DNA of 63,577 nt, filler included, from Collodictyon triciliatum (taxonomy: Eukaryota), in the NCBI GenBank assembly GCA_043381765.1. It is 47 parts of 47 records of this genome, joined end to end, with 100 filler letters (N's around TTAATTAATTAA, not from the genome) between each part and the next. Parts side by side here need not be neighbours in the genome. Positions count along the whole stretch, not along the records: positions 23,076 to 24,331 come from JBHJMP010011663.1; positions 24,432 to 25,687 come from JBHJMP010011664.1; 45 more parts are not named here. One strand, 5' to 3'. The notes below the pieces were generated by a model that saw nothing but the letters and a program-made list of their open reading frames with translations, was not told where the DNA came from and searched no databases. A program made the translations under genes and the position numbers. Positions 1-63,577 of this stretch are shown in pieces (positions within the stretch are counted from its first letter, which is position 1; every line of letters starts with the position of its first letter).

Positions 1-11436: not shown

Positions 11437-12223
11437 GCATGGAATACCGTCGCAAACTAAAATCTACGAATAAAAAAAATGCCGAATCTAAAGGATGATA
11501 GAAAAATGAAAATGAAAAAAATGAAAAGCCGCAAAAGAGTACAATTTTCTGAATACAGTTAGCAGAGCAAAGAGTTGGGATGTGATGCTGATGATTGCCA
11601 TTACCTGATATATGTACTAATGATTATTTATTATTTAGGCGGTCATTGTCAATTTATACGATATATTATAATTATAAATTATATTCCATGTTTGTATGTG
11701 AAGGATAAATCCGGATTCAAATATTCTCAGAAAATCTGCCCATAAAAGGTGCCTATTTATATAGAAAAAATCCAACTTTGTAAGAGTTTCATCGAAGCTT
11801 CTGCTGAATTTCCGTTTGGGCGTGGAGTTGCAGGAGATGAATCAGAAACCAGGAACCATCGACTCGGGTTGGATGACACAGACTTGACCAGGCTGCAGTT
11901 CTGTCTGATCGCGAGTTAGGAATCAAAGCATTTAGATTGCGCGTGGAGACAGACTGATATATGGATACCACAGAACAGCCAACACCTGATCGAACCTCCT
12001 CCTTAAAACATCATCGATACGTCTAGGAAGAAATCAGCTCGGCCGATCACCGAACAAGCACAAAATGGGATCGAAGGGATCAAAGCTCAAGAGACAAGAC
12101 TTAGCAGAACTTGCCCGTGACACNNNNNNNNNNNNNNNNNNNNNNNNNNNNNNNNNNNNNNNNNNNNTTAATTAATTAANNNNNNNNNNNNNNNNNNNNN
12201 NNNNNNNNNNNNNNNNNNNNNNN

Positions 12224-12254
<31 letters not shown>

Positions 12255-12319
12255 CACACACACACACACTTTCAAAACACCATGTTTTAATGACTCATAG
12301 CGAAAGCACGCATTTACCC

Positions 12320-13366
12320 CACGAAACTGTGCTCCGCCTGGGAATGTGCAAACGCCCTCTCCATGTCTCATATCGTCACAGAATTCTCCGTTGTAAACCT
12401 TGCCGGCAAAAGATGCAACACATACACACACACACACAAAAAAAAAATTGACTTTCTAAAGAACAGGGGAAGTTGGATTTACATGGTTGCATAGTTGTGT
12501 GCTCATTCATGAATTTTTCAAACCTTTTCACATTCCCCTTTCCAAGTCATAATCCCTTTCCCGTGTCGTTTACCATTCTAACGAAACGAAGAGCCAGCAA
12601 GTTAATAGCATAAACACTATGCATATATGTAATGATGTTGCTAAGTCATATTTGTCCATTAAGATGTTCATACCTTCCAGGAACCTACATATATAACCAG
12701 GCCATCATCCCATGACATTGTCCCTTGCCCATGCATCACACCTTTTCTCCATTCGCCTTCATATCGACACTTCAACTTCGGCCATATCCTAGAACAACGA
12801 TATCGGAGGATTGAAAAAAATAGCTCCAACATGATTTTCGCATATCGTGAACGAACATGACAGAAGTGGTGCTGTTTTATTTATATATTTTTCTTTGGAG
12901 AAAAAGAAAATCAGCGACGAAAACTTGATGATATCGGATAAATATGAATGGCACGGAGAAGAGACACAAATGCAAACCTTAGCCCGAAGCCGTCAGCACA
13001 CCCCTCAAAAAATTCGCCCTCATGTGAACAGCCATCGAGAAAGGTCAGTAGTCCATGGCCCCCGGGTAGGTCTTTGACCCAACATCCTTTGTAAGTAACC
13101 ATTTCTTGCTCCGATATAGGCTCTTCGGTATGTTGAAGAGAGTCGTTTTTTTGCTTCTCTTTGTACCACTTTTGTGTTCCTTGTCCATCTCGCATCCCAT
13201 CTGCCCATTCGCCTTCATAGACCCGGTGAAATCCAGGCAAATTGGCTTCTTGCGGCCAGACACATATACCATATCCGTGTGGTCGATGTTTGTGCCACTG
13301 TCCGCGATAGAATGATCCACTGTCCCATACTTGCACTCCCCATCCGTGCTTTTGTTGGTAGCGCCT
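12320..13366 (-). CDS. MORN-repeat protein fragment (multi-exon)
   Basis: Repeats YRGQWHKHRPHGYG, YEGEWADGMRDGQG, YKGCWVKDLPGGHG, YEGEWRKGVMHGQG, YNGEFCDDMRHGEG. Confidence 0.9.
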
Positions 13367-13386
13367 GTGGAGCAGTGTATGTTTTC

Positions 13387-13480
<94 letters not shown>

Positions 13481-13580
13481 NNNNNNNNNNNNNNNNNNNN
13501 NNNNNNNNNNNNNNNNNNNNNNNNTTAATTAATTAANNNNNNNNNNNNNNNNNNNNNNNNNNNNNNNNNNNNNNNNNNNN

Positions 13581-14740
13581 TACGCAACATTCCAACATAT
13601 TAATTCCAAAATTTCTTCTTCATCATATTCTAATTCTTCGCCAGCAGCAAAGCTATAAAGATATAATCGCACGTCTTCGTCAAATTCATTGTCCATGTAA
13701 TCCATAAACTCAAATTCTTTTTCGTCACCAAAAGCTTTTGGAACGTTTTCTTTATAACTAAACCCTCTGTGTTTATACCACTCTTTAAAACAAAGATTCA
13801 TACCTGTGTACACTTTGGATGCTACTCTCTGACCACGCACATTTTTTTTCTGGAGGTATCCTATTGTCAAATACTCTTTTTTAATTCCAATTTCTGCTCT
13901 AACGTCATCTGATAATCTTTGCCACCTTTCCTTTCCTTCTTGACTTTCCATTGCCTCGTCAAATTGTTCAAAATACGCATTTAGCTCATCCATTGTTGTA
14001 TCTAATCGTCCCTTATCTTCTACTTCCTTTGGTTGGTCCTCTATTGCAACTGCTTCCGTAACATCTGCCTCTGCTTCTCTTTCTGCTATTATTTCATCAA
14101 AATATCTTTGTAAACTTTCTTTGCTAGGTCCAGATTTTGCTTGTTCTCCTTCTGCTACAGCTTTGATCATTTCTTCTGAAGTCATATTTTCTGGAGGGTC
14201 TTCATAAAATTTTAATATATAATTAAACCTTGGAATTCGTGGATCATTTTTTCTTGCAGCATTATACATTCTTTGAATAGTGACAATTGTTTTTGCATTG
14301 TATTTCTTAGGTTGTTCAAATACTTGTTCTGGTTCTTCAAATACCGGTTCTGATTCTATGGGATCATCTGGAACTGTAATGTAATAAGGTTCTATTAAAT
14401 CAGCCCTTCCCTGATTTTTTTCAGGGTCTAAAATATCTATTTCTCTTGGCAGTTTTGATCCTACTATATCCTCATACAATTTCTCTAATTGTGTAAAGTC
14501 TCCATAGTCTAAATCTGGGTTTTCACGTCTAGCAGTATAATATAAATCATGAAAATCTTTTAATGCTTGATTAAAATTTTCATTTCTTTTTTGCAGATGA
14601 TGTATAATATAATTAAATCTATACCCAATTAATGAATTATCATCAAATAATGTTTTAATATTGTCTTGTTTAAATAGTGCTGAGTACCAAGGTATTTTTT
14701 TTCTATTCAACTGTTCTAAAGTATAGTATTTGGAGCTCAT
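13581..14740 (-). CDS. Long intronless AT-rich acidic ORF of unknown function, 3' truncated (possibly viral)
   Basis: About 386 uninterrupted codons from ATG 14740 (MSSKYY) to the contig edge. No recognised domain. Confidence 0.75.
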
Positions 14741-14937
14741 ATTATAACCTATATAAAATTTCTTGGCTAATGTATGATTGTTGATGTTAGAAAAGCAAGC
14801 AGAGGTGTTGGTCGCTTTCTTACCCGGCACACGGACANNNNNNNNNNNNNNNNNNNNNNNNNNNNNNNNNNNNNNNNNNNNTTAATTAATTAANNNNNNN
14901 NNNNNNNNNNNNNNNNNNNNNNNNNNNNNNNNNNNNN

Positions 14938-15016
<79 letters not shown>

Positions 15017-15151
15017 CAGAATCATCGTAAGAATCCCCTATTGAAATTAAGATTCTTATGCACCATTTTGTGTCCTTTTTTTAATATGAAATGTATATTA
15101 AAAAAAACATACATTAATCCCCACAAACATAAATGCAGGGATAACAATACC

Positions 15152-16062
15152 TCTTGGACAACATCTTTGCAGCTTTCCAGCTGAGAAGGAACTGAGTTGA
15201 CTGAATCGAGCATTTTCTTTGCAAAATATATCGAAAGACCTAAAATTAGATAACTTATGTATTACAACCAGAAATAAAAATTACCAAAGAAATATTAGTT
15301 GATAAGCAGACATATTATATAATCTGTTTGTTTGATTTCGTATATTTTTGTTTTGATATTTGTTATATACTCGTCATAAATAATGCGACGACCGTGACAT
15401 ATATGTAGCCCACGATTTCGATCTGTTATCAAGGAATTTAATTCATACATAAAATAATTCAACATATGTGTTGGTCAACTCACCCGTCCTTTTTCGTTTC
15501 TCATACTTGATATGATCAAGGAAAAACATATTGTGGTGGTCAATATGACCATATTCGATATTCTGCAAATCCTTTTGACCACAGTTAAAATCCACGAGTC
15601 ATTTTGAAAGCCCATAGGATTTGATACAAGTTCGATGATTTTGGTCCTAGTATTTGAAGGTAAGATACATGTTTTCTTTTCTTTCTAAGGCATTTCTTTT
15701 CCTTTATTCGATTCAAATATTTCTTTATAAGGTATATACGAAGCGAAATATCTCTTCGCATTGAGGCGTGTGAACTTCGTACCATGCCACCACAAGCGAT
15801 GTGAAAATACAAAAAATAGTGACCAAAGGCATGAGAAATAACAAGCTCTTGATAAACTTTGCCGAAAAAGCCTGAAATTTTGGTTAAGTTGAGTAGGTGA
15901 ATAATCTTAACAAAACATAATGCGCGAAATGGTGAACAAATGATCAATTATATTTATAAAGACCTCATCGGTTCGGTCATCATTTTCGTCTAACTCGTTT
16001 TGTCTCTTCCAAAGGTTTGTTGACATGCGCATGATATGCTCCACAAATCGAACTGAAGATTG
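15152..16062 (-). CDS. Multi-pass membrane protein fragment (7TM/TOM1-like topology)
   Basis: Spliced exons give hydrophobic helices SLLFLMPLVTIFCIFTSLVVAW, ISNMVILTTTICFSLIISSM and IVGYIYVTVVALFMTSLSIYFAKKM. Confidence 0.5.
15678..15735 (-). mobile_element. 26-nt LINE 3'-end micro-insertion in an intron, slightly decayed 16-bp TSD
   Basis: TTTCTTTCTAAGGCAT and TTTCTTTATAAGGTAT (14/16) flank TTCTTTTCCTTTATTCGATTCAAATA. Confidence 0.75.
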
Positions 16063-16294
16063 GGTACATATTATTACAGAAAAAAATACAATTAAATGAC
16101 ATACATACATACATACATACATACATACATACATACATACATACATACATACATACATACATACATACATACATACATACATACATACATACATNNNNNN
16201 NNNNNNNNNNNNNNNNNNNNNNNNNNNNNNNNNNNNNNTTAATTAATTAANNNNNNNNNNNNNNNNNNNNNNNNNNNNNNNNNNNNNNNNNNNN

Positions 16295-17067
16295 TCATCA
16301 TCGCTGTCGCTGTATGTGCGTATCTGCTGTGAGTCTTGCGGACTCTGTTGTTGCCTGGCCTTGGCTTCCTTGACCCCGTTGCTGCTTGTCTGCTTGGCAG
16401 GTGTATTCTTTTGCGAAGCTTTTGCTTGTCGTTCGTTATTCGCGGCTGGCGGACGCTCTTTGAGGATGCACTTTGGACACTTTTTTCCCATGACCGTAAA
16501 CTTTGCAGGATGCTAGTTCTTATGACAAAGAAACTTACCACGGCCGTGTCTGTGAAGAAGCCTTTGTACTTTTTGATCTCCACGTGGGTCGGTCTGAATG
16601 GCTTCAGCTCCTCACGAAGGAGTTGCAGCCACACGTCCAGCGGTATTTGGTAGAATCATCACCAAGGTCTCTGTTGTTTGACTTCTGCTGAAACTGTTCA
16701 TAATGTCGCTCAAACTTACCTGCTTCAGCTCCAGAAGCTTTTGGGCGTTTTCTGCAGTGCGAAAGGAAATCAGGCAAAAGTCTTCGCTGTCCAGTAAGCG
16801 CAATTGGATGGACTCTTCCCAAAGTTTGTTCGCTTTCAAGAAGGAGTCGAGTGCATCGGTGTCTGCGGGCTTGTTGTTGTTGTAAACGACTTGCTCGACC
16901 CCACGCAAAAATACTGTCCGCTCAGACAAACTTGTAGGCGGCTTCCTTGCGTGGGTCTTCCTAGACTTACGTGTAACTCGGGGGTTTTCCGCACCAGCGT
17001 TGGAACCAGAAGAACTGGCTGCGACTTGCAAAGCCTTCGACGGGTCGCGGAGTTTGATTCCCATCAA
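16295..17067 (-). pseudogene. Frameshifted RRM-like ORF, possibly LINE ORF1
   Basis: RTVFLRGV...FCLISFRTAENAQKLL (RRM-like), then after a frameshift LLREELKPFRPTHVEIKKYKGFFTDTAVVSF, then another shift to PAKFTVMGKKC and a basic/Gln tail. Confidence 0.4.
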
Positions 17068-17455
17068 GTGAGGAAGCTAGATACGAAAATATAAACACAA
17101 TGATACAATAAGCGATAACGGGGTTCTTTAGAGCCGCGAAACTTGTCTGCATTTTGGTGGTCAGGGAATTTATTGACTCTTTGAACCAGGAATTAGCGAT
17201 TATCTGTGCAGATAAAATTGAAATCTCGTATCATAGGTGTCGCCATATTCAGAGCAATTGGCAACTGTGCAAAAAGGAGCGGTATATATTAAACGTTTGA
17301 ATTTTTGAATCATGTTGTCAAATCTGCTCCTTTCTCGGCACGCCGTCCGAATATATGAACGCGATGGCCGAACTTGCTGCGCCCCATTTCCCATCTCGCT
17401 CCCACATCAGCAAGAACGCCAGGACGACCGGACGGATCAGAAGGCCTAGACGCGA

Positions 17456-17551
17456 AAAAAGACAAAAAGACAAAAAGACAAAAAGACAAAAAGACAAAAA
17501 GACAAAAAGACAAAAAGACAAAAAGACAAAAAAGACAAAAAAGACAAAAAA
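17456..17551. repeat. (GACAAAAA)n microsatellite; same unit at about 20169-20263 and 50378-50595
   Basis: Direct tandem octamer. The third array has GGC/GGA variant units. Confidence 0.95.
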
Positions 17552-20363
17552 NNNNNNNNNNNNNNNNNNNNNNNNNNNNNNNNNNNNNNNNNNNNTTAAT
17601 TAATTAANNNNNNNNNNNNNNNNNNNNNNNNNNNNNNNNNNNNNNNNNNNNCTTTGATCGGCGGATCGGTGTGGCCGAGGGGCCTTGGTCGAGTTGTGTC
17701 CTCGATTCTCGTGCGTTCGAGTGTGTTTGTCTCAAGCTTGCGCTTTCGACCAGCACACTCGAGTCGGTCTTCATGGATTTATTCAGCCCAAGAAATCAGA
17801 GAAAAGCATAGTAAGAGGTAGTTGACTTAACAAAAGAAGAAACAAAAAAAGAACACAAAGAATTTCTAAAAAGGCGGTTGCATAAGCGTTCGTTTAGTGG
17901 ATGAGAAGGTCGAATAGCATCGTAGGTTGAAAATTTTGGTTCTGACGAATAAAAACGTCAGTATTAAACCTGCCGAGACACTCCTCAAATACTCTCGGCT
18001 GTTTGCGTGCAAGAAAAAAAAATAATACAAAATGAACCCAAAAGCTAGTGTGTGATGAGCTCGCTCTTTGATCCACTAAAAAACTATGTAAGAGCAACCA
18101 ACCGAGGCGAGCGATGCGACCATATTGAACGAACAAATTTTGGCGGTAAAGATTATTTTCTGAGGAGGCTTCTGTGTAAAAGGCTGAGCCGATGTTGCCA
18201 CTAATTCATTGTATCATGAATTACGGTGATTTTTCTATATGTAAATAACTATCATCATTTCTCGAACACTGGAGCCACAGAGTCATTGTGGGTAAAAGCT
18301 ATACAACGTTTCACTCCCCATATATTTCAGATTTGAACAAAGGAAATCCTCTTATGGGTCGCCTTTGCTCTCAACCCCACATCTCCTTTCTTTCCTTTCA
18401 TTTGTTGAGGGGGTAAAAGATAGTTAACGATTGTCATAGCCAACCAAATTCTAAACCAAAAGCGTGTATATCTACTATAGAGGAAATGATACGCAATATA
18501 GCGTCACAGAAACACGAATGAACACATCACAAACTTCATTGAGAATTTTTATTCAATCGTATTGGACGAGATTTTTTGGCGAGCCTTGATTAAGTCCGTA
18601 GAGACGGACATCGCAATGAAACAAGAGAGATATAAGCCAAATATGCTAATTTTTTTACAAAACTAAGGTGCTGATAGTTTGATAAAAGAGCAAAACAGCA
18701 TATAGTATCAAAAAGACAGTTAAAGGGAAGTTTCTCTTCATACCATTTCAAAAAATTAAGTCATAGCTTAAAAGCCAATTTTTCCAGATTCTTTGTTTCC
18801 GATTCAGTCATCATTCCCTTGTGCTTCATCCCGCTTGACGGATTCCATGGACACACTCCGTAGTGATAGGTGTCCTGAGTCTTGGTTACCTCCTTGAACG
18901 TGCATGTNNNNNNNNNNNNNNNNNNNNNNNNNNNNNNNNNNNNNNNNNNNNTTAATTAATTAANNNNNNNNNNNNNNNNNNNNNNNNNNNNNNNNNNNNN
19001 NNNNNNNAAAAAGAGAAAAAGAGAAAAAGAGAAAAAGAGAAAAAGAGAAAAAGAGAAAAAGAGAAAAAGAGAAAAAGAGAAAAAGAGAAAAAGAGAAAAA
19101 AGAAAGAGAAGAAAGAAGAAAGAAGAGAAAAAGAGAAAAAAGAAAGAGAAGAAAGAAGAAAGAAGAGAAAAAGAAAAAGAGAAAAAGAGAAGGAAAGAAA
19201 GAGCCGTGTTTTATGGCGCGACGGTCTGTTGTTTTTGTGCAATATTCCGTCTGACTCTCATGTTTTATATTTTGTGAGAGCGCGCTTGGCTTTTTTCCAT
19301 CCAGCGATCGGTCTGCTTCTTTGTCTCGGCTTGGGCGAGACCCTTGGGCACAGACCCGTTCGTTTCCCTCTCGCCCTGCGATTATTCTCTCCCTCTAGCC
19401 ATTTTTTTGTTCTTTTCTTTTTTTTCGATCAAAACCAGGACAAAAATTGATCGAGTTTTGAATCAGTGGCGAGATGGACTAAAGAAGACACAGATGTCAT
19501 CATATGATATGAATACTAATTCATATTTGGAAATTAAGTATAATTGTAATTTTTTATTATATATCGCATTTAATTTTATAATATATAATACTTAATTACT
19601 ATATTATATAGAAATAATGACACATATACATTATGTCAACACTTGACCCACACGTGTAATTTAATAATAAAATAACAATTATATGGACATATTCTATTCC
19701 TTTGCGTAATCGGGTAGGAGCCGTCGGTGCTCGTCGGTGTCATTCGCCGGTTACTAGTCTGTATTTCTTTCGACGGAAATGTGGGTTTTGAGTTCCATCT
19801 TCGACTGGCTGAGCGGGTTATCTTCTGCCAACACGACAGTCGTGGAATGAGTGGGCATGTCTACGTAAGACTTGTCTCCTCTTGTAAGCGTTGCTCCTAT
19901 CCTTTTCTCGATCCCCACCCTGACCGCAATCTGCCTCTCCTTCTGTTTTCTGGCTACGTGATGCAGTGACACAGCGACAAAGCTGAGCGGAAAGAGACAC
20001 TGAGGAATGCACCCGTCAATAATGACCCTTTTTATTTCTCTTTTTCTTTGGGGAAGTCGAGGCTAGGGCAGGAGCCGCCAGAGTATGTTTTCGCACATTT
20101 TGTGGTGTAAAATAACAAAAAATAGGACGAAAAAGACAAAAAAATAGGAAACAAAAAACAAAAAACAAAAGACAAAAAGACAAAAAGACAAAAAGACAAA
20201 AAGACAAAAAGACAAAAAGACAAAAAGACAAAAAGACAAAAAGACAAAAAGACAAAAAGACAANNNNNNNNNNNNNNNNNNNNNNNNNNNNNNNNNNNNN
20301 NNNNNNNTTAATTAATTAANNNNNNNNNNNNNNNNNNNNNNNNNNNNNNNNNNNNNNNNNNNN

Positions 20364-21619
20364 TTCCGTCTGAATGGCTGTCCGCGCAAACATCGCGCTC
20401 TTGAAAAGCTTGCTCACAATGCCGCTGTGCTCGTAGACTTCTTTCGATTCCTTCAGCATTGCGATAGAGTGCTGCAGAATCTTCTCTGCTGCTTCCATTT
20501 TGTGCTGTGTGTACTTGACTCGGTCGCTTGCTGGCTGCAGCGTTGCCTTGACCTGAATTGATTGTTTTGAGCTCATAATACATGCGAAGAATATCATATG
20601 ATACAATGGAGAAGATATTCTGATTGAAAGATGCGTAAGAATGTGTGCATAATCTTGTGGTTACAGTTTGCTTCAGCTTCTCTTTCAGCTCTCCCGCCTT
20701 TTTCACGATGTCGTCGTACAGATTGTCGATCTTTGTGTTCTGCTCGTGCTCCTCGTGATTAATCTGTGTCGTTGATACGAATGAGTAGAATGATTGGAAA
20801 AGAAATGATTGGGTCCGTCTGTGGAGCACATCTTAGAAACAAATGAAGCGAAATGCAATGCAAACAATAATGCACCTTTTTCATTTCGGTGTCAACTTTC
20901 GCCTTGATTTCGGTGATTGAGTTTATCTTCCTCTCCGCATCTTCAATCAGCTCGTCTTCCTTGATTGATGAGTAATCGATACTCTCGACTTCAATGTATT
21001 CGTGTGTTTTGGTGGTTTTTACATCTTCAAATCCACATTTATCGCACATTTCAGTGATGGGCCAACATTGTTTGCATACCGAAACAATCGGGAACTTATG
21101 CAGAATACATTCGCGCAAATTGATTGTGTGTTTAGCTCCAGCTTCAAGCAATGTGCTATGAATTGACGGGAGAAAAAAAAGTAAATGCAAATATGAAATG
21201 AACATAAATCAGTGGCAAATTGAGATGAATGGAAAAGAAGGCATCTACGATATGTAATAAAAGAGGAAAAACAATAGAAAGATAAAATGAGGTACATGAA
21301 GAGAAACAGAGGAAATGAGAAAAGGAGAGCGTAAAACAGTTAAAAGAGAGAACATAAAATAAGCGACAGTGAGTTGTGCAAAGTACATGAAGTTATGACA
21401 ACAAGAATAAATGAATTATCCAGGAAAGAGAAAAGCTACCTGACTTTGTGGTTCATCGTTCTCCTTTGCTTCGAGTGATGTTTATCATGGCACTCGTCAC
21501 AGTACAAGCCACACCCGCTTCTGCAAACCAGAGAAGGCTCGTTTGTGCAATCAACACACATTTCCTTCTTCTTTGGATCTCTTCGAGAAACGATTTGGTC
21601 GTGGTAAACTGAGTTTGGG
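20364..21619 (-). CDS. B-box zinc finger plus coiled-coil (TRIM-like) protein fragment
   Basis: CVDC...CRSGCGLYCDECHDKHH...H and CILH...VCKQC....CDKC......H motifs, followed by heptad-rich exons. Confidence 0.6.
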
Positions 21620-21719
21620 NNNNNNNNNNNNNNNNNNNNNNNNNNNNNNNNNNNNNNNNNNNNTTAATTAATTAANNNNNNNNNNNNNNNNNNNNNNNNN
21701 NNNNNNNNNNNNNNNNNNN

Positions 21720-21927
21720 ATATCCAACCCCTGCTACCCACGCAACCAATCAACCAGTTGGGACGCCCACCTGACCAGCTCGCTATCACTGATTTCTTTC
21801 CGGTGCTAGCCTCTCCACAGTAGTGTCTTCTTCTACTCGCGTTTGCTCTCTACCATGCGCACCTATCTCACCCCTTTTGTATGGCATAACCTGTTGCGAT
21901 TTTAATCGAATAAAGGGGAAAAAAAAA
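21720..21927 (+). mobile_element. LINE family A 3' end (ORF2 tail, 3' UTR, A tail)
   Basis: Encodes IQPLLPTQPINQLGRPPDQLAITDFFPVLASPQ* and ends AATCGAATAAAGGGG plus an A run. Homologous to 56320-56520. Confidence 0.9.
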
Positions 21928-22199
21928 GATAAACACCGCCACACCGCTTCAGGGCAACGAAATAACCGCCTGGACGCGGTTTGTTTTACAAGTGTGGAAT
22001 ATATTATGTATAAATAATTTTAATATTTTATTATCAGCTTATACAATAATAAAATATATATTTTGCAATAATATATATAAGCTGATTAATGTGATACATC
22101 CTACCAACCTTTAGGGTGAATTTCGCCCTTTGATTTGAGTGTCGCTCTCTTATTGGTTCTCAAATCAAAATTCAAAAAAATCTCTGCACCACATCATGT

Positions 22200-22330
22200 G
22201 GCCAATAAAAGCGACACACCACAACGAGCGACTTTTCAAAAGGCGAATGAGCCTGCGTGGTCAATTGGGCGGAATAATCGTTCCTGCGGGGGTATAAAGA
22301 GGGACGGCCCAACGGCACTGTATAAATTGG
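22200..22330 (+). promoter_or_regulatory. Putative Pol II promoter (CCAAT, GGGCGG and two TATAAA boxes)
   Basis: CCAAT at about 22202, GGGCGG about 22267, TATAAA about 22293 and 22321, upstream of a 5'-UTR intron (GTAAGT 22526 to CAG 22628) and ATG 22643. Confidence 0.4.
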
Positions 22331-22642
22331 CGCCCTCTCTCGTCGGGTTCTCGCTCGTTGCTCGCTTCTTCGTGTGGGTGCGTGGCGACGACGACGAGGC
22401 CTCACAAGGCATAAACGATTTCGCTCCCAAGCCGTAACGCGACCCCCGCCGTCACAAAGCAGCACAGCAACCCTAGAACAACAACGTTGTTTCTACCATC
22501 CGAACCCTAGATTATACAACACAGTGTAAGTACCACAAATTCTTGGTGTTTGCAAGAGATAATACATACTCAAAGTCGCACCTGACCCGTACCGACCTTA
22601 GTGTCGAATTACTAAACGCACACTACAGAATCTACTGCAAGA

Positions 22643-22975
22643 ATGACCACCCAAACATCCTCTGCTGCCGTCCCAGTGTCCTCCGCCCCTGCCCCGGTGT
22701 TCCAGTCCCCTGCCTACCCTGTCTACTACGGAGCTGGCTCGTATGGTACCAACTACCTCGGTGCCCCACTTGCTGTCGCCCCTGTTGCTGGAACCACCCG
22801 CGCCTACAACCACCTCGGAGCCACCCGTGACTTCACCCTGGGCAACAATGTTGCCCCTGAACCCGCGCAACTCGGCCCCGCCAACACCGAGGCCCAGACC
22901 CGCACCCGTTACATCCAAGAGCCTGTTACCGAAATCGTTGTCCACCAAATCGAAGAAGACTACACCGACTTCGAG
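22643..22975 (+). CDS. Ala/Pro/Val/Tyr-rich protein N-terminus with strong codon bias, unknown function
   Basis: Open from ATG 22643 to the contig end, codons predominantly C/T-ending. Ends RYIQEPVTEIVVHQIEEDYTDFE. Confidence 0.75.
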
Positions 22976-23075
22976 NNNNNNNNNNNNNNNNNNNNNNNNN
23001 NNNNNNNNNNNNNNNNNNNTTAATTAATTAANNNNNNNNNNNNNNNNNNNNNNNNNNNNNNNNNNNNNNNNNNNN

Positions 23076-23347
23076 ATTATTATTATTATTATGATTATTA
23101 TTATTATTATGATTATTATTATTATGATTATGATTATTATGATTATTATTATGATTATTATTATGATTATTATTATGATTATTATTATGATTATTATTAT
23201 TATGATTATTATTATGATTATTATGATTATGATTATTATTATTATTATGATTACTATGATTATTATGATTATGATTATGATTATGATTATGATTATGATT
23301 ATGATTATGATTATGATTATGATTATGATTATGATTATGATTATTAT
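23076..23347. repeat. Compound (ATT)n/(ATGATT)n microsatellite
   Basis: Gradual transition from ATT to ATGATT units. Confidence 0.95.
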
Positions 23348-24432
23348 TTGTTTGAAAGAGCTCGCTCTGTCTTATTCATAGGTTGTTATACTCACGGGTT
23401 GGTGGCAGCTGGCGTCCTGATTGTTGGTGTGTCTTGGTGTGTAACCTGTGTTGCAAGGGAAGTGGTCAAGTGACCTTTTCGCTCTCTGAGTCAGCTGCGT
23501 CCATCTCGTCCTTCTCGGAATCCCTCTTTCCAATCGTTTGCTTGTTTTTTTTCCGGCTTCATAAAGGGAGGGTTGGGAGAATAAAGGAAAGACCCCCAAG
23601 AGTAATAACATCATTTTATGGAGAATGTGTCTTTTTTTCTCTATCTCTCTACGTGCTTATTGTTTCTCAACAAAGCAGACTTTTTCTTAATTATTGTGAT
23701 TTTTTATTGTTCCTCTAAAGTCTGTCTCTGTCTCTCTGTGATCACCACATTTATTCACATTGTGCGGTATAGAATAGATAAACCTAGGAAATTTGCATTG
23801 CGAAAAAAAACATACAAAGAAAAAAGAACATTGCGTATGGAATGAGAAAATATAAATATATTCCACAAATGGAGCGTTTGGCTTGTCAAGCTTTCTGCTT
23901 TGGCGTGCGGCTTTTCGCTTTTTGCAGAGAACCTGCGTAGGCAATCAAGCTTTGGTTATTTCTACCAGGCAACTTCATAATCCTTTTTTTCCCATTCTCG
24001 ATCCCTTCATATATTGGCACAAAGTTTTTTTTTTTAAAATAAAATGGGTTCAAAAAGTAGAACAATAAGCCTTGGCCGCCTCCTCTTTTCGTTTTGTCAT
24101 GCCCAGAGCTATGACAGCAGCAGAGCGGATATTCTATTTTATATAAACAAAAGATTGGTACACTCCTTCAAGTAAGGCTATAAATAAAGAACTAGCACCC
24201 GACCGAAGGACCGAGCTCACAGAAAGCCTACCGATGGCCGAATCCTCCAAGCATGGCCACAAAAGAGCCTCAAGCTTGCCAGCCTCGACCAAGAGCGGCG
24301 TTTCTCCGTTTCGCCATGGGAAGTTCACTGTNNNNNNNNNNNNNNNNNNNNNNNNNNNNNNNNNNNNNNNNNNNNTTAATTAATTAANNNNNNNNNNNNN
24401 NNNNNNNNNNNNNNNNNNNNNNNNNNNNNNNA

Positions 24433-24963
24433 GCAATGGGTCTTACATTTGTGCGCAGTGAATATACAGGGCCGTTTGGCTTTGACGGCGACGAGTTTAC
24501 TACACCATACCCGGGTGGTACTTTTGATTTATTAAATGGATTTGCTGCTGATGCACCAGCTGCTCGTACGAGAAACGGTGTTACAGTGTTTCAACCTTAC
24601 GCTGCACAAGGAGTGAAATTCGGCGCAAATTATGTTGGGCCACTAGTGCGTGCTAACGGCGATGCACTTGGCACAGCAGGAGGTGCTAACGCAGCTACTG
24701 AGACTGCTTCTTGTGTTAGGTTTATGCGCGAGGGTACACAGAATCCTTGTGAGTTCATGTTAGCATTTAACTTGCGTAAAGTTCTGGACGTGGCCGAAGG
24801 CGAAATAGTGGGAACGGATATCCAGTCTTCAGGCAGCGGTTTGATGAGTTTGAGATTAGAATTTAGTGGGGCAGTTGGCAAAAATTATAATGTGATCGTG
24901 GCCAGTCTGTATGATGCCGTGCTTGAAATTCAGAGCAACCAGCAAACCTTCCGTGTTGAATAA
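24433..24963 (+). CDS. Probable Polinton-like virus double-jelly-roll major capsid protein, C-terminal part
   Basis: Intronless and open to the contig edge. The C-terminus FMLAFNLRK...IVGTDIQSS...LMSLRLEF.....YNVIVASLYDAVLEI resembles the last beta-strands of PLV/virophage-type MCPs. Pattern recognition only. Confidence 0.65.
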   Translation, partial: AMGLTFVRSEYTGPFGFDGDEFTTPYPGGTFDLLNGFAADAPAARTRNGVTVFQPYAAQGVKFGANYVGPLVRANGDALGTAGGANAATETASCVRFMREGTQNPCEFMLAFNLRKVLDVAEGEIVGTDIQSSGSGLMSLRLEFSGAVGKNYNVIVASLYDAVLEIQSNQQTFRVE

Positions 24964-24979
24964 AAATGTATGTGAGCAT

Positions 24980-25123
24980 ATGGAGCCCGTGACGTTGATT
25001 GGTTTGTTGTTTACTGTTGTGTTAGTGGTAGAGCGGCTGTGGAAATATACAGTCCAACATTTGAAGCGCAGCAAGTGTTGCGGCAGCGAGGTAGAGTTTG
25101 AGAAGGGGAGTGATGATGTGTGA
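24980..25123 (+). CDS. 47-aa small membrane protein with KRSKCCG motif (virus-like)
   Basis: MEPVTLIGLLFTVVLVVERLWKYTVQHLKRSKCCGSEVEFEKGSDDV, starting 16 nt after the capsid-like stop. One TM helix, a basic patch and CC. Confidence 0.6.
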   Translation: MEPVTLIGLLFTVVLVVERLWKYTVQHLKRSKCCGSEVEFEKGSDDV

Positions 25124-25314
25124 TGCTACAATTTAGTATTGCGTACCAAATTGTATCGAGGGCGGAAGATGGATATATATGGAAGGTGTCCGTTGATTAA
25201 GGGTGGAAGGCGGCCGCATATGGAAGGTAAGCGTTAGTTGAGGGTGTAATGTTCTGTGGTCAAGGGCGGAAGACAGTATATAAAGGGCTAATTTGGCAGG
25301 GTTGAAAAGGCCGC

Positions 25315-25357
25315 TGTGGAAATTGAAACTATATATTATGGAGTTTCAATTTCCACA
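25315..25357. terminator. Perfect 16-bp inverted repeat (11-nt loop), candidate bidirectional 3'-end hairpin
   Basis: TGTGGAAATTGAAACT-atatattatgg-AGTTTCAATTTCCACA. The hairpin is certain; the terminator function is inferred. Confidence 0.45.
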
Positions 25358-25803
25358 ATTTGTTTATTGAAAATCGGTGACATTAACAAAATAGACGTCT
25401 ACTTATAGATTTTTAGCATTTCATTAAATAATTGTACTTGCCTACCTAATCTTTCTTTGAATATATGGCTCATTTGTTGTTTATTTGCAGTTCGTGTGGA
25501 TCTAAATGTTTGTTATTCATGAAATATTTTTCATATGTAAAAAAAAAAAAAGAGTCCCGCATAACCTATTTGTAAAAAAATAAATATGATATACATACCT
25601 GATTGATTTTACCTCAACAAAATTATGCATCCCGCCGACTGGCGTTATGAACAATAAAGCTCTTGTATTTTTAAGGCAGATTATTAANNNNNNNNNNNNN
25701 NNNNNNNNNNNNNNNNNNNNNNNNNNNNNNNTTAATTAATTAANNNNNNNNNNNNNNNNNNNNNNNNNNNNNNNNNNNNNNNNNNNNAAGAAAAATTAAA
25801 TAG

Positions 25804-25870
<67 letters not shown>

Positions 25871-25908
25871 ACTTCATACATAATTGTAAAATATCTGACT
25901 ATGCATAC

Positions 25909-26842
25909 CAGCAGGATTCCCATTCAATAAATCTCGCAGCTTCCTGCAAGCTTCCTATTATTTGTTTTATTTTGGTATTTTGTATCGTTGAAACTAATTG
26001 ATAACTTTTCGTTCATCAAAAGCAGCATAAAATGTAAAGGCGGTACGCGAATACAAATTTAAAGTCCGTGCTGTAAGCGAGATACTAAAGCAAAATTTAA
26101 ATATATGCTATTTATCATAATTGCTAAGCGAGACTATGATTAACATAAAAAGATCCAAGTTAATAGATTTTAAAACCCAATGGGAAAAATTCAGATTATT
26201 CGAGATAAAGAGAAAAATGAAAAATATAAAAAAAATGACATTAAAGGGCAAAAAATTATGGAGAGAGAAGGAAAATATATTAAAAAAATAATGTTAGTGT
26301 ATAGAACTAACATACGTCCTCGAGCCGAAATTTTTCTTCCTTTGAAATCGGGTCGTGAGGAGTGTAATCACCCACCAGGGACTCTGCAATATCGTGAGCT
26401 AGAGCCATTTTGATGCATCTATCAAAAGAAAAGAAAACCAGCAATTTTTTTTACATGTTTGATGTTTGATTCAAAGCAACATTAAGATAAGTGTATATTG
26501 CTTCTCCACAATTTGGAACTATACCTTGTGCGGTCAATACTTGGATCTGTTATCAAAAAACCCAAAATAGCCATGCGGTACATATGGTCTGCAATTGACT
26601 CGGGCTTCTCAACGCCGCTTCTGACCCAACCAGTCCTTTTTGTAGTCTACATGCAGACACAAGATTCGTAGAAAGTTATTGTTTTGTTTTATGCTATTGT
26701 TGTTGCTGTTGTTGTTGCTGTTGTTTGTTTTTGTTGTTTGTTTTTGTTTTTTAATGAAAAAAAAACTAGTTAAAAGGTTAAATATTACCTTGAGTCGCCC
26801 GCAAATGCGGAGAAACTCGATTGTATTTGCTGGAGTTGACAT
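25909..26842 (-). CDS. HDDC2: HD domain-containing protein 2 (5'-deoxynucleotidase), 5' fragment
   Basis: Exons give [45 protein letters not shown]...[34 protein letters not shown]. Confidence 0.93.
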
Positions 26843-27161
26843 TCTTTGCTGGCTGGGAGTAAGAGGAAGTAACGCATAATTACAATTACAATTCCAATTC
26901 CAACAACAATAAATAGAATAATACAATCACAATAGTAAGAATAAGAATAGGAATAGGAATAGGAATAGGAATAGGAATAGGAATAGGAATAGGAATAGGA
27001 ATAGGAATAGGAATAGGAATAGGAATAGGAATAGGAATAGGAANNNNNNNNNNNNNNNNNNNNNNNNNNNNNNNNNNNNNNNNNNNNTTAATTAATTAAN
27101 NNNNNNNNNNNNNNNNNNNNNNNNNNNNNNNNNNNNNNNNNNNACACTACTGGTATGTTAA

Positions 27162-28368
27162 GGCCATTTACAACGAATTGAACACACTGGGCAATGTGGT
27201 CGTAAGAGATCTCGGACATCATGAAATGAAGGGACTGGATGCTCCGGAGCACCTTTACGAGGTTTTTGGATTGATCTTAATTTTATTATTACACTATAGC
27301 TTCTCTTATATAATGAAAACGGATGATATATATGATTAAAGAAATAACAATAGAATGAAACATTATCGAAAAGGCTGTGTAAATTTTTTTCAAACAAAAA
27401 TGACTTACTAAACTTCAACTGCGTTCATTCTCCACTGGGAAAAAAAGATAACATCGGAACTATTGAAGGAGAGAGTTCAATACTTTTCAGATGAGCTAAA
27501 TCAATCATCCAATCAAATGATTGATTTGAAGAATCCAGATACTGATACAAATAATGAGGTTACACTCAATTACATCAACCATACACTTGAATATGAGATG
27601 CGAATGCTACAGCAAAGTTGACAGAAACAGGAAAAAAAAATCTATACTCGCTGACAAATTTATGTTCACAATATCAGGATTCATATCAAATAAGATATGA
27701 AGATATCAAAATCAGCACAAAAGAACTTGGTTCAGGTTCTTATGGAACTGTGTATTTGGGAAGTATTGGAGAGAAGCAGGTAGCTGTAAAGAAATTCATC
27801 CGCCAGAAGATGCCAGAGCAGCAGCTATATTCTTTAATGTCAGAGGTCTTGACGATAAAGTAATTATTTTTTAAAATAATAGAGCATATAAGAATATAAA
27901 AAATGAATATTCTTTATTGGCAGCCCTGTAATTCTGTTATATAACCTCCTTGATATTGAGTAAAGCTGTGATTGTGAGATGCACTCATATATTTTTTGTT
28001 CTTGGTTTAATAATTTTTTTTTAAAAAAAAACAGAGACTTCCGACACGAGCACATTGTACAATTTCACGGTGTATGCCTGGAACAGCCCAACCTTTGCAT
28101 AGTTCTAGAGTACGCAAACTTTGGCAATCTGTCAAAATATCTAGAGAACAAAGCAGTAAGAACCCATATGTGACAAAAAGGACAATAAAACATTTTGAAA
28201 TCATATGTTACATACACATTCTGATTCATAAATGGTTTTTGAATACAGAACATTATGAACTTGGATAAACAAAAGACCATATTACTGCACGTATCAAGTG
28301 CCATGCGCTATCTGCACTCAAGAGAAAGACCCATTTTCCACAGAGACTTGAAAAGTGATAATGTTCTG
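27162..28368 (+). CDS. Class III nucleotide cyclase + TKL protein kinase fusion, internal fragment
   Basis: DLGHHEMKGLDAPEHLYE (cyclase C-terminus), then ELGSGSYGTVY..VAVKKFIRQKM..HEHIVQFHGVCLEQPNLCIVLEY..YLHS...IFHRDLKSDNVL. Confidence 0.88.
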
Positions 28369-28501
28369 GTACTATAAATCATTCCAGTTTTTCTCTATGN
28401 NNNNNNNNNNNNNNNNNNNNNNNNNNNNNNNNNNNNNNNNNNNTTAATTAATTAANNNNNNNNNNNNNNNNNNNNNNNNNNNNNNNNNNNNNNNNNNNNT
28501 C

Positions 28502-28985
28502 TCAGCCATCCTCGGAGCTGCCGGTGTTGAGGTCGACTCTGGCCGCCTTGACGCTCTGATCTCTGAGCTGACTGGCAAGGTAAGCACGAAAGGGGGAGCG
28601 AAGGACAAGCAGACACCAACCGCCTTTCGTTCTTTATTTCTACAGAGGCCTCTGTCTCACGTCGGTCTTTGACTACACAGAACCTCGACGAAGTGATTGC
28701 CTCTGGACGCAGCAAGCTGTCCTCTGTTCCCACCGGAGGAGCCGCTGGTGCCGCCCCCTCTGCTGGAGCCGCGGCCCCGGCTGCCGCTGCCAGCTCGGCC
28801 GCCGCCAAGGAGGAGCCGAAGAAGGAAGAGAAGAAGAAGGAGGAGCCCGAAGAAGACGAAGTGAGTATATAGGAACTTTATATGGAACAGACATACGTAA
28901 CAAGAGGAAGCATTTAGGTGAGAAGACTGTGTACTCAAGAGGTTGTATTTTTCACTAGGACATGGGCTTCGGTTTGTTCGACTAA
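28502..28985 (+). CDS. RPLP2: 60S acidic ribosomal protein P2 (5' truncated, 3 exons)
   Basis: AILGAAGVEVDSGRLDALISELTGK-NLDEVIASGRSKLSSVP...EEPEEDE-DMGFGLFD*. Confidence 0.97.
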
Positions 28986-29134
28986 GCTTGTTGCCTTCAC
29001 CCTGGTACATAGTCGCTCTGATAAATTCTCTCGTCCTCTCTAGCCAAGTGTCTCCCCCTCCTCTTGCCCGCTTTCTAGGCTACACAATCTCTTTTGTCTC
29101 CGAGTGTTTCAGACGACATCCACACGCCTGGGTT

Positions 29135-29755
29135 TTATTGTGTCGACATTTTGACTGCTCTATCCCTTCGTATTGTCTCAATTCGCAGCATGACATGTGT
29201 CGCGCTTGCGAGGGATAGCCAGACAGCGCACGCAGCACGAAGACCTATGACGAGAATGCTTATGTCAAGGACAACGATACAGTGATATCCACTTGGAACA
29301 ACTAGTTACCTTGCCACTCACAAAAGCGAGCAAGCATGTCCCAAAGCTCACGAGTCCCCATCCTGTTCCAGAAGATTCGGGCATAACTTAGGATATCGTC
29401 TCCTATGTGTGAAAGAACATGCAACACGTACCCAAAGCCGAGCAGATTCGCGGTCATCATGAGGAAGATGCAGAGACTCCCACCCAAGACGCGGAAGGGG
29501 TGTGTGCCAAAAACAGGGAACGACTGTGCCAACTGCGTCAGTTGAAAATGCCGTCAGTTCGGAGAGTGGTTGGACTGATTGCAAACAAAGCCGCGTAGTA
29601 GGGCGAGGCAGATACCTTTGCAGCGAGAATCTCTGGGATCAAGAAGAGACAGACAAGGAAGCTCCAAGCAATTAGGCGGAACTCAAGGTCATGCCACAAC
29701 CCAACAAAGCCGAAGATCACCCAAATATTGAGCCATTTGTAGCGCGACCCGCCCA
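29135..29755 (-). CDS. GUP1: GUP1/HHAT-like MBOAT acyltransferase, C-terminal fragment
   Basis: GGSRYKWLNIWVIFGFVGLWHDLEFRLIAWSFLVCLFLIPE and LMMTANLLGFG motifs. Confidence 0.85.
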
Positions 29756-29865
29756 NNNNNNNNNNNNNNNNNNNNNNNNNNNNNNNNNNNNNNNNNNNNT
29801 TAATTAATTAANNNNNNNNNNNNNNNNNNNNNNNNNNNNNNNNNNNNNNNNNNNNAAAAAATAGA

Positions 29866-30992
29866 AGATCCTTATCAGAGACTATCCTTTCCACAGTTGG
29901 TATCGAGAGTCCAAGGAGCCGACCTGTAATTATTCACACAATAATGATTTTTTATATGGTTCCTTTCAATTCTCTATTCAAAAATCTGATATACCCAACG
30001 TTTACTTTTAAATCTCTGTAGATTGCTTCACAGTCAGACTCTTTGAGTCTCATAACGAGATGGGACTCTACCGGGTCGATGCTAGCTGTGTTGATAAATT
30101 CTAAGTGGGCAGGAGACGTCAAACTCATCTACTCGACATTCAATCATGAACATGGGTTGTTGCTGGATATTGGAACTGTGGGCTTTCAATATTAAGAAGC
30201 ACAGAGCGACTCACTCATGAATCATATCGATTTCAACTATATTTCCATGTTTTCTTGTTCTTCTCATTGTGATATTTCTTCTTAAATGTAACAAAGCCGT
30301 TGAGAGACTCATTGATGAGTTCGAAAACAGTTTGAAGCTAAAATTTCCGCACTTCTCAGAAACTCTGTGGATTATCCCAGCGACCCCCTGGAGGCTTATT
30401 CTGAATGGTTAATCACTGGATATTACAGCCCATATCACCAATATACATATAACCAATATACATATAACCAACATACATATAGCCAATATATATATTGAGA
30501 CTCATATTGCGAACATCATTCGCCTTATGGTAAAAAGGTTTATTCATGATATGAAATGGAGCAACGACGGCTTATTCTTGGGATTAATAACAAGCGAAGG
30601 TATTGACTGTTACATACTTTCATAGAGTGCAATCTAGGCAACCTATTTCCTGAAGTTCGATTTCACTACTAGACATGTCTTTGCATCGAATAAATGATTT
30701 TTTTTAACTGCAACATCTTTCATACCCACAGGCCAGGTATCTATCTTATCTCGTCTTGGGCATCCGCTGGTCATAGCCTCTGATGGAACAACTCCGAAGT
30801 ACTTGTTGAGAATCTTACCTCCTTTGATTGAAAGTCGTAAGCAGGCGGAAACATCTCAAGTAAGTAATCCTCATATGGTGAGATATGAATGCGGCTTCGT
30901 TTTAACATATGTTGAAATAGTGTTCTTTGGCTTTTCATTCAAGTTTACCACAAATCCTTTTCTGCAACGGGTCCTTTGTCTCCGTTTATCAG
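29866..30992 (+). CDS. CPLANE1: CPLANE1/JBTS17-like beta-propeller fragment
   Basis: Three motifs in the order recalled for CPLANE1: RWDSTGSMLAVLINSK, FIHDMKWSNDGLFLGLITSEGQVSILSRLGHPL...LPPLI, and CSLAFHSSLPQILFCNGSFVSVYQ. Confidence 0.65.
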
Positions 30993-31211
30993 GTTTCTGA
31001 TGTTTTCAATCACAAAAATTTCTGTGCCGAAAAAAAAAAATCAAAAAATCAAAAAATCAAAAAATCAAAAAATCAAAAAATCAAAAAATCAAAAAATCAA
31101 AAAATCAAAAANNNNNNNNNNNNNNNNNNNNNNNNNNNNNNNNNNNNNNNNNNNNTTAATTAATTAANNNNNNNNNNNNNNNNNNNNNNNNNNNNNNNNN
31201 NNNNNNNNNNN

Positions 31212-31299
<88 letters not shown>

Positions 31300-31316
31300 G
31301 ATGTTTTATCGCGTAG

Positions 31317-32311
31317 GAAGTCCACCGCTACCGCTACCCCGTTATGACACATGGGTAAAAATGAGATGGGATACAGAGAATTTATACGTCGGGGCTCATA
31401 TGCAGGAGACTCAGCTATGGGCAAATCAGACAGAGCGTGATTCAGTCAGTAAGTTTCCAAATAATCCATTTTTCACCGGATTTTTCTCTTACTTTTTATC
31501 TGATACTTTTGGAATATAATGACGTATGGTAAGTGAATGTTATTTTAAATAGTTTATTTGGACAATGACTTTGAAATGTTTGTGGATCCTGACGGTGATA
31601 ATCACTTGTAAGCAACCCAAGTATTAGAATTGAAGCCCCGTATAGAACCATCATACTTAATGACACGATATTGCGCCAAATTTTAGATTATGTTGCAGTT
31701 GTAATATATAACTGCCCATAAATTCATGTACTATATTTGCGTTAGATACAAAGAGTTCGAGGTCAACGCAATAAATACAGTTTGGGTATGACACCTGAAG
31801 TTCGCATATATTTTCAATTTAGAACGGCATGTGTAAATATGCCAGAAAATAAATAGTTAATCACTCTCCAAAATGTCGTAATCAATGGACAGAAGATTTG
31901 TAAATTGGATTTTTTTTCTTTTTGCTTCAGTTAATTTGCTCCCTTTTTTATTTTAATTGAATCAACCATTCACATCTTGTTTCAACTAAGCTCCTAACTT
32001 TGTTATTTTCGTCTTAATAGGATCTCGAAATGAACAAACCATACCGCGATGGGGGAGTTAATAATAACAGGTTCCTTAGAAATCTTTTCTGCTTCATTAC
32101 ATACTCAGTTGTTTTTTTTATCAAACATAAGTTTTTTATTGTTAGTCTGAAACTCTGAAATCTTGAACCATGATATAAAGCTACACTATTGAAGGATTAG
32201 AGACAGCAGTATATTCTGATGGAGTCGCAAACGACCCATCTGTTCCAGTCACATTTTGGAGCTTTGAAGGCAAATTTCCTTTGAGTCAGCTCGCAATTAA
32301 CTCCAACCCTG
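31317..32311 (+). CDS. Carbohydrate-binding family 9-like (DOMON-like) protein fragment, 5 exons
   Basis: [81 protein letters not shown]. Confidence 0.88.
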
Positions 32312-33922
32312 GTTTGTTAAAATCTTTTAATATTTAAGCTCTTTTTTCTTTTTCTTTTTCTTCTTCTTCTTCTTCTTTTTCTTCTTCTTTTTCTTCTTCT
32401 TTTTCTTCTTCTTTTTCTTCTTCTTTTTCTTCTTCTTTTTCTTCTTCTTTTTCTTCTTCTTTTTCTNNNNNNNNNNNNNNNNNNNNNNNNNNNNNNNNNN
32501 NNNNNNNNNNTTAATTAATTAANNNNNNNNNNNNNNNNNNNNNNNNNNNNNNNNNNNNNNNNNNNNAAAATAAAAGAATACAATTTCCATATCACACTCA
32601 AAGATTTTAGGCACATCTACGGTTGAATGTATGAGTGATATATTATTTTTTTAAGCTGCGAATGGAGAAGGAAGCTTAAAAAGAAAAACCAAAACCAAAA
32701 CCAATAACCAAAAAACCAAAACAACCAGAATTTTTTTTCACAGTTTTTATTCCTATGACTAAGACAATTGCTTATGGAATAATTTTTGCATTCTGATTCA
32801 TCCAAAAAAGCGTACTAGCATTACGATGTGGCATGATTTACTGACATGACAACACACAAAACTGAATGCTTAGGATACCCTGTTCGCAAAGCAACGAAAT
32901 TCCAATGCAAAAGCTGCCAGAAGCCGGTGAATCGCGATGATTGGAACGCGTATGTGCGTGTGTCGAAATCGTGTCCGTGGTGCTTGTCTCCACAAAACCC
33001 CAGCTACTGAGTCAAAGGTATACGGGGCCAAAATAAACTGAAAGAAAGAGCAAGAGATGAATCGGATTATCATGAGGGGATACTATGCGAAAGCACATAA
33101 GATGATAATCAGGGCTCTATAAGCGAACACAAATATTTTCTCTATTTTCCTTTATTTCTCTTGTATCTTCATTCATTACATTCGCGGTTGTTGGCGGCAA
33201 TATCCTTTTAATATTGGAGGGTTTGAGGCCATAAGAATGGCAAAGAAAGTTTATAGACCAATCGGAAACAATATTTCAAGTCTCCATTGAGCCTTTTTGA
33301 CGACATATACCACGCAAAAGATATGCCATAGCAAATAGAAAAGGGGAAATCTTGGTTTTTTATTGTCAGACTTTCACTCGCCGGAAAGTTCAATTCGCCA
33401 TATTCCAGAACCCTCAAGGATGGTAGCTCACTTGCTGGGACGCTTTTGATAACAATTTTAAATACTTTTACAAATAAAAACAAAATGATATGATTGCAAT
33501 ATCGGACCTGCAATCACACACAAAACATCGCTTGTGAAGCGCAATCGTACTTTGGAATGGAAAATCTGTTGTTCAGAGATGCTTCTTCTTCCCTCGCCCT
33601 TTTGCATCGACAAACACATACTAAATATATACAATCCAATCATTTTTTTCTCATAGTGTGATACAAATCAACAGCATTTAAACAACAGCTGACTCCCAAC
33701 CCCAGAATATGTGACATTGATTTAAGAAATAAAGAAATAAAGAAATAAAGAAATAAAGAAATAAAGAAATAAAGAAATAAAGAAATAAAGAAATAAAGAA
33801 ATAAAGAAATAAAGAAATAAANNNNNNNNNNNNNNNNNNNNNNNNNNNNNNNNNNNNNNNNNNNNTTAATTAATTAANNNNNNNNNNNNNNNNNNNNNNN
33901 NNNNNNNNNNNNNNNNNNNNNT

Positions 33923-33962
<40 letters not shown>

Positions 33963-33988
33963 TTTTTCTTTCTTTTTTTCTTTTTTTC

Positions 33989-34019
<31 letters not shown>

Positions 34020-34274
34020 TATATTTTTTTATATTTCTTTTTCTTTTCTATTCCAGAAAAAACTGAGGGCATTGAAATATATGCAATTTTATTTTTATTG
34101 ATTTTTTTTTTAAAAGAAAAAGAGTACCCATTAATCTCTTGATTAATTTCATGAAGGAAAAAGGAGACGAAGATAACGATACAGATAAAAATATACAAGT
34201 AAGATGGTATCCTATTTTGAAATTGCGATTCAACTGTCTTGTTTACTCATTTCAAATTCATACCTGTGGCGTAG

Positions 34275-34939
34275 GTTTCGGTCCTTTCCGTAGCCAATAG
34301 TCTTGGTCGATTAGTAATCGGAGGATTTTCTGACTGGGCCGTGAAAGTTTGGTTGAACGTTCCCCGCATATCTTATCTCTACATTAGCATCACATTTGCT
34401 GCCGTTGCACAAGTATGGCATAGCTACATTTAATATTTATAATACAGAAGTAATAGAGCAGAGGTTACTCCCTATGACGAATTGTCTTTTACCCTCGGTA
34501 CTCCATTCATTTTATATCAGTGTCTTTTCTAAAATATCAACTACACGAAGGCTGTCCTCGCGTTCTCAGGAAACATAGATCCAATCGATGTCACTGGACC
34601 AACCGTCTTGAGTGGTATGGCGTATGGAAGCGTCCTTGTGTTGTCCACCACTGTTCTCAGGTATCACTAACGATTGTGTCGTGGCAATATATCTATTATT
34701 TTCTTCCTGTCTGAATATAATGATGATAGTAAGAAAACAGAAATCTAAGGGAATAAAATATAAAAATCGCAGTAACAAAAATAAAATTAAAATTATTTGT
34801 GACACAGCGAAGAGTTTGGCACAAAGTACATGGGGACAAACTATGGAATGTTGGTCATCGGTGTGGCTGGAGGTGGTCAGGTTTTGAATCTCGCATTTGG
34901 TATTCTTTACGATGAAGAGGCAGACAAACAATCTGAGGG
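34275..34939 (+). CDS. MFS transporter (nodulin-like/OFA family) fragment
   Basis: VSVLSVANSLGRLVIGGFSD, LSGMAYGSVLVLSTTVLSEEFGTKYMGTNYGML, and GILYDEEA. Confidence 0.85.
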
Positions 34940-36453
34940 TATGAAATATTTTTTCTCCGACTTAATTCAACTCAGATTTTCTCTTTTCAGTCCATTTATA
35001 ATAAAGTACTCATGAAAATGATTCGTCTCACTTTTTCCTCTTTTCTTTTCTTTTCTTTTCTTTTCTTTTCTTTTCTTATCTTATCTTTTCTTTTCTTTTC
35101 TTTTCTTTTCTTTTCTTTTCTTTTCTTTTCTTTTCTTTTCTTTTCTTTTCTTTTCTTTTCTTTTCTTTTCTTTTCTTNNNNNNNNNNNNNNNNNNNNNNN
35201 NNNNNNNNNNNNNNNNNNNNNTTAATTAATTAANNNNNNNNNNNNNNNNNNNNNNNNNNNNNNNNNNNNNNNNNNNNTCACTTCTCTTTTCACCATCCTT
35301 TTCGACAGCTTGCGCCATCAAAGCAGTATTCCCCCTCCTCCATCCAATCAATATCACCCGTCCCTTTTTTCTCATGCTCGCGGGACACTATCACGCGTCC
35401 CCAAAAGAAATCCATGCGTCTCTTATCAAGCCTCAAGGACTTCTCTTTTCCCTTTTTTCTTTTTTTTTTATCCCCGTTTCTCTTTTTCTATCTCCCACAC
35501 ATCACCACCTACTTTGGAACTACTTGCCTGATGGTTGAATGAAAGATTGTTGAGACGGGCTCAACAGCTACGACTTTTAGAATAAAAAAAATGTTCTTTT
35601 AAATTCCTAAACCCGCCTATTAACTAAATTTCTCTTCCAGTTTAATTTGAGTTTATAAATGGAAAAAATAAGGGTAATTGTGTTTCATTAGAATGAGAGC
35701 ATATTTTGCTTGGTCTCACGAGGTTCTGTCGGCGGTTGTGGATGACGACTAATGAATCTGTCTAAACCTCGCAACATTCCTTGAGTTCCATACTGCCATA
35801 ATGGTAGATATCAATTGCATGAACAATATATTAAGGAGATAGAAAAAGAAATTACAAGCTCCATGAATTTGCAATTGAGTCATGCTTTCATTTAATATGA
35901 TAGTAAATTTGAGGAATCGATATAGTGTATAATATTAAAATAAATAGGAATAATTAAGAATAAGAACAAATAAAATGCCTGACATTAGCCTTGCTTCCAT
36001 TTGCGGGCCATGCGAAGATCCTAATTGGGTGTTTCATAACTAAAAAGGTGTATGTTATTGAAGTCATCGGTTTCTGCACACATAAATTCACGCTCCATTG
36101 CTGCAAAAAAAAAATAGAAAGAGGTCGCAATAAACTAGCTGATAAACTCCTAACAAAGAGTCATTCTTAAGTGTTTCGATTGTTGTTTTATTTTTGCTGA
36201 TAAATAATTGTTTTGTTTGAATTTTTCATCTTTTTCATCATCTGACGTTGATTTTCTTTTTTCTTTTTTACTGACGGAGTACCCCTGCTTCGCATCGGGA
36301 ATGAGAAAAGAAAAAATTGAAAAAGGAAAAGAAAAAAAGGAAAGATGAATGAATCTGAGTAATTAATACTGAGTATTAAAATCATACTTATCATGCTGCA
36401 GGTGGGTCGGTGGCTTGTGCTCGGTAGGTCTTTTTATTCCCGTTTATTGTTGC

Positions 36454-36529
<76 letters not shown>

Positions 36530-37154
36530 NNNNNNNNNNNNNNNNNNNNNNNNNNNNNNNNNNNNNNNNNNNNTTAATTAATTAANNNNNNNNNNNNNNN
36601 NNNNNNNNNNNNNNNNNNNNNNNNNNNNNAAAAACAAAAACAAAAACAAAAACAAAAACAAAAACAAAAACAAAAACAAAAACAAAAACAAAAACAAAAA
36701 CAAAAACAAAAACAAAAGAGCTTCAGAAACGGATAAAGTACATCACAAGAAGGCAAATACAAAGAGCTTTATAATTGAGGTAGGTTAATGATATCTTTTT
36801 ATTCCATATACCTAGAATAAAAAGATATCATTTAAAAAAATATGACCCACTTTTGTCACTAATGTCTTGAGGTATTCATAATATTTCATTCTTACTCGCC
36901 CTTTGCAAGGCACATCATGCAAAAGTTCTTTCAGACATCTAATGTATAAGTAAAATAATCAAGTATAATTTGCAAGAAAAACCTCGATAATGGACGACAG
37001 AATTACCATTTCTCGGTATGATTATTTGTTTAAAGCAATATGGTCCCCAATAAAAAATGAAGCGATACCCCTCTTATACATTTATTTGAATAAAGTGAAT
37101 ACACAAATAATATACTATCTTACTGAACCTCATTTTATGAAAACTAATAATACA

Positions 37155-37523
37155 TTTTTTATTTTATTTATTCTTCCTTTCAATTTTGAGCAGGATGGTG
37201 GAGATGCTGGCTTTGGTTCGCTAGCCATCGTTTGCATGGACGCTAATTGGTGGCCGGGTGGCGGAGAAGTAGTCGGTAATCAGGAATTGCATCCTGCGGT
37301 TTGGCCTGTAGCCTGGGTCCTGTGCTTGCATGAGAGATACAAGGCGAGGTTTAACATCTTTCTCAGCCTCTTTCCACGTGTCTCTTCTCACGGGGTCTGA
37401 GTAGTAGAGAACGTGCAGGTGGCGAAGAAGGCTATTGAGGAAAGAGATTTGTATGATGTCATTCAGCCTATTATCTGGAATGGGTGGTTAATTGTTGACT
37501 ATTGTTATAAGGGAGTATATGCG
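37155..37523 (-). mobile_element. LINE family B 3' end (ORF2 C-terminus, short 3' UTR, A-rich tail)
   Basis: Encodes ..ISFLNSLLRHLHVLYYSDPVRRDTWKEAEKDVKPRLVSLMQAQDPGYRPNRRMQFLITDYFSATRPP..*; homologous to 38221-38580. Confidence 0.88.
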
Positions 37524-37529
37524 TGAGTA

Positions 37530-37883
37530 TGAGGGAAAACAATAATTCATACATTTGCATTCAAATCCTCCTCAATAACAGACAGTCTGCCCAGCAGAAT
37601 ATACTCTTCTTTCTTTAATGAGGTCAAGGCATCCTTAGTGACTTTTCTGAATGGAATCATGTCTAGTGGCGACCTACCGCAAGGATTTACAGAGGCCACG
37701 GTGCGGCTGATACCAAAGAAAGGAAACTCGAACAATGTTGCAGACTGGCGGCCAATTTTGCTGTTGAATAATTACTACAGGATATTTACGACGCTACTCA
37801 GAAATCGCATATCACCCATCGCTGACAAACTCATATCCAAAGAGCAGATTGGCTTCATGAACGGAAGGAACATCGACACAAAC
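37530..37883 (+). mobile_element. L1/Tx1-like RT N-terminal fragment, head-to-head with the LINE 3' piece
   Basis: DLPQGFTEATVRLIPKKG...DWRPILLLNNYYRIFTTLLRNRI...ISKEQIGFMNGRNIDTN. Confidence 0.93.
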
Positions 37884-37983
37884 NNNNNNNNNNNNNNNNN
37901 NNNNNNNNNNNNNNNNNNNNNNNNNNNTTAATTAATTAANNNNNNNNNNNNNNNNNNNNNNNNNNNNNNNNNNNNNNNNNNNN

Positions 37984-38581
37984 CCAACAATGCATATGAG
38001 CAGCAACAGTGATGAATCCATTGAGCACACATTTGTGCAATGTCCCTTCTCTCAAAACCTGCGCGAAACAGCCAGTGAGATTGTTCGACTGACACTCAAG
38101 ACGGCTGCAGCTGTTGGCTCAATCCAGGCGATATTTGGGCCTCTGCAACAACTGCGTCCACATGCAAATACATTCTGGGCAGTGACGCGAGACCATTTGC
38201 TATGGACTATGTGGATAGCGCGCATATACTCACGCAATGCAAGATTCAACCACCAGCCACCCATTCCTGATAACAGGCTGGATGACATCATACACATCTC
38301 TTTCCTCAATAGCTTTCTTCGCCGCCTGCACGTTCTCTACTGCTCAGACCCTGTGAGAAGAGACATGTGGAAAGAGGCTTAGAAAGAGATTCAATCTCAC
38401 CTTGTATCTCTCATGCAAGCACAAGACCCAAGCTACAGGCCAAACCGTAGGATGCAATCCCTGATTACCGACTCCTTCTCCGCCACCCAGCCACCAGGTA
38501 GCGCTAGTGCAAAAGAAGGCTGACACCTTGGAGACAGGAACTTCATCTCCACACGCAAAGAAAATTAAACAAAATAAAAAA
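37984..38581 (+). mobile_element. LINE family B ORF2 zinc-knuckle region to 3' end (premature TAG at 38380)
   Basis: DESIEHTFVQCPFS (zf-RVT), LWTMWIAR, QSLITDSF, and an A-rich end. Confidence 0.9.
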
Positions 38582-39078
38582 TGGCCCAGTAAGATGGGTT
38601 TATAAGCAAAGTAAATTGGCTTTGACTTTGACTTTCTGGAAAAAAAATTAATCGAACGCGATGGATTCTGTGAACGATGCACTTAAACAGAGCATTGCAT
38701 CGAATGGTGAATGAGGTTACTCAGGAAATGGGTCGTTGTGAGTCAGCACAGTTCAGATACATATATTCATCACTGGCAAAAGGCATTCAATAAAGTAACA
38801 ATACAAAAAAAAATCAAATACAGCATTATATCCGAATGGAAAGTTCTTTTTTTTTAAATAAAATTAGCAACTTTCACATGTTGCGTTTGCTAGTTACGCA
38901 TTAATTGTCTGATTTAAATCAGTCGCGACACTTAGTTTTTGCCGGAAGTTAGGCCTCGGATTGAATCCAAGTCAGGGCTTTGGTAGTTACAGCTTTTAAG
39001 GATTGTATGTAGAAGCTCGACCCACAATAGATATATTTAGATGAGCGATTAATTTTGTTTCTATACTAAACCGACCAG

Positions 39079-39237
39079 CCCTTTGGCTATGCACAAAAAC
39101 CACGTTTCCCTTTGGTTTTGCACAAAAACCACGTTTCCCTTTGGTTTTGCACAAAAACCACGTTTCCCTTTGGTTTTGCACAAAAACCACGTTTCCCTTT
39201 GGTTTTGCACAAAAACCACGTTTCCCTTTGGTTTTGC
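39079..39237. repeat. 29-bp minisatellite GCACAAAAACCACGTTTCCCTTTGGTTTT, about 5 perfect copies, truncated by the contig end
   Basis: Identical adjacent units with no spacers. Internal inverted repeat AAAACCA/TGGTTTT. Confidence 0.95.
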
Positions 39238-40691
39238 NNNNNNNNNNNNNNNNNNNNNNNNNNNNNNNNNNNNNNNNNNNNTTAATTAATTAANNNNNNN
39301 NNNNNNNNNNNNNNNNNNNNNNNNNNNNNNNNNNNNNTGTATGTATGTATGTATGTATGTATGTATGTATGTATGTATGTATGTATGTATGTATGTATGT
39401 ATGTATGTATGTATGTATGTATGTATGTATGTATGTATAGATTATTCAATACTAAATGTCTACATATGCTTCGCTTCACGTGTATGTATCCCTGGAGGAA
39501 TAAGCATGCTTGACTACTATCACCTTGATGCATATATCCCTACTACGCTCAGTGTGTAGTCTACGGCCAGCTTTGTATCCTTCACAAGGGATAGGCGATC
39601 AGTGATGCATTATATCCAACAGCATGCATTAAGTGATATATTTCATATATAGGTACACCGGTTCATTTATTTTAAAATTATTTACATTCCTGTGTATGTC
39701 TTTCTCTGTCTTTTATAAGATTACTTTCTTTTCTCTGTATGTCATTCTTGCTGATTTTATTTTATTTTATTTTCGACTTTTATTCTTTATTTTCGACTCT
39801 TTTTTCTTTATTAGAAATCACAATATCTACACTCACAAAAGCAAAGTTTTCTTTCCTCATTGTCTTTGATATCCCACAAATTTGTTTCCTCATAAGCCTT
39901 TTCCAAAAAAAAACTAAAGTACTATGCTTAAGTCTCTCCAGAATAATAAATCATTTGAAGTATTCTATTGGAGTATGAATACTATTTTGGTAATGCATAG
40001 ATAACAGATTGGTTTTGTTGCACACGCCCTTGATGCTTAAAGATTATTAGTTGTGTATATGTCTTGCTGCTTCATTTGAACGGTACATATCAAGGTTGTC
40101 CTCTATCCATTTGCTACTTTTATTTATTTTGTCTTATTTTTTGCTTACAATAGTAACAGGATATGTTTTTATTCAATCAGAGCAAGCATCTCTTTCCTAC
40201 ATGATAATGTTGTAGTAATATGAGCTGTAAAGTGGAACGTGTCCCCAGAGAAAGAGACCTGCACTATTATTCGTGTAAATTGTATACGTTAACGATTGCA
40301 CATCAAGCACAATTTTTTTCATAATCAAATTTCTGCTTTCTTTAATTCCGTGTGCTTATGTCTTCATTTTATGCATATTTTATTGCACTATCGTGTTTTC
40401 CCTTTTTATGTACAACAATATGTATTGTGCACTCAGCCTTGTTTGTTCCATTACGTTGTCTTCAACCTCATTACGCTTTCTTGAATTGCTTCTGGTCAGT
40501 CGGTCTCGTTTCCTGATTGTTACCTTGACCTGATGACCTTCTTTTATCGCCTTCCATCGTGCTTTGGCTCCAATTGTTTCTCATTCAATCTNNNNNNNNN
40601 NNNNNNNNNNNNNNNNNNNNNNNNNNNNNNNNNNNTTAATTAATTAANNNNNNNNNNNNNNNNNNNNNNNNNNNNNNNNNNNNNNNNNNNN

Positions 40692-41528
40692 ATATGAGCC
40701 ATATCATCCCATGATTCTTTTGACTGGCCATCGACTAATATATCGTTCTTGGAACCAAGAGAAGAAAGTATACTTGCTCTATCATAACCTAAGTAAATGA
40801 ATGGGTTGGGGCAAGAAAATGAAAAATGTTAGCCTAAAGACTTAAAAAATATTGAATAGACACAAAAAAATACAAGATATCAAAAAAGAAAATATAAAAT
40901 ATAAAATATTAGAAAATATTTAAACAAAGACAACGAAAGAAAAAGAAAAAGAAAAAGAAATTAACATACTCACCTTCACCAAATATACCGAAGTACCACT
41001 TTGAACATTCAATTATGCCACCTTCCACAAGACCCAAACCAATCCCAATAGAGATTTCTATCTAAATCGTTGATAATCTAATAAGCCTTTATATAATTGG
41101 GTTATATCATTCTCTAACATATTTTTATTTATTTATTAATCTTAGAGTATGCCGTAGTAGTTTGATAAAAAAAATATTTGAAATGGATATCCTACGTGCT
41201 GGTAATCGTTCTGAGATGATATGTGAATGATTTCTTGGGCAACTTCGATGAGGTTGATGTGACTTTCACCAAATAAACCGCTGACGAACTTTTCAGAGAG
41301 AAATAAAATTACATGAGGAGAATTTGGTATTAAGTGATTCAATAATATTTTTATTTATTTTGTAAGAATTGTATACAGGATAAAAAAATGTAGACTTTAC
41401 CGTAATTCGGAGTCCTAAGCAAAATTTTGAAATATTTTTCATTTAATCAAATGTATAAATAACGATGTCTATTTGAAAATAATTCAATATAATAATGTAC
41501 CTTGGGAATCAATTTTATGAATACTATG
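40692..41528 (-). CDS. Degenerate class III adenylyl/guanylyl cyclase domain fragment
   Basis: Exons IHKIDSQG / FVSGLFGESHINLIEVAQEII / IEISIGIGLGLVEGGIIECSKWYFGIFGEG / YDRASILFSLGSKNDILVD follow the cyclase fold order. Confidence 0.6.
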
Positions 41529-42045
41529 TCTGCTTGAATTAAAAATCATGAGTTATTATATATATATTAAAAGGCACATTTAAAATATATTGAAAATATG
41601 ACTGTAAAAAGGTTCCTCCAGAGAGGTATATCTACATAAAAATAGAGTATGAAAAAACTTGCTTTTGTGAGGTTTCCATGAGGATTCTAATAGTTGATGG
41701 TATTTAGATGATAAGAGAAAGTTTAAATAAAATTACTATCAAAATAGTCCTAAAAGTGATTTTTAATCTCATATTTTTCAGAAATTAAAGTACATACATG
41801 TAGAGTCTCTCAATTTCTGCGTCTATCTCATTATGATTTTCAATCTTAAAATGGGACACTCTTAAATTGACACACATAACAGAACATTTTGATTCCTTGA
41901 AAGATGCTGAAACAGAGGAGTGACCAATAATGCGATTCATTACAGNNNNNNNNNNNNNNNNNNNNNNNNNNNNNNNNNNNNNNNNNNNNTTAATTAATTA
42001 ANNNNNNNNNNNNNNNNNNNNNNNNNNNNNNNNNNNNNNNNNNNN

Positions 42046-42142
<97 letters not shown>

Positions 42143-42183
42143 TTGCATTTCGTGCTTAACAGAAGAAAAACAAAAGAAAGAAG

Positions 42184-42852
42184 ATGGAGCTGGGCAAGAA
42201 GCTTCTCAAACAAAAGAGGTCCTCCCGGCAAACAGTCTACGACCGTGCACCTTTGCACGACACGGACTCGGACAACGACTCAGCCAATCCAGCAGAGGAA
42301 AACTCGCCCGACCTGGAGACAAAGCAGCTTCGCACCAATACACACTCAGCAGCCACGACTGATATTTCCAAGCATCTGCCCCTCGTCCGTGCCACGCAAC
42401 TGGCTGCCGACGATTCACTCGCACCAGCAAAGTCAACCCTCGAGATGGGGACTGCAGATATCATCGGGGTAAATGCAATGCATAAGACGCAAGAGGAAAG
42501 TCTGGCTCGATACGGGCAACTCAGCCCTTCGCAGGAGTCGGCCCAAGAGACCGACGATTCTGACGAGCAGGAGATTCTGCTCAGCCCGCTGACACGAAAG
42601 GGTCCATCCGTTGTTCCATTTCCGGTGTCGTCTTCCCTCCACGGGCCGGCCGAGCTCCGCGACTGGTCCCACGACACAGCGAGGCTGCTCCAGGAAGATG
42701 CAGAGGCAGATGAGCTGATTCCCCTGACCGACGTCACCAGCCTTTTGTTGCAGGAACAGTGGACGCATCCATCAAAGCCTGCGGATACCTCGCCCTTAGG
42801 TAGCCATAATAAGGACAATGGCGAGTCTTTATATAATTATATGGGTTTATAA
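42184..42852 (+). CDS. Low-complexity acidic/Ser-rich coding exon, unknown protein
   Basis: 222-codon GC-rich ORF flanked by AT-rich sequence. Confidence 0.55.
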   Translation: MELGKKLLKQKRSSRQTVYDRAPLHDTDSDNDSANPAEENSPDLETKQLRTNTHSAATTDISKHLPLVRATQLAADDSLAPAKSTLEMGTADIIGVNAMHKTQEESLARYGQLSPSQESAQETDDSDEQEILLSPLTRKGPSVVPFPVSSSLHGPAELRDWSHDTARLLQEDAEADELIPLTDVTSLLLQEQWTHPSKPADTSPLGSHNKDNGESLYNYMGL

Positions 42853-43471
42853 TCAATCTATTTCCCCTCCTATCCACTGTATGTGCTCCCCAATTGTGAA
42901 GTTTGTTTCGTATATAGGACATGACCAAATTTATAGAATTATTTTCGGCACGAATGACTTAATGATAGTATATTTGTTTTGATAGTCATACTTGGAAAAA
43001 GTCCCATTTTGGTAGAATCAGAAACGCCAGCATCCCTGCGGTCGTGGTTCTGTTACCCTTCGATATTTGCCAAATCACAGGTATAATCAATTTAAATATA
43101 AAAGATTATGTCTGTTTATTTTAATTGAATTGATTGGGCATATTAATTCTCTACCTGCTTTCTCTCTTTGTTTGTTCTATTTCTATGTTTTTTTTCTACG
43201 TTTCCTTCCTTCCTTCCTTCCTTCCTTCCTTCCTTCCTTCCTTCCTTCCTTCCTTCCTTCCTTCCTTCCTTCCTTCCTTCCTTCCTTCCTTCCTTCCTTN
43301 NNNNNNNNNNNNNNNNNNNNNNNNNNNNNNNNNNNNNNNNNNNTTAATTAATTAANNNNNNNNNNNNNNNNNNNNNNNNNNNNNNNNNNNNNNNNNNNNT
43401 TATTATTATTATTATTTAGTGTTTCATTTACATACTTAAACTTTTTTTTTCCACACAAATACAATGCCCAG

Positions 43472-43927
43472 GTTTGTTCGGAGGTTTGAGGGGCATATGA
43501 ACTGCATTCATGAACTTGGTATATCATACAACCCTTTGGTTACGATTTCTGGCTTGTGGATTAGAAGACAAAGTTTGTTAAATTTAAAAATACAGATTGC
43601 GAGCCAAATTAACTTTTATTCTTCTGAATAATTAGTTTATGATATACAACACCAACAACAATGAATTATGCTATACTAGAGTCTCTTCTATGAAAATTAT
43701 AATTTGCAGAGCAACAATGTGCGGTCGATATGAAGTAATGGCTGCTGCTGACTAAAATCTGATACGTATTCATATAGCCTGCATAATTGTACGACCTTCA
43801 CAAAGGAACAGTCTTACATAAAATAGCGAGGTACACGGACACAGCCACTGATGTTGCATTCCACCCACTTCACCCCCAACTGGCGACTTCATGCTTGGAT
43901 GGGAAAGTAAGCATGTTTAATGAATAG
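43472..43927 (+). pseudogene. WDR27: WDR27-like WD40 C-terminus with a frameshift and an in-frame stop
   Basis: RRFEGHMNCIHELGISYNP/(+1 shift)WLRFLACGLEDK ... A*LYDLHKGTVLHKIARYTDTATDVAFHPLHPQLATSCLDGKVSMF. Confidence 0.65.
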
Positions 43928-44484
43928 GAAAATGGGAGCTCTTCGTGATTATTGTCTACTTTTATCCAGTATCATAAACGCAACTAGAAAAAATAAACGT
44001 AGGATGTAATGGGTTAATTCTGGTGTGTTTGAATAATTTTCCCCTGATTCTATGGTTTATCTCTTCTCGTATCAATATAAAAGCTATACCGCTATGATGT
44101 TGTTTGCTAGAATTGATTGAGAATATTTATGTCGCTTTACTCCTTACTTATTTTTTTGATTTTTTTGATTTGTTTTTTGCGTGAAAAGAAAATATATTTA
44201 GTTTATGTGACAACAACACAAGCAAACTATGTATGTAATCAAACAAAATACGGGGAAAAAATGGTCATGGTAGATGCATACAGATAGAAAAAAAGACAAG
44301 CAAACGAACAAAACCATATTTTCTAGCAGGCAGGCTATCATATCCAATCAGGCATATGGTTTGTGGTAGCGGTGAAGGGTGTTTTCATTTTTGTGTATAT
44401 CAGACCCGCTAAGGGATTTCATTTTAGATTGTGTGATACCATCACACTGATTATGCATGGCGCGAAAGAAGGATTTATCATGGG

Positions 44485-44652
44485 CTAAGTCCATAGGGTC
44501 CAAAAGAACTGGGCGCCAGCGTAGAATGCAGGGATGCGGTGGGATGTCGCTTGGTCAAACTTGTTTTCCAGGACGAAGCGGTAGCGGACATCACCAGCAC
44601 GAACGCGCTCGAGGGCAGTATTGATGTTTTGGATGGGCAGAACTCCAATCCA
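44485..44652 (-). CDS. Zinc-dependent (CAD-type) alcohol dehydrogenase C-terminus
   Basis: VLPIQNINTALERVRAGDVRYRFVLEN. Confidence 0.85.
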   Translation of the reverse strand, partial: WIGVLPIQNINTALERVRAGDVRYRFVLENKFDQATSHRIPAFYAGAQFFWTLWT

Positions 44653-46226
44653 NNNNNNNNNNNNNNNNNNNNNNNNNNNNNNNNNNNNNNNNNNNNTTAA
44701 TTAATTAANNNNNNNNNNNNNNNNNNNNNNNNNNNNNNNNNNNNNNNNNNNNAAACAAAAGAAAACAAAAGAAAACAAAAGAAAACAAAAGAAAACAAAA
44801 GAAAACAAAAGAAAACAAAAGAAAACAAAAGAAAACAAAAGAAAACAAAAGAATACAAAAGAAAACAAAAGAAAACAAAAGAAAGCAAAAGAAAACAAAA
44901 GAAAACAAAAGAAAACAAAAGAAAACAAAAGAATACAAAAGAATACAAAAGAAAACAAATACATGTAAACATTGTCGCCCGCTATCATTTATGACTACAA
45001 ATTTACAGAAATTCTTTCATTCTACTCCCGTCGTTCTTGTATATTTGTGCATATCCCATAATTTCCTTGTACCTGTGTGTACTTATCGATGGTCACATAA
45101 GTGGAAGTCCTGCTATCGTATGTTTAAAAACTTGATGAAAACAAACCGCCAGATTATGCGATTTTCGTCAAGGAAATACAACGTTCGGTTCGCGCGGTAC
45201 GCTCAGTCTTCCCAAGTTGTTTCTGAGAGCGACAGTTCTGTGTCATACTGCTCCATCGTTGTATCAGAGAAGTCGAAAGAATGATTCAAAAAGCAATCCA
45301 CACTTTTAGAAGGCATCCTGCAGAGCCAGACATTTCTTCTGCTCAAACATAAAGTGGCTGTCTTTCTAACAACCCGTTACCTTGTCCAGACATATTTTTA
45401 TTGCCAAGGGAACCAGCGCCCTTGGTATGAGAATCAATTATATTTTCTCAAATCGGGCATCTTAGCTATTCATGTCTTTGCTTTCCTCTTTCCTGCCTTT
45501 GCTTTTCAATTGAGCTCAAAAAAATAATCATTCCCTCTTTCTTTTTTACTTGAATATTGGAATGAAGCGAAGGATATCGAATAGACACAGCCAACTACGT
45601 CTAACTGATGTCGAGAAAAGTGCAAAAAAGAAAAAAAAAGAGGAAAGGGAGAAAGAAGGTCGTAGGTGGAGAATATTATAAGCTTATATAGGCTGATTTC
45701 AGCGGGTTGGTTGGATTCGGCTCATGGCGAAAATCTTGTCGCGTCACATGCAACGATGAACCGGAAGTGACGCGGTATCCTCAACTATACGCCAGCATTT
45801 GTCGGCTCCCACATGTACACTTTGCCACTACTGTCACCAGTGTACAGACGACGTTGCCCACTATCAGATGACGTGTGTTAATAACCCCTTTACTTTTTTC
45901 TTACTATTTTTCTTGATGGTCACTCTCTTAAGATTCAATCAGACTCAATTCCACTCGTTCGTGAGTGTGATATGAGGCAAAGTAAAAAAAAAAAAAAAAA
46001 AAAAANNNNNNNNNNNNNNNNNNNNNNNNNNNNNNNNNNNNNNNNNNNNTTAATTAATTAANNNNNNNNNNNNNNNNNNNNNNNNNNNNNNNNNNNNNNN
46101 NNNNNACACTCGCTAGAAAATGGACATGGTGATGAATGGAATTACGGAAGAAAATTATCATCAAGTAAGGCCGATTTCTACAAAGAAATTCATTCGCCAA
46201 AACGAAGTGGAAACAGAGAACGGGGG

Positions 46227-47332
46227 TTGGGGAATGAAGAGAACCGAAATGTGGCCGATGGAAATCCTGGGACCCAATACGAACTGCTTGTCCAACTTTA
46301 CGATTCACTTGGCGGCGATAATTGGTTTCGGAACACTGGATGGAAGAATGAAAGTATTCCAATTTGTGGTTGGTATGGAATATCTTGTCATCAGAGCTGT
46401 TCGGATGAGGTTTATAAGGTGATTTCATGAAAAGACAATAATCTCTTTTGATTACATTTTTAACATATTTTCCTTTTTATTTATAGAACAACACATGCCC
46501 CATATTCAGAATCAGTATGTATGGAAACAACCTTAACGGTGACATTGAAGCTGCCTCTGTAATTTTTGAGAAGCTCCAATTATTGGATTCTTTGGACATG
46601 AGCTACAACTTCATTTACGGAAATCTTCCAGACTTTAATCTCCCTAGTATTACGTATCTGAATCTCTTTGTGAATCAAATTACCGGAACGATTCCAGACT
46701 TTCAAAGAATGCCGAATATTGAACATATTGAGATTGATGGGAATGAATTGGAAGGAACAATACCAGATTTTTCTGGAATACAGTCGCTTAAGATATTGTG
46801 GATTGGTGCAAGTGAAAAAAATACAGGTATCAAGTAACATTCAATATGATTTATTCTAAATTCTAATGATTTTTTCATGTAAGGAACTCTTCCTGACTTC
46901 TCAGCGTTGCCAAATGTTCAGAACCTTCAGATTTATAACTGCGATGTTCATGGTTTGTTTTTTCTATTTTATTAAAAGTCAACTTGTACAAGTACTAACT
47001 TTATACTACAGGAACTGTTCCAAACTTCAGAATAATTCCAAATGTTTTAGAGATATATCTTTCCAGCAATCAGTTGATTGGTAGGTTTTAATTATCATTT
47101 CATGTATTATTGATACATAAATAACATTATACTACAGGGACCGTTCCAAACTTCAGTGGAATTCCATATGTTTTAAGAATTTATCTTGACAACAATCAAT
47201 TGAATGGTAAATTTTAATTATTATTTCATATAATATTAGTACAGAACTCACTTTTTATCACAGGAACAGTTCCAAACTTCAGTGGAATACCAAATGTTAT
47301 AAGGATATATCTTCACAACAATCAGTTGACTG
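46227..47332 (+). CDS. Extracellular LRR receptor-like protein with single-LRR 69-bp exons
   Basis: N-cap LVQLYDSLGGDNW..TGW....ICGWYGISC, LRRs of type LxxNQITGTIPDF, then exons 46884-46952, 47012-47080, 47138-47206 and 47264-47332. Confidence 0.9.
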
Positions 47333-47566
47333 GTAAGTTTTAATTATTATTTCATATANNNNNNNNNNNNNNNNNNNNNNNNNNNNNNNNNNNNNNNNNN
47401 NNTTAATTAATTAANNNNNNNNNNNNNNNNNNNNNNNNNNNNNNNNNNNNNNNNNNNNCGAAAAAAAAAAAAAAGAAAAAAAAAAAAAAAAAACGTTTAA
47501 TAAAACGAAAAAAAAAATAATTTTTGACTTTTTTTTTTTTTTTTTGCTTTGCTTTCAATCCAAAAC

Positions 47567-47989
47567 CTATATCGACATTTGGTGATTCCAGTATCCTTTT
47601 GAACTTAAGCACCTTTGAACTTTCGAACTCCACTTGGGTGGAATCCAGAGGTTCAGAAAACTACAAATGAGTAGCAAATACCCAGGATTCTCCCATAAAT
47701 TAAGAACTATCAATATATAACAAAAGCGCATTATCAAATAAAAGTGTATCAGAGTCCATTCCATACCGGGTGAACATCGGCATCAATATTTTCTGCAGCT
47801 GTGCTAATCCTGCGAAATGGACGATTATGCTTTTAGATATTTTTGAATATACAAAGTAAAATTACAAAGATAGGCATAGCTCGATGGTATAGTATCAAAA
47901 AATTGAAAAAAATGGCAAAAGTTTATCATAAATGTCATAACAAAAATAAAAGAAACCCATCCACCATCCCGCACAAACTGAAAGGAGGA

Positions 47990-48057
<68 letters not shown>

Positions 48058-48683
48058 ACACTAAAAAAAACTAAAAAACTAAAAAACTAAAAAAACTAAA
48101 AAACTAAAAAACTAAAAAACTAAAAAACTAAAAAAAAAATTAAAAAACTAAAAGAGAAGGAAAACGTGTAAAGATGGCAATACCTATGACTGCCCTCCCT
48201 AGGCTTCGCAGTTCCGATCCGAATGCCAAATCCTCTCGGGCTCTCTGGCTGCTGCGCGCCATTCGAGTCCTGCAACGCATCCCGGTTCGAACGCTGGAAT
48301 CGCCTCATGAGCGACGACGACAAAGACGACGGCGGCGTTTGCCGCGATGAATCTCTGTGTGTTTGACTCTCGGATTCCGTCCGTGTCCCGGTCAAAGCGA
48401 GTGGCGGTGGCAGCAGCGACGACTGCAGAGGAATCTGTGGCGAACCCATCGTCGACTCGCTCTGCTTCTTCGGGCCGGGTGAGTTTCGGGCCGGAAAGGA
48501 AAACGAAAAGAAGCTGCTTTTTTCTTGCGGGGTGCTTCGCAGCGAGATCGCAGCCGATCGCGGTGTGGTTTGTGACCCGCCGAAAGCCGGACGTGGACTT
48601 TGATCGCCGCTCGAAGCCGTTGTTTGCGTGTTGCGGTTGGGCCGGGGCGGATCGGACTTGCGGCTCGGATTGGCGGGGTCCAT
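47567..48683 (-). CDS. Probable TBC1D22/Gyp1-like RabGAP N-terminus
   Basis: Disordered Ser/Pro-rich first exon, then SKVLKFKRILESPNVDI, resembling the segment just before the Gyp1 TBC domain. Confidence 0.45.
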
Positions 48684-48920
48684 CTGCAGTCGGCTTTGGT
48701 TTTCTTTTATTNNNNNNNNNNNNNNNNNNNNNNNNNNNNNNNNNNNNNNNNNNNNTTAATTAATTAANNNNNNNNNNNNNNNNNNNNNNNNNNNNNNNNN
48801 NNNNNNNNNNNTTTCTATTCCTTCATTCGATGAGACAGACACACAAACATCCCGAAAACAATTACGAACTTTGCTTTGAAAAGGTTCACCAAAGAGAAAA
48901 CTATGTTCCTGGCAAACATG

Positions 48921-49130
48921 CTAGGCGCAGTCATCAGGGGAGTGGTCAAGGGCATGCATTGTAGACAGAACGCTAGTATTTGCTGTCCTTGCAGGCGCAA
49001 AGCCTTGGGATATAGCCGAGTGCATAAAAGGAGATGACGATTGCGAATGTGTGTGGCTGGGAGAGCCTGATGATATTGGAGTTTGTGCAGTCACGGGAGT
49101 TGGCGTTGGCGTGTGGACCGAAGTTGGGAG
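48921..49130 (-). mobile_element. Possible heavily decayed LINE RT relic
   Basis: SPFMHSAISQGFAPARTANTSVLSTMHALD resembles the RT QxGFxPGR region, with frameshifted PVT/TNS/TFA pieces upstream. Confidence 0.3.
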
Positions 49131-49645
49131 CGGAGAGGATTCGTCGTGTGCACTTGTCGATGCAGATAAACACGTAACCCATGCGAAGGCGAAGGTCGTC
49201 CGTGGTAAAAGATATTGCTTCGTCCAAATTATCATTATTTTGGTTGATTTGCGCGTAAGTTGGCAGATGAATAGAAAGAGACAATTTGCTTTATGATGGC
49301 ATAACAGGCATCAACGCTCCAAAAGCTCGCGCATTCTGTTTGCCTCATCGCGCTATTATACTATTTGGCTGTCTTGCGGCTCGTTGCAGGACTTTGTTCT
49401 CTGCCAAGAGTATTCTTTTATATTCAATTAGATATGGACAACAGAAACAATAAAAACTCGTCCTATTGTCCATGTCAAGCGAAGTAAGGTGTTGCTGGTG
49501 ATTCTCACCTTACGTTCATTCTTACTATTATTACACTAAATCTTTTGCGCTTCTCTGCTGCGCTTTGACCTACATTGAAGATTGGTAGAAAGTCACTGGA
49601 CTTCAAGTTGTGTCTTTTATTTGGTGCCTGGATGGGCTCTTTCAT

Positions 49646-49939
49646 TCATGCATTCATATCGTTCAGCCCAAGCTCCTCGTTCTCCTCGAAAGAGCGCTCG
49701 TACTCGAATATCTCCATCTTGGGGTCCTAAAAGTCGGATGAATATTGTAAACTTTTCATTGCGGTGCTCTGTTTGCACTTCATAGTCCATATTCAATCAT
49801 TAAATGTAGTTAGAAAAGGAATGAGCAACTTGATCCCTTGATTCGTACTTACCTCTGCTGGATTTAATTTAGAGCCGATAAAGGAGTTGCCCATTGGGTC
49901 TTTCAATATAAATGTGAAGGGAATAGTACCGTTCAAAAC
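49646..49939 (-). CDS. ZPR1: Zinc finger protein ZPR1, C-terminal exons
   Basis: VLNGTIPFTFILKDPMGNSFIGSKLNPAE-DPKMEIFEYERSFEENEELGLNDMNA*. Confidence 0.9.
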
Positions 49940-50166
49940 CTTTGATAAAAGATATTTGATGGTGGTTGGTAATCAAGTTAATTGTATTTCTTGATGGTTG
50001 GGCTTTTAACTTAAATACAAAAACACTAAGCATCCTGCGTTTACTTGGGGCGTTTGAAAGAAANNNNNNNNNNNNNNNNNNNNNNNNNNNNNNNNNNNNN
50101 NNNNNNNTTAATTAATTAANNNNNNNNNNNNNNNNNNNNNNNNNNNNNNNNNNNNNNNNNNNNAAA

Positions 50167-50257
<91 letters not shown>

Positions 50258-63297: not shown

Positions 63298-63577
63298 CTA
63301 TGATATGAGTATTATTAGTGGATCACGTTGCAGAGTCACAGATCAGTCCGTTCCAAATATTTATGATTACAGTTAGCATTTACTGCTCTAAATATCATAT
63401 GCAAGATTGTTTTATGATGGAATCAACATAAACATAAATAACTCTAGGACCCACTGGCCTTCCTGAATGGAACGAAATAAGAGGAAAGAGGAAAGAGGAA
63501 AGAGGAAAGAGGAAAGAGGAAAGAGGAAAGAGGAAAGAGGAAAGAGGAAAGAGGAAAGAGGAAAGAGGAAAGAGGAA

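Follow-up and report, generated by a model that had tools for sequence, protein, structure and literature searches.

The 1256-bp contig at positions 24432–25687 of the window very probably derives from the late structural gene module of a Polinton-like virus (PLV) and carries the 3' end of a major capsid protein gene (ORF1) followed by a gene for a small membrane protein (ORF2). PLVs are small membrane-containing dsDNA viruses of microbial eukaryotes. The window, i.e. the whole 63,577-nt stretch of DNA that was analysed, consists according to the contig map of 47 unrelated contigs of 1251–1259 bp each, which are joined by N/TTAATTAATTAA/N linkers and whose GC content spreads from 0.25 to 0.525. 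The contig of interest has N linkers on either side, and physical linkage to both ORFs is confined to its 1256 bp. The preliminary description had reported two co-directional ORFs separated by a 16-nt gap, and both are present as given. It had also called them intronless in an otherwise intron-dense genome, an argument that fails: the stretch is a concatenation of unrelated contigs and the neighbouring sequence therefore provides no context for the ORFs. No Rfam family was detected across the 47 contigs. A second contig of the stretch, discussed below, carries genes of a related virus, and the number of stops within the genes of either viral contig is zero.

ORF1 is located on the plus strand at 24433–24963 and is cut by the contig start. 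Its frame is already open where the contig begins, comprises 176 codons (24433–24960) and ends with a TAA stop at 24961–24963. Relatives continue through the ATG at 24436 as ...QKAMGLTFVRSEY..., so this ATG is internal. The fragment is the C-terminal third of a gene of about 530 aa and corresponds to residues 354–529 of its best full-length relative P0001, the final portion of jelly roll 2, with 93% identity over 100% of the fragment. In total 34 relatives of 428–597 aa were found (E 5e-99 to 2e-17), and a profile search with the capsid family yielded 571 representative clusters at E≤1e-3, whose members bear only the name "hypothetical protein". Between the conserved GFDG and EFML blocks lies a Gly/Ala-rich insertion (24493–24750, fragment residues 21–106), which the preliminary description had already noticed as a long stretch before the final strands and which is variable in both length and sequence across the family. 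The dN/dS ratio of ORF1 is 0.38 against the related locus L001 and 0.19 against L002; in the comparison with L001 it rises to 0.51 within the insertion and drops to 0.17 in the conserved rest. In the P0001 model the insertion (residues 374–460) is made up of short strands and one helix. Its variability and this model suggest that it forms exposed surface loops of jelly roll 2.

Pfam and PHROGs gave nothing usable for ORF1 and ORF2 (0 Pfam families for the capsid fragment). The Pfam capsid families in question (Capsid_N/Capsid_NCLDV, Sputnik_MCP_1st/MCP_V20_C and DJR-like_dom) were found in 0 of 7 close full-length relatives and 0 of 92 distant relatives, and appear solely as low-share labels of Atlas neighbours. 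PDB chains searched by sequence with the fragment, with profile A1 and with the broader profile A2 returned only non-capsid matches at chance level. Tblastn of the fragment and of full-length P0001 against phage records gave no match, a scan of prokaryote genomes with profile A1 found no relative, and the clade is absent from the IMG/VR copy that was scanned with profile A1 and with P0021. Capsid fragments of similar length were sought for a copy count, yielding three, none of them close. The earlier suggestion of a divergent lineage thus holds as far as the missing Pfam and PDB sequence matches are concerned, but the family is a large one, with its 571 clusters.

As the contig itself carries the last 176 residues only, the fold was modelled on P0001. 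The capsid assignment rests on the predicted structure of this relative because sequence searches of Pfam and the PDB gave no match, and since the gene is filed under no Pfam family the relationship is one at the fold level only. The AF2 model of P0001 (pLDDT 79.7, pTM 0.82) gave 236 Foldseek matches in the PDB at E≤1e-3, headed by the major capsid protein (MCP) of SGIV (4.9e-16), PBCV-1 Vp54 (2e-13), Sputnik (5.2e-12) and mavirus (6.1e-12). In BFVD the named matches among those listed were overwhelmingly viral capsid proteins or their homologues. VIA-align placed Faustovirus MCP first (Z 25.4, 357 residues aligned, rmsd 3.3), followed by PBCV-1 (25.2), ASFV p72 (24.0), Sputnik (20.6), mavirus (18.1) and PRD1 P3 (16.1); the aligned range spans residues 13–529 of the model and includes the part encoded by ORF1. 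By this predicted structure the ORF1 family is a double jelly-roll (DJR) major capsid protein, with two barrels superposable on solved DJRs. The preliminary description, which had seen in ORF1 the end of a DJR capsid protein, is borne out by this fold and by matches to viral capsids only: structure prediction and Foldseek revealed neither a fold other than a jelly roll nor best matches to cellular proteins.

ORF2 (24980–25123, plus strand, 47 codons and a stop) is separated from ORF1 by an A/T-rich spacer of 16 nt (24964–24979) that does not contain the TCT-N10-ATG motif described below. Upstream, at 24911, there is another ATG in frame; it overlaps ORF1, and its use as a start is not conserved. 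The product has a hydrophobic helix at residues 3–17/21 (mean hydropathy of residues 3–17 is 2.67), a basic stretch ERLWKYTVQHLKRSK (+4), a Cys-Cys pair at residues 33–34 and an acidic tail (−4), with flank charges of −1 / +4 / −4. We identified 35 relatives of 34–71 aa, and their alignment shows 18 invariant positions, among them E18, R19, W21, K22, C33 and C34. The family pattern is an N-terminal hydrophobic helix followed by ER-W/L-K...K-[KR]-S-x-C-C-G...E-F, and ORF2 displays all of these features. An ORF2 homologue adjoins the capsid gene in all nine related loci with room for it (8 co-directional, 1 convergent), an arrangement that shows the small gene to be genetically locked to the capsid gene. 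In 36 of 36 sequence pairs pN was smaller than pS, and dN/dS ranged from 0.02 to 0.36 in the 14 unsaturated pairs; by these ratios ORF2 is under purifying selection. With relatives for both ORFs and pN < pS for ORF2, the two reading frames are more than chance.

For ORF2, Pfam returned matches only far below the cutoffs, and among the papers listed by literature searches on small transmembrane (TM) proteins of PLVs none deals with such a protein, judging by title or abstract. Judged by its sequence, the capsid-linked TM-CC micro-protein is a new family that is unnamed in databases. The likeness to small TM-basic-CC proteins of PLVs and NCLDVs drawn earlier is therefore right in its architecture, since the TM, basic and CC elements are conserved, but not in its kinship: homologues were found on contigs of this capsid clade only and not among proteins of other PLVs or of NCLDVs. 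The 47-aa single-pass product would be made together with the capsid protein and could sit in the internal lipid membrane of the virion with its short N-terminus outside, so that the basic juxtamembrane segment, the Cys-Cys pair (a likely S-acylation site) and the acidic tail would be on the other membrane face. We lean slightly towards the view that it resides in the virion inner membrane and couples this membrane with the capsid shell. Never found apart from the capsid gene, the micro-protein is a candidate inner-membrane or assembly factor.

Sixteen related loci were found, all of them metagenomic. The longest contigs with the capsid gene measure 16,409–17,215 bp, and a Pox_A32 packaging ATPase is present on both long loci examined (L009 and L012, with 38.1 and 37.4 bits at a cutoff of 22.8); no ATPase or other such virus gene was found on the contig at 24432–25687, whose length leaves no room for the ATPase, or in the rest of the stretch. 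The gene order conserved in the relatives is a big ORF on the minus strand, an ORF of 114–119 aa on the plus strand, the capsid gene (plus strand) and the small ORF. An additional ORF of 254–267 aa is conserved in L007, L009 and L012. It has no Pfam match even at E 10 and its own model, built from an alignment of three sequences, reached a pLDDT of only 41.3, while an Atlas model matches viral DUF5901 clusters with TM 0.79–0.83; on this Atlas lead it is a candidate penton protein. The loci examined showed no recognisable polymerase or integrase. In the capsid clade the structural genes are preceded by a position-fixed promoter-like motif, TCT-N10-ATG. It may resemble the mavirus/TCTA late promoter, on which a literature search found no paper.

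The second viral contig, 13581–14837, fits the upstream part of this gene order. It contains the N-terminal 386 codons of a large divergently transcribed protein (13581–14740, minus strand, ATG at 14740, open to the contig start) and, on the plus strand, the first 21 codons of the conserved 114–119-aa protein (14774–14837) with a TCT at −13. In the relatives the gene for the large protein lies upstream of the capsid module, and the 114–119-aa protein is encoded just upstream of the capsid gene. The large protein is in no Pfam family and is 65% identical to that of L015 over 91 residues (88% at the nucleotide level over 367 nt), while the 21 codons are 100% identical to L015 over 21 aa. From these identities the contig is to be regarded as a different lineage of the capsid contig's own virus clade.

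Downstream of ORF2 the contig carries several non-coding elements. A short hairpin with 12-nt arms (25127–25155, plus strand) starts 4 nt past the ORF2 stop and is also present in L001. Hairpins directly past the stop of the small ORF occur in 7 of 8 loci, with z of about −2.1 to −2.6 in 6 of 8; the 50-nt segment of the capsid contig itself has a z of −0.02. The position suggests a signal for the 3' end of the transcript. It is followed on the plus strand by a repeat of about 41 nt (AGGGCGGAAGATGGATATATATGGAAGG..., 25156–25296) with one good copy and 2–3 decayed copies. In L001 the repeat has 2.0 perfect copies (period 41, 100% match) and the locus ends there, whereas TRF detected no tandem repeat in the window. 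Lake-metagenome contigs also end at this repeat, with a depth spike of about 7–8 fold (240 vs 28 in X3, 80 vs 11 in X4). The exact pattern of the repeat unit did not occur in the viral contig collection. A near-perfect palindrome with 21-nt arms and a 1-nt loop (25315–25357; dG −24.5 kcal/mol, z −4.9, 0 of 200 shuffles as good) is located exactly at a composition break of ambiguous meaning: right after it, at 25357/58, the GC content falls from about 0.46 to about 0.25. The remaining AT-rich tail (25358–25687, GC about 0.25–0.28) has no long ORF. It matched nothing beyond poly-A in the related loci and the 47-contig stretch, and a tail segment had no exact match in the viral and prokaryote collections. 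Its k-mer LLR is −1.5, an ambiguous value, on a yardstick of small samples in which 82% of low-GC host chunks but 13% of low-GC viral chunks score as host-like. Possible sources of the tail are a terminal or intergenic part of the virus, flanking host DNA, or a chimera made in assembly. A hairpin telomere was considered and rejected, as the sequences before and past the palindrome are not reverse complements of each other. At first sight the hairpin and iteron-like repeats might speak for the capsid gene of a Microvirus or CRESS virus next to a stem-loop origin; this was likewise rejected, given the DJR fold, contigs of 17 kb and the A32 ATPase.

The lineage looks Polinton-like because its contigs reach 17.2 kb and both long loci carry the A32-type ATPase, so that the first part of the PLV core morphogenetic module, a DJR capsid and an A32-like ATPase on one small genome, is found in the relatives L009 and L012. 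PLV genomes measure about 15–45 kb; the longest contigs of the capsid clade, of 16,409–17,215 bp, may be incomplete. The PLV part of the earlier identification as an endogenous Polinton-like virus is supported. A quite improbable alternative is that the fragment comes from a virophage (Maveriviricetes), or from a miniature Nucleocytoviricota-like (Mriyavirus-like) lineage, that has DJR capsid and A32 ATPase without being a strict PLV. The best structural scores (Z 25.4, 25.2 and 24.0) are indeed to NCLDV capsids, ahead of Sputnik and mavirus, but Z differences among DJR capsids are no phylogeny. Some Atlas neighbours are clusters labelled Nucleocytoviricota, and TCT-N10-ATG before structural genes would fit late transcription by the machinery of a giant virus. 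A recent preprint (Bellas & Sommaruga 2026, bioRxiv 10.64898/2026.06.19.733378) describes a continuum from 15-kb PLVs over Mriyaviruses to NCLDVs, yet the longest contigs here, at 16.4–17.2 kb, are below the 35–45 kb that the same text gives for Mriyaviruses. The virophage Pfam capsid families PF21915/PF22031 and the cysteine protease were not detected on the partial loci examined. That the ORFs are a cellular gene fragment or chance reading frames of no viral meaning has a negligible probability: the fact that neither is in any Pfam family would fit, but all structural matches are viral capsid proteins, the relatives adjoin an A32 ATPase on small contigs, prokaryote genomes gave no match, and both ORFs are conserved and under purifying selection.

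Whether the Polinton-like virus is integrated in a eukaryote chromosome or represents co-sequenced viral DNA is about evenly balanced. The contig might be the right end of a provirus, with the element ending near the palindrome (25315–25357) and 25358–25687 being host flank, a reading we hold at slightly less than an even chance. At just short of even we also place the view that the DNA is not integrated and is viral including the tail, deriving from particles, an infection, an episome, or a virus of co-sampled freshwater microbes or food algae. The sharp drop in GC exactly past the palindrome and the missing ORF in the last 330 nt, where several relatives have genes, argue for a host flank; intergenic DNA of the relatives is AT-rich too, however (GC 0.19–0.29), the k-mers of the tail are not host-like and lean slightly viral (on the small samples mentioned), and the contig yielded neither a gene nor a repeat of the host, nor any read across a junction. 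The 41-nt repeats are decayed here and perfect in L001, which speaks for integration, as does, weakly, metagenome X2, which has 25471–25687 alone without the viral part. Continuity from viral part to tail is found in no metagenome contig, which counts against a free viral molecule; that nothing bridges 25272–25470 in four runs carries no weight by itself.

Freshwater metagenome X1 contains a 264-nt piece identical to the contig (264 of 264 nt, 0 differences), and lake and freshwater metagenomes further hold 91%-identical sequences, with contigs of 1.9–2.0 kb in X3 and X4. Among the runs listed as sharing words with the contig (24432–25687), 20 of 20 are metagenomes, with word shares of ≤0.17 and no RNA run, and none is an organism's run. 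Together with the exclusively metagenomic origin of all 16 related loci this favours non-integrated DNA. The terminal branch of the contig is very short (0.008, vs 0.063 and 0.126 for the two nearest relatives). Intact genes, purifying selection and near-identity to freshwater metagenomes point to a recent or active virus genome and not an old fossil, which sits better with free virus, but recently active integrated elements would look alike. At least two lineages of the clade among only 47 contigs are what would be expected where many integrated copies break the assembly. Short contigs would also result from low or mixed coverage, and the range of contig GC (0.25 to 0.525) would accord with a sample of mixed origin. 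Surveys of protists set a prior in favour of integration: in Bellas et al. 2023 (PMC10120064), 17% of capsid matches in draft protist assemblies are on contigs <1,600 bp, and PacBio long reads were screened for two organisms to resolve such integrated viruses.

In itself the capsid fragment is one more occurrence of PLV-type genes that are already known, and current views are unchanged. Such fragments are common. This one illustrates that intact and recognisable PLV genes can be found on the size-sorted small contigs of draft eukaryote assemblies. Modest new points are the CC micro-protein, the position-fixed promoter-like motif and the hairpin past the stop of the small gene. Tens to thousands of PLVs can be integrated per protist genome, and some act against giant viruses. 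An unlikely joint reading would combine several members of an undescribed clade of freshwater PLVs, integrated yet still active and near-identical to circulating particles, with a AAATTTTCT-N10-ATG motif tied to giant-virus late transcription and an S-acylated 47-aa inner-membrane protein as obligatory capsid partner. If true, it would amount to an inducible defence element of virophage-like kind whose virion has a new component.

Among known systems the best fold matches are the MCPs of NCLDVs (Faustovirus 5j7o, PBCV-1 Vp54 8h2i/5tiq, ASFV p72 6l2t, SGIV 8hif), which align to P0001 over 331–357 residues in both jelly rolls (Z 22–25, rmsd 3.0–3.8) at a sequence identity of only 8–11%. NCLDVs are giant viruses, in contrast to the small element of about 17 kb that carries the capsid relatives. 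Virophage capsids (Sputnik V20 3j26, mavirus 6g45) have the same fold (376–380 residues aligned) but lower structural scores than the NCLDV capsids (Z 20.6 and 18.1). Virophages share a similar genome size and the A32 ATPase partner with the capsid relatives; their Pfam capsid families and cysteine protease were not detected in the partial loci of these relatives. We presume the ORF2 product to be comparable to the small membrane proteins of PRD1 and PBCV-1, being tiny, single-pass and encoded in the structural module of a virus whose type should possess an internal membrane, but no sequence relationship to them was found and the ORF2 family is confined to the capsid clade. The endogenous PLV and virophage capsids in Bellas et al. 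2023 (PMC10120064) likewise include lone fragments on contigs <1,600 bp and more than one lineage; the present contig would be such a case if it is integrated. Also among the closest known systems are the PLVs, whose class is Aquintoviricetes, with the isolates TsV and Gezel/PgVV, according to Bellas & Sommaruga 2026 (bioRxiv 10.64898/2026.06.19.733378). In comparison with PLVs the capsid clade lacks a Pfam or PDB sequence match, is absent from the IMG/VR copy searched, and has no recognised polymerase or integrase on the loci examined. Like PLVs, it combines a DJR capsid protein of about 500 aa with an A32-like ATPase, and with a candidate penton, on contigs of about 16–17 kb, is abundant in freshwater metagenomes, and is also met on short contigs of eukaryote assemblies.

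The window is made up of 47 contigs of 1251–1259 bp each, placed in descending order of length with 46 linkers between them, each an N run, then TTAATTAATTAA and a second N run, which together give the whole 63,577 bases. The G+C content of the contigs ranges from 0.251 to 0.525, adjacent pieces are neighbors in no genome, and a single genomic stretch is excluded. Pfam identified eukaryote-type domains on some contigs (BART, LRR, WD40), including a fully open contig with a WD40 repeat protein of 416 aa (54220–55470, plus strand); another fully open contig carries a 416-aa frame (59624–60874, minus strand) that matched neither a Pfam family nor any of the viral loci. Rfam returned no family over the whole window. 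The DNA physically joined to the two ORFs under study is only contig 24432–25687, and the appeal of the preliminary description to an otherwise intron-dense genome is therefore an artefact of concatenating unrelated contigs.

Both ORFs were found as previously described, on the plus strand and 16 nt apart (24964–24979). ORF1 (24433–24963) comprises 176 codons (24433–24960) and a TAA stop (24961–24963), and the frame is already open where the contig begins; since the reading frame of relatives continues across 24436, the ATG there is internal. For ORF1, searches of Pfam, PHROGs, phage records and the sequences in the PDB gave nothing. A large protein collection contained 34 longer relatives (428–597 aa) on contigs of up to 17,215 bp, all covering 100% of the fragment except for three with 95–99%. 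A profile of 33 relatives matched 571 representative clusters at E≤1e-3, 117 at ≤1e-10 and 14 at ≤1e-30. None of 7 close and 92 distant relatives had a Pfam capsid family, and two capsid profiles found no match among PDB sequences. The best relative, P0001 (529 aa, 93% identical), was modeled with AlphaFold2 from a 33-sequence alignment (pLDDT 79.7, pTM 0.82). Foldseek yielded 236 PDB matches to this model at E≤1e-3, led by the SGIV major capsid protein (MCP; 4.9e-16) and followed by PBCV-1 Vp54, Sputnik V20, mavirus MCP and Faustovirus MCP; the named matches listed in BFVD were overwhelmingly viral capsid proteins or homologues of these. VIA-align over residues 13–529 placed Faustovirus MCP closest (Z 25.4, 357 residues, rmsd 3.3), then the PBCV-1 capsid protein (Z 25.2), ASFV p72 (Z 24.0), the capsid proteins of Sputnik (Z 20.6) and mavirus (Z 18.1), PRD1 P3 (Z 16.1) and STIV (Z 15.7). 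Neighbors in the ESM Atlas are viral, most often labeled Preplasmiviricota. By these matches to the modeled fold the protein is a double jelly-roll MCP, as had been proposed from the end of the first ORF. The 176 residues in the window equal residues 354–529 of P0001 and make up the C-terminal portion of the second jelly roll, final strands included. The Gly/Ala-rich stretch noticed earlier (residues 21–106, 24493–24750, plus strand) is the length-variable region of the family and evolves faster, with dN/dS of 0.51 against 0.17 in the rest of ORF1 when compared to the related metagenomic locus L001, and 0.31 against 0.03 when compared to L002.

ORF2 (24980–25123, plus strand) has 47 codons from the ATG at 24980 to the stop at 25121–25123 and represents a genuine gene. 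In 8 of the 10 loci inspected, the next gene past the capsid stop, at a distance of 16–21 nt each time, is a homologue. Only 60 nt remain after the capsid gene in L006, leaving no room for one, and in L013, the locus that diverges most (about 40% identity in the capsid protein), the small TM-CC gene adjoins the capsid gene in convergent orientation (L013 1370–1531, minus strand), so that all nine loci with room carry the gene beside the capsid gene. Nine sequences share 18 invariant positions (M1, E2, T12, V14, L15, V16, E18, R19, W21, K22, Y23, T24, K29, S31, C33, C34, E39 and F40). pN was below pS in all 36 pairs, with dN/dS of 0.02–0.36 in the 14 pairs with unsaturated synonymous sites. A profile search gave 35 relatives of 34–71 aa, whose contig sizes match those of the capsid contigs. 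Residues 3–17 are hydrophobic (mean hydropathy 2.67) and the flank charges are -1, +4 and -4. The earlier recognition of a small membrane protein was correct. Four variants (P0196, P0219, P0220 and P0200; 89–90% identical) lie on NCBI assembly contigs of 531–1099 bp and have the same overlapping upstream in-frame extension as the small ORF in the window, which suggests that deposited assemblies hold more such fragments.

The product would be a single-pass protein, with the basic juxtamembrane segment, Cys-Cys pair and acidic tail probably facing the cytoplasm or virion interior. Juxtamembrane cysteines are typical S-acylation sites. Because its linkage to the capsid gene is unbroken, we somewhat favor a virion inner-membrane protein or assembly factor as the most likely role; the main alternative is a viroporin-like or membrane-recruiting non-structural protein.

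A metagenome scan yielded 16 related loci. The conserved gene order around the capsid gene is a large ORF on the opposite strand, a 114–119-aa ORF, the capsid gene and the small ORF. The further virus genes proposed for searching were sought on these relatives. A Pox_A32 packaging ATPase scored above the Pfam cutoff in both long loci, L009 and L012 (source contigs 16.4 and 14.8 kb), and no polymerase or integrase was recognized on the examined parts. A 254–267-aa ORF kept in three loci is a candidate penton, as its Atlas model resembles viral DUF5901 clusters (TM about 0.8); since its own new model was poor (pLDDT 41.3), it stays a lead. No clade relatives were found in the phage records, IMG/VR copy or prokaryote genomes searched. 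The clade fits the definition of Polinton-like viruses (PLVs), and the earlier assignment holds for the double jelly-roll capsid and for the A32 ATPase on the contigs of relatives, with the penton as a candidate only.

A second viral contig (13581–14837), recognized by homology to the related loci, encodes the large upstream protein on the minus strand, from an ATG at 14740 through codon 386. A divergent gap of 33 nt separates this from the start of the 114–119-aa protein at 14774 on the plus strand, of which 21 codons are present. The contig is closest to L015 (88% identity over 367 nt) and has no blastn match to L001, to which the capsid contig is 89.5% identical over 806 aligned positions. 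Going by these sequence comparisons, either the assembly would contain two lineages of the PLV clade or the genome would be recombinant.

A position-fixed, promoter-like motif, a TCT 13–14 nt before the ATG following an A/T run (A/T run + TTTCT), was found at 18 of 29 gene starts in six loci (L001, L005, L006, L007, L009 and L012; background 0.033). It precedes most capsid, penton-like and small structural genes, none of 2 A32 ATPase genes and 1 of 6 large ORFs. The window has it at 14759–14776 (plus strand) before the ORF at 14774, and it is absent before the small ORF at 24980. We take the motif to resemble the late motif of CroV/mavirus; a literature search for the latter found no paper. 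Promoter motifs of virophage or endogenous virophage types match particular giant viruses, according to Koslová et al. (2024, PMC10945749).

Hairpins start 2–6 nt past the stop of the small gene in 7 of 8 loci (the window, L001, L002, L003, L004, L007 and L008; none in L005) and are non-homologous in sequence. An inverted-repeat scan located the one in the window, with 12-nt arms, 4 nt past the ORF2 stop (25127–25155, plus strand); that of L001 lies at 2754–2786. Six of the 8 loci have z-scores of about -2.1 to -2.6; the segment of the window gives -0.02. Giant viruses follow a hairpin rule for transcript 3' ends, and by analogy these hairpins may be transcript 3'-end signals.

Whether the capsid contig is an integrated element, as the preliminary description held, is close to evenly balanced. 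Consistent with integration are a drop in G+C from about 0.46 to about 0.25 exactly at a palindrome with 21-nt arms (25315–25357; dG -24.5, z -4.9) and the lack of genes in the tail, the final 330 nt, where no long ORF occurs. The tail sequence has no match in the window, among the related loci or in the collections of viral and prokaryote DNA. Decay of a 41-nt repeat in the window (25156–25296; one good and 2–3 decayed copies, none detected by TRF) is also consistent with it; L001 has 2.0 perfect tandem copies cut by the contig end (2788–2867), and lake-metagenome contigs stop at this repeat, which is multi-copy there with a 7–8-fold depth spike. So is metagenome run X2, in which the segment 25471–25687 is present without the viral part. 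The contig also agrees with the pattern described by Bellas et al. (2023, PMC10120064), where draft protist assemblies frequently have a capsid gene alone on a contig <1,600 bp and PacBio long reads of two organisms were screened to resolve such integrated viruses.

Against integration, or neutral to it, the contig shows neither a junction nor any gene or repeat of the host, and no sequence in the four runs compared spans 25272–25470. The tail has a k-mer score of -1.5, and in small samples 82% of low-GC host chunks and 13% of low-GC viral chunks score host-like; the intergenic DNA of relatives is just as AT-rich. The two ORFs are intact and evolve under selection. In the capsid tree the sequence from the window is nested with P0001 and another relative, P0002, on a terminal branch of 0.008. 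Run X1 contains 264 bases identical to the contig, and X3 and X4 hold contigs of 1.9–2.0 kb with about 91% identity. All 20 listed runs with words of the contig are metagenomes, from 16 studies: 17 sample freshwater or lakes, 2 the subsurface and 1 a hot spring, and in none does the word share exceed 0.17.

Fragments of this kind are known and frequent in draft eukaryote assemblies and freshwater metagenomes. What the present one adds to known PLV fragments, a micro-protein family and regulatory motifs, is small but worth a note.
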